Origin: Coraliomargarita sp.
GTDB lineage: Bacteria > Verrucomicrobiota > Verrucomicrobiia > Opitutales > Coraliomargaritaceae
Length of the DNA: 64,000 nucleotides
NCBI GenBank assembly: GCA_965216325.1
Contig: OZ244160.1
Location: 1,248,001-1,312,000, forward strand
Reading direction: 5' to 3'
Each line of letters opens with the position of its first letter. The stretch's first letter is position 1. Positions 1-64,000 of the stretch are shown piece after piece. Under the pieces are notes generated by a model. That model saw only the letters and a program-made list of their open reading frames with translations, did not search any database and was not told the DNA's origin. The position numbers and the translations under genes were made by a program.

Positions 1-2
1 AG

Positions 3-302
3 ATGCTCTGTCGTGCTGAATTTTTAGCTCCAGCATCGAATGGCCAGTCGGCATCAGCTCCAAGCAGTGGTCGCGCCGCCGTCTATGTTCCCAACAAAGC
101 ATTGGTTGAACAAGCCGGCCAATACTACGTCTGGACCTTGGATAAGTCCGGCAAGCGAGTCACGCAGCAAGCCATCCGCCTGGCTCCCGAAGAACGTGAT
201 GATTTTCGTCGCGTGAGCGAAGGCCTACAGCCAGGTGCCCGTGTCGTAATCAACCCACCGACTGACCTCGAGGAAGGCGACCGCATCCGACTAACCCCCT
301 AA
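3..302 (+). CDS. Efflux periplasmic adaptor (HlyD/MacA-like), C-terminal part, truncated by window start
   Basis: VPNKALV...GLQPGARVV C-terminal membrane-fusion-protein motif, directly upstream of an ABC ATPase. Confidence 0.75.
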   Translation: MLCRAEFLAPASNGQSASAPSSGRAAVYVPNKALVEQAGQYYVWTLDKSGKRVTQQAIRLAPEERDDFRRVSEGLQPGARVVINPPTDLEEGDRIRLTP

Positions 303-323
303 ACACTACACATATTTGAAACA

Positions 324-1052
324 ATGACCGAATCTCAACAACAGCCCCTTATCCGCTGCCGCGGGCTCTCAAAGACTTACCATAAAGGCAGCACCGCTGT
401 CACTCCGCTTGAAGCACTCGATCTCGACGTCCCGCGCGGTGAATTTCTCGCCCTAATGGGGCCATCCGGTTCCGGAAAAACCACCCTCCTCAACCTCATC
501 GCCGGCATCGACCACCCATCAACCGGCGAACTCTGGGTCGGCGACCGAAACCTCGCAACGCTCTCCCGAGGGGAGCTCACCAGCTGGCGCGCGCGTCACT
601 GTGGCTATATTTTTCAGCTCTACCATCTCGTGCCGATTCTAACTGCATTCGAAAATGTAGAACTACCACTTCTACTCGACTCCGAGCTAAGCCGCGACGA
701 GCGACGTGCCAAAGTGAACGCTGCGCTCGAACTCGTTGGCCTGTCAGACCGAATGGACCACCGTCCCTGCGAGCTCTCCGGCGGACAAGAGCAACGTGTC
801 GCCATCGCTCGAGCGATTGTGGCAGCCCCAGATCTACTTGTAGCCGACGAACCAACTGGCGACCTAGACCGCGAGTCTGCCACCTCAATCTTGGAATTAA
901 TGCGCGAGCTATCGGCAGACTTCGGAAAAACGATCGTCATGGTGACACACGACGCGGTCGCCGCCAAAGCTGCCCACCGTACCTTGCACTTGGAAAAAGG
1001 GCAACTCATCGAACAGGCTCGTATTCAACACACCACTACAACTGCATCATGA
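324..1052 (+). CDS. ABC transporter ATP-binding protein (LolD/MacB-type)
   Basis: Walker A GPSGSGKT, LSGGQEQRVAIARA signature, DEPTGDLD, VTHD. Confidence 0.95.
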   Translation: MTESQQQPLIRCRGLSKTYHKGSTAVTPLEALDLDVPRGEFLALMGPSGSGKTTLLNLIAGIDHPSTGELWVGDRNLATLSRGELTSWRARHCGYIFQLYHLVPILTAFENVELPLLLDSELSRDERRAKVNAALELVGLSDRMDHRPCELSGGQEQRVAIARAIVAAPDLLVADEPTGDLDRESATSILELMRELSADFGKTIVMVTHDAVAAKAAHRTLHLEKGQLIEQARIQHTTTTAS

Positions 1053-2191
1053 AACTGCGCCACACACTCAACCTAGCACTCAAGCAAGTGCTTCGCCATC
1101 GCGTGCGTAGCTTACTGACGATTGCTGGTGTCGGCGCAGGCATGTTTCTCTTCACCGCGGTGCAAACGATGCAGCATTCACTTGCCCGAGTCATTCAGAG
1201 TAGCGCAAATGACAACGTGCTCGTCGTGTATCGAGAGAACCGCTTTTGTCCGATGACCTCTCGCTTACCAGAGCACTATTTAAGTGAGATCAAACGCATC
1301 GACGGCGTAACCGAAGCTATTCCAATTCAAATCGCAGTCAACAACTGCGGGGCAAGCTTGGATGTCATTACCTTTCGCGGCGTGCCACCAGAGACCCTCA
1401 GTCGATACAATCCTGAACTCGAAATCAGAAGCGGGTCTCTGGAGCAGTGGCAGTCACGCAGCGATGCAGCACTCGTAGGCGAAAACCTTGCTCGCAGGCG
1501 TGGCCTCACCCCCGGTGATACCTTTGAAGCCGTTGGTGTGCGTGTCTGGGTTGCTGGGATCGTCAACTCTCCACTCCAACAAGACAACAACGTGGCCTAT
1601 GTGCACCTGCCCTACCTGCAACAGGCATCCCGTATCGGACTCGGCACGGTCACTCAATTCAATGTGCGTGTTGGTGACAGCTCACAAATCGATGTAGTCG
1701 CCACAGCCATCGACGAGCTATTTGCCTCCGACAGCGCCCCCACAACCACCCGTCCAGAAAAGGCATTCTTCATCCAGACCGCGCGCGACATGATTGAGAT
1801 GATCAGCTTCACTCGCTGGATTGGCCTCGGCGCAGTGCTGGCAGTCTTAGGGCTGGTGGGTAACGCACTACTCCTCGCGGCACGCGGGCGCGTTCAGGAA
1901 AGCGCAATCTTTCAAACAATTGGCTACTCCCGCCGCATGGTGGGCTCCATCATGGTTGGGGAAGGCGCAGTGTTGGGCTTGGCCGGCGGACTGATTGGTA
2001 GCCTAAGTGCCTCACTCTTCTTCTACCTGAGAAGTTACACGATAGGAAACGAAGGTCTAAGCCTTGCGCTTTCCCCAAGCCTCAGCGTGACCGCCGCTGC
2101 ACTGGCGATTGCTTGTGGACTCGGCCTCATCGCTTCGCTCTGGCCCGCATGGATCGCTGCAAAACAACCACTGGTTAAATCCCTACGTTGA
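1049..2191 (+). CDS. ABC transporter permease (MacB/FtsX-like)
   Basis: N-terminal TM, large periplasmic domain, three C-terminal TMs; ATGA overlap with the ATPase. Confidence 0.9.
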   Translation: MKLRHTLNLALKQVLRHRVRSLLTIAGVGAGMFLFTAVQTMQHSLARVIQSSANDNVLVVYRENRFCPMTSRLPEHYLSEIKRIDGVTEAIPIQIAVNNCGASLDVITFRGVPPETLSRYNPELEIRSGSLEQWQSRSDAALVGENLARRRGLTPGDTFEAVGVRVWVAGIVNSPLQQDNNVAYVHLPYLQQASRIGLGTVTQFNVRVGDSSQIDVVATAIDELFASDSAPTTTRPEKAFFIQTARDMIEMISFTRWIGLGAVLAVLGLVGNALLLAARGRVQESAIFQTIGYSRRMVGSIMVGEGAVLGLAGGLIGSLSASLFFYLRSYTIGNEGLSLALSPSLSVTAAALAIACGLGLIASLWPAWIAAKQPLVKSLR

Positions 2192-3363
2192 TCGAGATGA
2201 AAGTATTTAAAATACGCTTACTCCCCTTTGCCTATGCTACGCGCAATCTCCTGCGCGACATTCCACGCTTGCTGCAAAAAATCGGCGGTTCATCGGTCGT
2301 CGTTTTTTTGGTGCTCGCGGCCGGAGCCTTCAATGAGGGCATGAAGTCAGTGCTGCGAGCAAGCGGAGCACCCAACAACGTGATCCTACTCAGTGCAGGC
2401 TCCGAAGAAAGTGTTGAGCGCGGTGAAATCGACGTTCAAGTCGAGTCACTCGCTGCGGGCATTCGCGGCATCGAAAGCCGCTTAGGACAACCTGCTGCCT
2501 CAGGCGAAGTGCATTTCATGGGCGAGCTGGCTTCTAGCGACGCAGGCGCACAACAGGCGCTCCTACGCGGCATCACGCCGGCGGCATTCGAAGTGCATCG
2601 CGAAGTGCGCATCCTTGAGGGCGAGTTTCCTTCATCGGGCGAAGTGCTCGTTGGACGACTGGCACACCACATGCTCGGACTCACAGCACAGCAACTTGAG
2701 CCCGGAAGTTTCATCAATTTTGAAGGACAAACCTTCACTGTGTCTGGCATATTCGAAGCGCCGGGAACCGTGATGGAGTCGGAAGTGTGGTTTGACCGTA
2801 GTGATCTAATGACACTCACCCAGCGTGAATCACTCTCCTGCGTGATCCTTCGACTCGAGAGTCCTGAGAACTTTTCAACAGTAGATCTCTTTGCAAAGCA
2901 ACGCCTAGACTTAGAGCTAAGCGCCATTCGTGAAGTCGACTATTACGATCAGTTGTCTGGTTTCTTTGCACCGATACGTGCAATGACTTGGCTGACTGCG
3001 GGATTGATTTCCGCTGGTGCTATCTTTGGTGGCTTTAATCTTCTCTACGCCGCCTACGCCTCTCGCATTCGAGAACTGGCAACGCTGCAAGCCATCGGCT
3101 TTCGGCGCGCCGCAGTATTCATATCACTCGTGCAAGAAAGTCTACTCGCAACCTTGAGCGGCACTTTGCTCGCCGCCTTTGCCGCCTTAATTTTCCTCGA
3201 AGGCCAAGCCGTGCATTTCTCGATTGGCACCTTTTCCTTGGAGCTCAGTAGTCCTGTTATCAGTGCAGGACTACTGATGGGACTCCTACTAGGCGTGCTC
3301 GGTGCGGTGCCCCCTGCGATTCGATGCCTGGGTGCACCACTGCCAGACACACTTCGCTCATAA
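2188..3363 (+). CDS. ABC transporter permease (MacB/FtsX-like), second subunit
   Basis: RIRELATLQAIGF FtsX-type motif; same topology; overlaps the upstream permease. Confidence 0.9.
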   Translation: MIEMKVFKIRLLPFAYATRNLLRDIPRLLQKIGGSSVVVFLVLAAGAFNEGMKSVLRASGAPNNVILLSAGSEESVERGEIDVQVESLAAGIRGIESRLGQPAASGEVHFMGELASSDAGAQQALLRGITPAAFEVHREVRILEGEFPSSGEVLVGRLAHHMLGLTAQQLEPGSFINFEGQTFTVSGIFEAPGTVMESEVWFDRSDLMTLTQRESLSCVILRLESPENFSTVDLFAKQRLDLELSAIREVDYYDQLSGFFAPIRAMTWLTAGLISAGAIFGGFNLLYAAYASRIRELATLQAIGFRRAAVFISLVQESLLATLSGTLLAAFAALIFLEGQAVHFSIGTFSLELSSPVISAGLLMGLLLGVLGAVPPAIRCLGAPLPDTLRS

Positions 3364-3387
3364 CACAAAATTCAACAAAGATATAAA

Positions 3388-3918
3388 ATGAAATTAAAGA
3401 CATCCCAATTACCAGCAGCATGCCTCAGCGCCCTCATTCTAGTGACCACTGCCTGCAGCCCGTCAGGCGAGGAACTCACAGTTTCTGAAGCAAACCACGC
3501 AGTCAAAGCCTTACTTCTAAGCGAAGCCCCCGTAGATAGCCTCAGCGTATTCGAAGCACGCAAACAGGCTCAACCCGGCGCCCCCATTCAAGTAACCGGT
3601 CAAATCGGTGGAACCCTCCACCCCTTTGTTCAAGGCTATGCGAGTTTCGTCTTAGCCGATCCTAGCTTGGAATTCTGCGACGAAATGGGTGATGACCACT
3701 GCTCGACTCCTTGGGATGCCTGCTGCGAAGATCCTGACAAACTAAAGTCGATGCGGATCTACGTCCAATTTCTGGATAGCACTGGCATTCCGATCCAGAG
3801 TAACTTGAAGGAAAGCATCGGCATCAAGGAACTCGACCAAGTAACCGTAGTCGGTACTGTCGCAGAATCATCCACTTCAACCAATACGATCATCAACGCC
3901 ACAAGCCTCTACAAATAA
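3388..3918 (+). CDS. Cys-rich lipoprotein of unknown function
   Basis: Lipobox-like VTTAC; CDEMGDDHCSTPWDACCED motif; last gene of the ABC operon. Confidence 0.75.
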   Translation: MKLKTSQLPAACLSALILVTTACSPSGEELTVSEANHAVKALLLSEAPVDSLSVFEARKQAQPGAPIQVTGQIGGTLHPFVQGYASFVLADPSLEFCDEMGDDHCSTPWDACCEDPDKLKSMRIYVQFLDSTGIPIQSNLKESIGIKELDQVTVVGTVAESSTSTNTIINATSLYK

Positions 3919-3945
3919 GTTGCGAAGCCTGAATTCGACGCCGAG

Positions 3946-4305
3946 TTAGTCGAAGTGTTTTTGTATCATCGCTTGGACGATGTCGGAATACAGCGAAGGC
4001 TTATGGTAATAATCCACTCCTTGAGCCTCTAGATGCTGAACATCATCGCGGTTCAATTGACCGGAAACCACCACAACCTTGATGCCTTGAGGCTGTTCCT
4101 TGATGTCCACAGCAAAGAGTGCCCCATTGCCATCGGGCACCTGTTGATCGGCAATCAAGATATCGATTTGGATATTCTCATCCTCTAAAATTTCTTGTGC
4201 ATGCGCGATGTCAAAAGCGGGAAACACAGTATGCCCACGGCTTTCAATTTGCTCACAGGCAACCGCTGAGAGGTCAGGTTCGTCTTCGAGTAATAGCACA
4301 TTCAT
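3946..4305 (-). CDS. Single-domain response regulator (CheY-like receiver)
   Basis: LLLEDE, ILIAD phospho-acceptor, VVSG, KP motif. Confidence 0.9.
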   Translation of the reverse strand: MNVLLLEDEPDLSAVACEQIESRGHTVFPAFDIAHAQEILEDENIQIDILIADQQVPDGNGALFAVDIKEQPQGIKVVVVSGQLNRDDVQHLEAQGVDYYHKPSLYSDIVQAMIQKHFD

Positions 4306-4489
4306 GGTTAAGTAGAAAAGATAACGCCGTTACAAGGGCACTGAATCGGTGTAAATGCAACCATCTATATTTAGCCGAGCGCATTCATTGGCAGCACGAA
4401 TCGGGCTCACGCGCCACTTTTCACTCGCATCCACTGCGCTAGTGATAATACTATCATTCAACCTCTATCAATAACCTAAAAACAGTAAA

Positions 4490-6064
4490 ATGACTAGTAA
4501 AGCACTCTCCTTCAAGCGCCCTGAAGAAGACTTGTCCTCGCTCGAACTCCTTGCTGGAGAATTCACCAACACCGATGCGGCCATCGCAGAGATCGCACGT
4601 TTGTCCGCAGTTTTGACGCTCCCTAGAGGCGCAATTCACATGATTAGTGATATCCACGGTGAAGACAAAAAGTTACGGCATGTGATCAACAATGCATCCG
4701 GCACACTGCGCCCACTCGTGGAACAAATGTTCGGCGACAAGATAACGGCCGATGAGTTGAAGGATTTTCTGAAGATCACCTTTTATCCAGCCGAAGTCAC
4801 CGATCAGCTCGAAAAGACGCTCACAGATCCAGAGCAGCTGAAGCAGTATGCACGCAGAATTCTAAATCCACAATTTGAGCTGTTACGTCACCTCATGGGT
4901 AATTACAGCCTCAAACTGGCAACTGAGTTGCTGCCTACCGATTTCCAAAACCTGCTCCTTGAAATCCTCCATGCCCCAACACGTGAGCACGGGCATGAAT
5001 TTGTAGAAGCAATTATCGACGAGCTACAGCGCCAAGGCCGCGTGCTACATCTAATTCATATCGTCGGTCGCTTAATTCGTAACCTTGCAGTTGACGAGTT
5101 GATTATAGGTGGCGATTGCTGGGACCGCGGACCACGTGGTGACCGTGTCGTCGATTACCTACGCCTCCAACCCAATGTCTCTTTTATCTGAGGCAATCAT
5201 GATGCACTGTGGCTTGGTGCAGCCTTAGGCCACGAAGCGTTGATTTGCACAGCGCTACGTGTTTCTCTACGCTATCGCCGCATAAGCCAATTGGACGAAG
5301 GATATAGCGTGCCGCTCACCCCGCTCGAACGCCTCGCACGCGAAGTGTATGCAGACGATCCGGCCGAGTTTTTCATGCCCAAAGGAGAAGGAATGCGTCC
5401 GAAAGAACTCGTCGCACGCATGCAGAAAGCCGTTGCGGTAATGCAGTTCAAACTCGAAGGACAAATGATCGAACGTAATCCACACTGGGAGCTCGATCAT
5501 CGTCGCCTAATGCATCGCATCGACCTTGAAAACGGCACCATAGAAATTGATGGCGTCGTATATGAGCTGCGTGACAAATACCTGCCCACTGTCGATCCAC
5601 AGAACCCATACGCCCTAACAGCAGAGGAACAAGACTGCTTGGACCGATTGAAAGCCTCGTTCCTCAGCAGTCAAAAGCTACGCGAACAAATGCGCTACAT
5701 GGTTGGCCACGGGTCCATGTATCTCCAACGTGGAGATTGCCTCATTTTCCATGGCTGCGTTCCCACCGACCCCGAGGGTAATTTTCTTAGCTTTGAGATC
5801 GACGGCGAAGCCTACGGAGACCACGGCTATACTCTCGTGCTCGAACCTCACAGAATTGTTTTAGCCGAACACCATCACTTCGAATCCATGGAATCTGCGA
5901 TCAAGGACGGGGTCGACATTGTGCCGCAGACACAAGACATCCGTGTTTTTGAGACACCCCAATGCACCCAAGACACCGAGCGCGGCAAACGTATCAAATA
6001 TCGGATCAAAGAACTACAGCGGCTCATTAAAGCCTATCGCAGTAATCGTTTACACGAGCGATAG
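4490..6064 (+). pseudogene. fbp: Class III fructose-1,6-bisphosphatase, disrupted (in-frame TGA at 5189-5191 and probable internal deletion near 5810)
   Basis: SDIHGE, GDCWDRGP, [W>*]GNHD and HGCVP motifs; ORFs 4490..5191 and 5240..6064 are in the same frame. Confidence 0.85.
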
Positions 6065-6079
6065 GTTGCCAACACGGTC

Positions 6080-7825
6080 TTGATGCGTCAGTTTTCACAC
6101 AATTCTGGAAAGAAAATAGTTGTGAACACTGAAGCACTCATCCAACGATTCGAAGCCATCTCAGGCCACAAGCATGTCTTCACCAAGGACAGGCAAACCG
6201 CCTATTACCGCTCAGGCTTTCGCTCAGGCTTCGGTGCTGCACTCGCAGTGATTTTCCCCGGCACACTGCTCGAGCAGTGGAAACTTTTGCAAGCCAGCGT
6301 CGACGCTGGATGTGCTATCATCATCCAAGCCAGCAAAACCGGTCTAACTGAAGGCTCATGCCCGAGTGGATTTGATTACGGTCGTCCCGTCGTAATCATC
6401 AACACCACGCGGCTTAAGCAAATAGTCCTACTAGACGGTGGCAAACAGGTGCTGGCATTCCCCGGAGCCACACTCCACGAACTTGAGCAATTGCTCAAGC
6501 CACTGGGACGTGCACCACATTCAGTCATCGGATCGACCACGATCGGTGCAACCATCGTCGGCAGTATCGCAAACAATGCAGGCGGCGCACTGTGTAAGCG
6601 TGGACCGTCCTATACTGAGCTGTCACTCTTCGCCCAGGTCGACGAGAATGAACAATTAAACTTAGTCAACCATTTGGGAATTCGAAACCTCGGCAACACC
6701 CCCGAAGGCATATTCTCGGCACTGGAAAGTGGCAACATCAAGGACAGTGATTTGGATGCGATGACCACACTCGCCTCGGATCGTGAATATGCCGAGCGTA
6801 TCCGCAAACTAGATACGGGTATACCGAACCGCTACAATGCCGATCCAAGACGTCTGTTTGAAGTGAGTGGTAGCGCAGGAAAGGTGGCTGCGTTTGCGGT
6901 TCGGGTTGATACCTATCCACTTCCGAAGCAGAAGCAGGTCTTTTATCTAGGAACCAACGATCCCACACAGTTTACCGATTTGCGTCGTCACATTCTGACA
7001 AAGTTCAACGAACTTCCCGAGATGTGCGAATACATGAATCGTGAGATTTTCGATATTGCAGAGGAATACGGCAAAGACGTCTTTCTCTCGATCAAGCATA
7101 TCGGCACCGAGCGCTTACCCAAACTGTATGCCTTAAAGTCTGCGATCGAATACCGCCTCAATAAACTCAGCTTCTTGCCAAAATTCCTTCCGGACATTCT
7201 GCTCCACAAACTCAGCCAGCTGTTTCCGAAACACCTCTCCGGCCGCCTGCTCGATTATCGTGACCGCTTCCAATATTACCTAATTCTAAGCATGAGTGAT
7301 GCCGGCATAGAAGAAGCACGCAGCTACCTTTTGGAACAGTGGAGTCAGCAAGCAGACTGCGATTTTTTTGAATGCACGCCCGACGAACAAGAAGCTGCCC
7401 TTCTCCACCGTTTTGCAGCCGCAGGAGCAGCGATACGCTATCAGAACCTACACCAGAAGACCACGGAAGAGGTACTGGCTCTCGACATCGCTTTACGCGG
7501 GAATGACCCTGACTGGATCGAAACACTCCCCCCTGCAATATCCGAACAACTTGAACTGGCCCTTTATTACGGGCATTTCATGTGCCATGTCTTCCATCAG
7601 GACTACATCTTCAAGAAAGGCACCGATATACAGGCCGTGAAAGCTCAAATGCTAGAGCGACTCGATGGCAAGGGCGCTAAATACCCCGCGGAACACAATG
7701 TTGGGCACATGTATCAAGCCGAACCGCAGCTCAAAGCTTTCTACGAGCAACTGGACCCGACCAATACCTTTAATCCAGGAATTGGTAAATCCAGTAAGCA
7801 GCGCAGAATTCCTCGTTTTACATAG
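6080..7825 (+). CDS. dld: Quinone-dependent FAD D-lactate dehydrogenase (start may be GTG 6122)
   Basis: TGLTEGS, GSAGK, HRFAAAGAA, YYGHFMCHVFHQDY, YPAEHNVGH, FNPGIGK motifs of Dld. Confidence 0.92.
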   Translation: MMRQFSHNSGKKIVVNTEALIQRFEAISGHKHVFTKDRQTAYYRSGFRSGFGAALAVIFPGTLLEQWKLLQASVDAGCAIIIQASKTGLTEGSCPSGFDYGRPVVIINTTRLKQIVLLDGGKQVLAFPGATLHELEQLLKPLGRAPHSVIGSTTIGATIVGSIANNAGGALCKRGPSYTELSLFAQVDENEQLNLVNHLGIRNLGNTPEGIFSALESGNIKDSDLDAMTTLASDREYAERIRKLDTGIPNRYNADPRRLFEVSGSAGKVAAFAVRVDTYPLPKQKQVFYLGTNDPTQFTDLRRHILTKFNELPEMCEYMNREIFDIAEEYGKDVFLSIKHIGTERLPKLYALKSAIEYRLNKLSFLPKFLPDILLHKLSQLFPKHLSGRLLDYRDRFQYYLILSMSDAGIEEARSYLLEQWSQQADCDFFECTPDEQEAALLHRFAAAGAAIRYQNLHQKTTEEVLALDIALRGNDPDWIETLPPAISEQLELALYYGHFMCHVFHQDYIFKKGTDIQAVKAQMLERLDGKGAKYPAEHNVGHMYQAEPQLKAFYEQLDPTNTFNPGIGKSSKQRRIPRFT

Positions 7826-7916
7826 ATGGGCTCCTAATCAGCTTTGCAGCTCCTACACGCTAAAAAAGTTAGACGACAGTCGACACCCAAGCTAACTGCA
7901 TTCAAGTTATGCAACT

Positions 7917-8657
7917 ATGCCATTTAAGCCGATTGCTCTCATCATCTGTTTCCTGATTCACCTGAATGCTCACGCCACATCCAGAGAATGGACCGCCCTC
8001 GATGGCCGCACGATGCAAGCGGAGTTTGTGAAAACAGAGAAAATGGGTGCCCGGGTGGAAATCGTCTTTCGGAAGGACGACGGCATGCTCTACCGAGTGC
8101 CCCTAAGCAGCTTGCGCCACAGCGACCAACAAGCGATTCAAGAACTGAGCGCTCGACCTGACACGACGAACGCTACCGCAAGTGCCCCACAAGCAAGCAT
8201 GACCGTATTTGAGTTGGCCATCACCAAAGACCTAGTGCGATTAAAAGGCAGCCGAATGAAAGCCGTCCCGCAAACTGAGCTTCAGGCAAAAGACTATTAC
8301 GCGATTTATTACTCTGCGCACTGGTGCCCACCCTGCAGAAAATTCACACCAAAACTGGTCGATTTCTATGAGAAGGCATCGAGAGAGCATAATAACTTCG
8401 AAATCATCTTTGTAAGCAGCGACCGCAGCGAAGACGACATGGAAAGCTACATGGATGAAGCCGACATGCCTTGGCTAGCCTTGGAATTCGAAAAGAAGAA
8501 GCAAAGCAAAGAGCTCACTAAATATGCCGGTGGAGGCATCCCCTGTCTCGTTCTGGTCGATCAGAATGGCAACATCCTATCCGACAGTTACGTAAATGGA
8601 AAATATGTGGGTCCCACCCGCGTAATGGACTATCTGAAAGAAACGTTAGCAGAGTAA
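7917..8657 (+). CDS. Secreted thioredoxin-like protein (nucleoredoxin/tryparedoxin type) with N-terminal SHD1-like domain
   Basis: Signal peptide, REWTALDGRT, YYSAHWCPPCRKF, GIPCLVLVD. Confidence 0.85.
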   Translation: MPFKPIALIICFLIHLNAHATSREWTALDGRTMQAEFVKTEKMGARVEIVFRKDDGMLYRVPLSSLRHSDQQAIQELSARPDTTNATASAPQASMTVFELAITKDLVRLKGSRMKAVPQTELQAKDYYAIYYSAHWCPPCRKFTPKLVDFYEKASREHNNFEIIFVSSDRSEDDMESYMDEADMPWLALEFEKKKQSKELTKYAGGGIPCLVLVDQNGNILSDSYVNGKYVGPTRVMDYLKETLAE

Positions 8658-8674
8658 GCTGCCGGATCCGCAAC

Positions 8675-9151
8675 TCAGGACACCTTTGCAGTTCCCGAAC
8701 GCTTGGACAGCAAATAGTGTGCAAGCACCATGAGTAAGAGATAGATCAAAGGAGCAGTGATTAACCAGCCAGTAATGGCGTGGGCAAAGCTTGCTGCAAA
8801 CTCGATTGCGGTGCTTTTCACATCACTAAAAAAGCGCGTGCTAAACTCCGCCAAGCTCAACGTGAAGGGTTCTGCTTGAAAGACCCACTCACCAAGACGT
8901 AAGAACGGAAAAATCAGCGCAATCTTAATTGGACCGACCAGCCAGTTGAACAACTGTGTGACGGGTTGGTTGAGACGAAAAAACACAGCACTGACTGTGT
9001 TCATTGGCGTAGAGAAGCCTAAAATCGGAAATACTCCGATGGTCAAAGATGCTGCAATTGCTCGAGCACACGCACGTGCGCTCAAGCCCTGCGTCATTTG
9101 CAACTGTATCTCCTGTTTAATCCGCTGTAACACAGAGATGAATCGGATCAC
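8675..9151 (-). CDS. DUF2062-like membrane protein
   Basis: A...GVFPILG..T...RLNQP pattern with hydrophobic segments. Confidence 0.7.
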   Translation of the reverse strand: MIRFISVLQRIKQEIQLQMTQGLSARACARAIAASLTIGVFPILGFSTPMNTVSAVFFRLNQPVTQLFNWLVGPIKIALIFPFLRLGEWVFQAEPFTLSLAEFSTRFFSDVKSTAIEFAASFAHAITGWLITAPLIYLLLMVLAHYLLSKRSGTAKVS

Positions 9152-9204
9152 CCCAGCAAACCTTACCCGAACTCAAACCCGCGAAAGAGCAGTGTCAGCA
9201 GGCA

Positions 9205-10212
9205 CTAACCACCAATGTATGACATCTCCACCTTGGGTCGCTCTGCTTTCGTGACCGATGAGCGTAGCTCCGAATAACGGTCGTCACGGCGTTGCCAACG
9301 TAAAGCCAGCAAGTTATACAAGCCCTCCTTGGTATATGCCTCTGAACGCAGGTAGGACTTTAAGTCCACGCCCTCGCTCGCAAACAGACAGGTATACAAC
9401 TTCCCGTCCGCAGAAATGCGTGCCCGCGTGCAACCGCCACAAAATGGCTGGGTCACCGAAGTAATCAGCCCAACCTCCGCAGAGCCGTCGGTATAGCGAT
9501 AGCGCTTGGCCACCTCTGTGCTCGAACTGACATCCACCGGTTCCAGTTCAAACTCCTCGCGCAAACGGTTCAAGATCTCAGCCCCACTGACTACACGGTC
9601 CAAGTTCCAACCATTGCAATTGCCCACGTCCATGAACTCAATGAAGCGCAGCGTGATTCCTCGCGCTCTGAAATAGCGCGCCATCGGCAGGATCTCCTCA
9701 TCGTTCATCCCGCGCTCGACAACCATGTTGACCTTTACACCAAGCCCAGCGGCTTGTGCGGCGTCGATGCCAGCAAGCGCCACTTTAGGTCCGATGCCTC
9801 GGCCGTTCATCGCGGCATAAATCTCAGAATCCATCGCATCCACACTGACCGTGACCCGCTTAAGGCCTGCCGCCTTCAACTCATCGACTTTCTCAGCCAA
9901 GCGCAACCCATTGGTCGTAATCGCAATATCCGCGAGTCCTTCAAAACGCGAGAGCCCTTGGATATACTTGAGCAAGCCTGGCCGCAGCAGAGGCTCACCA
10001 CCGGTAAGGCGCACCTTCTTCACCCCCAATTGAACAAAGGCCTCCACCACATCATCCAGCTCCGTGAAACGCAGCCACTCATGCTTGCGCAAGAATTGAT
10101 AATCCGGCCCGAAGATCTCCTTCGGCATGCAATAGGTGCAGCGCAAATTACACCGATCCGTCAAAGAGATCCGTAAATCGGTAAGTCCGCGCTGATGTTG
10201 ATCTGTTAGCAT
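9205..10212 (-). CDS. moaA: GTP 3',8-cyclase MoaA
   Basis: LRISLTDRCNLRCTYCMP radical SAM motif, FCGGCTRARISADGKLYTCLF, C-terminal MSYIGG; ATG at 10212. Confidence 0.97.
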   Translation of the reverse strand: MLTDQHQRGLTDLRISLTDRCNLRCTYCMPKEIFGPDYQFLRKHEWLRFTELDDVVEAFVQLGVKKVRLTGGEPLLRPGLLKYIQGLSRFEGLADIAITTNGLRLAEKVDELKAAGLKRVTVSVDAMDSEIYAAMNGRGIGPKVALAGIDAAQAAGLGVKVNMVVERGMNDEEILPMARYFRARGITLRFIEFMDVGNCNGWNLDRVVSGAEILNRLREEFELEPVDVSSSTEVAKRYRYTDGSAEVGLITSVTQPFCGGCTRARISADGKLYTCLFASEGVDLKSYLRSEAYTKEGLYNLLALRWQRRDDRYSELRSSVTKAERPKVEMSYIGG

Positions 10213-10258
10213 TGCCTCTTTAAAAATACATTGATCGACTCTATGCACGACTAATCCG

Positions 10259-11464
10259 ATGAAAGCGCTTATTACCACCGATGAAGCACAGGCCCGTATC
10301 GATGCCTGTCTCCCCAGCTTCCCTGCCATTCACTGCCCGATCACCAAATGCGCAGGACGCATCCTACGCGAGTCAGTTACTGCGGATCGGCCCCTGCCTC
10401 CCTTCAATCGTTCAATGATGGATGGCTATGCCATCCGTGCTGCTGAGGTCGCCCAAGTCGATGCCTTTACCATCACAGCGCAAGCCACCGCAGGCAGCGC
10501 GCCCGTTAAGCTCGGCCCGGAACTGGGCAACTGTGTGGAAATCATGACCGGTGCTGTGATTCCAACAGACGCCGATTGCGTCGTGCCTTACGAAGTCGTC
10601 ACCAAGACCGACGACGGACGCATCCAACTCAATACTCCCAGCGACCACCAAGCAGGCAACTGTATTCACCCACGTGGCAGTGATCACAGTGAAGGCGCCG
10701 AACTGCTAAGACCGGGCTGTGTTCTTGGCAGTCGAGAAATCGCCATCGCGGCGACCTGCGGACGCCATACACTGGATGTCACCAAGATACCCTCGATCAC
10801 GCTCGTCAGCACCGGCGACGAATTGGTCGACATTGACGAAATCCCTGAACCACATCAAATCCGCCGCTCCAACGACATTGCGGTAGAGACCGCCCTCGCT
10901 CGCCATCAAATCAACGCCCGTGATCGCGTCCACCTACCCGACCATCGCGAAACCTCTGAACAGGCACTCAATGAGTGCATCCAACAGAGCAATGTCATCA
11001 TCATAACCGGCGGTGTTTCCATGGGAAAAAAAGACTACATCCCGGAAGTACTGGACGACCTCGGCCTCGTGAACCACTTTCATGGTGTGAAACAAAAACC
11101 CGGCAAACCACTGGGTTTCTGGACCAATTCCCGCTGTATGGTCTTCGCCCTGCCCGGCAACCCACTGTCTGTGCTTGCCAGTTTGCACCGCTATGTCATC
11201 CCGGCACTGTTCAAAGCCATGGGGCAAACAGAGCCCCCCCTCTCAACGACCCTTAAGCTCGACAGCCAAGCCCGCGCCCACGACCAACTCACCTTCTTTC
11301 TGCCCGTCAAACGGCTCGCCAACAATATGGCCAGCCCACAGCCTGTACAAAACTCTGGCGATATGGTGCGCATCCTCGCCAGCGACGGCTTTGTTGAGCT
11401 TCCACCCACACAAGCTCGCAGCTATCCAGCCGGAACAGAGTTTGCCTTTACACCATGGTCTTAA
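10259..11464 (+). CDS. moeA: Molybdopterin molybdotransferase MoeA
   Basis: PPFNRSMMDGYA, IMTGA, STGDEL, TGGVSMGKKD, LPGNP. Confidence 0.95.
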   Translation: MKALITTDEAQARIDACLPSFPAIHCPITKCAGRILRESVTADRPLPPFNRSMMDGYAIRAAEVAQVDAFTITAQATAGSAPVKLGPELGNCVEIMTGAVIPTDADCVVPYEVVTKTDDGRIQLNTPSDHQAGNCIHPRGSDHSEGAELLRPGCVLGSREIAIAATCGRHTLDVTKIPSITLVSTGDELVDIDEIPEPHQIRRSNDIAVETALARHQINARDRVHLPDHRETSEQALNECIQQSNVIIITGGVSMGKKDYIPEVLDDLGLVNHFHGVKQKPGKPLGFWTNSRCMVFALPGNPLSVLASLHRYVIPALFKAMGQTEPPLSTTLKLDSQARAHDQLTFFLPVKRLANNMASPQPVQNSGDMVRILASDGFVELPPTQARSYPAGTEFAFTPWS

Positions 11465-11479
11465 CTAACCTTAGCACTA

Positions 11480-11953
11480 ATGGACTTTACACACATCGAT
11501 AAAGATCAACGCCCCACAATGGTCGACGTTTCCGAGAAAGGCATCACCGAACGTATCGCGATTGCCGAAAGTAGCGTCTACCTCGGCCAAGACATCATGG
11601 CTGCATTTGAACAGGCAAACTGGGGTTCGAAGAAAGGCCCGATCCTCGATACCGCGATTATTGCCGGCACCATGGCCGCCAAGAAAACCTCCGAACTGAT
11701 CCCGTTCTGTCATCCACTCAACTTAAAATCAGTCAAAATTAAGATCGAACCAGCCGACAAGGAACGCCTACGTATAGAAGCGCGCGTTAAAGTCCTCGAC
11801 CAAACCGGTGTCGAAATGGAAGCACTGACGGCCTCCTCCGTGGCAGCCTTAACCATCTACGACATGTGCAAAGCGGTCTCCAAAGAGATTGTGATCGAAC
11901 ACACGCGCCTAGTCGAAAAGACCGGCGGCAAGAGCGACTTCAAAGCATCCTGA
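11480..11953 (+). CDS. moaC: Cyclic pyranopterin monophosphate synthase MoaC
   Basis: MVDVSEK, LIPFCHPL, TGVEMEALT, IYDMCKA, KTGGKS. Confidence 0.97.
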   Translation: MDFTHIDKDQRPTMVDVSEKGITERIAIAESSVYLGQDIMAAFEQANWGSKKGPILDTAIIAGTMAAKKTSELIPFCHPLNLKSVKIKIEPADKERLRIEARVKVLDQTGVEMEALTASSVAALTIYDMCKAVSKEIVIEHTRLVEKTGGKSDFKAS

Positions 11954-12540
11954 TGGAAACACCGATGTATGGCCTGCTTCTCGTAGGAGGCAAAAGCCAG
12001 CGTATGGGCAGCGACAAGGCACTGCTTCAATACGGCGGTGAGCAGACGCAACTAGAGCGAGCGACTGAGCTATTAAATACAGTCTGCGCAAAAGTCTTTG
12101 TCTCCCAACGTCACGAACAAGCCTTCCCCACTCCTCAGGACACTGAGGCCATCTATGATTCCATTGAAGGCGTCAAAGGCCCGCTCTGTGGCATACTCTC
12201 GGCCATGCAGGCGCACCCAGAAGCACATTGGCTAGTACTGGCCTGCGATATGCCCAATCTGACTCAGTCGACACTCAAAAAACTCATCGGTGCATTTCAA
12301 AGCGCCCCCCCACAGCTAACCGCTTATTGCAGCGGTCACGACGGACTCCCCGAGCCGCTCTGCGCCATCTATCCATGCGGCAGTAATGTAGAGCTGCTAG
12401 CGCTCGCTGAAGATCTGCGAACTAGTAGTCCACGTAAATTACTGATTGCCCGAAAAGCGCGTTTGCTCACCGCCGCCGACCCACGTAGTTTGGACAACAT
12501 CAACACCGTCGAAGAATTCAAAGCACTCAAACAGAAATAA
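11953..12540 (+). CDS. mobA: Molybdenum cofactor guanylyltransferase MobA
   Basis: LVGGKSQRMGSDKA, GPLCGI, LACDMP, EPLCAIY, NINT; ATG overlaps the moaC stop. Confidence 0.93.
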   Translation: METPMYGLLLVGGKSQRMGSDKALLQYGGEQTQLERATELLNTVCAKVFVSQRHEQAFPTPQDTEAIYDSIEGVKGPLCGILSAMQAHPEAHWLVLACDMPNLTQSTLKKLIGAFQSAPPQLTAYCSGHDGLPEPLCAIYPCGSNVELLALAEDLRTSSPRKLLIARKARLLTAADPRSLDNINTVEEFKALKQK

Positions 12541-12565
12541 ACAAGCAGCTGCTTGCTCTAGATTC

Positions 12566-12805
12566 ATGACCATTAAAATTCTCTACTTCGCCCAGCTCGC
12601 CGACCTCACCGGCAAAACCGAAGAAACCCGCACACTCAGCGATCCCTCGCCCGCGCAGCTGTATGAAAGCTTGAAAGCCGAGTATCACTTGCCGCACAGC
12701 TTCACACAACTGCAGGTGGCGATCAACCATCAGCTATCGGCCCACGAAACAGAACTCAAAGACGGTGACGAAATCGCTTTTCTGCCGCCGATGACCGGTG
12801 GTTGA
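12566..12805 (+). CDS. moaD: Molybdopterin synthase sulfur carrier MoaD
   Basis: ILYFAQL ... LKDGDEIAFLPPMTGG C-terminal diglycine. Confidence 0.93.
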   Translation: MTIKILYFAQLADLTGKTEETRTLSDPSPAQLYESLKAEYHLPHSFTQLQVAINHQLSAHETELKDGDEIAFLPPMTGG

Positions 12806-12840
12806 GTGTGTCCACAATGAAGGGATGCTTCAGAGTAGAA

Positions 12841-12892
12841 CGCTCCTCCCCAGTAAAGGAAAGGTATCTAAGCTTGCTAAGATGGAGGGGTC
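12841..12892. repeat. CTCCTCCCC...GGAGGGG palindromic intergenic repeat
   Basis: Similar copies at 29892-29943 and, inverted, at 44973-45022. Confidence 0.6.
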
Positions 12893-12935
12893 GATCGCAA
12901 TAAGACTAGCCTACGCAACCGCCTCTGCATCCAAT

Positions 12936-14570
12936 TCAGCTCTGAGGGGGAATCCCCTGACCTTCTGACTCGCGCATATACAAATCCTGTGCAGGCAAGG
13001 CGAAGCGAATGCCGGCCTCCTCAAATCCGCGCGCCAGGCTGAGATTAAACCTCTGACAGTAGGCCTTATACATCCAGTAGTCGGCTGGGTGATACCAGAA
13101 AATAATCAATAGCTGAAAGCCTCCCTTGGCGACTTCGCTTAAATACACACGTGGAGGGAAGTTTTTCCGCATACCTTCGTGATCCTTCAACAAGCCTTCA
13201 GCTATCTGAACCGCTTCCTCCAGCTTGCCAGGAACTGTATCAAACGGCAGCGTGACCTTCATCAGACAGCGGATGAAGGGGCGTGAGCCTATGTTTTCGA
13301 CTTCTACACGTGAAATAATATCATTCGGAATTGAGGTTTGGTGCCCATTGAGCAGACGCAATTTAGTCGAGCGAACACCAATTTCTTCAACCACTCCATC
13401 GAAGCCATTCACAACGACGCGTTGCCCAACAATGAAGGGCTTATCGGCAAGAATCATCATACTACCAAACAGGTTCTTCAAGGTGTCCTGTGAGGCCAAT
13501 GCGATCGCCATACCACCAATCCCCAGACCAGCGACCATGGCGGAGATATTCACTCCTGCTTTGTGCAGCAAATAAAACGCTACCGCGGTATACCAAGCCA
13601 CGCGCACCACTGTAAGGAGTGGTCGTAGCAGAACCGCAGCGACTTCCCTGTCCTGCGAACGGTAACGACGCTCCATAAAGATGAATGCGAATTGGAACAA
13701 GCGGGAGACAAACCATGCCTGCGCCCACACGCGTGCAGGCCCCAATTCAACCAATTCACGCAACGCGGCATCCAGCGTCAGCGAAAGAATGAAGTAATTT
13801 TGCAGCAGAAAAGTCAGCGAGACTAACGTCGGCCCATACAAGAGTTTGCGGATCGCAGTGCTGTAGCGCTCGTCCTTAATCCGAATCAGCCGGAAGAGCA
13901 ACGACACGACTGCCCATGATACCAACAAACAACACAATGTCAGCAAGGTGCCGACAAACCAAAGCCACAGCCCCACGCCGAGAAAGCTTTTACCTCCAAA
14001 GAACTCCACGAGTTTCTGCTCCCATGGAGAGTATCCATACACCGCATAGAGCTCAGGTATCCACTCAAGCGTATCGGCAGCAAACAACCATACCTGCGTG
14101 CCATCTCCCAAGTTCACACGCCGCATGAGAATCTCAGCATACGCATCCACCACACGGACGTCCGCCAGCCATTCCAAACTCGGCGGCACACCATCATCCG
14201 ACGAACCTCCCGGCGAGTTGGACAATTCCGGCATACGTGCAAACAAATGGTCCAGGATGATTTTCAAGGCATGAGCCAGTTCCTCAGGCGAAAAACCCTC
14301 CCGCGTCTCAGCAGACATGCCATAAATATCGAGATACTGGGCTGCCACATCGAATCGCCCCGCAGCTGCGTTACGCATAAAATTATTATAGGTCGAACGT
14401 GGTGTCGTGCGGCGTAATTTATCCCGCACATCGAATGGCGAATCTTCCTCCTCCATCGAGCGCACCCTAACATCAACGCTGTCGCCAGAATCGTTTGCAT
14501 GTACGGACAGTTGAAATACTACAAGCGCAGTCAACAGATACAGCCACGGAAGCACGGGGATTCTTCTCAT
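12936..14570 (-). CDS. Mechanosensitive ion channel (MscS family) with periplasmic domain
   Basis: GLGIGGMAIALASQDTLKNLFG, KPFIVG, GVVEEIGVRSTKLR. Confidence 0.92.
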   Translation of the reverse strand: MRRIPVLPWLYLLTALVVFQLSVHANDSGDSVDVRVRSMEEEDSPFDVRDKLRRTTPRSTYNNFMRNAAAGRFDVAAQYLDIYGMSAETREGFSPEELAHALKIILDHLFARMPELSNSPGGSSDDGVPPSLEWLADVRVVDAYAEILMRRVNLGDGTQVWLFAADTLEWIPELYAVYGYSPWEQKLVEFFGGKSFLGVGLWLWFVGTLLTLCCLLVSWAVVSLLFRLIRIKDERYSTAIRKLLYGPTLVSLTFLLQNYFILSLTLDAALRELVELGPARVWAQAWFVSRLFQFAFIFMERRYRSQDREVAAVLLRPLLTVVRVAWYTAVAFYLLHKAGVNISAMVAGLGIGGMAIALASQDTLKNLFGSMMILADKPFIVGQRVVVNGFDGVVEEIGVRSTKLRLLNGHQTSIPNDIISRVEVENIGSRPFIRCLMKVTLPFDTVPGKLEEAVQIAEGLLKDHEGMRKNFPPRVYLSEVAKGGFQLLIIFWYHPADYWMYKAYCQRFNLSLARGFEEAGIRFALPAQDLYMRESEGQGIPPQS

Positions 14571-14738
14571 AGCGATACGAATAAACGCGATTTCGCGCCC
14601 AAGTCACTCATCTTTAATTCAAGAATAGCCCCCCCTAGTCTATTTTAAGAAAAATGATGTCTTCGCTGAAACTTTGTCGAATACCCAACGATGACAACTG
14701 CGAACCCTTCAATAAAATTATACTCAAATACACATACT

Positions 14739-15278
14739 ATGAAAAAGTTATCCAAAACACTCCTCGCCCTTTTCTGCACATGCCTGGTAAGCACCGCCTT
14801 TGCGGGTAACGATGCCGGCGATGACTCCGCCCGTCACTACAAGAGCCAGCCAGAACAGTTCGATGGCCAAAGCGTCGATGTCGACTGCACACACGTAAAA
14901 CGCATCAATGGCGGCCCACAAGTGCCTGGGGTCGCATTCTTTGTCGCCAATACCTTTGATGAGGATAACCAGTCCCATGGCGGTGTCATCGTCGTTGCCG
15001 TCCTCGAAGCCGACGCCAGCTCCTTCGTGAACAAATTCGGCACAGTCCCTGATCGTAAAAAGAATCGTAATAGCACCGAAGACCGTGTCGACACCACCCG
15101 CCTAAAAGGAACCTTTCACCAGTTATCCAAGGGCCATGTCTATATCGATTACTCCGGCGGTGCCCATGAACTCATTCTACAAAAGGTTGAGGATGCACAA
15201 GGAACGATCCGCGCAGGTGATGGCATTCCTAGCGCAGGTAATGGATACGCCCGTCCGAAGCATCACAAGCGCCCCTAA
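14739..15278 (+). CDS. Secreted hypothetical protein
   Basis: Signal peptide MKKLSKTLLALF...AFA; followed by a terminator. Confidence 0.75.
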   Translation: MKKLSKTLLALFCTCLVSTAFAGNDAGDDSARHYKSQPEQFDGQSVDVDCTHVKRINGGPQVPGVAFFVANTFDEDNQSHGGVIVVAVLEADASSFVNKFGTVPDRKKNRNSTEDRVDTTRLKGTFHQLSKGHVYIDYSGGAHELILQKVEDAQGTIRAGDGIPSAGNGYARPKHHKRP

Positions 15279-15300
15279 AGCCGCCTGCTGCTATCGACCA

Positions 15301-15331
15301 ACGCCCCGAGAGTTTCGACGGGCGTTTTTTT
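15301..15331 (+). terminator. Intrinsic terminator
   Basis: ACGCCC...GGGCGT stem followed by a T tract. Confidence 0.7.
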
Positions 15332-15396
15332 GTGTCCAGCGACAAAAAAGACACCTGCGAAGTGCAGGTGTCTTTGAAAAGAACGGTATCGCTGGC

Positions 15397-15999
15397 TTAC
15401 TTCGACAGGGTGCCCTTGGTGGAGGGCAAAGCATCGCCCATACGCGGATCTACACTAGTCGCCATATCCAGCGCACGGGCAAAGCCCTTGAAGATTGCTT
15501 CAGCAATGTGGTGCGGCTCTTCGCCGTACTCTAGATTGATGTGCAGGTTGCAGGCACAATCATTGGCAAAGGCTTGGAAGAACTCTTTGACCAGTACGAT
15601 ACTGAAGTCGCGCACCATCGGGAACTTGAAATCAACCTTATAAACGAAGGCCTGACGGTTGGAGAGATCTAAGGCGACACGCGCGAGAGACTCATCCATC
15701 GGCAGTAGGAAGAATCCATAGCGACGGATGCCCAGTTTCTCCCCTAAGGCTTGCTTCAAGCATTGCCCAAGCACAATACCGGTATCCTCGACCATGTGGT
15801 GATAATCGACTTCGATATCGCCAATCGCTTTGATCTTCAGATCGAAGAGACCATGTTTGGCAAAGAGCGTCAGCATGTGGTCGAAAAACGGGATGCCGGT
15901 GTCGATTTCGGACACACCAGTGCCGTCGACATTCAGCTCCATTTCGATCTGAGTCTCTTTGGTATTGCGGGTGATCTTTGCTATGCGTTGTTCAGCCAT
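15397..15999 (-). CDS. hisB: Imidazoleglycerol-phosphate dehydratase
   Basis: [41 protein letters not shown]. Confidence 0.97.
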
Positions 16000-17072
16000 G
16001 ATTGGACGGACGTTAAGAAGGCTTCCATTTGAGCATCGGTTCCTATGCTAACGCGGATAAAAGAGCAAGTTAAAGGATGCTTCGGGAAATAGCGTACCAG
16101 AACACGCTCAGCCTTAAGGTGTTCGAATAACGAAGCCGCGACGTCTGCCCCACTCTCACCTGCAGCATTCTTGGGTTCGGTAAACAGCAAATTCGCTGCG
16201 GATGGATAGGTGAACCAATCCAGTCCATCGAGCTGGGCACGCGTTGCCTCACGAGTCGCGATCACCTTCTGGCGTTGCTCCTCAAAATAGGCCTCGTCCT
16301 CAAAAGCCGCCTTCGCCGCAACTTGTGCGACACGATCGAGGTTGTAAGCATCACGCACGCGATCCAGGGTCGCAATGATATCGGCACTGGCTAAGGCGAA
16401 GCCAACACGCATCCCGGCCAGACCATAGGATTTGGAAAAGGTGCGCACGACAATCAGGTTCTCGTAGTCCTTCAACAGTGGGATTGCAGTTTCGCCCCCA
16501 AAATCAACATAGGCCTCATCCACCACGAGTAGCCCGTCAACTGCCTGAAGCACCGCCTCAATTTGCTCTAAGGAAAAGGAGACACCTGTCGGCGCGTTCG
16601 GATTGGTCAGAAAGAACACTTTCGCTTCAGTCGCAGCGATCGCATCGACATCGAGTTGCATCTCACGGTCGAACTCGACATCAATTAAGCCCTGCCCAGA
16701 CATACCGGCTACCACTGGATAGAGCGAGTAACTCGGCACCGTATGCCCGGCTCCGGGCTCCGAAACAAAGCAGCGGGTAATCAGGTCGAGAATATTATCC
16801 GAACCATTGCCAATAATGACGTTCGCCCCGCTCATGCCGAAGCGCTCGCCAATCGTCGAGCGTAGCTCAGCACTCACCGGCTCTGGGTAGAGCCGCAAAT
16901 TATCCACTTGCGCAGCAACAGCTTCAGCAACCTTCGGCGATGGCGGATACGGGTTCTCGTTCGTGTTTAGTTTAACCCACCCCTCTCCTTGTGGCTGATC
17001 GCCGGGCACATAGGCATGTAAGGCCTGGATGTGCGGCAAGGCTTGGGTGAGCGCATCAAATGACTTCTTCAT
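15981..17072 (-). CDS. hisC: Histidinol-phosphate aminotransferase
   Basis: [40 protein letters not shown]. Confidence 0.95.
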
Positions 17073-17187
17073 AAATTTATGGTAGGACGTCCGCTGGCGC
17101 TTAATGCGCGAATCTAGATTGAATTATCTGCGTTCTATCCTATGCCTTCTATAAACAATATTTACCTTCACCGATGGAAACCAAAAA

Positions 17188-18216
17188 ATGTTGAATCGAA
17201 CACTTCTTCGATACGCTGCCTGCTCAAGCCTAGTGCTCTGCTCAGTCGCAGGTGCCGACGAGCTGCGGATGAAAAACGGCTCGATACTGATTGGCCGGCT
17301 GGTCAGTGCAGAAAGCGAACTCGTAGTCTTCGATACCCCCTTCGCTGGAAAAATCACGATTTCTCAGGATAACATTGAGCGCATCACCACCGACGATCCC
17401 GTCACCCTACTGATGGATGATGGCACGGTGCATCGTGAGAAGCAGATCATTTCGACCGAAACCGCAATGCTGGTGAAAACCGAGGGTGAAGCTTCAGCGT
17501 TGTTTGCAGCCGATGATATCGAAATGGTAAATCCTGAGCCATGGAAGTTAGGCGAAGGCTATGATTGGACTGGCAAAATCAGCGTCGCTGTCGAATACGA
17601 ACGTGGCAACTCAGACTCCGACGACTGGGACATCAAGGCCAACACCTCCTGGCGAAGCTTAAAGGACCGCTATACCTGGCGAGGAGCCTTTGAATACGAA
17701 GAATCCCGCGGCCAAAAGAAAACCGACAACTGGGACACCCTCTTTAAGTATGATCGTTTCTTCCAATATGGGGGACGTGATTACTGGGGCGGTAAAGTAA
17801 TGGCCGAGCACGATGAGTTTGCTGACCTAGACTTACGGACCATGATCGGCCCACACATTGGACGTGAATTCTGGAAGAGCGACTTGCTCACACTTGAGGC
17901 CGAATTCGGCCCGGTCTGGGTCAGTGAACAATTCATCGAAGCAAACAACGATGACTGGCTCGGCCTGCTTTGGTTTATGGAAGCGAAAAGTAATGTACTC
18001 GGTTTCGGGACAACCACTTATGTGAGCCACGACGGCACCTTGAATACCAGTGACCCTCGCGACACCTTGTTGAATGCAACCATCGGCATCAGCTTCCCTC
18101 TGGTTGGAGGCTTTGAAACCTCGGTTGAAATCGAGCTCGAATACGACGGAGGTGCCGTTGAAGACGTCGACCAATTAGACGAAACTTACAACCTGCGCTT
18201 CGGCTATTCTTGGTAG
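17188..18216 (+). CDS. DUF481-like outer-membrane beta-barrel protein
   Basis: Signal peptide, RGNSD motif, alternating beta strands, C-terminal FGYSW. Confidence 0.8.
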   Translation: MLNRTLLRYAACSSLVLCSVAGADELRMKNGSILIGRLVSAESELVVFDTPFAGKITISQDNIERITTDDPVTLLMDDGTVHREKQIISTETAMLVKTEGEASALFAADDIEMVNPEPWKLGEGYDWTGKISVAVEYERGNSDSDDWDIKANTSWRSLKDRYTWRGAFEYEESRGQKKTDNWDTLFKYDRFFQYGGRDYWGGKVMAEHDEFADLDLRTMIGPHIGREFWKSDLLTLEAEFGPVWVSEQFIEANNDDWLGLLWFMEAKSNVLGFGTTTYVSHDGTLNTSDPRDTLLNATIGISFPLVGGFETSVEIELEYDGGAVEDVDQLDETYNLRFGYSW

Positions 18217-18266
18217 TTTGTAGAATAGGCGTCCCGCCTGTTTCTTTTTAGGTCAGTATGTAAATT

Positions 18267-18371
18267 GTAGGGGCTCTGCTTGCGGAGCCCGCTTCAGTCG
18301 ATTGGCTTGCACGCTACGGCTTCGCCATTCGGCCTGAGCTCATAGTCGAAGGCAAGCAAAGCCCCTGCTAC
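18267..18371. repeat. GTAG-type REP doublet with nested TTCG...TGAGC...GTCGAA insert
   Basis: GTAG...CTAC termini with internal hairpins. Confidence 0.6.
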
Positions 18372-18434
18372 GACATGAGTGCGCACCGAGACGGTGCAGC
18401 GCTAACTCAAGGAACCAAATTAAACACCGTCGAG

Positions 18435-19964
18435 TTACACCAACGCTGGCTCGGCAATGCCCAGAAGTGCGTCAGCCTTACCACGAAGTTCGCGGTAAAG
18501 GGCCTCATCTGCAGCCAGACTCTTGCCATAGGCAGGCACCATCTTTGCCAATTCAGTTTGCCATGCTTCGGTCGCCATCTCATCGGAGAAGCACTTTTCA
18601 AGCACTTCAAGAATGATGGATGTCGCAGTCGACGCACCGGGTGACGCACCCAAAATGGCAGCGAGGGAACCATCGCCCGAGGCAACCACCTCGGTGCCGA
18701 ACTGAAGCTTACCTGTGTTATCTGCACACTTTTTGATGATCTGCACACGCTGACCTGCAGTCACGAGCTTCCAGTCTCCATTCTTCGCATCCGGGAAGAA
18801 CTCCTTCAGACTCTCGCAACGATCCTTATGACTCTTGCGGCACTCGTTGATGAGATATTGGGTGAGCGACATGTTATCACGGCCCACTGCGAGCATCGGC
18901 AACAAGTTGTCCAGCTTTACGGACTTAAGCAAATCGAGGTAAGAGCCCTCCTTTAGGAACTTAGGCGAGAAGCCGGCATACGGCCCAAACAGCAGCGCCT
19001 GCTTGCCGTCGATCATACGTGTATCCAAGTGAGGAACCGACATCGGAGGCGCACCCACGGCTGCCTTACCGTAAACCTTAGCTGCATGGCGGTCGATGAC
19101 TTCGTGATCCGTGCAAACCAGGAACTGGCCACTCACTGGGAAGCCACCAAAGCCTTTGCCCTCTTCAATACCGGACTTCTGCAAGAGGTGAAGGGAGCCA
19201 CCACCCGCGCCGATGAATGCGAACTTCGCGCGCAGCTTCACTTCGCCCTCATCTTTGCTGTTCAGGATTAAGCGCCACTTGCCGTCCGTCTTGCGATCGA
19301 TCTCAGTGACCTTGGTCTGCATCGCGAGCTCCACACCATCCATGCTGATCAGGTGATCAATCAACTGCTGGGTAAGCGCACCGAAATTCAAATCCGTGCC
19401 AGACTCCACACGAGTCACCGCGATCGGCTCATCTTCAGAGCGACCGTCACACAGCAACGGTGTCCATTCCTTGATGGTCGCATAATCCTCAGAGTATTCC
19501 ATCTCGTCGAAGAGGTGGCTGCGCTTCATCGCCTCGTGGCGCTTACGCAAAAACTCACAATCCTTCTCACCACGCACAAAGCTCATGTGTGGCACACGCT
19601 TGATGAAGGCCGACGGATCTGTGATCATGCCCTCCTCGATTAGCTGTGCCCAGAAATGCTTCGAGTTCTCAAACTGCTCATTGATCTGAATCGCCTTAGC
19701 GACCTCAACCGAGCCGTCCTTCGCCTGAGGCGTGTAGTTCAGCTCACAGAGCGCTGCGTGTCCTGTGCCCGCATTGTTCCAAGCGTGCGAACTCTCGAGT
19801 GCAACACGCGGTAACGCCTCAACGATCTGAATGGTGATCGAAGGGTCGAGACGCTTCAGCATAATGCCAAGCGTGGCACTCATGATGCCACCGCCGATCA
19901 AGACGACGTCTGGATTAGATAGAATCGGGCCCGTGGACGGGCGAGCAGTGCGCTGCTGGCTCAT
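18435..19964 (-). CDS. mqo: Malate:quinone oxidoreductase
   Basis: LIGGGIMSATLG, WNNAGTGHAALCELNYT, PPMSVPHLDTR, AGQRVQIIK, GASPGAST. Confidence 0.97.
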   Translation of the reverse strand: MSQQRTARPSTGPILSNPDVVLIGGGIMSATLGIMLKRLDPSITIQIVEALPRVALESSHAWNNAGTGHAALCELNYTPQAKDGSVEVAKAIQINEQFENSKHFWAQLIEEGMITDPSAFIKRVPHMSFVRGEKDCEFLRKRHEAMKRSHLFDEMEYSEDYATIKEWTPLLCDGRSEDEPIAVTRVESGTDLNFGALTQQLIDHLISMDGVELAMQTKVTEIDRKTDGKWRLILNSKDEGEVKLRAKFAFIGAGGGSLHLLQKSGIEEGKGFGGFPVSGQFLVCTDHEVIDRHAAKVYGKAAVGAPPMSVPHLDTRMIDGKQALLFGPYAGFSPKFLKEGSYLDLLKSVKLDNLLPMLAVGRDNMSLTQYLINECRKSHKDRCESLKEFFPDAKNGDWKLVTAGQRVQIIKKCADNTGKLQFGTEVVASGDGSLAAILGASPGASTATSIILEVLEKCFSDEMATEAWQTELAKMVPAYGKSLAADEALYRELRGKADALLGIAEPALV

Positions 19965-20181
19965 TAGACTTGGTAGGTTGGGTGCTCACGCACCGGGATT
20001 GGCTAGGTTGATGGATTGGTAGTCGTTTTGGCCAAGACCAAAACAAATTCAGATAGGCTCTGAATTATGAAACGCGCCAAACTGCATAAGCCCAACTGAT
20101 GATCAAGCCTAAGCGAACTTTCATAAGAACCACTTAAGCAGGAAATTAGAATAATTCACGACTCAAGTGGTCAAACTCAGC

Positions 20182-21477
20182 CTACAAACGGATCGTCAGC
20201 GAGCGTCCGTGTGCATCCAATTGCTCCAGACGAGCAATGGTCTCCACCACAGGTGCGGCCTTGGCGAGACTCTTGGCATCGTAGCGCACGACGCTGGAGC
20301 GACGCATGAAGTCGATCGCCTGCAAGCCGCTGAAGAAACGTCCCGCACGGCCCGTCGGCAAGGTGTGGCTAGGCCCGGAGGTAAAATCGCCCAACACAGT
20401 CGGCGTCATGTAGCCCTGCAAAATAGCACCTGCGGTCGTAATTTGCTTGGTCAACGACTCGATGGACGAGTCAGCAACTTGCAGCTCCAAGTGCTCAGGT
20501 GCGATGTAGTTCGCCACTGCTGCGCACTGTGCAAGCGTTTTGCACTGCACTACGAGGAAGCGGCCCTTCATCACCTTGGCAATCTTCTCAGCGTGATTGC
20601 GCTCCGGAATCTGCTTCGCAATCGATTTTTCGACGCGAGTGATCAGCGCCTTGCTCGTCGCAGCGAAATAAATGATCTCTTTCCCACTGCCGTGCTCGGC
20701 CTGCGCGATCAAGTCCGCAGCAACGTGCTCTGCAGTTGCGCCCGCATCCGCAATTACCATAACCTCACTCGGGCCAGGCAATAGATCGATACCAACCGTG
20801 CCCAAGACTTGACGCTTCGCCTCCATCACAAAGGCATTGCCCGGGCCAAAAATCTTATCCACCGCCGGAATGGTCTTCGTGCCATAGGCCATCGCACCCA
20901 CTGCTTGCACTCCACCCACCTTGTAGACTTCTTCAATACCCACCATCGACAACGCGGCCAGCATCCCTGGCGCAATCGATCCATCTGCAGCCGGAGGGGT
21001 GCAGACTGCGATTTCAGGGTTACCGACCAACTTCGCCAGCACCGCAGTCATGATGACGGTCGACACCAAGGGAACATTACCGCCTGGGATGTAAAGACCG
21101 ACCCGCTTAATCGGATAAAAACGTTCGCCGATGGTGCCACCTTGCGCGTTTTTTGCCTTCCATGCCTTAGGCAGCGTTTTCTTGTGGAACTCCTTTACCA
21201 TCGCGATCGACTCGCGAATGGCCTTTCGATCGGCGACGGACAAGGTTTTGACCGCAGCCTTCATCTCTTCGGGGTCCACGCGCATTGCTTTCGCGCTCAA
21301 TTTCGCACCATCAAACTTCTCGGTATACTGCAGCACCGCTTTGTCGCCATGCGCATGCACCTCAGCCAAGACCTCAGAGACGACTTTGGAAACGTCGCCC
21401 ATTGCATTAGCGGTCGCGCAGAACTTACGCAGCGCATTAGTAAACTTAGGTGTGTCGGTATACTCGAGTAATTTCAT
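20182..21477 (-). CDS. hisD: Histidinol dehydrogenase
   Basis: GLYIPGG, GGVQAVGAMAYG, GPGNAFV, GPSEV, QAEH, APEHL, GPSHTLPT. Confidence 0.96.
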   Translation of the reverse strand: MKLLEYTDTPKFTNALRKFCATANAMGDVSKVVSEVLAEVHAHGDKAVLQYTEKFDGAKLSAKAMRVDPEEMKAAVKTLSVADRKAIRESIAMVKEFHKKTLPKAWKAKNAQGGTIGERFYPIKRVGLYIPGGNVPLVSTVIMTAVLAKLVGNPEIAVCTPPAADGSIAPGMLAALSMVGIEEVYKVGGVQAVGAMAYGTKTIPAVDKIFGPGNAFVMEAKRQVLGTVGIDLLPGPSEVMVIADAGATAEHVAADLIAQAEHGSGKEIIYFAATSKALITRVEKSIAKQIPERNHAEKIAKVMKGRFLVVQCKTLAQCAAVANYIAPEHLELQVADSSIESLTKQITTAGAILQGYMTPTVLGDFTSGPSHTLPTGRAGRFFSGLQAIDFMRRSSVVRYDAKSLAKAAPVVETIARLEQLDAHGRSLTIRL

Positions 21478-21569
21478 AGTCAAAGGAGCAAGAGAACAAG
21501 GAAGCACCTACTCTGCAAGTCAGGTTCTAGCCAATATCTAAAACATTTCCGGACGTAACAGAAGCAGCC

Positions 21570-21684
21570 GTAGGGCTCGTGCTTGCACGATGCCGCAGAG
21601 ACAACAGGCGACCGGGGCAGCGGTATTCTGCCATTTGATAAACTCAAGGCTTTGAGCTGTCGAAACGGCAAGCAGAAGCCCTAC
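21570..21684. repeat. GTAG-type REP doublet with nested insert; its CTA supplies the stop codon of the adjacent minus-strand gene
   Basis: GTAGGGCTC...GCCCTAC termini. Confidence 0.65.
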
Positions 21685-22433
21685 CCCTTCAAAGTCTCTG
21701 TCTCGTATTTTCCCGCCAGTCCATAGCAGCGCGGATACGCACGCCCGACCGCACGCAGACGCGCAAGGAATACGGACTCGTCCAGCGGCTGCTCACTAAA
21801 AGCCACGATCCGGTTCTCATAACCATCCATACTAAAGACTTTGACGTGTTTGAAGCGTGCGCGCAGCTCACGATTCTTGAGCGGTGCCAAATGCGGCACC
21901 TTCTCTGGTTCTACGGTATTCAACACCAACATGCCGCCCGGTGCGACTAATTCACTCACCGCACGAAACCAGTCTAAGTCCAGCGGTGCATAACGCACCG
22001 GAATGCCTTCGTCCTCACCATACAAATCATCGAGCACAAAATCGAATTGCTCGCCCTCGCCACCGGCTTGCACCCATTCCACCGCATCGCCCGCGACCAA
22101 CTCACAGCCCTCTGAGCATTCGAAGAAGCCATCCGCAATCGATAAGTGGATCGGATCCAGCTCAACCCCGACGACGCGCTCAACAGCTGCAACATCCATC
22201 AGTAAACGCCCCGCAGTGCCAGCACCGAAGCCCAGCAAGAGTCCTGAGTTCACGGTTCCTTCGGGGCGGTGTAACGCGGGAACAATCAATAAATCCCAAA
22301 TCGACCCATTCAGCGGACGATTCGGATTCCACTGCGAGTGATGCACACCATTCCGATAGAGCCGCAAGGAAGCACCCGCCGAGCGCACCTCGTAGTGGTT
22401 TGATTCAATAGTTCGACTCCAGACAATTGCCAT
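21681..22433 (-). CDS. Spermidine-synthase-like SAM-dependent methyltransferase
   Basis: LLLGFGAG, VELDP, GDA, FDFVLDDLY, PGGMLVLN. Confidence 0.8.
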   Translation of the reverse strand: MAIVWSRTIESNHYEVRSAGASLRLYRNGVHHSQWNPNRPLNGSIWDLLIVPALHRPEGTVNSGLLLGFGAGTAGRLLMDVAAVERVVGVELDPIHLSIADGFFECSEGCELVAGDAVEWVQAGGEGEQFDFVLDDLYGEDEGIPVRYAPLDLDWFRAVSELVAPGGMLVLNTVEPEKVPHLAPLKNRELRARFKHVKVFSMDGYENRIVAFSEQPLDESVFLARLRAVGRAYPRCYGLAGKYETETLKG

Positions 22434-22629
22434 ATCGGTGCGAGCAAACGAATCTGCAAGCAAATGACAAGGCAGGCTTTGCGAGACAAATTGTCCTAGA
22501 TCCAGAATGAATGTTTCATTTGAGTTACGAAATCATCCCAAGTGCGTAACATATCTGCCCATTGTAACAAAGACTTTGACCCAGTCATCGTGAAGTCGCT
22601 TACTTTCGACCGGATCGAAACTACCTACC

Positions 22630-23496
22630 GTGAAGAAAACAACACTCAGTTTTAAAACGATCATTCTCTCTGATGTGCACTTAGGCACGCTCGACTGCAA
22701 GATCGACGAGGTAAACTATTTCCTCAAGCACACGCATAGTGAGCAGATCATCCTGAACGGTGACATCATCGACGGCTGGAGTCTGGCGCGTAAGGGCGGC
22801 TGGACCGAACAACATACTCGCTTCATCCGCCTTGTTCTCAAGAAACTGGAAAAACGCGGCACAGAGGTCGTTTACCTGCGCGGCAACCACGACGATGTCC
22901 TCACCCGCTTCCTGCCACTCTTTTTCGGCAAACTAAAGATCGTTAACGAGCACATACACGAAGGCAAACACGGCGACTATCTGATCGTCCACGGCGACGG
23001 CTTCGATGCAGTTACCGTCAACCACAAGTGGCTGGCAGTGCTTGGGGACATTGGCTACCAATCACTCCTCAAAATCAACCGCCTGTATAACAAATACCGG
23101 GCTTGGCGCGGCAAAGAATACTTCTCCTTCAGTAAGGCGATCAAAGCCAAGGTGAAGTCAGCCGTCAGCTTCGTTGGTAAATACGAAGAGCAATTGCAAA
23201 ACCTTGCCCGCAAGCGCAAGTGCTCCGGCATTATTTGTGGCCACATCCACACGCCGGAAGACAAAATGGTCGGCGACATCCACTATCTCAATTCCGGTGA
23301 CTGGGTCGAATCGATGACTGCCCTGGTTGAATACGACGACGGTCGCTTCGAGATCCTCGGTTATAAGGAGTTCTGCAAACGCCTCGAAGCCAAGGCACTT
23401 CGCAAAACACAAGCCAAAGAAGAAGAGCAAGACAGCGAGCCAGAGCCTGTTGAAGAATTTGAAGGCGAGGAACACGCTGAGGCAGAATCCAAATAG
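22630..23496 (+). CDS. Metallophosphoesterase (UDP-2,3-diacylglucosamine diphosphatase-like)
   Basis: SDVHLG, GDIIDGW, GNHD, HGD, GHIH, NSGDWVE. Confidence 0.88.
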   Translation: MKKTTLSFKTIILSDVHLGTLDCKIDEVNYFLKHTHSEQIILNGDIIDGWSLARKGGWTEQHTRFIRLVLKKLEKRGTEVVYLRGNHDDVLTRFLPLFFGKLKIVNEHIHEGKHGDYLIVHGDGFDAVTVNHKWLAVLGDIGYQSLLKINRLYNKYRAWRGKEYFSFSKAIKAKVKSAVSFVGKYEEQLQNLARKRKCSGIICGHIHTPEDKMVGDIHYLNSGDWVESMTALVEYDDGRFEILGYKEFCKRLEAKALRKTQAKEEEQDSEPEPVEEFEGEEHAEAESK

Positions 23497-23537
23497 AGGC
23501 TTTGCCATTATCTTTAATTGGTAAGAGACACACACTC

Positions 23538-24377
23538 ATGAGCAGTCAGCATATCCTTCAGCAACACTTTAGCACAGCCTCCTCACCAGCAACGTTCAAA
23601 GGCGAATGGATCCAAGAGTTAGAAACCACCCTCCCACTGTATCAACACCTGCCTGAAAACTTAAAGGCGAAGCTGCACCAGAAGATCGGACAGTTCATCT
23701 GCACGACTCAATTTGAAGCTCACGAATCCTTAGAGCTCACCGAGGCCATCGTTCTCAACATTGCAGCACAAGCCTGCATCTTGGTGCTCAACCACGATGA
23801 TGTCCCCTACCCTGGACTAAATACGATTCGACTCTACCCCACCGCATTTGAGTCCGTCATCGAACAAATCGAAGGTGACGGTTGCCTAACAGAAACCATC
23901 GTCGAGTGCGAAGGCGAATCCTGGGACGACGGCACGGTGCTCCTAGCATGGGACTCAGTTCAAAAAGGCGCACTCAACATGCGTGATGGCGAAAACGTCA
24001 CGCTACACGAATTCGCACACCAACTCGATGCTCTTAATGGCGACACCGATGGCGTGCCACTCCTGCCCAATGAAACCGCCTATCAAACCTGGGCCAGCGT
24101 CCTCAGCGAAAACGCCACTGATCTAATTGACCGCATTCAAAATGGCCAGCCCACCGTGCTGGATCCGTATGCGGCGACTAATCCGGGCGAATACTTTGCC
24201 GTGGCCACTGAGACCTTTTTCGAAAAGCCCCATCAACTCAAAGCCATGCGCCCTGAACTCTATGCCGAGCTGCAGAATTTCTACCAACTCGACCCGTCCG
24301 AGTGGCTGGATCCGATTTCAACCAAATCGAAATCCGTAGACATCAATTTGATGATTCCAAGCTTAGTGTTAAGCTAA
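23538..24377 (+). CDS. Zinc-dependent peptidase, MtfA/M90 family
   Basis: IAAQAC, GESW, HEFAHQLD, DGVP, YAATNPGEYFAVATETFFEKP. Confidence 0.9.
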   Translation: MSSQHILQQHFSTASSPATFKGEWIQELETTLPLYQHLPENLKAKLHQKIGQFICTTQFEAHESLELTEAIVLNIAAQACILVLNHDDVPYPGLNTIRLYPTAFESVIEQIEGDGCLTETIVECEGESWDDGTVLLAWDSVQKGALNMRDGENVTLHEFAHQLDALNGDTDGVPLLPNETAYQTWASVLSENATDLIDRIQNGQPTVLDPYAATNPGEYFAVATETFFEKPHQLKAMRPELYAELQNFYQLDPSEWLDPISTKSKSVDINLMIPSLVLS

Positions 24378-24381
24378 GCAT

Positions 24382-25662
24382 ATGCGGCCTCTAGTTGCCA
24401 GTTGTTGTGTACTACTTCTGCTGAGTAGCTGTAAAACCACGCCCACATCAGACCTGTCTCCCGAACAGTCCGCTTACTATAGCCAACTCCGCTTGGAACG
24501 TAAACTTGAAGCCGCATCACTCAACATCGACGAAAAAGCTGAATTCATCCAGCAACGCCTCGAGCAAGAGCACCTAGATCCTGAAACGAGCATTCCGAAA
24601 AAGTATATCAGTGCGGAACACGGAGACGGCCCACTGAACATGGAATTGTCGACCAGCTATCTGGCAGCGCTGGCTTACCAATACGCCTGTCAGCCCAATA
24701 GAGTAACACGTGATCGAATCCTCAAGCTCGTTGAAGGCATCCAAACAGCCGATTCCGCAAATGGCTACGACGGTTACCTACCTTCAAAACTAGAGCGTAA
24801 AGACGGCGAGCTGCGTATCGTGCGCAATGAAACCCATACCAACCTGTATGCCATGCTACTCAATGCTTACACGCTCACACTTGAGCTGGTTCCAGACCAG
24901 ACGATCCAGAGCCATATCCTCGAACACATGGAGTTAATCTTTGCACACTATCTAAAGCACGACTTCATGCTCTACGATGAGAACGGCCTCAAGCAGCCAC
25001 ACAGTAATATTCGAATCAGTATATTAACCTTCAGCCCTGCGGATCGTCTGGACGGCACTACGTTCCTCACCGTAGCCACTCATTACCTTCCCCAAAGCTC
25101 CCGTATCTATCCACAGCTAAGCGATCTAAAGCACAAGGCCGATGACATCTACAAAAACGTCGGGCCGATGCATATTGATTTTGGAAGTTGGGAAATCCCG
25201 AATGCCAGTTCAAGTTGGCTCGCCCTGCTCTCATTCGACACCATTTGCCAAATCGATCCGGATTCTGATCAAAAGCCACGTCTTATCGAGCTTGCCCAAG
25301 TCTACAATTATCAGGTCAACCCCTTTTTTCTAGGTCTCATTGCCAAATATAATCCGCGGCAGCGTGACACACTCCTCCCAATCATTGAAGCACGCTTACA
25401 AGAGGTGCCACACCGCCACCTCTCAACGCGAATGATCAATAGCTCAAGAGACGACCTTATTGTAAGTAACAATCACACAATCAAGCGCTCCCGTTACCCA
25501 CGCAGTGAATCCCCTCTGCCACTCTATGAAATCGATAGCGATGGCTACCTCTGGAAACGAGATCTACTTAAAATCGATGCGACCCGACAAGCAGGTTTAA
25601 CCTACCCAGGCATCGATTATTTACATGCCTACTGGCAGCTGCGCTACGTGCAACAGCTGTAA
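24382..25662 (+). CDS. Hypothetical lipoprotein
   Basis: Lipobox LSSC; long ORF; no family recognised. Confidence 0.7.
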   Translation: MRPLVASCCVLLLLSSCKTTPTSDLSPEQSAYYSQLRLERKLEAASLNIDEKAEFIQQRLEQEHLDPETSIPKKYISAEHGDGPLNMELSTSYLAALAYQYACQPNRVTRDRILKLVEGIQTADSANGYDGYLPSKLERKDGELRIVRNETHTNLYAMLLNAYTLTLELVPDQTIQSHILEHMELIFAHYLKHDFMLYDENGLKQPHSNIRISILTFSPADRLDGTTFLTVATHYLPQSSRIYPQLSDLKHKADDIYKNVGPMHIDFGSWEIPNASSSWLALLSFDTICQIDPDSDQKPRLIELAQVYNYQVNPFFLGLIAKYNPRQRDTLLPIIEARLQEVPHRHLSTRMINSSRDDLIVSNNHTIKRSRYPRSESPLPLYEIDSDGYLWKRDLLKIDATRQAGLTYPGIDYLHAYWQLRYVQQL

Positions 25663-25907
25663 ACACAGCACGTCTATGCCACAAGCAAAGCGACGCACGA
25701 TCATTTGGCCACTTTCCCGTTTGGAAATCAGACTAGTATCCTCGCGAGGCTGCTGCATAAACGGAAAAGTAGCCTCAAGGCATTTGCGTTTGCCTGCCTG
25801 CATCTCCTGCTGCCCCTACTAGGCGCTGCAGTCGCACCCGCATGAACAAGCTAACTTCCGATGGTCTGCATATTTTGCCTACTCAACTTCCCCCAACGGT
25901 CTTGGCG

Positions 25908-26795
25908 CTAGAGTGATGTGCATCCTAGCGTGTCCAACCAAGAATCTGGCACAAGAAAGAACGGCTCCGTCAAATCACTTGTGACAAACATCGTGCAACG
26001 CTCTATTGTCATTTCAAACAATTCGACCTGGCTCACTACTGGCAAGCGTTCAACCAACTCGTCGTTGAGCAGTGCTGGCCACAAAGGCTTGGGAATCACA
26101 CGTAAGTCCTGTGGGACGCCCAAAAACTCAGACCACTGCGCTCGGCTCAGCCAACGTCCCCTTAAACCATCGGGCTGCATCGCTTTGGGTAGAATGTCTT
26201 CCGTCACATCGATAGGCAGGAACAAGCGTCCATAGATGAGCTGGCGCACCGCAAGCTGGGTAATCCCAAATCGTTCTTCGAGCAACACAGACGCCGTCGG
26301 GAGGCGAGCCAACTGCAATTGATGTGTTCGCATACGCTCAAGTTTCCTCAGCCAATTGTCCCGCGGATCCGGTCCTGGATACGACCAACCTTCCTCCGTT
26401 CGGTGGGCTAAGTAAAACTTAACCGCCAACTCCAACTGAAAATCACAGCCAACAGATTCATCCCGCACCAGAAAATCCATTTCACCGCGTGTGATCCCCG
26501 CTGCATCAATCACCTGCAAGTGTGAGGCTAGTAACGAAAGCTTTGGCGATTGCTCAATCAAATGCTGCAAGGCGTCCTCATACAAGTGCCCGAGCTTCTG
26601 CTGAAAATTCAGTTGATGCTCTACAGCCGGCACGCCCAACAAACTACGATCCAGCACTGAGGCTTCTGGCAAATCACCCACGAGCAGTGGTGCCTCTGCC
26701 AAGCTATCCATCAATGCCCCAGTCCATCCGTCCATTTGTAACAAGCTAGCGGTCAAATCAAGCAATGCAGCACAAAATATATATCCTGTATTCAT
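25908..26795 (-). CDS. DUF1853 family protein (PD-(D/E)XK-like)
   Basis: KLGHLYE, TRGEMDFL, ELAVKFYL, GPDPRD...K, HQL. Confidence 0.85.
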   Translation of the reverse strand: MNTGYIFCAALLDLTASLLQMDGWTGALMDSLAEAPLLVGDLPEASVLDRSLLGVPAVEHQLNFQQKLGHLYEDALQHLIEQSPKLSLLASHLQVIDAAGITRGEMDFLVRDESVGCDFQLELAVKFYLAHRTEEGWSYPGPDPRDNWLRKLERMRTHQLQLARLPTASVLLEERFGITQLAVRQLIYGRLFLPIDVTEDILPKAMQPDGLRGRWLSRAQWSEFLGVPQDLRVIPKPLWPALLNDELVERLPVVSQVELFEMTIERCTMFVTSDLTEPFFLVPDSWLDTLGCTSL

Positions 26796-26938
26796 CAGCA
26801 AAAGATAGGGCTGTCTGGCCGTTCCCAGCGGAGCGACATGACCGAGCGTGAAACGAATCGGACCAACAGCCGTTCGTCTGAATACAAAAAAGACCAAGGC
26901 TCATCCTAAATAACGAAGTTGAATTGATTCGAGAAGTT

Positions 26939-27095
26939 TAACCACGAATACCATCACGGATGGACACAGATGCTTTGGGGGCGCCATTTTGGAGAATGAG
27001 CCGAAACGCTCTCTCTGGCATAAAAACCTCAAAGGGTTTTAGAACATCCACTTCCAATTTAAATCTGTGTTTGTCCGTGTCCATCAGTGCTTTTA
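26939..27095. repeat. CACGGAT/ATCCGTG-type inverted repeat
   Basis: cacggatggacacagat ... atctgtgtttgtccgtgtccatcagtg; related copy at 33051-33115. Confidence 0.55.
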
Positions 27096-27105
27096 ACTCA
27101 TCTTT

Positions 27106-27210
27106 GTAGGCCATAGCTCTACAAGCTCCACAAGAGCTCTGCCAGACGGTCGCCTCGGCACTTCGATAAACTCAGGGCGGTGAGCCTGTCGAACCGCGAG
27201 ACGCCCCTAC
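27106..27210. repeat. GTAG-type REP doublet with nested CTTCGATAAACTCAG...TGAGCCTGTCGAA insert
   Basis: GTAG...CTAC termini; insert sits inside the right hairpin. Confidence 0.6.
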
Positions 27211-27276
27211 CGACAAAATAAAATTAAACCCAACACTGGCTTGCACTCCAGAGATCCGGTCGAATGCTGCAGCGCC

Positions 27277-29817
<2,541 letters not shown>

Positions 29818-29830
29818 AGCTCGAGAAGCA

Positions 29831-29943
29831 CCACCCCGTCTCGCTACGCGATCCACCCCTCCTCGTCAAGGAGGGGAACTCATAAAAAGAAAGCTCCTCC
29901 CCAGCCAAGGGGAGGTCACCTGCTCGTCAGGTGGGAGGGGTAT
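29831..29943. repeat. Pair of CCCCTCC/GGAGGGG palindromic repeats
   Basis: cccctcctcgtcaaggagggg and ctcctccccagccaaggggagg hairpins between convergent genes. Confidence 0.6.
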
Positions 29944-30064
29944 CTTAGGCTATGCTCGATTCATAGCAACAACACGTCATCCTTCGTGTGCTTCGTGCCT
30001 TCGTGTGAGCAATTTACGAGTGCTAGTTTTGAGCGCCCCTTTAGCTTCATTTAGCGGTCCCCAT

Positions 30065-31126
30065 CTACGTCCCCCAAGTCAACTGATTCGCTTGTCCTCT
30101 CGCGTGCCAGAGTTCACGCGTCTGTAAATCCATGATCACGATACGATGCTCCATCGCATACACACGTTCCACCTCACCCTTCGCATCCCGCTTACGGGTC
30201 ACTCCTTTCAGGCGCTTGCCCGTCATCCCAACAGCTAAGAAGCGACCACAGGGTGACTGCACCGCCGCACGGGCATTCCACAGTTCCGCGTTGCGCTGAT
30301 TCTTCACTGCAAGTAGCTGAGAACTCTCCTTGCTCGTAAAATCATAATAGAACAAGTCCGCACTACTACGACGGAACCAGAAGCCTGCGCCATCTGCCGA
30401 CCATTGCGGATAATGCCCTGAGCGCACGACACGCTCACAGCGATTGTAGTCCAAATTCCACAAGTAGAGTCCTTCACTACTGATAAGCGCCCGTGCCAAT
30501 CCATCCGGTGCAAAACAGGCACCATCACCATTCACCTCCGGAACCGACGCGCTCAACAAACGTCGTCCGTTTAAGCCCACCAGATAGATCCCCTCCGCTC
30601 CGGAGAAAATCATTTGCCGCCGACTCCGACTAAAGGCCAGCGGACGATAAGCATCCCGACAAAGCGGCCGCAGCGCGTAACGCGTTTCTCCTGGTTTCAG
30701 CGCGAACAACTGATGCTCGAGCACGATCCGCCCCTCCGTTGGGCGGTCGGAGGCAATCAACCCAAACAATTGGCCAGCCTCGTCCTGCTGCGAAGCAATC
30801 CACTCCAATTGCCACAAAACCCAGCGATTCAACGGAAGCGACAGCAGCGTCTCCGAGCTACGCCCATCCAAATCATAGCAGCGCAGCTCACTGTAATCCC
30901 GACGCGCAAAGCCTTTTGCGCAAACATAGCGATAGGCCCTACGTCTGATCGGATCATAGGCGATCGGACACTCCACCGGACCGACTTCACCAAAATCATG
31001 CTGCAGCGACAGATCACTGTTGAGATGCAGCAAGCGTCCCGAGTCTTCCACCAGCAGCGACGGCGCATCCGAGCGAGGCACAACCTCAGTCCAACCATCG
31101 GCCAGTTCAAACTCTAGTTTCTGCAT
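30065..31126 (-). CDS. Hypothetical protein, possibly beta-propeller (TolB-like)
   Basis: Repeated FAPDG / WSADG / SPCGR blade-like motifs. Confidence 0.6.
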   Translation of the reverse strand: MQKLEFELADGWTEVVPRSDAPSLLVEDSGRLLHLNSDLSLQHDFGEVGPVECPIAYDPIRRRAYRYVCAKGFARRDYSELRCYDLDGRSSETLLSLPLNRWVLWQLEWIASQQDEAGQLFGLIASDRPTEGRIVLEHQLFALKPGETRYALRPLCRDAYRPLAFSRSRRQMIFSGAEGIYLVGLNGRRLLSASVPEVNGDGACFAPDGLARALISSEGLYLWNLDYNRCERVVRSGHYPQWSADGAGFWFRRSSADLFYYDFTSKESSQLLAVKNQRNAELWNARAAVQSPCGRFLAVGMTGKRLKGVTRKRDAKGEVERVYAMEHRIVIMDLQTRELWHARGQANQLTWGT

Positions 31127-31294
31127 AAGCGCCCCACAGTAGAACAAAACTCTGCAATGACTACGAAAAACATGAACTTCAGACTCACGCGGAGTTTATC
31201 TCACGCAAAGACGCAGAGACTTTAGGAGCAGGCGCGAGAAACAACTCCAATTTTCCTAGTCATCGCCATGCGGCTCACCTAGCTTGCGCGCTTC

Positions 31295-33031
31295 ATGTAT
31301 CAACTCAGGCCCTACCAGCAACAGGCGGTGGATAGCACCCTCACTTACTTCAGGAAGCAACGCTCTCCTGCGGTGATCGTGCTACCTACAGGTGCGGGTA
31401 AAAGTCTAGTGATCGCCGAGTTGGCCAAGATCGCCCGAGGTCGCGTTCTGGTGCTCGCACACGTCAAAGAGCTCGTTGAGCAAAACCACCTGAAGTATCA
31501 AAGCTATGGCTTAGAAGCCGGTGTCTATTCCGCAGGCTTGAACCAAAAAGACAGCACACAGAAGGTCATCTTTGGCAGCATCCAATCCGTTGCAAATGCC
31601 GACGATTCCTTCTTCAACGACTTCACCCTCTGCGTGATCGATGAGTGCCACCGCGTCGGCCTCGAACCCGAGAGCCAATACGGCCAAGTCATCGAGAAGC
31701 TGCAGCGTAACAACCCGCGTATTTGTATCCTCGGGCTGACCGCAACACCCTACCGCCTCGGGCTCGGATGGATCTATAACTATGCACTCAAGGGCGAGAT
31801 GAAGACACTGGAGCCGCGCTTCTTTAAGCACTGCATCTACGAGCTGCCCATTGAATATATGATTCGGAATCGCTACCTGACGCCGCCCGTCAAGGTCGAC
31901 ATACCGGTCACCTCCTACGACTTCTCAGAGCTCACCGAGACCGGCCAAACCTACACCATGGCGCAAGTAGAGGAAGTGCTCAATCAGCAGCGACGCCTCA
32001 CGCCACTGATCATCAAAAACATCATCGATATCACCGAGAGTGATCAGCGTCAGGGCGTGATGATTTTCAGCGCCTCGGTGAAACATGCCCAAGAGATTTT
32101 AGAATACCTGCCCGAGGGCCAAGCACGCCTCGTGGTCGGTGACACTGAAGTCAGCGAGCGCGATGAAATCGTTGAAGCCTTCAAACAACGATCCTTCATA
32201 TATCTGGTCAACGTCTCCGTCTTGACGACCGGCTTCGATGCCGCGCATGTTGATGTGATCGCGATACTGCGCCCCACCGAATCGATCAGTCTCTATCAAC
32301 AAATCATCGGCCGCGGCCTACGTTTGGATAGCGGTAAGAAGGATTGTCTCGTCCTCGATTACACCGGCATGGGCCACAGCATCTTCAGCCCCGAGATTGG
32401 CGACAAGAAACCGGCTTCTGAATCCGTCCCCGTGCAAGTGCCCTGCCCAGAGTGTGGCTTCGTCAACGACTTCTGGGGCATCCTCGACGATGAGGGCAAT
32501 CTAGTGGAACACTTCGGACGCAAGTGCCGCGGCGGACAAGTCAATCCACAGACCTACGAGTTCACGCCCTGTAACTACCGCTTTCGCTTCAAAATCTGCA
32601 ATCAATGCGGCGCTGAAAACGACATCGCCGCGCGTGAATGTAACCGCTGCGGCAGCGTGCTAATCGATGCCGATGAAAAGCTCAAACAAGCACGACTCTC
32701 TAAAGACGCCCACGTGCTCACACCCGATACCATCGAAATGCTCGAGCGCGTCGACAAACGCGGCACCCCCTACCTGCAGGTAAAGTATTACGATTACGAC
32801 GCCCAGTTCGTCTCCGAAATGCACTACTTGAACAACGCCACCAGCCTGAAAAAATTTTCGATCAATTTCCTAAGGTCGCACCTGCGCCAACCGGAACGAA
32901 AGCCCAAGGTTCAGTCGGTAGACGACGTGATTCAAATCCAATCCCAACTCCGCATGCCTGCCTTCGTGATCGCCCGCAAGCAAGGCAAGTTCTGGAAGGT
33001 CACCGAGAAAATATTCAGCGAGGAACTGTGA
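31295..33031 (+). CDS. radD: DNA repair helicase RadD (YejH family)
   Basis: [39 protein letters not shown]-terminal CxxC clusters. Confidence 0.9.
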
Positions 33032-33050
33032 CCAGAAGACGATAAATTTT

Positions 33051-33115
33051 AGCCACGGATTCACGCGGATGGTCACGGATCTTACAATACGAGTCATCCG
33101 TGAAAATCCGTGGCT
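33051..33115. repeat. AGCCACGGAT...ATCCGTGGCT inverted repeat
   Basis: Perfect 10-bp outer stem with internal CACGGAT copies. Confidence 0.65.
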
Positions 33116-33125
33116 TACTTTTTAT

Positions 33126-34426
33126 GGCTATTCGTAAAATCTTGTGAAGGAAGCGGTATAGATGTTCAAGACAGAGATGACATCACAGGAAGAACACTAC
33201 GAGCAACTATTGGGTTTGAGCGGAGCTTGGAAGGTATCCGCAGTGCAATTGGATTTAGGAGCTAAGCGTGTAGTGGTCGAGATTTACTATGACTTGTCAC
33301 AGTCGCTGGAGTGTCCTGAGTGCGGAGGAGTCTGCCCTCACTATGACGACCGGGAGATGCGTGAATGGCGTCACCTGGACACAATGCAGTTTGAAACGAT
33401 CCTGCGCTGTGAGGTGCCTCGCTGCAATTGCCCGGAACATGGCGTGAAGACCGTTCGTGTGCCTTGGGCAGGGAAAGGCTCAAGATTTACTCTGCTGTTC
33501 GAGTCCTTTGCCATAGACGTGCTTCAGGCCTGTTCGAGCGTGAAGGCCGCAGCTGAGTCAATGGGGCTAAACTGGCATCAGGTAAATGAGATCAGGCGTC
33601 GTGCAGTGGCCAGGGGGCTGGAGCGAAGACAGGCCGTGCCAGTCAATTACTTGGGCATTGATGAGAAGAGTTTTCGCAAGGGACACAACTACATCAGTCT
33701 GTTGACCGATCTGGATCGCAGTCGGGTTCTGGATGTCGCCGAAGGTCGCGACGAGTCGGCATGCGACAAGCTCTTTGAGGGGCTAACCGAAGAGCAGCTA
33801 AAGGTAGTCAAAGCAGTCGCTATGGATATGTGGCGTGCCTATATCAAGGCCGCTGAATCCCACTTACCCGATGCGGACATCGTGCATGACCGCTTCCACA
33901 TCAGCGCGCACCTGAATCAGGCAATCGACAAGGTGCGTCGGCAAGAACACAAAGTCCTCTCCAGCCAGAACGACGACACGCTCAAGAAGATTAAATATCT
34001 CTGGCTGACGGGCTTTGAGAACCTCAGCGAAGAGATGCAGGTTCGCTTTGACCAGCTGCAGTCGCTCGGGTTGAAGGTGGGTCGTGCCTACGCGATCAAG
34101 GAAACCTTCGACCACTTTTGGGACTACACGTATCCGGCCTGCGCACGGAAGTTCTTTAACAAGTGGTATGGGTGGGCTCGCCGCAGCAAACTCGACCCCG
34201 TCAAACGCGTCGCCAAAATGATCAAAGAACACTTCGAGAACATCATCACCTATCTGAAACACCGAATCACCAATGCGGCAACAGAAGGCTTTAACGGTGT
34301 TATCCAAAGCATCAAAGCAAACGCCAGAGGCTTCAGGAGCTTTGAGAACTACAGAGTCGCCATCCTGTTCCAATGCGGAAAACTAGACCTCAACCCCTGA
34401 TTCCTCACAGGAATTTACGAAGAACC
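33126..34426 (+). mobile_element. ISL3-family insertion sequence
   Basis: Imperfect terminal IRs GGCTATTCGTAAAATCTTGTGAAGGAA / TTCCTCACAGGAATTTACGAAGAACC around an ISL3 transposase; no TSD. Confidence 0.9.
33162..34400 (+). CDS. ISL3-family transposase
   Basis: CPEC, WRHLD, VPWA, GIDEKSF, AMDMW, DRFH, TNAATEGFN, ARGFRSF. Confidence 0.95.
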   Translation: MFKTEMTSQEEHYEQLLGLSGAWKVSAVQLDLGAKRVVVEIYYDLSQSLECPECGGVCPHYDDREMREWRHLDTMQFETILRCEVPRCNCPEHGVKTVRVPWAGKGSRFTLLFESFAIDVLQACSSVKAAAESMGLNWHQVNEIRRRAVARGLERRQAVPVNYLGIDEKSFRKGHNYISLLTDLDRSRVLDVAEGRDESACDKLFEGLTEEQLKVVKAVAMDMWRAYIKAAESHLPDADIVHDRFHISAHLNQAIDKVRRQEHKVLSSQNDDTLKKIKYLWLTGFENLSEEMQVRFDQLQSLGLKVGRAYAIKETFDHFWDYTYPACARKFFNKWYGWARRSKLDPVKRVAKMIKEHFENIITYLKHRITNAATEGFNGVIQSIKANARGFRSFENYRVAILFQCGKLDLNP

Positions 34427-35006
34427 GAAAATTATAACCATAACCAACTTGACCACGAAACTCTGAAATATGCTTTCCATGAATATGAGTCTCTTGATCA
34501 TAGCTTGAAAATGCACCTAGCAATTTGGCCTGTCTCTCTACTGTTTCCATCGAAAAACTCTGAATACAGTCATTCTTAGTGCCTTCATCGATTCGAAATC
34601 CCATAAACGCTTCTATTTGAGAGAACAAGTAAGGCCAGTCATCAAAAAAATCTTCATAGCGAAGTATCAGCGCTCGCGAGTTACCCTTTAGATTCAACAA
34701 ATCCCACATTCCATTCCGGTCAAACTCTTGAATTTGTTCATCTACAACTTCAACCGTTGGTTGTTGTTCATAGCGCTGAATCGATGAAGCAATACTGTCC
34801 AACGGATTGCGAATACTAGCAACGACCTTGGGGCTCATAAAATCGGACTTCCGACGCGTATCGTAACAATGGACTTTCATCACTTCGTGCTTTGGACACA
34901 CTGTCCTTAAGACGTTCCAAAGCAGAGTGCTTCCAGTTCGAGGAGGGCTGAATTGTATCAACCTCGGACTCCGAACTTCCCTGATATAACGTATGATTTT
35001 TTTCAC
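34383..35006 (-). pseudogene. Sulfotransferase-domain protein, 3' end replaced by the ISL3 right end (start uncertain)
   Basis: PPRTGSTLL 5'-PSB motif, IRNPLD 3'-PB motif, LRYED; frame runs into the IS IR. Confidence 0.7.
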
Positions 35007-35049
35007 ACCTAAAACACCGATCAACCCGTTAAGAAAAGCGAATTTAAGA

Positions 35050-36093
35050 TCAAATTCCCTCGAGATAAACCATAACATCTGCTCGAACTTCATCCTGATA
35101 CTTGGAAAAACTTGCACATAAAGAGCGATACTTCGCATCCAACTCCAAACGACGATTCAGCTTAACCAATGCCTTTTGATCCTTCAACAGCCGACAAGCA
35201 AACCGCTTAATACGATAACGGACTCGAACAGGGAGCGACAACGGTCGATGCGAATGCTCGAAATAACAGTTCAAATCAGCTCCCTCCATCCAGTTCGGAC
35301 GCAAACGTTCCAACCACAACTGGAAATACAAAAAAGTGCCCTCTGGTCGCTTTCCAAGCCAAGGCTTAAAATAAGTTATGAAATGATAGTTTACACCATT
35401 CAACTCCAACTCATTCATACAAACACCTCGGGCATCTGAATTCCAAACTTCTGGAAGAAACTGCACGCGCCCCTTCAAAATATAATTTAGTGCGGTCTGA
35501 TCCCAACAACGACAAACACTAGGATCCCGCTCGATTAAATCCATCGTCAAGCGCCCAACATTCGCCTTACGCCAATAAGCCAGATCAATTAGCATGACAC
35601 CGGAATTGAAATAAGGTAATGCTCCCTCTGACTCATCATGAGGCCATGGACAATCATCGCGCAGCAATGGAACCACCTGATCTTGAACCACCATAGCACA
35701 CTTCCCAGGAGCAAACTCTCGCTGCCACAACCAAGCGAGATCAAGACCGATCAAGATATCAGAATCAATATATATCACACGCTTGAGATCGACTAACTGA
35801 GGCAGCAACAAACGAGCATAGGCCATCGGGCTCGCATGCAATTCCGACACCCGAAAACCATCAAACAGATTGAGATCAATAACGTGACGAATACAGACAA
35901 CATCAGCACATCGACGCTCCAACACATCGCATAGAAAAGCGTAATCCACATCCTCAAGACCACCATCCAATACGTGCACCACTGGCCGATAAGCCTCACT
36001 CAAATGCGCAAGTGCGCTATCTAAGGTCACCAACAACCCATAGAAATAATGCGTATCTGCACCTGAAACGATGTGAATTTCATCCTTTAACAT
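35050..36093 (-). CDS. Glycosyltransferase family 8
   Basis: YARLLLP, YIDSDI, YFNSGVMLID, DQTALN, HF...KPW. Confidence 0.92.
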   Translation of the reverse strand: MLKDEIHIVSGADTHYFYGLLVTLDSALAHLSEAYRPVVHVLDGGLEDVDYAFLCDVLERRCADVVCIRHVIDLNLFDGFRVSELHASPMAYARLLLPQLVDLKRVIYIDSDILIGLDLAWLWQREFAPGKCAMVVQDQVVPLLRDDCPWPHDESEGALPYFNSGVMLIDLAYWRKANVGRLTMDLIERDPSVCRCWDQTALNYILKGRVQFLPEVWNSDARGVCMNELELNGVNYHFITYFKPWLGKRPEGTFLYFQLWLERLRPNWMEGADLNCYFEHSHRPLSLPVRVRYRIKRFACRLLKDQKALVKLNRRLELDAKYRSLCASFSKYQDEVRADVMVYLEGI

Positions 36094-36203
36094 TTGCCGA
36101 AAGAGAACACATCCTTAGAAGGCAACCAAGACATTTAGGCTAAAAATAGACCAAAGCATACAAACTAACACGGGTGCACACATGTACAAAAGAACGCTAC
36201 AAA

Positions 36204-37121
36204 ATGAAAATCAGCGTCTTAATAAACAACTACAATTACGGAAACTACCTAGATGAATGCCTGAGCTCAGTCTTCGCACAGACGCTCCAAGCCCATGAGA
36301 TAATTGTAGTTGATGACGGTTCCACCGATGATTCCGTCGAAAAACTCAAACCTTATTGCGCACACATCAAACTGATTCAGCAATCTAACCAAGGGCAGGC
36401 AGCAGCAATGGCGACCGCTACACTTGCGGCAACTGGCGACCTCTTTTGCTACCTAGACTCTGACGATAAATGGCGCCCCGCACACCTTAAAAGAATCTAC
36501 ACAGCCTTCCAAAGACCTGAAGCACCAGACATGGTCTATACCAACCTTGAATCGTTTGACCAAGCTTCTGGATTACACGGAACCTCCGACGTCATACTCA
36601 CCCAAGATACGTTCATACCTACAAGTCAACAATTGGCATTCTGTAGAATATTTGTCGGAGCCCCCACGTCAGCAATTGCCATTAAAGCAAGCTACGCACG
36701 CAGTCTATTTGCACCGAAGCACATCCACCAACTCATTGCTACTTGCGGTAAAGTAAATGGGGACGAAATCCTAATTTACGGCTCCTCTCTTATCGGCTGC
36801 GCGAAATTAGCACTGGCTGAGCCAACTGCTAGCTATCGAATTCACGGACAAAACAACTATTTCGGCATCCGTCAAAGTTTGCAAGACAAGCAACGGAAAG
36901 AACGCATCATACGGCTAATCGCCGAGCAACACTCTGTCCGTCGCTGCATGCGTAGCCTACAAGCTGAGCTAATTAAAAACTCCCCCCACCTACCACACAC
37001 ACACACCTACAAACGAGGCTACCTAAAAGCACCGCGACGACTAGGCCTAACAGGCATCAGAAAATACTACTGGAAATTTCGCCTGAAGCAGACCTACACA
37101 AAATACGCATCTCACACCTGA
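36204..37121 (+). CDS. Glycosyltransferase family 2
   Basis: SVLINNYNYG, IVVDDGSTD, NQGQ, YLDSDD, YRIH. Confidence 0.92.
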   Translation: MKISVLINNYNYGNYLDECLSSVFAQTLQAHEIIVVDDGSTDDSVEKLKPYCAHIKLIQQSNQGQAAAMATATLAATGDLFCYLDSDDKWRPAHLKRIYTAFQRPEAPDMVYTNLESFDQASGLHGTSDVILTQDTFIPTSQQLAFCRIFVGAPTSAIAIKASYARSLFAPKHIHQLIATCGKVNGDEILIYGSSLIGCAKLALAEPTASYRIHGQNNYFGIRQSLQDKQRKERIIRLIAEQHSVRRCMRSLQAELIKNSPHLPHTHTYKRGYLKAPRRLGLTGIRKYYWKFRLKQTYTKYASHT

Positions 37122-37124
37122 TCC

Positions 37125-37709
37125 ATGGATAACGTCTGGCTCAACTCGGCCCTCTTAAACACACGGCCCTCGACCGCCATCTTCGCCGACCGCGATGGCA
37201 CCCTCATCCGTCATGTCGACTACATCAGCGACCCCGAGCAAGTCGAACTACTGCCCGGTGTCAAAGACAGCGTCCACCGACTCCTCGACCGCGACACACC
37301 CTTCTTCATCCTAACCAATCAGTCCGGCGTCGGGCGAGGCTACTTCCCCATCGAACAGGTCCATGCCTGCCAAAAACGCCTCTTTGAACTACTGGAACTC
37401 CAACCCACCGATATTGCAGGCTGGTGTATCGCGCCGGAAGCCCCCAGCGAGACAGGCGGCTACCGCAAACCCTCACCTCGCTTCATAGACGAAGCCTGCC
37501 AACACCTAAACGTCTCCCCAAAGCAGTGCCACATGATCGGTGACACTCTGGTCGACCTTGAAACTGCATGGGCCAGCGGCGCCCATGCGTGGGCCGTAGA
37601 ATGCGGCAAGCCCCAACTGCCCCAAGCACACCAGCAGCACCAACTCACCGGCGGCCCCTACAGCATACGCAAAGACTTCGCGGGCTGTATCAGCGAAATT
37701 ATAGGCTAG
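37125..37709 (+). CDS. gmhB: D-glycero-D-manno-heptose 1,7-bisphosphate phosphatase (HAD-IIIA)
   Basis: DRDGTL, TNQSGVGRG, RKPSP, MIGD; located in the heptose cluster. Confidence 0.88.
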   Translation: MDNVWLNSALLNTRPSTAIFADRDGTLIRHVDYISDPEQVELLPGVKDSVHRLLDRDTPFFILTNQSGVGRGYFPIEQVHACQKRLFELLELQPTDIAGWCIAPEAPSETGGYRKPSPRFIDEACQHLNVSPKQCHMIGDTLVDLETAWASGAHAWAVECGKPQLPQAHQQHQLTGGPYSIRKDFAGCISEIIG

Positions 37710-37774
37710 TCTCTGCTCAAGAATCACTGATACTGGAACTTTTCACAGTTTTCAGCATCTTTCCCGTTCGAATT

Positions 37775-38773
37775 ATGAGCACAGGTAAATACACTCTCGT
37801 CACCGGCGGCGCCGGCTTTATCGGCAGCGCGCTGGTGCACGCACTCAACCAAGAGGGCATGACCGACATCGTCATCTCCGACATCCTCGGCACCGACGAG
37901 AAATTCAAAAACCTCGTGCCGCTGCGCTATGCGGACTACCTCGAAGCCGACGACCTGATCGACCTGCTGGAAGAAGAGCCGGACTATCTCGACCAATTCG
38001 ACACCATTTTCCACCTCGGAGCCTGCTCGGCGACGACCGAAAAAGACGCCAGCTACCTGATTCGCAACAATTACGAATACACCAAGGTGCTCGCCAACCT
38101 GTCCATCGAACGAGGTATTCGCTTCGTTTACGCCTCCAGCGCCGCGACTTACGGCGACGGCAGCCAAGGTATGGACGACCGCCTCGAAGACCTCCACACC
38201 CTCAATCCGCTCAACATGTATGGCTACTCGAAGCACATGTTCGACCTGTATGCACAGCGCATGGGCTGGCTCGACGAAATCGTTGGCCTGAAATACTACA
38301 ATGTCTTCGGCCCCAATGAGGCTCACAAGGGCGACATGCGCAGCCTCGTCGCCAAGTCTTACGAACAAATTCAGTCCACCGGCGAAATTGGTCTCTTCAA
38401 GAGCTACCACCCGGACTACACCGACGGCAACCAGATGCGCGACTTCCTCTACGTCAAAGATGCCGTCGCCATGACACTGCACCTGGCACGCACACCGGAT
38501 GCCAACGGCCTCTTCAACCTCGGCAGTGGCCAGGCCAACACTTGGAACACCCTCGCCGAAGCGATCTTTGCCGCGCTCGAGTTGGAGCCCAACATCCGCT
38601 ACATCGACATGCCCGATCAACTAAAGGGCAAATACCAATATTACACCTGCGCCGACACTGGAAAATTACGCGAAACCGGATACACCAACGAAGGCTATAC
38701 CCTTCAGGATTCCGTGAAAGACTACGTGCAAAACTACCTCGTCACCGGCAAGCACCTAGGGCAGGAAGGCTAA
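37775..38773 (+). CDS. hldD: ADP-L-glycero-D-manno-heptose 6-epimerase
   Basis: VTGGAGFIGS, HLGACSATTE, YASSAATYG, PLNMYGYSK, HKGDM, RDFLYVKD, GKYQ. Confidence 0.95.
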   Translation: MSTGKYTLVTGGAGFIGSALVHALNQEGMTDIVISDILGTDEKFKNLVPLRYADYLEADDLIDLLEEEPDYLDQFDTIFHLGACSATTEKDASYLIRNNYEYTKVLANLSIERGIRFVYASSAATYGDGSQGMDDRLEDLHTLNPLNMYGYSKHMFDLYAQRMGWLDEIVGLKYYNVFGPNEAHKGDMRSLVAKSYEQIQSTGEIGLFKSYHPDYTDGNQMRDFLYVKDAVAMTLHLARTPDANGLFNLGSGQANTWNTLAEAIFAALELEPNIRYIDMPDQLKGKYQYYTCADTGKLRETGYTNEGYTLQDSVKDYVQNYLVTGKHLGQEG

Positions 38774-38776
38774 AGA

Positions 38777-38876
38777 AAGGCTGACAGCTGAGACTTGAAA
38801 CCTGAAAGACTTCTCTAAGCCAAGCTTTCAAACTCAGCACTCACTTAAGTCTAATACCTCAAGTTTCATCCTTCAA
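38777..38876. repeat. Degenerate heptamer (CTGAAA/TTTCAG-type) intergenic repeats
   Basis: ctgagacttgaaacctgaaa ... ctcaagtttca; same style at 39392-39415, 41063-41165 and 41310-41480. Confidence 0.6.
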
Positions 38877-39374
38877 ATGAATCTTCCAAATCCAAAACTG
38901 CTTTCAATCGACGACGCAATTGTTGCTCGCGACGCCTTGCGTAGAGCCGGTAAAACCATGGTCATGACCAATGGTTGCTTCGACCTACTGCATGTTGGGC
39001 ACATTTCCTACCTACAGAAAGCCAAGACACTCGGCGACGAGTTATGGGTGCTCATTAACAGCGATGACAGCGTGCGCGCCCTAAAAGGCCCCACTCGCCC
39101 AATCGAAAGCGAAGCCGAACGCGCCTACTGCCTCGCAGCTCTCAGCTGTATCGACCGCATCGTCATCTTCAACTCCCCTCGCATCGTCGAAGAAATCCAG
39201 CTGCTCAAGCCGGACATCTACACCAAAGCGGGCGACTATACGATTGAAACCCTGCACCAGGGCGAACGCCAAGCCTTCGAAAGCGTCGGCAGCCAGATCA
39301 AATTCCTGCCTTTCCTTGAGGGCTTCAGCACCACTAAGATGATCGAGAAAATCAACCGTGCAGGAGGCCTCTAG
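38877..39374 (+). CDS. rfaE2: D-glycero-beta-D-manno-heptose 1-phosphate adenylyltransferase (HldE domain II)
   Basis: TNGCFDLLHVGH, NSDDSVRALKGPTRP, KAGDY, GFSTT. Confidence 0.93.
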   Translation: MNLPNPKLLSIDDAIVARDALRRAGKTMVMTNGCFDLLHVGHISYLQKAKTLGDELWVLINSDDSVRALKGPTRPIESEAERAYCLAALSCIDRIVIFNSPRIVEEIQLLKPDIYTKAGDYTIETLHQGERQAFESVGSQIKFLPFLEGFSTTKMIEKINRAGGL

Positions 39375-39422
39375 GCTTCACCGCCACTCACGCCTCAAGT
39401 TTCAGGTCTCAGCATTCACACA

Positions 39423-39986
39423 ATGTCCCTCACACAAACAGATTACACCGAGCTGCAAAATACGCTCAATGCCTTTGCCGCCGAACTCGCCACCGTGGAA
39501 GCCATCGGCAAACTCATCGTCGAACGCCTCCGCGCAGGCAGCACCGTCTTCGCCTGTGGCAACGGCGGCAGCGCAACTGACTCGATGCACCTGTGTGAAG
39601 AGCTCGTAGGGCGCTACCGAGGCGACCGTCGCCCACTCCCTGCAGTCTCACTGAACACGGATACCTCCGTCCTCACCTGCATCGCAAACGACTACGGCTA
39701 CGACGTCATTTTCTCACGCCAAATCGAAACCTTGGGCAAAGCAGGCGACATCCTCGTAGGCTTCTCCACCAGCGGCAACTCTGAGAACATCTACCAAGCC
39801 TTCGAGGCAGCCAAGGCCAAGGGCGTGACCACCATCCTCCTCGGCGGCAAAGACGGCGGAAAGATCAAAGCAATCGCGGACCACTCGATCATCGTGCCGA
39901 GTAATAACACCGCACGTATCCAAGAACTGCATACATTCATCCTGCACAACTGGCTCGAACACGTCGAAGTCGAAGACTGGTCATGA
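39423..39986 (+). CDS. gmhA: Phosphoheptose isomerase
   Basis: CGNGGSA, ANDYGY..FSRQ, STSGNS, TARIQELH. Confidence 0.95.
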   Translation: MSLTQTDYTELQNTLNAFAAELATVEAIGKLIVERLRAGSTVFACGNGGSATDSMHLCEELVGRYRGDRRPLPAVSLNTDTSVLTCIANDYGYDVIFSRQIETLGKAGDILVGFSTSGNSENIYQAFEAAKAKGVTTILLGGKDGGKIKAIADHSIIVPSNNTARIQELHTFILHNWLEHVEVEDWS

Positions 39987-40009
39987 TACAGCTAAAATTC
40001 CAAGTTCAG

Positions 40010-40073
40010 GTAGGGTTCGTTATCCCTAACGAGCCGCCACAGATTTCGGCACGATAAGGATATCGCGCCCTAC
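40010..40073. repeat. GTAG-type REP doublet
   Basis: 29 nt (40047-40075) identical to 60598-60626. Confidence 0.75.
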
Positions 40074-40085
40074 CGTTACAGCACC

Positions 40086-41063
40086 ATGCCTTTGGACATC
40101 CCAGCAACCTTAGCAAAGTTCTCGAAACTCAACATTGTCGTGATCGGCGACATCATGCTCGACCACTACATCATGGGCGATGCCACTCGCATATCCCCGG
40201 AAGCCCCAGTCCCAGTCGTCTCTGTTGCGACCGATAAATACGTGCCGGGCGGAGCGGCCAATGTCGCCAACAACCTTGCGGGCATCGGCGTGCCAACCAC
40301 CCTACTCGGCAGCTACTGCAAGGATCACGAAAGCGCTCGCCTACGCGAAATGCTCGGTGCGAAACAAATCGACCTCTCCACCCTTGGCGAAAAAGACGGC
40401 ATCGCCACGATTTTGAAAACCCGTGTCGTCGTTCAGCGCCAACAACTCTGTCGTATCGACCGCGAGGATAAACCCGCGACCTATGCACTCGATCACCTAT
40501 TCGACCAACCTGACTTTCTGCGCCTGATCGAAGAGGCCAACGCCATTCTGTTTTCCGATTACGCTAAAGGCGTCGTCAACGACCAGCTTCTCAGCACGGT
40601 GCGCACCCATCTCGCGGAGCAGGGCAAACAACCGCTACTCGTCGTCGACCCCAAGCCGAAGCGCCACCTGGACCTCTCCGGCATGGGCCTCATGACCCCG
40701 AACCGTATGGAAGCGCTGCAAATGGCTGGCTTCGACCACAGCTCCGACGCCGAGTTCGACGACGAGGCAGTCTGCAAAGCGATCTTCGACGCGCACAATC
40801 CCGAGAAACTCATCATCACCCTTGGAGCCGACGGCATGCTTCTCGGCGAGAAAGGCAAAATCATCGGCCGCATCGCCACCGAAGCCCGCGAGGTCTTCGA
40901 CGTCTCCGGCGCTGGCGACACTGTAATCTCCGTGCTCACCGCAGCACTCGCAGCAGGCGAGTCACTCGAAGACGCCGCCAAACTCGCCAATAAGGCAGCC
41001 GGTATCGTCGTCGGCCACCTCGGCACTGCACCGATTAGCTCTGAAGAGCTAATGGAGGGATGA
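40086..41063 (+). CDS. rfaE1: D-glycero-beta-D-manno-heptose-7-phosphate kinase (HldE domain I)
   Basis: GDIMLD, RISPEAPVPV, GGAANVA, SDYAKG, TPN, DVSGAGDTV. Confidence 0.94.
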   Translation: MPLDIPATLAKFSKLNIVVIGDIMLDHYIMGDATRISPEAPVPVVSVATDKYVPGGAANVANNLAGIGVPTTLLGSYCKDHESARLREMLGAKQIDLSTLGEKDGIATILKTRVVVQRQQLCRIDREDKPATYALDHLFDQPDFLRLIEEANAILFSDYAKGVVNDQLLSTVRTHLAEQGKQPLLVVDPKPKRHLDLSGMGLMTPNRMEALQMAGFDHSSDAEFDDEAVCKAIFDAHNPEKLIITLGADGMLLGEKGKIIGRIATEAREVFDVSGAGDTVISVLTAALAAGESLEDAAKLANKAAGIVVGHLGTAPISSEELMEG

Positions 41064-41171
41064 AAGCTGAGACGTGAAACCTGAAATTTCTATAGTCACA
41101 CAAAACTTTCAATCTTTAGCCCTCCACCATCAATCACTCAAGCTTCAGGCTTCTAACTCACCCCTCCTTTA

Positions 41172-41327
41172 ATGAACCATCAGGATTTAAGAGCACGAAC
41201 AAAGCGATTCGCGGGCATGATCGTCAGATTCTATGTAGGTTTGGACAAGCGGGCGAGCGAACTTTCTATCTTTGTCACAATGGCCAAGAACACTAAGCAG
41301 AAAAGAAGGCTGAAACCTGAGACTTGA
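41172..41327 (+). pseudogene. Four-helix-bundle protein remnant with internal deletion (not in ORF track)
   Basis: Translates [51 protein letters not shown]: both terminal helices present, central core absent. Confidence 0.65.
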
Positions 41328-41480
41328 AGCTTGAAAATTATTTTTCTCAGAAAAATTTCAGCCTTCAAAATATTCAAGTTTCAGGTTTCGAGCTCAGCAT
41401 TTCTTCAACTTTTCACTCAAGTCTCAAACTCAGGCTTCATTCCTCACAAAAACTCAGGTTTCAAGTTTCAAACTCAGCCC
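41310..41480. repeat. Heptamer repeat tract, forward then inverted units
   Basis: ctgaaacctgagacttgaagcttgaaa ... tcaagtttcaggtttc ... ctcaggtttcaagtttcaaactcag. Confidence 0.65.
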
Positions 41481-41485
41481 TCCCA

Positions 41486-42637
41486 ATGATTTCCGTTCCT
41501 CTTCTCGATCTAAAGCCACAATACCAAGCGCTCAAAAGCGAACTCGACGCCGTTGTTGCCGAGGTTATCGAATCGCAGTATTTCATCCTCGGCCCAACCG
41601 TGGAAAACTTCGAGCAAGCCTGTGCCAGCTACTGCAACACAGACCACGCAATCGGCGTCTCCTCCGGCACTGACGCGCTGATTGTTGCCATGATGGCCAT
41701 GGGCATTGGTGAAGGCGACGAAGTGATCACCACGCCTTACACCTTCTTTGGCACCGTCGGCTCTATCGTCCGCCTCGGCGCCAAGCCTGTATTCGTCGAC
41801 ATCGAGCCAGACACTTTCAACATCGACGTCAGCAAAATCGAAGCGGCAATCACTCCAAAGACACGTGCCATCGCCCCGGTGCACCTGTTCGGGCAAATGG
41901 CAGACATGCCAGCCATCAAACGCCTCGCCCGCGAGCACGACCTGCTCATCATTGAGGATGCCGCTCAAGCCATTGGCGCCAAGCAAAACGGCCGCCTCGC
42001 CTGCTCTCAGGGCCACATGGGCTGTCTCTCCTTTTTCCCGACCAAGAACCTCGGCGGCTTCGGCGATGGAGGCATGGTGGTCACCAACGACAGCGATTAT
42101 GGGCAAATCTGCAAACAGCTCCGCAACCACGGCATGGAGCCCAAGTATTTCCACCCGCGCGTCGGCGGCAACTTCCGCCTCGATGCCCTGCAAGCCGCGG
42201 TGCTCAACGTCAAACTGAAGCACCTCGACAGCTGGCACGAGCAGCGCCGTGCAAACGCCGCGCTCTACCACAAGCTCTTCAACCAAGCAGGCATCACCCG
42301 CGACCTCGCCGCACTCGAAGCGGGCGAACTCAACAAGGGCGTGTTGCTGCCAGTCGAAAAGGAAGGCAACTATCACATCTACAATCAGTTCGTGATCTAC
42401 GCCGATCAACGCGACGAGCTGATCGCACACATGCGCGCCAACAACGTCGGCTGCGAAATCTACTACCCACTCGCGCTGCACGAGCAAGAGTGCTTCCGCC
42501 TACTCGGCTACCCGAAGGGCGCCTTCCCCAATTCGGAACGTGCCGCCGCCATGAGTGTCGCACTGCCGATCTTCCCGGATCTTTCCGCTGAGCAGATTGC
42601 TCGCGTCGTCGAAGTCATCGCCGACTTCTACGCATAA
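41486..42637 (+). CDS. DegT/DnrJ/EryC1/StrS family sugar aminotransferase
   Basis: [46 protein letters not shown]. Confidence 0.93.
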
Positions 42638-42652
42638 TCCACTTCAACTGTA

Positions 42653-44404
42653 ATGTTTCTCAAGCGCTTCGGCCCCTACTTTAAATACATCAAGCCCGTC
42701 AAACTTCAGTTTGGCTTGGGCCTATTGGCAGGCATGCTCTACGCCGCATCGTCCGGCTTTGGCCTGCCGTTTGTGACCAAATACTTAATTCCTCTCGTCA
42801 CCAGGCCCGGAGACCACGAGGCATCCACAGTCATCCTGTACCTGGCTCTCGTGCCGATCATGTTCTTGCTGCGAGCACTCGGGAGCTTCGCGAATTCATA
42901 CCTGATCGCATATGCTGGCATGCACGTGCTGGAGCAAATCAGGCGCATGGTCTTCGATCACATCCAACGCCTACCACTGGCGTTCTTCCACAACAACAAA
43001 GTCGGCGACCTGATGAGCCGTGTGCTCGGTGACACCGCGCAGCTACAATCTGCTCTCGTTAAAGTGGTCGATAGCCTCATCAAAGAGCCTGCAACACTTA
43101 TTGCCGCAGCGTGCTATCTAGTCTACCTCTCTTACGTCGCAGAGGACATCAGCTTTATTCTCATCGCTCTCGCATCAATTCCCGCCTGTGTGCTGCCCAT
43201 TCGTGCGATCGGCTCAATCATCCTGAAAAAGGCAAAGAAAGCACAGGCCCAAGCTGGCGAACTCAACCACGTCTTAAATGAGAACCTCTCGGCCACACGT
43301 GAAGTTCGCGCCTACAACCTCGAAGCACGAGAAAGTGCACGCTTTGGAGGTGCCTGTTCGATCTTCCTCCAACGCGCCCTAAAAGTCGTCAAATACGACA
43401 AATCACTCACCCCAATTATCGAGGTCGTCACATCACTCGCACTCGTCGGCGCACTATATGTCGCGATCCAACGCGAAATCGACGAGGCTGCACTCGGCTC
43501 GATTATTGTCGCACTCTATATGTGCTATCAGCCGGTCAAGAAACTGGGCGGTGTCTCCAACACCATCCGCAAAGCCGAGGCTTCACTGGACCGCCTAGAA
43601 TACGTGCTCCAAACCGAAGACACCGTGCCGGAATCATCCGATCCTCTGCCAGCACGCAGCCTACGCGGCAACGTCAGCTTCGACAATGTCACTTTCAGCT
43701 ATGACGACGAGGCAGCACTGAAAGCAGTGAGTGTTGATATTACTGCTGGCGAAACTATCGCCCTGGTCGGGCCAAGCGGCGCCGGTAAATCGACCTTCGC
43801 GAATCTGGTTCCTCGTTTCTACGATGCAAGCGAGGGCACGGTATCCGTCGACGGCACCAACGTTCGCGACATGGCCAAAGCCGATCTGCGCAGCCAAATC
43901 GCATTGGTCTCACAGGAAGCGATTCTCTTCAGCGATAGCATCGCCAACAACATTCGTATCGGCAAGGCAGATGCCACACAGGAAGAGATTGAGGCTGCGG
44001 CAAAAATGGCACACGCGCATGACTTCATTCTCGAGCAGGACGAGGGCTACGAAACTGAAGTGGGCGAGCGCGGCTCGAAGCTTTCCGGCGGCCAACGCCA
44101 ACGTATTTCCATTGCCCGCGCCTTCCTCAAGAATGCACCGATCATCGTGCTCGACGAGCCGACCTCCGCACTCGATGCCGAGAGCGAGCACCAAATTCAG
44201 GAAGCACTCGAAGAGCTCTCCAAAGGCCGCACGGTCCTTATTATCGCACACCGCTTTAGCACCATCCAGCATGCCGACCGCATCTTCGTATTCGACGATG
44301 GCGAGATCGTTGCAACTGGTAAGCATACCGACCTCTACGAATCCAACGAACTCTATCGCAGCCTCTACGACAAGCAGTCCAAAACCGCACTGGAACAAAA
44401 CTAG
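42653..44404 (+). CDS. msbA: MsbA-like ABC exporter (lipid A-core flippase candidate)
   Basis: TM domain plus [29 protein letters not shown]; located in the LPS cluster. Confidence 0.8.
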
Positions 44405-44406
44405 AT

Positions 44407-44472
44407 GTAGCACAGGCATCTTGCCGGTGTCCTCCGAATCATTATTCAAAACAGGCGAGACGCCTGTTCTAC
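44407..44472. repeat. GTAG-type REP doublet
   Basis: GTAGCACAGGCATC...ACAGGCGAGACGCCTGTTCTAC. Confidence 0.65.
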
Positions 44473-44485
44473 ATAATCAACACAC

Positions 44486-44614
44486 ATGAAACTCAAACAC
44501 CGCATCCTCATTCTACTGTCCGCGATTGTGCTGCTTGGTGCACTGACAGCCTGTAGCTCAACGAGAACTGAAAACGGCGCCACAATCGAGAAACGAGGCT
44601 ACTTCGGCCGATAG
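44486..44614 (+). CDS. Small lipoprotein, 42 aa (not in ORF track)
   Basis: MKLKHRILILLSAIVLLGALTACSSTRTENGATIEKRGYFGR*: basic N-terminus, hydrophobic core, lipobox LTAC. Confidence 0.7.
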   Translation: MKLKHRILILLSAIVLLGALTACSSTRTENGATIEKRGYFGR

Positions 44615-44809
44615 GCTGTCCTAGCGACACAAGTGCTCATCGAAACGGCAAGCAAACTGCCGGGATGGCTGCCCTCAGCCGTCCGGAATGGCACTACCTT
44701 AAGGATCATTACGGGCTGGATGTTCTATTGCGGTATAGACTGTTTAAAGCTCAGGGGGAGGTGGTTTGTTGCTGTGTTATACCATACTGTAACTTTCCCC
44801 GTTAGAAAG

Positions 44810-45115
44810 GTAGGGAGGTCTGCCCCGACTCGACCTGAGCTCGTCGCAGGTCAGACCTCCGGCGGCACTCGCTCCGACTTTCGGAGGCATGAGGGCATGC
44901 CTCCCTACCCAACAATAGCATTCGTTCTACCAGAAATAGTTGAAGACTGGTATTATAGACCTTTCTTCGGCCATACCCCTCCGTCTGCTTTCGCAGACAC
45001 CTCCCCTTGGCGGGGAGGAGCTATTTGTCTCTGAGAATTCTTAAATTTGCCTTAAGGTAGTGCCATTCAGGACGCACCTGCGCGATACCGGACGCATGAG
45101 GGCATGCGTCCCTAC
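44810..45115. repeat. Cluster of palindromic repeats (GTAG-REP doublets 44810-44908 and 45057-45115; CCCCTCC-type 44973-45022)
   Basis: Shared GCATGAGGGCATGC..CCCTAC arms. Confidence 0.7.
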
Positions 45116-45125
45116 CCCTTGTCAT

Positions 45126-47978
45126 CTACGAACGCATCGCCTGCTGCGTTGGCGTCTCCAGAGCATTCTTAAAGTCGAGTGCATTGCCGGCATAGACTAA
45201 CTCACCTCCAGCATCGCCCCCCTCGGGTCCGAGTTCGAGGATCCAGTCAGCCATGCCGATCACATCCAGATCGTGCTCAATCACGACAATGGTGTTGCCC
45301 GCATCACGCAGTTTAAACAGCAAGTCCATCAAACGCTGCACGTCCAACCAATGTAAGCCCGTCGTCGGTTCATCCAAAATATAAAGCGTCTCTCCCTGCT
45401 GACGCTTGCTCAGCTCTAACGATAATTTAATGCGCTGCGCCTCACCCCCTGAGAGTGTCGTTGCAGGCTGACCGAGTTTGATATAGCCCAAGCCCACATC
45501 CGACAGGGTGCGGAGTTTTTCGTAGATACGCGGCTGTTTGTCAAACACCTCGAGTGCTTCATCGACACTCATCTCCAACACATCGGCAATACTGAGTCCC
45601 TTAAAGCGCACATCCAGCGTCTCACGGTTATAACGTCGCCCATGACAGCTGGGACACTCGGTATACACATCCGCCATGAACTGCATATCCAGCTTAATCA
45701 CCCCATCGCCCTTGCAGCGCTCACAACGCCCACCGGATATATTGAAACTAAAGCGGCTGCTCTTGTAGCCACGAATTTTTGCCAGCGAACACTTGGCAAA
45801 CAAATCACGCAATTGATCAAACAACTTGGTATAGGTCGCCGGATTCGAGCGTGGGCTGCGGCCAATGGGATCCTGATTGACCTGCACGACCGAGCTAAAA
45901 TTGTCCAAGCCTTCAATCCGCTGATGCTTCCCCGGGATCGACTTTGCGCGATTCAATTTAAAGGCCGCGGCCTTTGCGAGGATGTCATTCACCAGAGTGC
46001 TCTTACCCGAACCCGACATACCGCACACCACGGTCAACAAACCCACCGGCAGCCGTGCATCGATCGCTTTCAAGTTGTGCTCCTTCGCACCACGCACGAT
46101 CAACCAATCTGTCTTTGGCTCCAGTGTTTCCACATATTTCTCCACGCGCTGAGCCCCCGACAGAAACATCCCGGAACGACTGGACTTCGATTGATACAAT
46201 TCCTGCGGCGCACCTTCGAAAATCACCTCGCCTCCTTGGCTCCCCGCACCCGGTCCCAGTTCGATCAGATGGTCCGCGGCACGCATCGTGTCGCCGTCGT
46301 GCTCCACGACCACCACCGAATTCCCCCGATCACGTAGACCCACGAGCGTCTTAATCAGTCGGCGATTATCCAAGGGGTGCAGCCCGATACTGGGCTCGTC
46401 CAATAGATAGACGACGCCAACGAGCGACATTCCCAACTGTGTCGCCAAGCGCACACGCTGCGCCTCCCCGCCACTCAGCGTGGCATAGGCACGCTCGAGC
46501 GTCAGGTAGCTTAGGCCAACTTCATTCAAGAAAGACAAGCGTGACGACAAGCCACGCACCGCATCACTCACCGTCTGATAACGATCGCTGGCCTGTAACT
46601 TCGCCACAAAGGCTCCGGCCTCCTGCAAGGACATCCTCAGAAAGTCCGTAATTGAGATGCCTTCTATGAGCACATTCAAACTCGCAGCATTCAAACGCTT
46701 GCCACCACAGGTCGCACAACGACTACTGGTTTGATAGGCCATCAGCCGTGCACGCAGGCCATCGCTGCTGGTGCTGCGGCGCGTTGCCTCCAAGTCAGCC
46801 AACACCCCTTCGTAGGGCATCATCTCCGGCTTCGAGTTGCCACCCTTTAGCTTAAAGCTAAACAAGCGCTCACCGGTGCCCTGCAAAATTTGTTCGCGCA
46901 CCGCCTCGTCCAATTCCTCCCAGGGCAGATTCGGATCGAACGGTAACTGCTCCGCGAGCTGTTTCAGAATCGCATTGTGTTTAATGATCATCTGCTTCGA
47001 TCCGAGACGCCAAGGCTTGATCGCGCCCTTTTTCACCGACTTCGATGTATCCGGCACCAACAACTCGGGCTGAAATTGCAAGGTCTCGCCCAAGCCACCG
47101 CAGGTCTCGCACGCACCCTCTGCATGGTTCCACGAAAAGTGGCGTGGCGTGACCGGCTCATAGACCGTGCCGCAGACGACGCAACTCAAGCGATTGCTCA
47201 AGGCCAACTCTCGCCAGTCCTCACTGCCTCGCTCTTGGATCAAAATAAGTGCTCGGTCGTCGCCCTCACTAAAGGCCAACTCCAGGGAATCTGCCAAACG
47301 ACTGCGCTGATCCTCGCGCAAGACGATACGATCCACCACGATCTCAACCGTGATCTCTTTCGCCTTGGAATCAATCAAGTCACGCTCGTCCAAGCGACGC
47401 ACCTCGCCGTTCAAACGAACGCGCTGAAAGCCCCGCTGCTGTAAGCGTGGCAACTCCTCACGCAAGATCGCCGGCTTGCTCACCATCCACGGAGCCAGAA
47501 TCATCAGTCGACTGCCTTCCGGCTCCGCAAACACACGCGTCAGGCAATCATCCATCGAACGGCGCTCGATCAAGCCACCATCCTTCGGGCAATACGCCGT
47601 GCCACAGACCGACCAAAGCACACGCGCAAAGTCAGCAATCTCGGTAACGGTTGCCACCGTGCTGCGCGGATTCGCCCCACTACCCGTGCGCTGCTCCACT
47701 GCAATCACCGGCGACAGTCCCTCGATGAAATCGACATCCGGGCGCGGGATCTGCTCCAGCACCATGCGCGCTTTGGTCGACAAGCTATCAATATACTTGC
47801 GGTAGCCTTCGGCATAGACCGTATCAAAGGCCAACGACGACTTGCCCGATCCACTCACACCAGTGATCACCACCAATTGATTGCGTGGAATATCAACGCT
47901 AATGTTGCGAAGGTTATGTTCACGCGCGCCGTTCACAGATATGGTCTCGGCTATCGGGCTGGAATCAGGCGTTTTCAT
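45126..47978 (-). CDS. uvrA: Excinuclease ABC subunit A
   Basis: [21 protein letters not shown], two LSGGEAQR motifs, PRSNPATY, zinc fingers. Confidence 0.97.
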
Positions 47979-48091
47979 CGCAACAAACCTTTAATCTATA
48001 ACAGGCTTTTTCAGGCGCGCAAACCCATAAAAAACGCGCGAAAAACGGCGTTTTACGTTGTCAGGTAGCAGCCCAGAACTAGTATAACACT

Positions 48092-48379
48092 ATGAGCCAA
48101 GCAATGTTACCCATTCTCTACGTTAAGTCCGGTTGCCCTTGGTGTCGCGAGGCACTTGCTTACTTCAACGGCCAGGGGGTCGAGCTCGATGTACGCGACG
48201 TTACGACCAACCCAAAGGACATGGATGCGATGGTGAACATCAGTGGCCAAACCAAAGCCCCGACCTTCGAGTATGAGGATTTTGTGGTCGCCGACTTCTC
48301 GGTGGATGAATTCCTCGCCGAGCTTAACGACTTCCCTGAAGTGCGCCACAATCTTGGACTCAGCGATAGCGACGGCTAA
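48092..48379 (+). CDS. Glutaredoxin family protein
   Basis: LYVKSGCPWC, SGQTKAPT. Confidence 0.88.
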   Translation: MSQAMLPILYVKSGCPWCREALAYFNGQGVELDVRDVTTNPKDMDAMVNISGQTKAPTFEYEDFVVADFSVDEFLAELNDFPEVRHNLGLSDSDG

Positions 48380-48406
48380 CTGTAGCACATAGATCCTCCA
48401 CTTTTT

Positions 48407-48435
48407 AACGTCTACTCACCCGGTAGGCGTTTTTT
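48407..48435 (+). terminator. Intrinsic terminator
   Basis: AACGTCTAC...GTAGGCGTT stem with T tract. Confidence 0.6.
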
Positions 48436-48446
48436 GTGCTCCTAGC

Positions 48447-48675
48447 GTAGCATGCAGCTTTAGCAAACGCTTCTCAAAAGGCTATATATCAGCAAGACCA
48501 CACCGCCCTGATGCATGCTAGACATACGGCTGCATCAGCTCGTGCACAGTAGAGCGTTTGCTAAAGCTGCACGCTACGCCCCAAGAACCAAGGTCTAGCA
48601 CAAAGGTTGGGACGGCTGCTTCCAGCCGTCCGCCGAACCGCTACAACACCGGGCGCATGAGGCATGCGTCCCTAG
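48447..48675. repeat. Two REP-like doublets (48447-48577, 48606-48675)
   Basis: GTAGCATGCAGCTTTAGCAAACGC / GCGTTTGCTAAAGCTGCACGCTAC long inverted repeat. Confidence 0.7.
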
Positions 48676-48737
48676 CTCCTCAATACTGTAAATTAGCATC
48701 GCTAATGCAGAGTCGAAAACTTGGCGCACTTTTCTTA

Positions 48738-48751
48738 TTGATTAGAATCAA
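48738..48751 (+). promoter_or_regulatory. FNR/Crp-family binding box
   Basis: Exact TTGAT-N4-ATCAA; candidate -10 TAGATT at 48774-48779 fits class II spacing. Confidence 0.65.
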
Positions 48752-48813
48752 TTAAGCTGCAAATTTCCTGCATTAGATTTTCTGATCCTAACTTTATCCA
48801 ATAATAAAAACTC

Positions 48814-50283
48814 ATGACTGCTCAAAAGTTTAAAAATCGTTGGCTCGTCGCGGCAAGTGCCGTGGGTGTGCACGTATCGATCGGCTCGATCTACGCCTAC
48901 AGCGCGTGGAAGATGCCTTTGGAAAACATGTTCGGCTGGTCTCCGAGCGCGACAACGGGCGCCTTCAGCCTCGCCATTTTCTTCCTCGGCTTGTCCGCCG
49001 CCTTTCTTGGGCGCTTCATTGAGAAAAAGGGCCCTTCCAAAGGTGGCCTGCTCTCGGCAGCCTTTTTCTGCGTGGGTCTGATCGGCGCAGGTGTGGCCTG
49101 CCTCATGGGCAGCCTGCCGTTGTTCTATCTGTTCTTTGGCGTCGTCAGTGGTATCGGCCTCGGGGTCGGCTACATTTCGCCGGTCTCAACGCTGGTTAAA
49201 TGGTTCCCCGACCGCCGTGGTCTCGCGACCGGCTTGGCGATTATGGGCTTCGGCTTCGGCGGACTCATCTGTGCGCGCCTGATCGACGTGCTGGTGCCCG
49301 TAGAGCAAGAGCTGACCATTCCCAAGTATGTTCAGGTCGTGGATGGCGAAGCAGCCGCTCCGCTCAACAAGGTTGAATTCGTGCAAGACTACTTGGCAAA
49401 AACTCCGGAAGAGCAAACTGCCATCGCGGGCACCCCTGTGCCGGAAGGCGTCGAAAGCCAGAAGGTGTTGGTCTATGATCCCAAGAAAATCGCCTACGCC
49501 TTCATGATTCTCGGCGTGCTGTATGCCTGTGTGATGGTGCCCTCCGCGCTCTACATCGCACCACCGCCCAAGGAGTGGGTCGAGGCCTACATGCAAGGCA
49601 TCCCGCAAAAGGCCAAAGCCGCCGCAAGCAAGAGCAACGAGCTCACCGCGAAACAAGCCATCAAAACCTTCGGTTTCTATGGACTCTGGCTAATGCTCTT
49701 CATCAACGTCTCCTGCGGCATCGCCCTCATCGCGACTGCGAAAAAAATGGGCTACGAAATGGTTCACCTCTCCGCGGCGATGTCGACCTGGCTGGTCATG
49801 GGCATCTCACTCTTTAATGGCTTGGGCCGTATCTTCTGGGCATCGATCTCCGACTTTATCGGACGTTCCAACACCTACATCGCATTCTTTGCCTTACAGA
49901 TCATCGCCTTCCCCCTGCTCGCCCACATCACCGCGACACCAGTCGTCTTCATGATCGTCACCTTTGTCATCCTGACTTGCTATGGCGGCGGCTTTGCATC
50001 GATCCCCGCGTATATCAGCGACCTGTTCGGCGTGAAGGAAATGCCCACCATCCACGGCTACATCCTCACCGCATGGTCCCTCGCAGGCGTCTGTGGTCCG
50101 ACGATCAACTCTTTCGTGTATGAGCGCACCCAGAGTTACCAAGGCAGTCTTTACGTCTTCGGTGGCGCTTTCGTGGTCGCGCTCATCGTGGCGATCCTCA
50201 TGAAGTTCGAGATCAAGCGCCTCAAGCATCACTACACCGACGCCGAAGTCGAAGCAGCCCGTCCACACACGCACGACGTGTAG
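48814..50283 (+). CDS. MFS transporter, oxalate/formate antiporter (OFA) family
   Basis: [50 protein letters not shown]. Confidence 0.9.
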
Positions 50284-50286
50284 AAA

Positions 50287-50356
50287 GTAGAAGCGCGCTT
50301 CCAGCCGCTTCCATTCCAACCATCTAACAGCGGCTGCCTCGGCGAGGCAGCCCTAC
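50287..50356. repeat. GTAG-type REP doublet
   Basis: GTAG...GGCTGCCTCGGCGAGGCAGCCCTAC. Confidence 0.65.
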
Positions 50357-50383
50357 CTATTTGCCTCCGACCACCGTATCCGG

Positions 50384-51337
50384 ATGACCACTACAGACTA
50401 TCCATGGGGGCATCAACGGCGCTTCAACGCCTACCCTCAGTATTTCAAGAAGCACTTTGGCGCACGCGTGCAGAAAGTGTCGATTGATGCCGGATTCAGC
50501 TGCCCAAACCGCGACGGCACCGTGAGCTTCGGTGGCTGCACGTTTTGCGATAACGACTCCTTCAACCCCTCCTACTGTCAGCCCGACAAACCCGTCGCAC
50601 AACAGATCGAAGAAGGCATCCGTTTTCATAGCAAACGCTACCACAAGCCCAAACAACACCTCGCCTACTTCCAAGCTTACACGAACACCCACGCCCCACT
50701 CCGCACACTCAAAGCACTCTACGATGAGGCACTCAGCGTGCCCAACATCGTCGGCCTGGTCATCGGCACACGGCCCGACTGCATCGATGCGGAGAAGCTC
50801 AACTACTTCCGGGAACTCGCGGAGACGCAATACGTCATTCTCGAAATCGGCATCGAGTCCTGCTACGATGCCACCCTCAAACGCATCAACCGTGGCCACA
50901 ACTACCAGCAAGCCGTCGACGCCATCGAGCTCACCGCGGAATATGGCGTCAAAGTCGGCAGTCACCTCATCTTCGGCCTCCCCGGCGAAAGCGAAGACAT
51001 GATGCTCGCGCAAGCCGAGCTGCTTTCGAAACTACCGCTCAACACCATCAAATTCCATCAGCTCAATCTGGTGCGCGGCACCGCGATGGTAAAAGACTTC
51101 GAGAAGCACCCCGACGATTTCCGCTTCTTCGAACTCGACGAGTATCTCGACTTCATGGTGCGCTTCATCGAGCAACTCAATCCCAGCATTGTCATCGAAC
51201 GCTTCTTCAGCGAAGCGCCCCCCGCCGATAACTTGACACCGATTCAATGGGGCCTGCGCAACGACCAGATGCTCAATCTACTGGAACGAGAGCTCGAGCA
51301 ACGCAACGCCTGGCAGGGACGCCTCTATTCCGACTAA
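50384..51337 (+). CDS. TIGR01212-type (YhcC-like) radical SAM protein
   Basis: GFSCPNRDG...[27 protein letters not shown]. Confidence 0.92.
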
Positions 51338-51526
51338 CACTGCAAAAATAGACGGTTGCACATACCTCCGATAAGTCCGCTAGCATCTTGTCACAAAATG
51401 TGGATAACACCGATTTGGAATGTTATCTTATTAGGCTAACGTGAAATACCTTGCGCCATTTGCATTTCAGGACAACAAATTGGAATATTAGCACAAAATG
51501 ATACAATAACTTGTTCGGTAAAAATA

Positions 51527-51796
51527 ATGGAAGCAATACGATACTCGACAGGCGAAATCGTAAAGAAAGGCGATCAAGTCGTGATCACCCATTCACTGGC
51601 TTCCAGACTTATTTCGATCCTAACACTTAAGCCTAAAGGAAAAACAGAAAAAGGAACTGTTGTAGGAGTCTACGATCCCGATCAGCCAATAATTCCAAAT
51701 GGAGAAAATGAGTATGGGATCTGCATCAAGTATCCGGATGGCCATTGGAGCTGGGGAGTCCCAGGAAGCGAAACCAAACTTAAACGAAGAAACTAA
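51527..51796 (+). CDS. Hypothetical cassette protein (89 aa)
   Basis: AT-rich ORF starting 7 nt after GTTCGGT and ending 3 nt before ACCGAAC. Confidence 0.75.
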   Translation: MEAIRYSTGEIVKKGDQVVITHSLASRLISILTLKPKGKTEKGTVVGVYDPDQPIIPNGENEYGICIKYPDGHWSWGVPGSETKLKRRN

Positions 51797-51799
51797 AAC

Positions 51800-51855
51800 A
51801 CCGAACCCTGAAGTTATCAATCGCGCGCAGCCGCGTTGATAACTGATTGTTGAAC
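51800..51855 (+). other. attC-like site 1
   Basis: ACCGAAC-cctga-AGTTATCAA...TTGATAACT-gatt-GTTGAAC. Confidence 0.75.
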
Positions 51856-52154
51856 AAGCCCGCCCTTGGATTAACGGCGCGGCTTAGTATATGCGAAACG
51901 CTTTTGGCGGCACTGCTGGAGGGGCGTTCGGATCGACGCGGCTAGGAGATTTGTAAATCTCAAGCTGCGGCAGGCATGTGGTTTTCCGGCATCATGCCGT
52001 AAAACCACATCAGCACAGAGAGTTGGTGTGGGCGCAGCTAAATAATGGCGTTTTCGTATCCACGCTACGGATACATCCCAAAAACGGGCACAAGCAAGCA
52101 CGGCCCAAATCTGATGGGATTCGGGGCTGCGGCCTGTCTGTTGAACACGGTTGA

Positions 52155-53258
52155 TCATTTGCGGTAAAGTAAGGCGGTGCTCAGCGGTGGGCCACGGACT
52201 GGACGGAGCTTGCCGACGCGGTGCAGCTGCCCCTCGCAACAAGGACAACGCAGAGGCTGTTCTTCAGGTAGTTGGATCGCAGGTGCACGGCCGCCGAGCA
52301 GGAAGCGCAGCCTGCGGTATTTATCCCGCGCGGCAGCTGAGAGGGTGCCATAGTGCCGCACGCGTGTCAGCCCCTTGGGCAGAACATGCAGCAGCCAGCG
52401 GCGTATCAGCTCGGCGGGCTCAAGAGCCATCAGCCTGCGCTGGCCCGTAGCCGAATCGGTCCACCATAGCCGCACACGCCCTTGCGCATCGTAACCAGCC
52501 AGACGTTCTTCACTGAAGGCGCTCTTGCCCACATACGCCGCGAGGTAGCGTAGTGCACGTTTGCCACGACCAACCGGTTGAACGTTCACGTTCCAATCCA
52601 TACGCGCGAGTTGTGGATCCAGTTCAGCAGACCGGCCCGGATGTTTCTCGCGCAACGCACGCAGGAACTGGTCGCGATAGCTGCGCGCCAGCGCGGCATA
52701 CGGCAACAGGTAGTTCTCGTGCTTGGCGCGGATTACTTCGCATCCGCTCTGGCTGAGTGCAGCGGCAGGCACGAGCACGTGCACATGCGGGTGATACTGC
52801 ACTTGCCGTGTCCACGTATGCAGCACCGCCACAAAGCCCGGCTCGCCACCAAAGTGCTTCGGATTGGCAAACAGTTCTTTGATCGCTCCAGAGCTGGCCG
52901 CGAACAACAACTGATAGGCGACCCGGTCGTAGCGCAGGAAGAACCCGCGCAGTTGCTCGGGCACCGTGAAGGTCAGCATGAAGTATGGCACCGGTAAGCG
53001 GCGAGCCTGTTGGCGTGCTGACCACAGCTGCTGCGTGCGCCCTCCACAACTCGGACAGGCTCGATGGTTGCAGCTGTGATACACATAGTGCTCACGCTCG
53101 CAACTGGCACACAGGTGCACATGCCCGCCCAATCTAGACGTGCGACAACTCAAGACGGCTTCGACTGCTCGCCAGTGTGCGGCAGGGATCTTGTGTGCCC
53201 CGCCGCGCGCGCTGACATACTCCGGCCAATGCCGCCGCAGTAGATCGGCCAGCCTCAA
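52155..53258 (-). CDS. IS91-family (Y2 HUH) transposase with N-terminal Zn-binding domain
   Basis: CRTSRLGG..C..C, HSCNHRACPSC, LHTW, HPHVH (HUH), YLAAY (YxxxY), VRHYG; TTG start overlaps the recombinase TGA. Confidence 0.93.
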   Translation of the reverse strand: MRLADLLRRHWPEYVSARGGAHKIPAAHWRAVEAVLSCRTSRLGGHVHLCASCEREHYVYHSCNHRACPSCGGRTQQLWSARQQARRLPVPYFMLTFTVPEQLRGFFLRYDRVAYQLLFAASSGAIKELFANPKHFGGEPGFVAVLHTWTRQVQYHPHVHVLVPAAALSQSGCEVIRAKHENYLLPYAALARSYRDQFLRALREKHPGRSAELDPQLARMDWNVNVQPVGRGKRALRYLAAYVGKSAFSEERLAGYDAQGRVRLWWTDSATGQRRLMALEPAELIRRWLLHVLPKGLTRVRHYGTLSAAARDKYRRLRFLLGGRAPAIQLPEEQPLRCPCCEGQLHRVGKLRPVRGPPLSTALLYRK

Positions 53259-54220
53259 CGCTTGCTGCGCTTCGACAAGGCCGGAGCGATCACACTGTCA
53301 AACAGTGCGCTCTGGCTCTGGCGGCCACCTTCTTCACTTAGCTCGGTTACATGCAGATACACCAGCGTGCTCTTCAGTTCCGAGTGGCCGAGATAGCGAC
53401 TGACCTGACGAATCGACACCCCGTCCTCCAGCAAATGTGTGGCAAAACTATGCCGCAAGGTATGCACCGTGAAGTGCTTGTTGATGCCACTATTGGCGCG
53501 GATGATCCGCATCGCCATCTCCAGCGCCGAGCTGCTCATCGGCTTGGCGCTGCGGTGCATCGCCTGCGCCTGAGAGATGCCTGACTGCTTCCAGCCGCGC
53601 CCCACGCCAGGGAACAGCCAGTCCGGATTGCGGTGGCACTTATAAAATGCCCGCAACCGCTTGACCATTGCCGGGCAAATCGGCACCTCACGCGCCTTGT
53701 TGCCCTTGCCATGGCGCACGCGAACGACGCCGCGTCCAGAGTGGATATCCGTCGGCTTGAGCTGCAAGGCCTCCTGTAAACGCAAACCACAGTGATAGAT
53801 CAGCGAGAGCACCGCCCGAAAGCGACCCTCATGCACACAGGCCAGCACACGCCGCACCTCGTCGCGCGTGAGCACGCTCGGCAAAGGCTCGCGCCGCTGC
53901 AGCGTGAACTCCGACCACAGCTTCCACTCCCGGGCCAGCACATCACGGTAAAGCGTCCGAATCGGCACCAGCGCCTGATTCACCGTTGACGCGGCCAGCT
54001 TTTGGTCGTCGCGCAGGTAGATCAGATAGTCCAACACCTGACGTTCCGATAGACGGCGCAACCCCGGGCCCTTCGGTTGGTAGTGCTCGCCCAAGCGATT
54101 GACCCAATCCAGATAAGCCTTACGACTACGAGGCGAGTGAGCTTTGCTATGGACATGCGCATAGAACTGTTGATACGTTTGCGAACACTGAGTCTTTGAT
54201 GATTTGGTATTTTTTTTCAT
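53255..54220 (-). CDS. Tyrosine recombinase with SAM-like N-terminal domain, no integron-specific insertion
   Basis: STVNQA, LPSVLT, GLR, GKGNK, HTLRHSFATHLL, LGH, catalytic Y in LVY. Confidence 0.93.
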   Translation of the reverse strand: MKKNTKSSKTQCSQTYQQFYAHVHSKAHSPRSRKAYLDWVNRLGEHYQPKGPGLRRLSERQVLDYLIYLRDDQKLAASTVNQALVPIRTLYRDVLAREWKLWSEFTLQRREPLPSVLTRDEVRRVLACVHEGRFRAVLSLIYHCGLRLQEALQLKPTDIHSGRGVVRVRHGKGNKAREVPICPAMVKRLRAFYKCHRNPDWLFPGVGRGWKQSGISQAQAMHRSAKPMSSSALEMAMRIIRANSGINKHFTVHTLRHSFATHLLEDGVSIRQVSRYLGHSELKSTLVYLHVTELSEEGGRQSQSALFDSVIAPALSKRSKR

Positions 54221-54444
54221 CCGGGCAGGTTGGGGCAACTCAGCCTAGCCCGGAACTTTTGACTTTAGAAACCACCCACCAAGACGCCCAAGCACTTAAC
54301 CAACAGCCGCCGCGCAGCGGCTTTGTTCAACCAGACGCATTGAGCAACGGCTATACTTACGTCAGATTCTGGGTGATCGAGCTGTTTTTGATCCTTCTGG
54401 TGGCCATAGCAAGCTTGCCGATCATCCTCCCACACTTCCGGAAG

Positions 54445-54515
54445 ACAGATCAAGGCGGAGTGATCAACTCCGAGTCGCTACGCTCCTCTACTTGATCATG
54501 CTCCACGCTTTGGCT
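54445..54515 (+). other. Degenerate attC-like site 2
   Basis: GGAG-TGATCAA...TTGATCA-tg-CTCC arms; both core boxes altered (ACAGATC; GCTTTGGCT). Confidence 0.55.
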
Positions 54516-54528
54516 GAAAGAAGAAAAG

Positions 54529-54556
54529 TTGACAAGCGTACGCAATTACGCACGCT
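54529..54556 (+). promoter_or_regulatory. Toxin-antitoxin promoter/operator
   Basis: TTGACA -35 followed by near-palindrome AGCGTACG...CGCACGCT just upstream of the antitoxin ATG. Confidence 0.6.
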
Positions 54557-54565
54557 AACCTCATT

Positions 54566-54808
54566 ATGACTACTGTCACAGCAACTAAAGCGAGAAATAG
54601 CCTTTATAGCTTAATTGATGAAGCGAATGAATCGCACATCCCCATTCAAATTACAGGGAAGCGAGGTAATGCTGTGCTGGTTTCTGAAGATGATTGGAGA
54701 GCAATCTCCGAAACCATTCATCTCAGCATGATTCCTGGCATGATCGAATCGATCAAAGAAGGAATGAATGAGGAAATTGAAGACTGCAGCGACACTTTAG
54801 AATGGTGA
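54566..54808 (+). CDS. yefM: Phd/YefM family antitoxin
   Basis: ATKARNSLYSLIDE, PIQITGKRGNAVLVSEDDW, ETIHL. Confidence 0.9.
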   Translation: MTTVTATKARNSLYSLIDEANESHIPIQITGKRGNAVLVSEDDWRAISETIHLSMIPGMIESIKEGMNEEIEDCSDTLEW

Positions 54809-55068
54809 ACTATAAACTTGTTTTCACTAAACAAGCACTGAAGGACGCAAAGAAACTCTCAAAAAGTAACCTCAGGAAAAAAGCTGAAGACTTACTGGAA
54901 ATTCTAAAAGAGAATCCCTTCAAGAAACCGCCCGAATACGAAGCTCTCGTTGGCGATCTTCAGGGGAGCTATTCAAGACGAATAAACATACAGCACCGTA
55001 TTGTTTACCAAGTCTACGAAGAAGCGAGAATAGTGAAGGTTATCCGTATGTAGACTCACTACGGATAA
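54802..55068 (+). pseudogene. yoeB: Txe/YoeB family toxin with premature TAG at 55051-55053
   Basis: YEALVGDLQGSYSRRINIQHRIVY; reads KVIRM*THYG* where the family usually has MWTHYE. Confidence 0.8.
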
Positions 55069-55076
55069 TAGAAATG

Positions 55077-55133
55077 AGCCAACGAGTCGTCAGGGGACAA
55101 GGCCTAAAGGCGCGCCCAGACTCCACGTTCGAG
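55077..55133 (+). other. attC-like site 3
   Basis: AGCCAAC-GAGTCgTcaGGG...CCCAGACTC-cac-GTTCGAG with unpaired bases in the left arm. Confidence 0.7.
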
Positions 55134-55140
55134 CACACAA

Positions 55141-55171
55141 AAAACGCCACTCCATAACGGAGTGGCGTTTT
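55141..55171. terminator. Bidirectional intrinsic terminator
   Basis: AAAACGCCACTCC-ataac-GGAGTGGCGTTTT perfect hairpin between convergent genes. Confidence 0.85.
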
Positions 55172-55194
55172 GTAGAAACGAAGCTCAATCGACT

Positions 55195-56190
55195 TTAGAA
55201 GCCGTCGACGCCTGCTGGAATCGCTGGTGCTTCCGGAGCGGGCGCGCCCATGTTCATGCTGCCGCTCATCATCATGAGTCCCATCAGTGGCATCATTGCA
55301 CCTTGCACCGCTTGGTCGAATTGCTCCTGAGTCTGCGCATTTTGCAGATTAGTCAAAATGCCATCGACCATACCGTAGGCCATGATGATCTGCGGCTTGT
55401 TCTCCGCCAAGTCTTCCGGGGTCAGTGCTGCGAGGTTTGCTTTGGCCTCAGAAACACCCTCGGTCCAGCCAGCGACCATTTCGGAGTCCAACCAGCGGCC
55501 ATCGACCTTCGTGTAGGTGCCGGTGTTGGTTTCTTCACCGGGAACAGACACTTCGAGGGTCGCACTATCCGCAGTCGACTCGAGGACATTGACCGACATC
55601 TGCGCCAAGTCTGTGAGACGGAACTCATCGCCTGAGAGCGCCGCAAGCCCATCTAACTGCTTCAGCAACTCAGACACGGTGCTATTGCAAAACGCTTGCC
55701 CATCAAAGGCCTTCAAGCCTTCCAAGGATGTGATTTGGCTCGCGTTCAAAGTATTCAAGAAACTGATCAGCGCGGGCCATGCAGCCTCCATCTCAGCCTT
55801 TTCTTCAGCAGACTTCTCCGCACCACCGAGGTTGGTATTGAGGATGAAATCCTTTTGGTCTGCGGCCACTTGAGTGAGCTTGCCCACCAGTGCGAAGCCT
55901 TGATCGTAAATTTCAGCATCCAGCTTGGTGCTGGCCAAATGAACCAGTTCATTCACGTCGCTCTGGTAACTGGCCGGCATTGCTTGCCAAAGCACACCAC
56001 CGTTTCCTTTAGCCAACTCACCGGCGATGTATTTCATCGCAGCATCCGGCGCGTCCGGATAGCTGACCTTCGCTGCAGCCGGAGTAGAACTGTCGACGGA
56101 ACCAGAGCTCGAACCGGAGTCACCACAGCCTGCAAAAAAGAGAGAACCGGTGGTCGCGCCAACCAGTGCAAGTGTATGTAGAGATTTCAT
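55195..56190 (-). CDS. Hypothetical lipoprotein
   Basis: Lipobox FAGC followed by a Ser-rich linker. Confidence 0.8.
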   Translation of the reverse strand: MKSLHTLALVGATTGSLFFAGCGDSGSSSGSVDSSTPAAAKVSYPDAPDAAMKYIAGELAKGNGGVLWQAMPASYQSDVNELVHLASTKLDAEIYDQGFALVGKLTQVAADQKDFILNTNLGGAEKSAEEKAEMEAAWPALISFLNTLNASQITSLEGLKAFDGQAFCNSTVSELLKQLDGLAALSGDEFRLTDLAQMSVNVLESTADSATLEVSVPGEETNTGTYTKVDGRWLDSEMVAGWTEGVSEAKANLAALTPEDLAENKPQIIMAYGMVDGILTNLQNAQTQEQFDQAVQGAMMPLMGLMMMSGSMNMGAPAPEAPAIPAGVDGF

Positions 56191-56252
56191 GTAATGTAGT
56201 TGATTGAGGTTGAAGAAATGAATAAATTACGATTAATAGATAAGAGACAAAG

Positions 56253-56858
56253 TCAATTCGACAAGTCGTAGATCGCATAGCCCGCCATTAGGTTGGGCCA
56301 GAAGCGGCACTCATCGCGCCAGTTGCCCCCGAGAGCGACACGGTCCTGAATCCGGATCCCCTTCTCCGCACAGAAGGCCTCGAATTCATGGATCGAGAAG
56401 GGATTGTTCGGAATCGTCTCATGCCAAGGACGTGGATAGACCTGATTATCGGGACGTCGACCGTTCTGCACATAGCTCAAGCGATTCTTCCAAAAGCCGT
56501 GATTCACGAAGCCAACGGTCAGGTGTTTGCCTACGCGCAGTGCCTCGCTCAAAATTGTATGCGGGTCATCCAGTAACTCGACTGAACGGCTGAAGATGAC
56601 ACGATCAAACGAGTTGTCCTCAAAGGTTCTGAGCAAGGTGCCCACATCGCCGTGGTAGGCGGGCACCCCGCGCTTGATGCAACTAATGATACGGTCGACA
56701 TCGATATCCACACCGACGGCATAGACCGACTTGGTTTGCTGCAGATATTCGAGCAACACCCCGCGCCCGCAGCCAAGATCGAGCACGCGATCGCCCTCGT
56801 TTACCCAGCGGCCGATCACCTGGAAGTCGACCTGACGTTTTTTATTAGCCGGGCTCAT
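56253..56858 (-). CDS. metW: Methionine biosynthesis protein MetW
   Basis: RVLDLGCGRG, GRRP..P..W..PN motif; overlaps metX. Confidence 0.88.
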   Translation of the reverse strand: MSPANKKRQVDFQVIGRWVNEGDRVLDLGCGRGVLLEYLQQTKSVYAVGVDIDVDRIISCIKRGVPAYHGDVGTLLRTFEDNSFDRVIFSRSVELLDDPHTILSEALRVGKHLTVGFVNHGFWKNRLSYVQNGRRPDNQVYPRPWHETIPNNPFSIHEFEAFCAEKGIRIQDRVALGGNWRDECRFWPNLMAGYAIYDLSN

Positions 56859-57994
56859 CGATTTAGAAATGAGCGAATAAGCTCATCCAGTTTGGGTGAA
56901 CAGAGCAGGAAGGAGTCATGTCCGGCATCCATCGCCAGTTCCGCATAGGTCGCGTCTTTGCCCAAGCGCAGGAGCGCCTCAACGACTTCGCGATTGCCTT
57001 GCGGTGGATAAAGCCAATCGGAGGTGAAACCAACCACGAGACCGGAAGCCTGCACCGCTTTCAGCGTGGCATCCAGAGAGTTATCCGCGCCATGTAAATC
57101 AAAGCGATCGAGCGCCTTGGTAAGATACAAATAGGTATTGGCATCGAAGCGAGAGACAAAGGCCTGCCCTTGATAGCGCAGATAGCTCTCGACTTCGAAT
57201 TCGATATCGAAGTGCTCTTTGGCATCGAGCTTACGGCGCTTACGGCCGAACTTCGCCTCCATACCGACATCGGACAGATAGGTAATGTGCGCCATCATCC
57301 GCGCAACCGACAAGCCCTCAGCCGGCTGAGTGCCGTCCGGGTAGTTGCCCTCCTGCCAAGTGGGATCGCTAATGATCGCCTGACGTCCTGTATCATTGAA
57401 CGCGATTGCCTGCGCATTATGCCGCGCACAACAAGCCAGTGCAATGTAGCGGCCGACACGCTCGGGATAAGCGGTCACCCACTGCAAAGTCTGCATGCCC
57501 CCCATGCTGCCTCCGATCACTGCATGGAGCTTATCAATGCCGAGATGGTCGATGAGTAGCGCCTGCGCATTGACCATATCGCCCACCGTCAGTTTGGGAA
57601 AATCCAGACTGTAACGCTTGCCGGTTTCAGGGTTGAGGGATTCGGGGCCGGTAGAGCCACTGCAACCGCCCAGCACATTGGAGCAAATCACATAGTAGCG
57701 GCTGGTATCGATCGGCTTGCCGGGGCCGACCATAAAGTTCCACCAACCTTGCTTGCGCTCCTCCATACTGTGGACGCCCGCGCAGTGATGGTTACCGGTC
57801 AAGGCGTGGCAAATGAGCACCGCGTTGTCCTTGGCCTCATTGAGTCGCCCATAGGTCTCGTAGCGGAGCGTCAGCTCGGGAATGGTGCCGCCAGCTTCAA
57901 AGTGAAAGGTCTCTTTCGAAACAAAATCCTGATACTCGACCAAGCCCACCTCACCCGCTTCGGGTATTTCTGGTGTTGCTTCGGAATCAATCAT
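56855..57994 (-). CDS. metX: Homoserine O-acetyltransferase
   Basis: YETYG, CHALTG, GGSMGG, ARMMAHITY, FDAN, SDWLYP, GHDSFL. Confidence 0.95.
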   Translation of the reverse strand: MIDSEATPEIPEAGEVGLVEYQDFVSKETFHFEAGGTIPELTLRYETYGRLNEAKDNAVLICHALTGNHHCAGVHSMEERKQGWWNFMVGPGKPIDTSRYYVICSNVLGGCSGSTGPESLNPETGKRYSLDFPKLTVGDMVNAQALLIDHLGIDKLHAVIGGSMGGMQTLQWVTAYPERVGRYIALACCARHNAQAIAFNDTGRQAIISDPTWQEGNYPDGTQPAEGLSVARMMAHITYLSDVGMEAKFGRKRRKLDAKEHFDIEFEVESYLRYQGQAFVSRFDANTYLYLTKALDRFDLHGADNSLDATLKAVQASGLVVGFTSDWLYPPQGNREVVEALLRLGKDATYAELAMDAGHDSFLLCSPKLDELIRSFLNR

Positions 57995-58065
57995 TTTAAG
58001 GAATTATGAGTTAGGGATTAGGAATTAGGAATTCGTGCGCCTTGGCAAGGGCGCTTTTGCAGAAT

Positions 58066-58144
58066 GGAGGGCAATGCTCCGTCATTGCCACCTCCGCGCA
58101 TCCATTGCCCATGCGTGATCGGTAACGACGGAGCCTTGCCCTCC
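58066..58144. repeat. GGAG-type REP doublet
   Basis: GGAGGGCAATGCTCCGTC ... GACGGAGCCTTGCCCTCC. Confidence 0.7.
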
Positions 58145-58149
58145 AGAGC

Positions 58150-59721
58150 TCATTCGTTCGGCTGAAACTGCACGGCCTTTAAATTATTCTCCAAGCGCAA
58201 GTCCGCCTGACCTTCTTCTGGCAACACCTTGGCAATAATCTGCAACTGAGGCTCGTCCTGATTGGCGGGAGCCAGTGCGGTGACCTTGCGGGTGGTGGTC
58301 TTGCCCGGCGCAAGTGCTTCGAGCTTAAAGGCCTGCGGCTCATTGTCGCCCAACACCACTTCCAGCTGTGCATTGTAAAGCCAATCGGTGCCGCGGTTCT
58401 GTACAGTCACCTCGACCGGCATGGTCGTGCCGGGCTGGGCATCTTTGCCAAGGGTCACACTGGCCAGTGCGACATCAATCACATCCTTCTGATCGCGCTC
58501 GCGCAGTCGCTGCCAGTCCAACACCCCTGCCCCATAGAGCGAATCGGCCCCGGGCGCACCGGCTTCATTGAGATAATCGCTCAAGAGTTCGACCGACTGC
58601 TGTGGCAACTGATTCGGATTGCCGGCGAGCAGCGTCGCCAAGGTGCCCGACACAAACGGAGCGGCCGCCGAGGTGCCGGTAAACAAGGTCGTGCCCAGTT
58701 CCTCCTGCGCAGTCAAAATCCCAACGCCCGGAGCCGCAAAGTCGATCTCTACCGACTGATTCGGAAAGATCGCCTGCATGGCATTAGCATCCACAGCAGT
58801 CACCGCGATCACCGATGCATACGCAGCCGGATAGGACAAGGCACCATAGCCATCATTCCCTGCGGCCGCGACCAGTAGCACGCCTTGCTGATGGGCGTAG
58901 GCGACTGCGTTGCGGAGCACCGGTGCATCCACATAGAGCCCGAGGCTCAGATTGATAATGTCTGCATCAGCATCAACCGCATCGACAATGGCCGACGCAA
59001 GGGTGAAGCTATTGCCGATCCCGTCTGCACCGAGCACGCGCATCGCCAACAAGGTGGCATCCGGCGCAATGCCCTCTTTACCACCAATGATGGAGGCCAC
59101 CGAAGTGCCGTGCCCTGCGCCTTCCCCAGCCATCCCCGACTCGGTATAATCCAAGACCTCGATCTCGCTCTCGGCAAACTGCGCATGCTCTATTAGACCG
59201 GAATCTAAAATCGCCACCCGCACGCCGGCCCCCGTGGAGTCCAACTCCCCCACGATCTGCGCCGCGGACACTCCATAGGCTCGCAAGCTCGCAAGCGCCT
59301 CGGGATTGACCACCTCTGGAGGCAGGGGTGGCTGCACTTGGTAGTTGTAGCCAAGTTTAAGCTCCCCGTCCTGCGGAAAATGCTCACGCAGCACCGACTC
59401 ATTGAGCCGTACAGTCAGCAAACGATCAATCCGCCCCGGAACGGGCACACCCGCACGTTCGAGTTCTGCTAAATAGGCGTGATAAGCGGCGGCATCTTCA
59501 AATGTCACCAGCAGCTGCCCGCCAAGCGCAGCTTTCGGATACGAAATCGGCGTCACCGAAGACGGCTGCCAAACGGGCACGACATCACTGCCGGTCGTGC
59601 CTTCGGCATCTGCTAAGCTCAGCGGCTCCGGTGGCGGGACTTGGTCATTCAACCAACGGCCAACCAAGAGCCCAAGTATCAACAGGCAGGCAAGCAGGCT
59701 GAATCGGGTGGCAAGTTTCAT
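58150..59721 (-). CDS. S8 subtilisin-like serine peptidase with C-terminal CARDB-like domain
   Basis: Catalytic triad ILDSG / HGTSVA / GTSAAAP, AAGN oxyanion hole; N-terminal anchor. Confidence 0.9.
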   Translation of the reverse strand: MKLATRFSLLACLLILGLLVGRWLNDQVPPPEPLSLADAEGTTGSDVVPVWQPSSVTPISYPKAALGGQLLVTFEDAAAYHAYLAELERAGVPVPGRIDRLLTVRLNESVLREHFPQDGELKLGYNYQVQPPLPPEVVNPEALASLRAYGVSAAQIVGELDSTGAGVRVAILDSGLIEHAQFAESEIEVLDYTESGMAGEGAGHGTSVASIIGGKEGIAPDATLLAMRVLGADGIGNSFTLASAIVDAVDADADIINLSLGLYVDAPVLRNAVAYAHQQGVLLVAAAGNDGYGALSYPAAYASVIAVTAVDANAMQAIFPNQSVEIDFAAPGVGILTAQEELGTTLFTGTSAAAPFVSGTLATLLAGNPNQLPQQSVELLSDYLNEAGAPGADSLYGAGVLDWQRLRERDQKDVIDVALASVTLGKDAQPGTTMPVEVTVQNRGTDWLYNAQLEVVLGDNEPQAFKLEALAPGKTTTRKVTALAPANQDEPQLQIIAKVLPEEGQADLRLENNLKAVQFQPNE

Positions 59722-59822
59722 AGTTAATACGGGAAAGTAGTGAGCAATGCGCAAATGACAATCGCAGGATAGGTGCTTGTCATACTTGTAACGTCTGAGC
59801 CAGCCGCCTAGTTACAGGCTCC

Positions 59823-60485
59823 ATGAAAATTCTGTGCCTCAAACACGTCCCTTTTGAAGGCCCCGGTGCCATTGCGCTCTGGGCACAGCAACGCGGCCAC
59901 GAACTGGTGATCAAATCCGTGTTCCAGTCCGAGCCCCTGCCACCCATCGAATCAATCGACCTGCTGCTCGTCATGGGCGGACCAATGAATATCTACGAGC
60001 ACGACACGCATCCGTGGTTGGTTGACGAGAAGGCCTATATCCGCTCCGCCATTGATGCGGGCAAGCAGGCGGTCGGCATCTGCCTCGGCGCCCAGCTGAT
60101 CGCCGATGTGCTCGGCGGCCAAGTGACTGAGGGCCCACAGAAGGAGATCGGCTGGTTCCCCATCGAGCTGGACCGCCCCAGCGCGCAAACACTGCGCGTG
60201 TGCCACTGGCATGGCGACACCTTCAGCATACCCGCCGGTGCCGAACACATCGCCCGCAGCGAAGCCTGCGCCCACCAGGGGTACCTTTACGAGAATCGTG
60301 TGCTCGGCCTGCAATGCCATTTGGAAAGCACGCCCGAGAGTCTCGCGCTGCTCATCGCCGCCTGTAGCGACGAACTGGTCGACGGGCCGACGATCCAAGA
60401 CGCCGAAACCATGCTCGCAGAGCCCCTCCAAACTTACGAGGCGATGCAGGCGGTATTGTTCGAGCTACTCGACGGACTCGAATAA
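59823..60485 (+). CDS. Type 1 glutamine amidotransferase-like protein
   Basis: HVPFEGPG, GGPM, GICLGAQL, WHGD, QCHLE. Confidence 0.9.
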   Translation: MKILCLKHVPFEGPGAIALWAQQRGHELVIKSVFQSEPLPPIESIDLLLVMGGPMNIYEHDTHPWLVDEKAYIRSAIDAGKQAVGICLGAQLIADVLGGQVTEGPQKEIGWFPIELDRPSAQTLRVCHWHGDTFSIPAGAEHIARSEACAHQGYLYENRVLGLQCHLESTPESLALLIAACSDELVDGPTIQDAETMLAEPLQTYEAMQAVLFELLDGLE

Positions 60486-60487
60486 AG

Positions 60488-60624
60488 GTAGGGCAGTCTC
60501 GCCGAGACAGCCGTTCGCCAAGGTGTATAAACGATACGAATCTCGTGGATTCAACTTCACCCAAGGCATGAAGCAGTCGCCGCAATTCAAAACGGGGCGG
60601 CACGATAAGGATATCGCGCCCTAC
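60488..60624. repeat. GTAG-type REP doublet
   Basis: GTAGGGCAGTCTCG...GATATCGCGCCCTAC; right arm identical to 40047-40075. Confidence 0.75.
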
Positions 60625-60629
60625 CGCGG

Positions 60630-61115
60630 CTAGAACAGCCGCGGGTCGAGCATCCACGCCAATTCGCAGCTGCCAACCTGTCCATAATTCGGAATGGGGG
60701 CCCATTCCAGGCAGACCATATTGCAGGTTTTGAAATAAACTCGGGCCCGTCCACGTTCACCGCCGAGCAATAAGGAAGTGAAGACGGAAATATTGGGATT
60801 GTGCCCGACGATCAGGACGTCGCGCTGCAGCTCGCTCAAATCCGCCAACAACGGCTCCGGATCACGGTCGGGCTCCAGACGATCAACCTCGCGGACCAGA
60901 TCCACCGCAACACCACTCTCCGACAGCACACACTCCGCAGTCTGCTGCGCCCGCACGAGGGGGCTCTGCCACAGCACCTCAGGCTGGAAGTGCTTATTTT
61001 CCTTTAAAAAGCGGCCGAGTGCCGCCGCGTGGGCACGCCCGCGATCCGTTAATTCCCGCACAGAATCCGGATAGCCCGCCCCCGCCTGCGCATGGCGTAG
61101 TAGAAAGAGTTTCAT
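60630..61115 (-). CDS. sixA: Phosphohistidine phosphatase SixA
   Basis: LLRHA, RELTDRG, SPLVRAQQTA, VGHNP. Confidence 0.88.
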   Translation of the reverse strand: MKLFLLRHAQAGAGYPDSVRELTDRGRAHAAALGRFLKENKHFQPEVLWQSPLVRAQQTAECVLSESGVAVDLVREVDRLEPDRDPEPLLADLSELQRDVLIVGHNPNISVFTSLLLGGERGRARVYFKTCNMVCLEWAPIPNYGQVGSCELAWMLDPRLF

Positions 61116-61162
61116 GCCTAGAACTTGGCAGACTGCGGCAAACTTGTGCAGCCCAAAAACGC

Positions 61163-61233
61163 AAAAACCCCGAAGCGCGATGCACTCCGGGGTCCTTAAC
61201 AAACAACAAACTAACTACACAATTTATGTGTAT
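61163..61233 (-). ncRNA. Candidate sRNA copy 1 (ends approximate)
   Basis: Promoter GAAC-N16-CGTCT, core AGTTTGTTGTTTGTT, terminator ACCCCGG...CGGGGT plus T tract. Confidence 0.55.
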
Positions 61234-61239
61234 AAAGTA

Positions 61240-61264
61240 AGACGCCTTGCAAACGCTGGTGTTC
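61240..61264 (-). promoter_or_regulatory. ECF-sigma-like promoter 1
   Basis: Minus strand TTTTTT-GAAC-accagcgtttgcaagg-CGTCT. Confidence 0.55.
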
Positions 61265-61314
61265 AAAAAAGCTCGAAAAAATCCAATCGCTCTGCCCAGC
61301 GCTGACATCCGGGC

Positions 61315-61387
61315 AAAAAAACGCCGCTCTGCAAAGCGGCGTTTCAAACAAACAACAAACTGAACAACTTACTACGAATTGTTATGT
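61315..61387 (-). ncRNA. Candidate sRNA copy 2 (ends approximate)
   Basis: Same promoter and core; terminator AAACGCCGCT...AGCGGCGTTTTTTT. Confidence 0.55.
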
Positions 61388-61393
61388 TGTAAT

Positions 61394-61418
61394 AGACGTA
61401 AACCGTGCGCTCGCGTTC
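61394..61418 (-). promoter_or_regulatory. ECF-sigma-like promoter 2
   Basis: Minus strand TTTTTT-GAAC-gcgagcgcacggttta-CGTCT. Confidence 0.55.
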
Positions 61419-61478
61419 AAAAAATTCGAATCTTTTTTCAGGAAATTTTAACGCACCTCAAAGGACTCACACAAGTCA

Positions 61479-61847
61479 CTATAAATCAGTATACTTATCG
61501 CTCCGACCCTTAGCTTTATCGACTGGATATTTTTCCGCATTGCGCAGCATTTTCTGCTGAATTGCTGCGGAGAGGTCGATTTTCGTAACATTGGCGAACT
61601 GGATCGCGAAAATAAAGATATCCGCCAGCTCTTCCTCGACCTTAGCTCGTAGCTGCGGATCTTGCATATCGACCCGCGACTGATCGGCCGACTGCCAGAG
61701 AAAGTGCTCCATCAACTCGGCCGCCTCGGCCGAAATCGCCATCGATAGGTTCTTCGGCGAATGAAACTGCTCCCAATCACGCTCCTGTGCGAACGCGAGA
61801 ACCCGATCTTTAATTTCCTGAAGTCGGGTTTCTGGGTCGCTCATCAT
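61479..61847 (-). CDS. MazG-like nucleotide pyrophosphohydrolase (dCTP-diphosphatase-like)
   Basis: FAQERDWEQFHSPKNL, EAAELME, EELAD, KYPV. Confidence 0.9.
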   Translation of the reverse strand: MMSDPETRLQEIKDRVLAFAQERDWEQFHSPKNLSMAISAEAAELMEHFLWQSADQSRVDMQDPQLRAKVEEELADIFIFAIQFANVTKIDLSAAIQQKMLRNAEKYPVDKAKGRSDKYTDL

Positions 61848-61864
61848 GTCGGAGATTGAATTGT

Positions 61865-62953
61865 TTAAAGGCTCAAGCGGATATGCCCCATACCAAAACC
61901 ACTCGCCGCGCCATACAAGAAGCATTCTTGGCCTGACCCAAGCTCCAGCTTGCCCTGATCCATCAACCAGCGCAGAGCCAGCGGAATCGCCGTGCTTGCG
62001 GTATTGCCGTAATGGTCTGCGGTAATCGTGACCTTCCTCGGGTCCATCTTCATTTCCTGGATGCTAACATCCTCAATCAATTTGCGGGAAATCTGGTGCG
62101 GCACAAAGAAATCCAAGCTTTGGTCGAAACTCGCTTCACCAAACTCGCTCTTTCGAATGTCCTCATACTCTTGAAAGTAGCGCAGGCTGTAGCTACGTGC
62201 GATCTTCGCAAGTGCCGACATATCCAAATAGAACCATGGATTCAGCGCACCACCATTGGCGCGCCAGTCTTCACGCTCAGGCACGTGACAAAGCTGCCAG
62301 TGTTCGCCAAAGCTCATCAGATTAATTTCAGAAATACCGACTTCGCCTTCAGCCGCCTCAATGAGCATGGCCGCACCCGCGTCGCCCAGAGTGAGCCCCC
62401 CCATTTTAAGGCGTAACTCACGCACATCTGCCACTTCACGATTACAGACGATACTGCCCAACTCACCACTGCAAACGATACAGCGCCGCGCCGCGCCAGT
62501 GGCGAGGAAACTGTTACAGACATTGATTGCCTGCAGGAAGGAGTTGCAGGCATTTGAAACATCAAAGGCGTTGACCACCTTCATGCCCAAACGCTCTTGG
62601 ATGATGTTTGCCGTTGCCGGCTCCATCATATCCATATCTGTGCTGGCAAAAATCAGTGTATCAACCGTCTTGAGATCCAGCCCCGTGCGCTTAACCAGAT
62701 CACACACAGCCGCTACCGCCAGATCAGAGGGAACCGTGCCTGCAGGCGCATAGACTCGATCGATATTACCTGTCGTGCGCTCAATAATATCGGGCAAATT
62801 GCGCTTGAGGCGCTCTGGTGCCTTTAGCGAAGCAGCAACATCCTTATTGCTGACCACCTGAGACGGGATCTCCACTCCGATGTCGACAATGCGTGAGATC
62901 GGCTTCTGGAAGCGCTGCATGCGCTCGAAATAATAGGTGTCTTTGATAGGCAA
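61865..62953 (-). CDS. 3-oxoacyl-ACP synthase III family condensing enzyme (OleA-like; start may be ATG 62920)
   Basis: EPATA, NAC catalytic Cys, LGDAG, PHQ, GNTAS. Confidence 0.85.
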   Translation of the reverse strand: MPIKDTYYFERMQRFQKPISRIVDIGVEIPSQVVSNKDVAASLKAPERLKRNLPDIIERTTGNIDRVYAPAGTVPSDLAVAAVCDLVKRTGLDLKTVDTLIFASTDMDMMEPATANIIQERLGMKVVNAFDVSNACNSFLQAINVCNSFLATGAARRCIVCSGELGSIVCNREVADVRELRLKMGGLTLGDAGAAMLIEAAEGEVGISEINLMSFGEHWQLCHVPEREDWRANGGALNPWFYLDMSALAKIARSYSLRYFQEYEDIRKSEFGEASFDQSLDFFVPHQISRKLIEDVSIQEMKMDPRKVTITADHYGNTASTAIPLALRWLMDQGKLELGSGQECFLYGAASGFGMGHIRLSL

Positions 62954-63048
62954 ACTGGGTTAGCTTGTTGAGGAATTACATGCTTTCCCGCTGAATGGAA
63001 GTCGTTTTTTTCTCGCCAAGTCATATTTTGCCCAACCTTTTATCCGTG

Positions 63049-64000
63049 ATGCCGGAATCCTCCAACACAAGCAAAGCAAACGGTCTAAGCGTGACCTATT
63101 CCAGCTGGTTCGCCCGACTCTTCTTAAAGTCGATTTACGACAATCAGTGGGTCATTCCGGAACCCTTGCCAAAACCGATCAGCGGCTTTTTGAAGTGGTA
63201 TGAGCAACGGATGAACGTCGACACCAGCGGCATCGAGATCGACCGCCCGATCTTTATTATTTCGCTGCCGCGCTGCGGCTCGTCGATGCTGCAAGACCTG
63301 CTCTGCACACATCCACAACTCGCCTACACCACCAACATCATGGATATCTGCCGCCCCTCTTGTTGTGCGGCAGAGCACTTACGCAAGAAATTCGGGGTCA
63401 ACATCTCCGGCGAGCGCTTCCTGAAGGATAGTGTAGTCGTCGACGGAGGGAGCCCCGCTGACCCAGTCGCGACCTGGGCGGACTTTTTTGGCGAGGACTA
63501 TTTTGAAATCAACGATCAGGTTCCGGACTTCGAGCGCCTAAGTGCCGAGCAAATTACAACCATTCGGGAGAGTATCAAACGGGTGCTCTGGAGCTTTGGA
63601 GGCAGTGAGCAGCGCTTCTTTTGCAAGACCCCGATGCTCCTACCCTACCTGGGCGTCCTCAATCAGCTCTTTCCGGATGCCAAGTTCATCCACCTACTGC
63701 GCGACCCACGACAAGGCGCGAACTCGATGGTCAAGATCCACAAGATCTGCAATGAGAAGCTCCATGAAATCCGCCAGCGCCAGCGACGCCCAGCACCAGA
63801 GGAGCCCTTCATCCCCTATCCCCGCCTGCCCGAACTCAGCGGCTATCTAAAAGACTATGGCCCAGAGGACGTGCGCACCACCGCACACTTGTGGAATGAT
63901 GCCATCGATACAATCGATACCCATCGCGAACACCTAAAGAATTTCTACGAGATTCGCTATGAGGACATCCTCGCCGCACCCGCCGAGCAAATGGCAAAAC
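63049..64000 (+). CDS. Sulfotransferase family protein, truncated by window end (not in ORF track)
   Basis: Open frame with DRPIFIISLPRCGSSML, KTP, FPDAKFIHLLRDP, IRYED. Confidence 0.85.
   Translation, partial: MPESSNTSKANGLSVTYSSWFARLFLKSIYDNQWVIPEPLPKPISGFLKWYEQRMNVDTSGIEIDRPIFIISLPRCGSSMLQDLLCTHPQLAYTTNIMDICRPSCCAAEHLRKKFGVNISGERFLKDSVVVDGGSPADPVATWADFFGEDYFEINDQVPDFERLSAEQITTIRESIKRVLWSFGGSEQRFFCKTPMLLPYLGVLNQLFPDAKFIHLLRDPRQGANSMVKIHKICNEKLHEIRQRQRRPAPEEPFIPYPRLPELSGYLKDYGPEDVRTTAHLWNDAIDTIDTHREHLKNFYEIRYEDILAAPAEQMAK

Follow-up and report, generated by a model that had tools for sequence, protein, structure and literature searches.

Within the window, a 64,000-nucleotide stretch of contig OZ244160.1 from a Coraliomargarita sp. 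genome, we identified an IS91-type insertion sequence of 2525 bp (51807-54331, minus strand) that carries its own integron-integrase-like recombinase. To its left lies an 89-amino-acid open reading frame without a Pfam match (51527-51796, plus strand), the cassette whose attC received the element, and the inverse-core (R'') box of that attC, ACCGAAC, remains at 51800-51806 (plus strand), as judged from the sequence and a comparison of copies. The remainder of the interrupted attC, with the spacer CAGAC, L'' GCATTGAGC and the start of the loop, is found on the other side of the element (54332-54350, plus strand). This truncated site is joined to the remnant of a cassette (54351-54469), which shares 87% identity with a cassette beside another integron integrase of the genome. 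It is followed on the plus strand by an attC with degenerate R boxes (54445-54513; 47.4 bits), a Phd/YefM-YoeB/ParE toxin-antitoxin cassette recognized by Pfam (54566-55053) and an attC (55077-55133; 49.7 bits) that ends this small, integrase-less cassette cluster.

The element encodes two enzymes, both on the minus strand. The product of tnpA (52155-53258; 367 amino acids) is an IS91-family HUH-Y2 transposase, with profile matches to Y2_Tnp (PF04986, 4e-43) and Zn_Tnp_IS91 (PF14319, 5e-29) and a score of 339 bits against NF033538 (cut-off 125). HVH and YxxxY, which we take to be the motifs of HUH-Y2 transposases, are visible in its translation. The second gene, int (53255-54238), is an open reading frame of 327 amino acids with a likely ATG start at 54220 and encodes a tyrosine recombinase (Pfam Phage_integrase, 5e-36). 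Its stop codon TGA and the tnpA start codon TTG overlap in TTGA (53255-53258), so that the coupled recombinase and transposase of the original prediction are present as described. The recombinase scores 188.9 bits in two stretches against TIGR02249, below the cut-off of 265, whereas the genome's three true integron integrases (IntI) exceed this curated cut-off with 340-358 bits. Alignment with five IntI sequences, all of which contain an insertion of about 32 amino acids in the catalytic domain, confirmed the prediction that the int product (P0001) lacks it. The available sections of a preprint (bioRxiv 10.1101/542381) already state this absence for IS91-linked recombinases and assign recombinases of this type to an integron-like subgroup. 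In a tree of 92 recombinases IntI forms a separate clade (SH-aLRT support 100); its unresolved backbone speaks neither for nor against a sister relationship of the element's recombinase with IntI. The catalytic residues of the recombinase are kept in the sequence comparison, and both enzymes look catalytically intact. The two proteins diverge in parallel (21 distant pairs among 79 loci), and in close relatives int is better conserved than tnpA (82% versus 69%). The translationally coupled, IntI-like recombinase is conserved, and it is probably essential.

The extent of the element follows from its copies. A unit of 2483 bp starting at 51849 had been proposed, its left GTTGAAC being read as the core of a neighbouring site, attC-1. 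The genome contains three copies (99-100% identical), and the sequence that they share starts at about 51806, 43 nucleotides farther left. The 50-nucleotide stretch at this end, which includes a 31-nucleotide hairpin (51813-51843), occurs three times genome-wide, each time with the element, and is also kept in metagenomic relatives of about 72% DNA identity. A repeat contig in Logan covers 51806-54336 at about three times the depth of its flanks. Thus, the left-end stretch travels with the element, and what had been taken for attC-1 is in fact one end of the element. The boundaries are ambiguous by 1-3 nucleotides because GTT/AAC is present at both junctions. IS91-family elements form single- and double-stranded circles as intermediates; neither a circle joint nor an empty site was seen in the assembled contigs of the sequencing runs. 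GC skew allowed no inference about the replication strand, as the skew curve is irregular and no single orientation relative to it is common to the three copies.

The ori-side tail (51807-51855, minus strand) comprises a 6-nucleotide spacer, the 31-nucleotide hairpin (13 bp with one bulged base), a 5-nucleotide spacer and the GTTGAAC box (51849-51855). Compensatory changes retain this hairpin in two relatives, L105 and G120. A second subterminal palindrome, AAGCC..GGCTT, folds at 51856-51885 (minus strand). The ter-side end (54305-54331, minus strand) consists of the hairpin AGCCGC..GCGGCT (54305-54322) and, at the terminus, the GTTCAAC box (54325-54331), now acting as R'' of the attC on its right. 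Both boxes and their adjoining hairpins had been correctly recognized, and the termini are also preserved in relatives whose DNA is about 72% identical.

Although the ends were originally thought unusual for IS91, their layout is that of the family: one palindrome at ter, two at ori, a GTTN target adjoining the ori end downstream of tnpA, and a terminal GTTG (minus strand) beside the ter hairpin. The available sections of PMC13181058 describe the same for the family, with one palindrome at ter, one or two at ori and a ter cleavage tetranucleotide similar to the target, as well as an upstream open reading frame, orf121, whose stop overlaps the tnpA start in IS91. As in IS91, IS801 and IS1294, the transposase is of the HUH-Y2 type with a zinc-binding N-terminus and the target is not duplicated. 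In some IS91 members listed by ISfinder, a tyrosine recombinase gene lies upstream of tnpA. One family member with such a gene is ISShvi3 (PMC9229058), for which the available sections of that paper state no target rule. The integrase-carrying subgroup is thus already known, and what looks new is the targeting. In the main texts of the literature, we found no published description of an attC target rule for such IS91 elements; supplementary material (the target tables of PMC13181058 and, in PMC9229058, Figure S2) may bear on the rule and on ISShvi3.

All three genome copies are inserted at the same point, between the R'' box (ending in AAC) and the 5-nucleotide spacer of an attC, antisense to the cassettes, and the GTTCAAC box from the ter end replaces R'' of the interrupted site. 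The box left behind at the R'' position is ACCGAAC for the window copy, CTAAC for copy C, ACATC for copy B and GAGAAC in run X5. The tetranucleotide adjoining the ori end is GTTC in the window copy, L105 and run X5, GTTG in L101/L102 and L106, and GTTA in copy C and G120. The exception is GATG in copy B, which breaks the IS91 target rule of a T at position 2 given in the available sections of PMC13181058.

Simple scans by sequence pattern or by folding returned either no attC or 9,316 noisy candidates, and nhmmer and a covariance model of 14 host attC sites (R1) were used instead. The structure of these sites covaries, the observed score being reached in 0 of 500 shuffles. With R1, the hybrid site next to copy B scores 54 bits and that next to copy C 46.6 bits. 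The sequence right of 54331, earlier described as resembling the left arm of an attC, is indeed such an arm; the site on this side of the window copy scores 15.4 bits (E 0.18) because the target attC is truncated. R1 also matched the flanks of the metagenomic relatives L103, L106, L108 and L111 (E 1e-6 to 8e-3), the matches lying inverted and flush with the element terminus. The flank of G120, a relative of 48% identity, gave E 0.018 (0.12 in a larger search), and that of L102 gave E 0.63 with a match that is not flush with the terminus; the flanks of L101, L104 and L107 had no R1 match. At least four metagenomic relatives therefore share the attC spot and orientation, with weaker agreement in the 48%-identity relative.

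These counts bear on the explanation that there is no active attC targeting, any GTTN being used and only copies in harmless places surviving. An attC would be a neutral landing place, the genome holds just three copies, and L105 (below) demonstrates that a plain GTTC is usable. Purifying selection against insertions in genes may also inflate the apparent preference for attC. However, R1 attC sites number only 21 genome-wide, against 41,532 [GT]GTT and 303 CG.CT[GT]GTT sites, and all three copies occupy the identical nucleotide in the same orientation. The chance of this is below 1e-6 even if one tenth of the [GT]GTT sites are harmless, and the same spot recurs in the four or more relatives, which come from other samples, and more weakly in G120. 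We consider survival alone a highly improbable account.

The L105 element interrupts a rhamnosidase gene at ..GGATG|GTTC.., with neither an attC nor a hairpin at the site. The rhamnosidase profile runs from position 3 to 298 before the insert and from 298 to 339 after it, indicating no duplication or loss, and removal of GTTGAAC...TTCAGG restores the reading frame. This exact excision agrees with the extent given above. Insertion at GTTC without duplication is the classic IS91 signature, and L105 is the one clear exception to attC targeting. The original prediction that homologues abut attC thus stands for the three copies and at least four relatives, more weakly for G120, and fails for L105, which in part supplies the homologue at an attC-unrelated GTTC that had been named as speaking against it.

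Wider surveys recovered mainly distant relatives. A profile scan of genome contigs with the recombinase alignment, which used overly general patterns, gave relatives only 27-40% identical, with int-tnpA pairs at 21 of its 79 loci. A close recombinase was found in only 2 of 400 other Verrucomicrobiota genomes searched, and plasmid records contained only relatives at or below 38% identity. The sister clade of 54% identity was not found in 5 + 401 Acidobacteriota genomes, where few candidates were scored per genome and absence is not implied. Those distant int-tnpA elements that were inspected by eye share this arrangement of the ends and lack attC-like flanks, and L044 and L053 had no match to the attC model. 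A relative from Oceanirhabdus, present in three copies, has a longer tail, an ambiguous exact 5' boundary and flanks that are likewise not attC-like.

When joined, the ends of the element are predicted to form an outer stem of 7 bp, an internal loop of 4-5 nucleotides, a further stem of 13 bp that contains one bulged base, and a loop (-14.7 to -15 kcal/mol, z about -5.5). This fold has the same topology as attC sites of the host, in which an R stem, an unpaired spacer and an L stem with an extrahelical base lead to the loop. The element also resides in cassette arrays and has an integron-like recombinase. It could accordingly be viewed as an ordinary integron cassette of two genes and an attC, moved by the integron integrases of the host. 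Three such integrases are encoded in the genome, one of them 3.7 kb from copy B and about 10 kb from copy C. Unlike a cassette, however, the element has its junctions on the R'' side of attC and not at G|TT of R', it brings two mobility enzymes of its own, and its hairpin and its GTTCAAC box stand apart. The host model R1, which represents one attC family only, does not score this hairpin (5.8 bits or less across 51700-52000 in an unfiltered search). Further, relatives lie in a rhamnosidase gene (L105) or, among the distant ones, on records in which no attC-like flank was seen. We regard the ordinary cassette as very unlikely, and the originally proposed cassette-like build does not hold, as the element is not permuted in the manner of a cassette.

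Given these observations, we propose with moderate confidence that the element is an autonomous insertion sequence of the integrase-carrying IS91 subgroup that homes to integron attC sites. The HUH-Y2 transposase would nick the ori end, and rolling-circle replication would displace one strand, which the same enzyme would close into a single-stranded circle. The transposase would then insert the circle after the AAC of R'' in the attC top strand. It may find this spot because the arrangement of AAC, 5-6 nucleotides and a hairpin mimics the geometry of its own ori-ter junction. The IntI-like recombinase may have a role in the choice of target or strand or in the handling of the circle, or may exert control as Orf121 does in IS91. 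As the enzyme that may carry out the insertion, we prefer the HUH transposase over the recombinase. A view based on the HUH enzyme alone leaves a retained, well-conserved recombinase, catalytically intact by sequence, without a job.

Alternatively, the HUH enzyme may only make the circle, and the element's own recombinase may exchange one strand between the folded joined ends and the folded attC top strand, at AA|C of R'', with replication resolving the product. IntI, which acts on the bottom strands of attC, offers a precedent. In CTX phage, an HUH protein makes single-stranded DNA circles, and the folded hairpin of the genome is a substrate of the host Xer tyrosine recombinases, with dif as the target. 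This is a working analogy, as the recombinases there belong to the host and the target is dif. Several of the features described above suit such an exchange: the attC topology of the joined ends, with stems, internal loop and bulged base; the membership of the recombinase in the integron-like subgroup; its kept catalytic residues and its conservation above that of tnpA; and the constant retention of int, which a Y2 transposase alone does not explain. The integrated form resembles a reciprocal exchange at two R'' boxes with a complete hybrid site on each side, and the right-hand hybrid sites score like genuine attC. Copy B, which sets the crossover window, leaves room for a tyrosine recombinase cut at AA|C, but would require cleavage at a G|AT core. 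The canonical IS91 inserts at GTTC/CTTG without any recombinase, according to the available sections of PMC13181058, and L105 lies at a plain GTTC in a gene without a hairpin. Also, the inspected distant int-tnpA elements have the same ends without attC-like flanks, including the two without an attC-model match, and R1 assigns no score to the element's hairpin. We treat insertion by the recombinase as a tentative possibility.

Site-specific insertion into attC in one orientation occurs in IS1111-attC elements of the IS110 family and in group IIC-attC introns. The present element resembles them in its single position and orientation within attC and differs from them in replacing the R'' box by its own. 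The enzymes also differ, with a DEDD transposase in IS1111-attC and a reverse transcriptase and ribozyme in the introns, as opposed to an HUH transposase and a tyrosine recombinase here. From the IS91 family at large, the element is set apart by its use of the attC inverse core, which makes it strongly site- and orientation-specific, and by the subterminal inverted boxes GTTCAAC/GTTGAAC, through which the joined ends would fold like an attC. In the same genome, the 5' ends of group II introns lie a few nucleotides from the same R''/spacer junction.

A broader and, in our opinion, unlikely extension is that IS91-integrase elements form a self-contained single-strand recombination system, in which an HUH-made circle with an attC-like fold is exchanged into the top strand at AA|C of R'' by the IntI-like recombinase. 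If so, this recombinase would act without the inserted helix by which IntI selects the bottom strand. The integron integrase and attC could then have arisen from elements of this kind, since the recombinases they encode are reported to be the closest relatives of IntI. After insertion, each side would carry a usable attC-like site, so that the host IntI could later move the body of the element as a cassette.

Returning to the homing insertion sequence that we favour, it would add a third kind of attC parasite to the two known so far, IS1111-attC insertion sequences and group IIC-attC introns, one that combines a rolling-circle transposase with the integron integrase's nearest relative. A testable role would emerge for the recombinase carried by some IS91 members, long without an explanation, and the origin of tyrosine recombinase activity on folded single strands could be studied in a concrete system. 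As R'' is swapped for the element's own box, the interrupted attC may stay usable while a second attC-like site is created, and such new sites could reshuffle cassette arrays.

We identified an integrase-carrying IS91-family insertion sequence of 2525 bp at 51807-54331 on the minus strand, its limits ambiguous by 1-3 nt because GTT/AAC stands at both junctions. It encodes int, a tyrosine recombinase of 327 amino acids (53255-54238, minus strand; Pfam Phage_integrase 5e-36 plus an N-terminal SAM-like domain), and tnpA, an IS91-family transposase of 367 amino acids (52155-53258, minus strand; Y2_Tnp 4e-43, Zn_Tnp_IS91 5e-29, NCBIfam transpos_IS91 339 bits against a cut-off of 125). The original prediction had correctly read the TTGA common to the int stop (TGA) and the tnpA start (TTG), the boxes GTTGAAC (51849-51855) and GTTCAAC (54325-54331), and a hairpin at each end. 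Its left boundary, at 51849 with GTTGAAC as the attC core of an upstream cassette, is wrong, as this stretch moves with the element in all three genomic copies, in relatives and in sequencing-run contigs. The genome (one contig, 3.06 Mb) contains three copies that are 99-100% identical from about 51806 to 54331 in window coordinates; right of 54331 their likeness is merely that between attC sites. The 50 nt left of 51849, including a 31-nt hairpin (51813-51843), occur three times genome-wide, each time with the element, and both termini recur nearly letter-for-letter in metagenomic relatives at ~72% DNA identity. Public sequencing runs of this organism yield the repeat as a single contig (51806-54336) at ~3x flank depth (1193 versus 367-391 in run X3), with three distinct flanks per side. 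The supposed attC of an upstream cassette therefore belongs to the element, as one of its ends.

Copy C (genome positions 2841897-2844466) carries an extra T in the T run that corresponds to window 54203-54211 (A on the int strand); this shifts the frame shortly after the likely int start. This indel is not listed in the assembled contigs of the public runs, and could reflect an error in assembly, a genuine knock-out or a slippery run. In run X1 only, one contig departs from the element at 52616 into unrelated sequence, and depth right of this point is ~125-171 versus 98, which suggests that this culture has an additional partial copy comprising int and some of tnpA.

According to a family description (PMC13181058), IS91-family elements insert without duplication, adjoining CTTG or GTTC at the ori end (downstream of tnpA), which has one or two subterminal palindromes. 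Their ter end has one palindrome next to the cleavage tetranucleotide, GTTC in IS801 and IS1294. The same text reports single- and double-stranded circles, of which only the bottom-strand circle is inserted, and an upstream ORF overlapping the tnpA start in IS91 itself. On the tnpA strand, the order in our element is flank, GTTGAAC, AAA, hairpin, int, tnpA, palindrome 1, GTTCAAC, 5 nt, palindrome 2, 6 nt and target GTTN, a layout that agrees with this description in every item. The ori-end tetranucleotides are GTTC (3 sites), GTTG (2-3), GTTA (2) and GATG (1, copy B).

The best curated family for the recombinase is integron integrase, at 189 bits in two stretches against a cut-off of 265, and the conserved catalytic positions are kept. 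As predicted, the IntI insertion is absent: aligned with five IntI sequences, the recombinase lacks an insertion of ~32 residues that is present in them. A ~16-residue segment after the LFP motif is common to this recombinase clade and IntI, and is absent from the other IS91-linked recombinases and Xer proteins aligned. Judged by sequence, the clade therefore looks intermediate in layout, with the shorter segment and without the longer insertion. An integron-like subgroup of IS91-linked recombinases without the IntI insertion has been described (bioRxiv 10.1101/542381). A 92-row tree places XerC/D-like proteins cleanly apart, IntI in one clade (SH-aLRT 100) and IS91-linked recombinases in at least two other clades, on a backbone without resolution. 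Among close relatives, identity is ~81-82% for the recombinase versus 69-71% for the transposase, and across the whole subgroup the two diverge in step. This conservation and parallel divergence argue that the recombinase is a working part of the element.

The host attC family was defined from 14 uninterrupted sites. They are classical in form: an inverse core box (R'') ending AAC is separated by 5 unpaired nucleotides from an L stem that has one extrahelical base, and beyond the loop, which varies, another 5-nt spacer leads to a core box (R') starting GTT. Their covariation score is 0.309 versus 0.152 in shuffles, of which 0/500 reach the observed value, and 0.06-0.10 in slid controls. A covariance model built from the 14 sites (R1) finds only 21 attC sites genome-wide at E 0.01 or better.

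All three copies separate the AAC of R'' from the spacer that follows it, and in each of them int and tnpA run opposite to the cassettes. Their junctions fall on the R'' side, contrary to the predicted integration at the GTT core, and this position also speaks against canonical mobilization by the host IntI, which we disfavour. The target's R'' is kept at the left (ACCGAAC in the window, CCTAAC in copy C, ACACATC in copy B; the ATC variant is present in three uninterrupted sites as well), and at the right the element's terminal GTTCAAC, a perfect RYYYAAC, stands in for it. R1 scores the hybrid right-hand sites of copies B and C at 54 and 46.6 bits, intact sites at 43-72 bits, and the truncated site in the window at 15.4 bits (E 0.18). 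Three of three insertions on 21 attC sites, against 41,532 [GT]GTT, 3,434 CT[GT]GTT and 303 CG.CT[GT]GTT motifs, are far beyond chance even for the most generous motif. We therefore disfavour a passive safe haven without targeting, in which attC is merely a tolerated site. In copy B, where the target has ATC and the element AAC, T is kept at the left junction and A at the right, confining the crossover to three phosphodiester positions that include those after AAC and between AA and C.

Three integron integrases exceed the curated cut-off in the genome (340-358 bits). One of them lies 3.7 kb from copy B and another ~10 kb from copy C; these two copies are inside cassette arrays running away from those integrases, and the window copy is within a small cassette cluster without an integrase. 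That cluster comprises an 89-aa ORF before the element and, to its right, a shortened attC fused to a cassette remnant, then a second attC (54445-54513), a Phd/YoeB toxin-antitoxin cassette and a third attC (55077-55133). The remnant is 87% identical to a cassette beside the third integrase. At window 54351-54469, it corresponds to the 3' portion of a cassette ORF that is present in full beside an integron integrase at genome position 2766502. Since the remnant abuts the first half of an attC with nothing in between, a deletion took half an attC and the cassette start. The cumulative GC skew of the genome rises over ~2.3 Mb and falls over only ~0.75 Mb (1.1-1.85 Mb, with the window in this falling part) without returning to zero, reflecting either very unequal replichores or a large rearrangement.

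The R1 flank scan covered nine metagenomic relatives with the 5' terminus on the contig. The prediction that homologues abut attC, which holds for the three genomic copies, was borne out in four of these, where an inverted attC ends on the terminus: L103 (E 1e-6), L106 (1e-3, with an additional attC 390 nt upstream), L111 (8e-3) and L108 (7e-5, cut by the contig end). L102 gave a weak hit (E 0.63) not flush with the terminus, and L101, L104 and L107 gave no R1 attC hit at the 5' terminus; R1 has low sensitivity on other samples because it models one attC family, foreign to them. By eye, a GCTAAC/GCCAAC box lies at the right distance in L101 and L102. These two are near-identical elements with a common ori-end flank and different attC-like sequences as ter-end flanks, as would be expected from cassette reshuffling or one-ended events beside the element. 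A marine metagenome run contains a copy without differences over most of the left arm, with a fourth left flank again ending GAAC.

Among whole genomes, the closest relative is G120, from the same class as the window's genome and at 47-48% protein identity. It supports the prediction more weakly: its 5' flank is attC-like, antisense to attC sites on the same contig, with an R1 E-value of 0.018 in one search and 0.12 in a larger one. At its locus (L129:1398-1553), the ori-side module (box, 5-nt spacer, hairpin, 6-nt spacer) stands three times in tandem, with a 52-nt period and 99% matches. The units start GTTTCAAC and end TTGAAG, and the target's GTTAGGG follows the array. The array resembles the outcome of a solo ori module re-inserting beside itself, and either enzyme could have done this.

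The prediction fails in L105 (81% recombinase identity), where the element splits an alpha-L-rhamnosidase gene between GGATG and GTTC, with no duplication, no loss and no attC at the insertion site. The six-hairpin domain profile is covered at 3-298 by the upstream ORF and at 298-339, with the C-terminal domain, by the downstream ORF. This signature is exactly that of IS91, IS801 and IS1294. Distant int-tnpA pairs, from many phyla, account for 21 of 79 loci. They have a terminal GAAC.AA.CCGC hairpin at one end and, at the other, the inverse box and a 50-120-nt tail with a hairpin, and thus the end design belongs to the integrase-carrying subgroup. Their flanks are not attC-like by eye, and L044 and L053 lack an R1 hit.

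When the two element ends are joined by script and folded, either strand forms a 7-bp outer stem (GTTCAAC/GTTGAAC), extendable into flanking GC-rich arms, a 4-5-nt internal loop on each side, and a 13-bp inner stem, in which one base is bulged, capped by a 6-nt loop; the 56 nt have a folding energy of -14.7 to -15 kcal/mol (z ~ -5.5). The predicted topology is that of attC. The inner hairpin of L105 and G120 differs in letters and keeps the bulge, indicating that the structure is under selection. R1 does not score the element's hairpin (<=5.8 bits). The element is an attC mimic in shape, outside the host attC family. The unit had been proposed to be built like a cassette; as integrated it is not permuted in that fashion, because the hairpin and the GTTCAAC box are at opposite ends.

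We lean slightly towards the HUH transposase as the enzyme that catalyses insertion, as it does elsewhere in the IS91 family. For IS91, the inserted strand is reported to be the one antisense to tnpA; were this so here, it would be the window plus strand and the attC top strand, with cuts after AAC in both the element junction (GTTCAAC) and the target (RYYYAAC). With a hairpin 5-6 nt after AAC in both, the target has the geometry of the element's own ori-ter junction, a likeness that would account for homing. Alternatively, as originally proposed, the recombinase may exchange the folded junction with the folded attC top strand between AA and C. The copy B crossover positions include this one as well as that after AAC and thus fit both models. 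Retention of the recombinase, otherwise without explanation, keeps the recombinase model alive; we consider it rather unlikely, given that L105 is inserted at a plain GTTC and that the end layout is canonical for IS91, both of which favour the transposase. Full-text literature on IS91, attC, integrase-bearing members, ISShvi3 and IS1111 yielded no statement of an attC target rule for IS91-type elements.

Outside the window, several of the genome's attC sites (550312-550378, 2273965-2274021, 2846279-2846344 and ~2849544-2849624) carry, in place of R'', a conserved sequence that matches, in reverse complement, the 5' end of a group II intron (GTGTGCC...). These intron ends lie a few nucleotides from the insertion spot of the IS91-type element, and thus two unrelated parasites use one attC border in a single genome. 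As far as tested, the attC habit belongs to the clade of the element studied here, down to ~48% identity.
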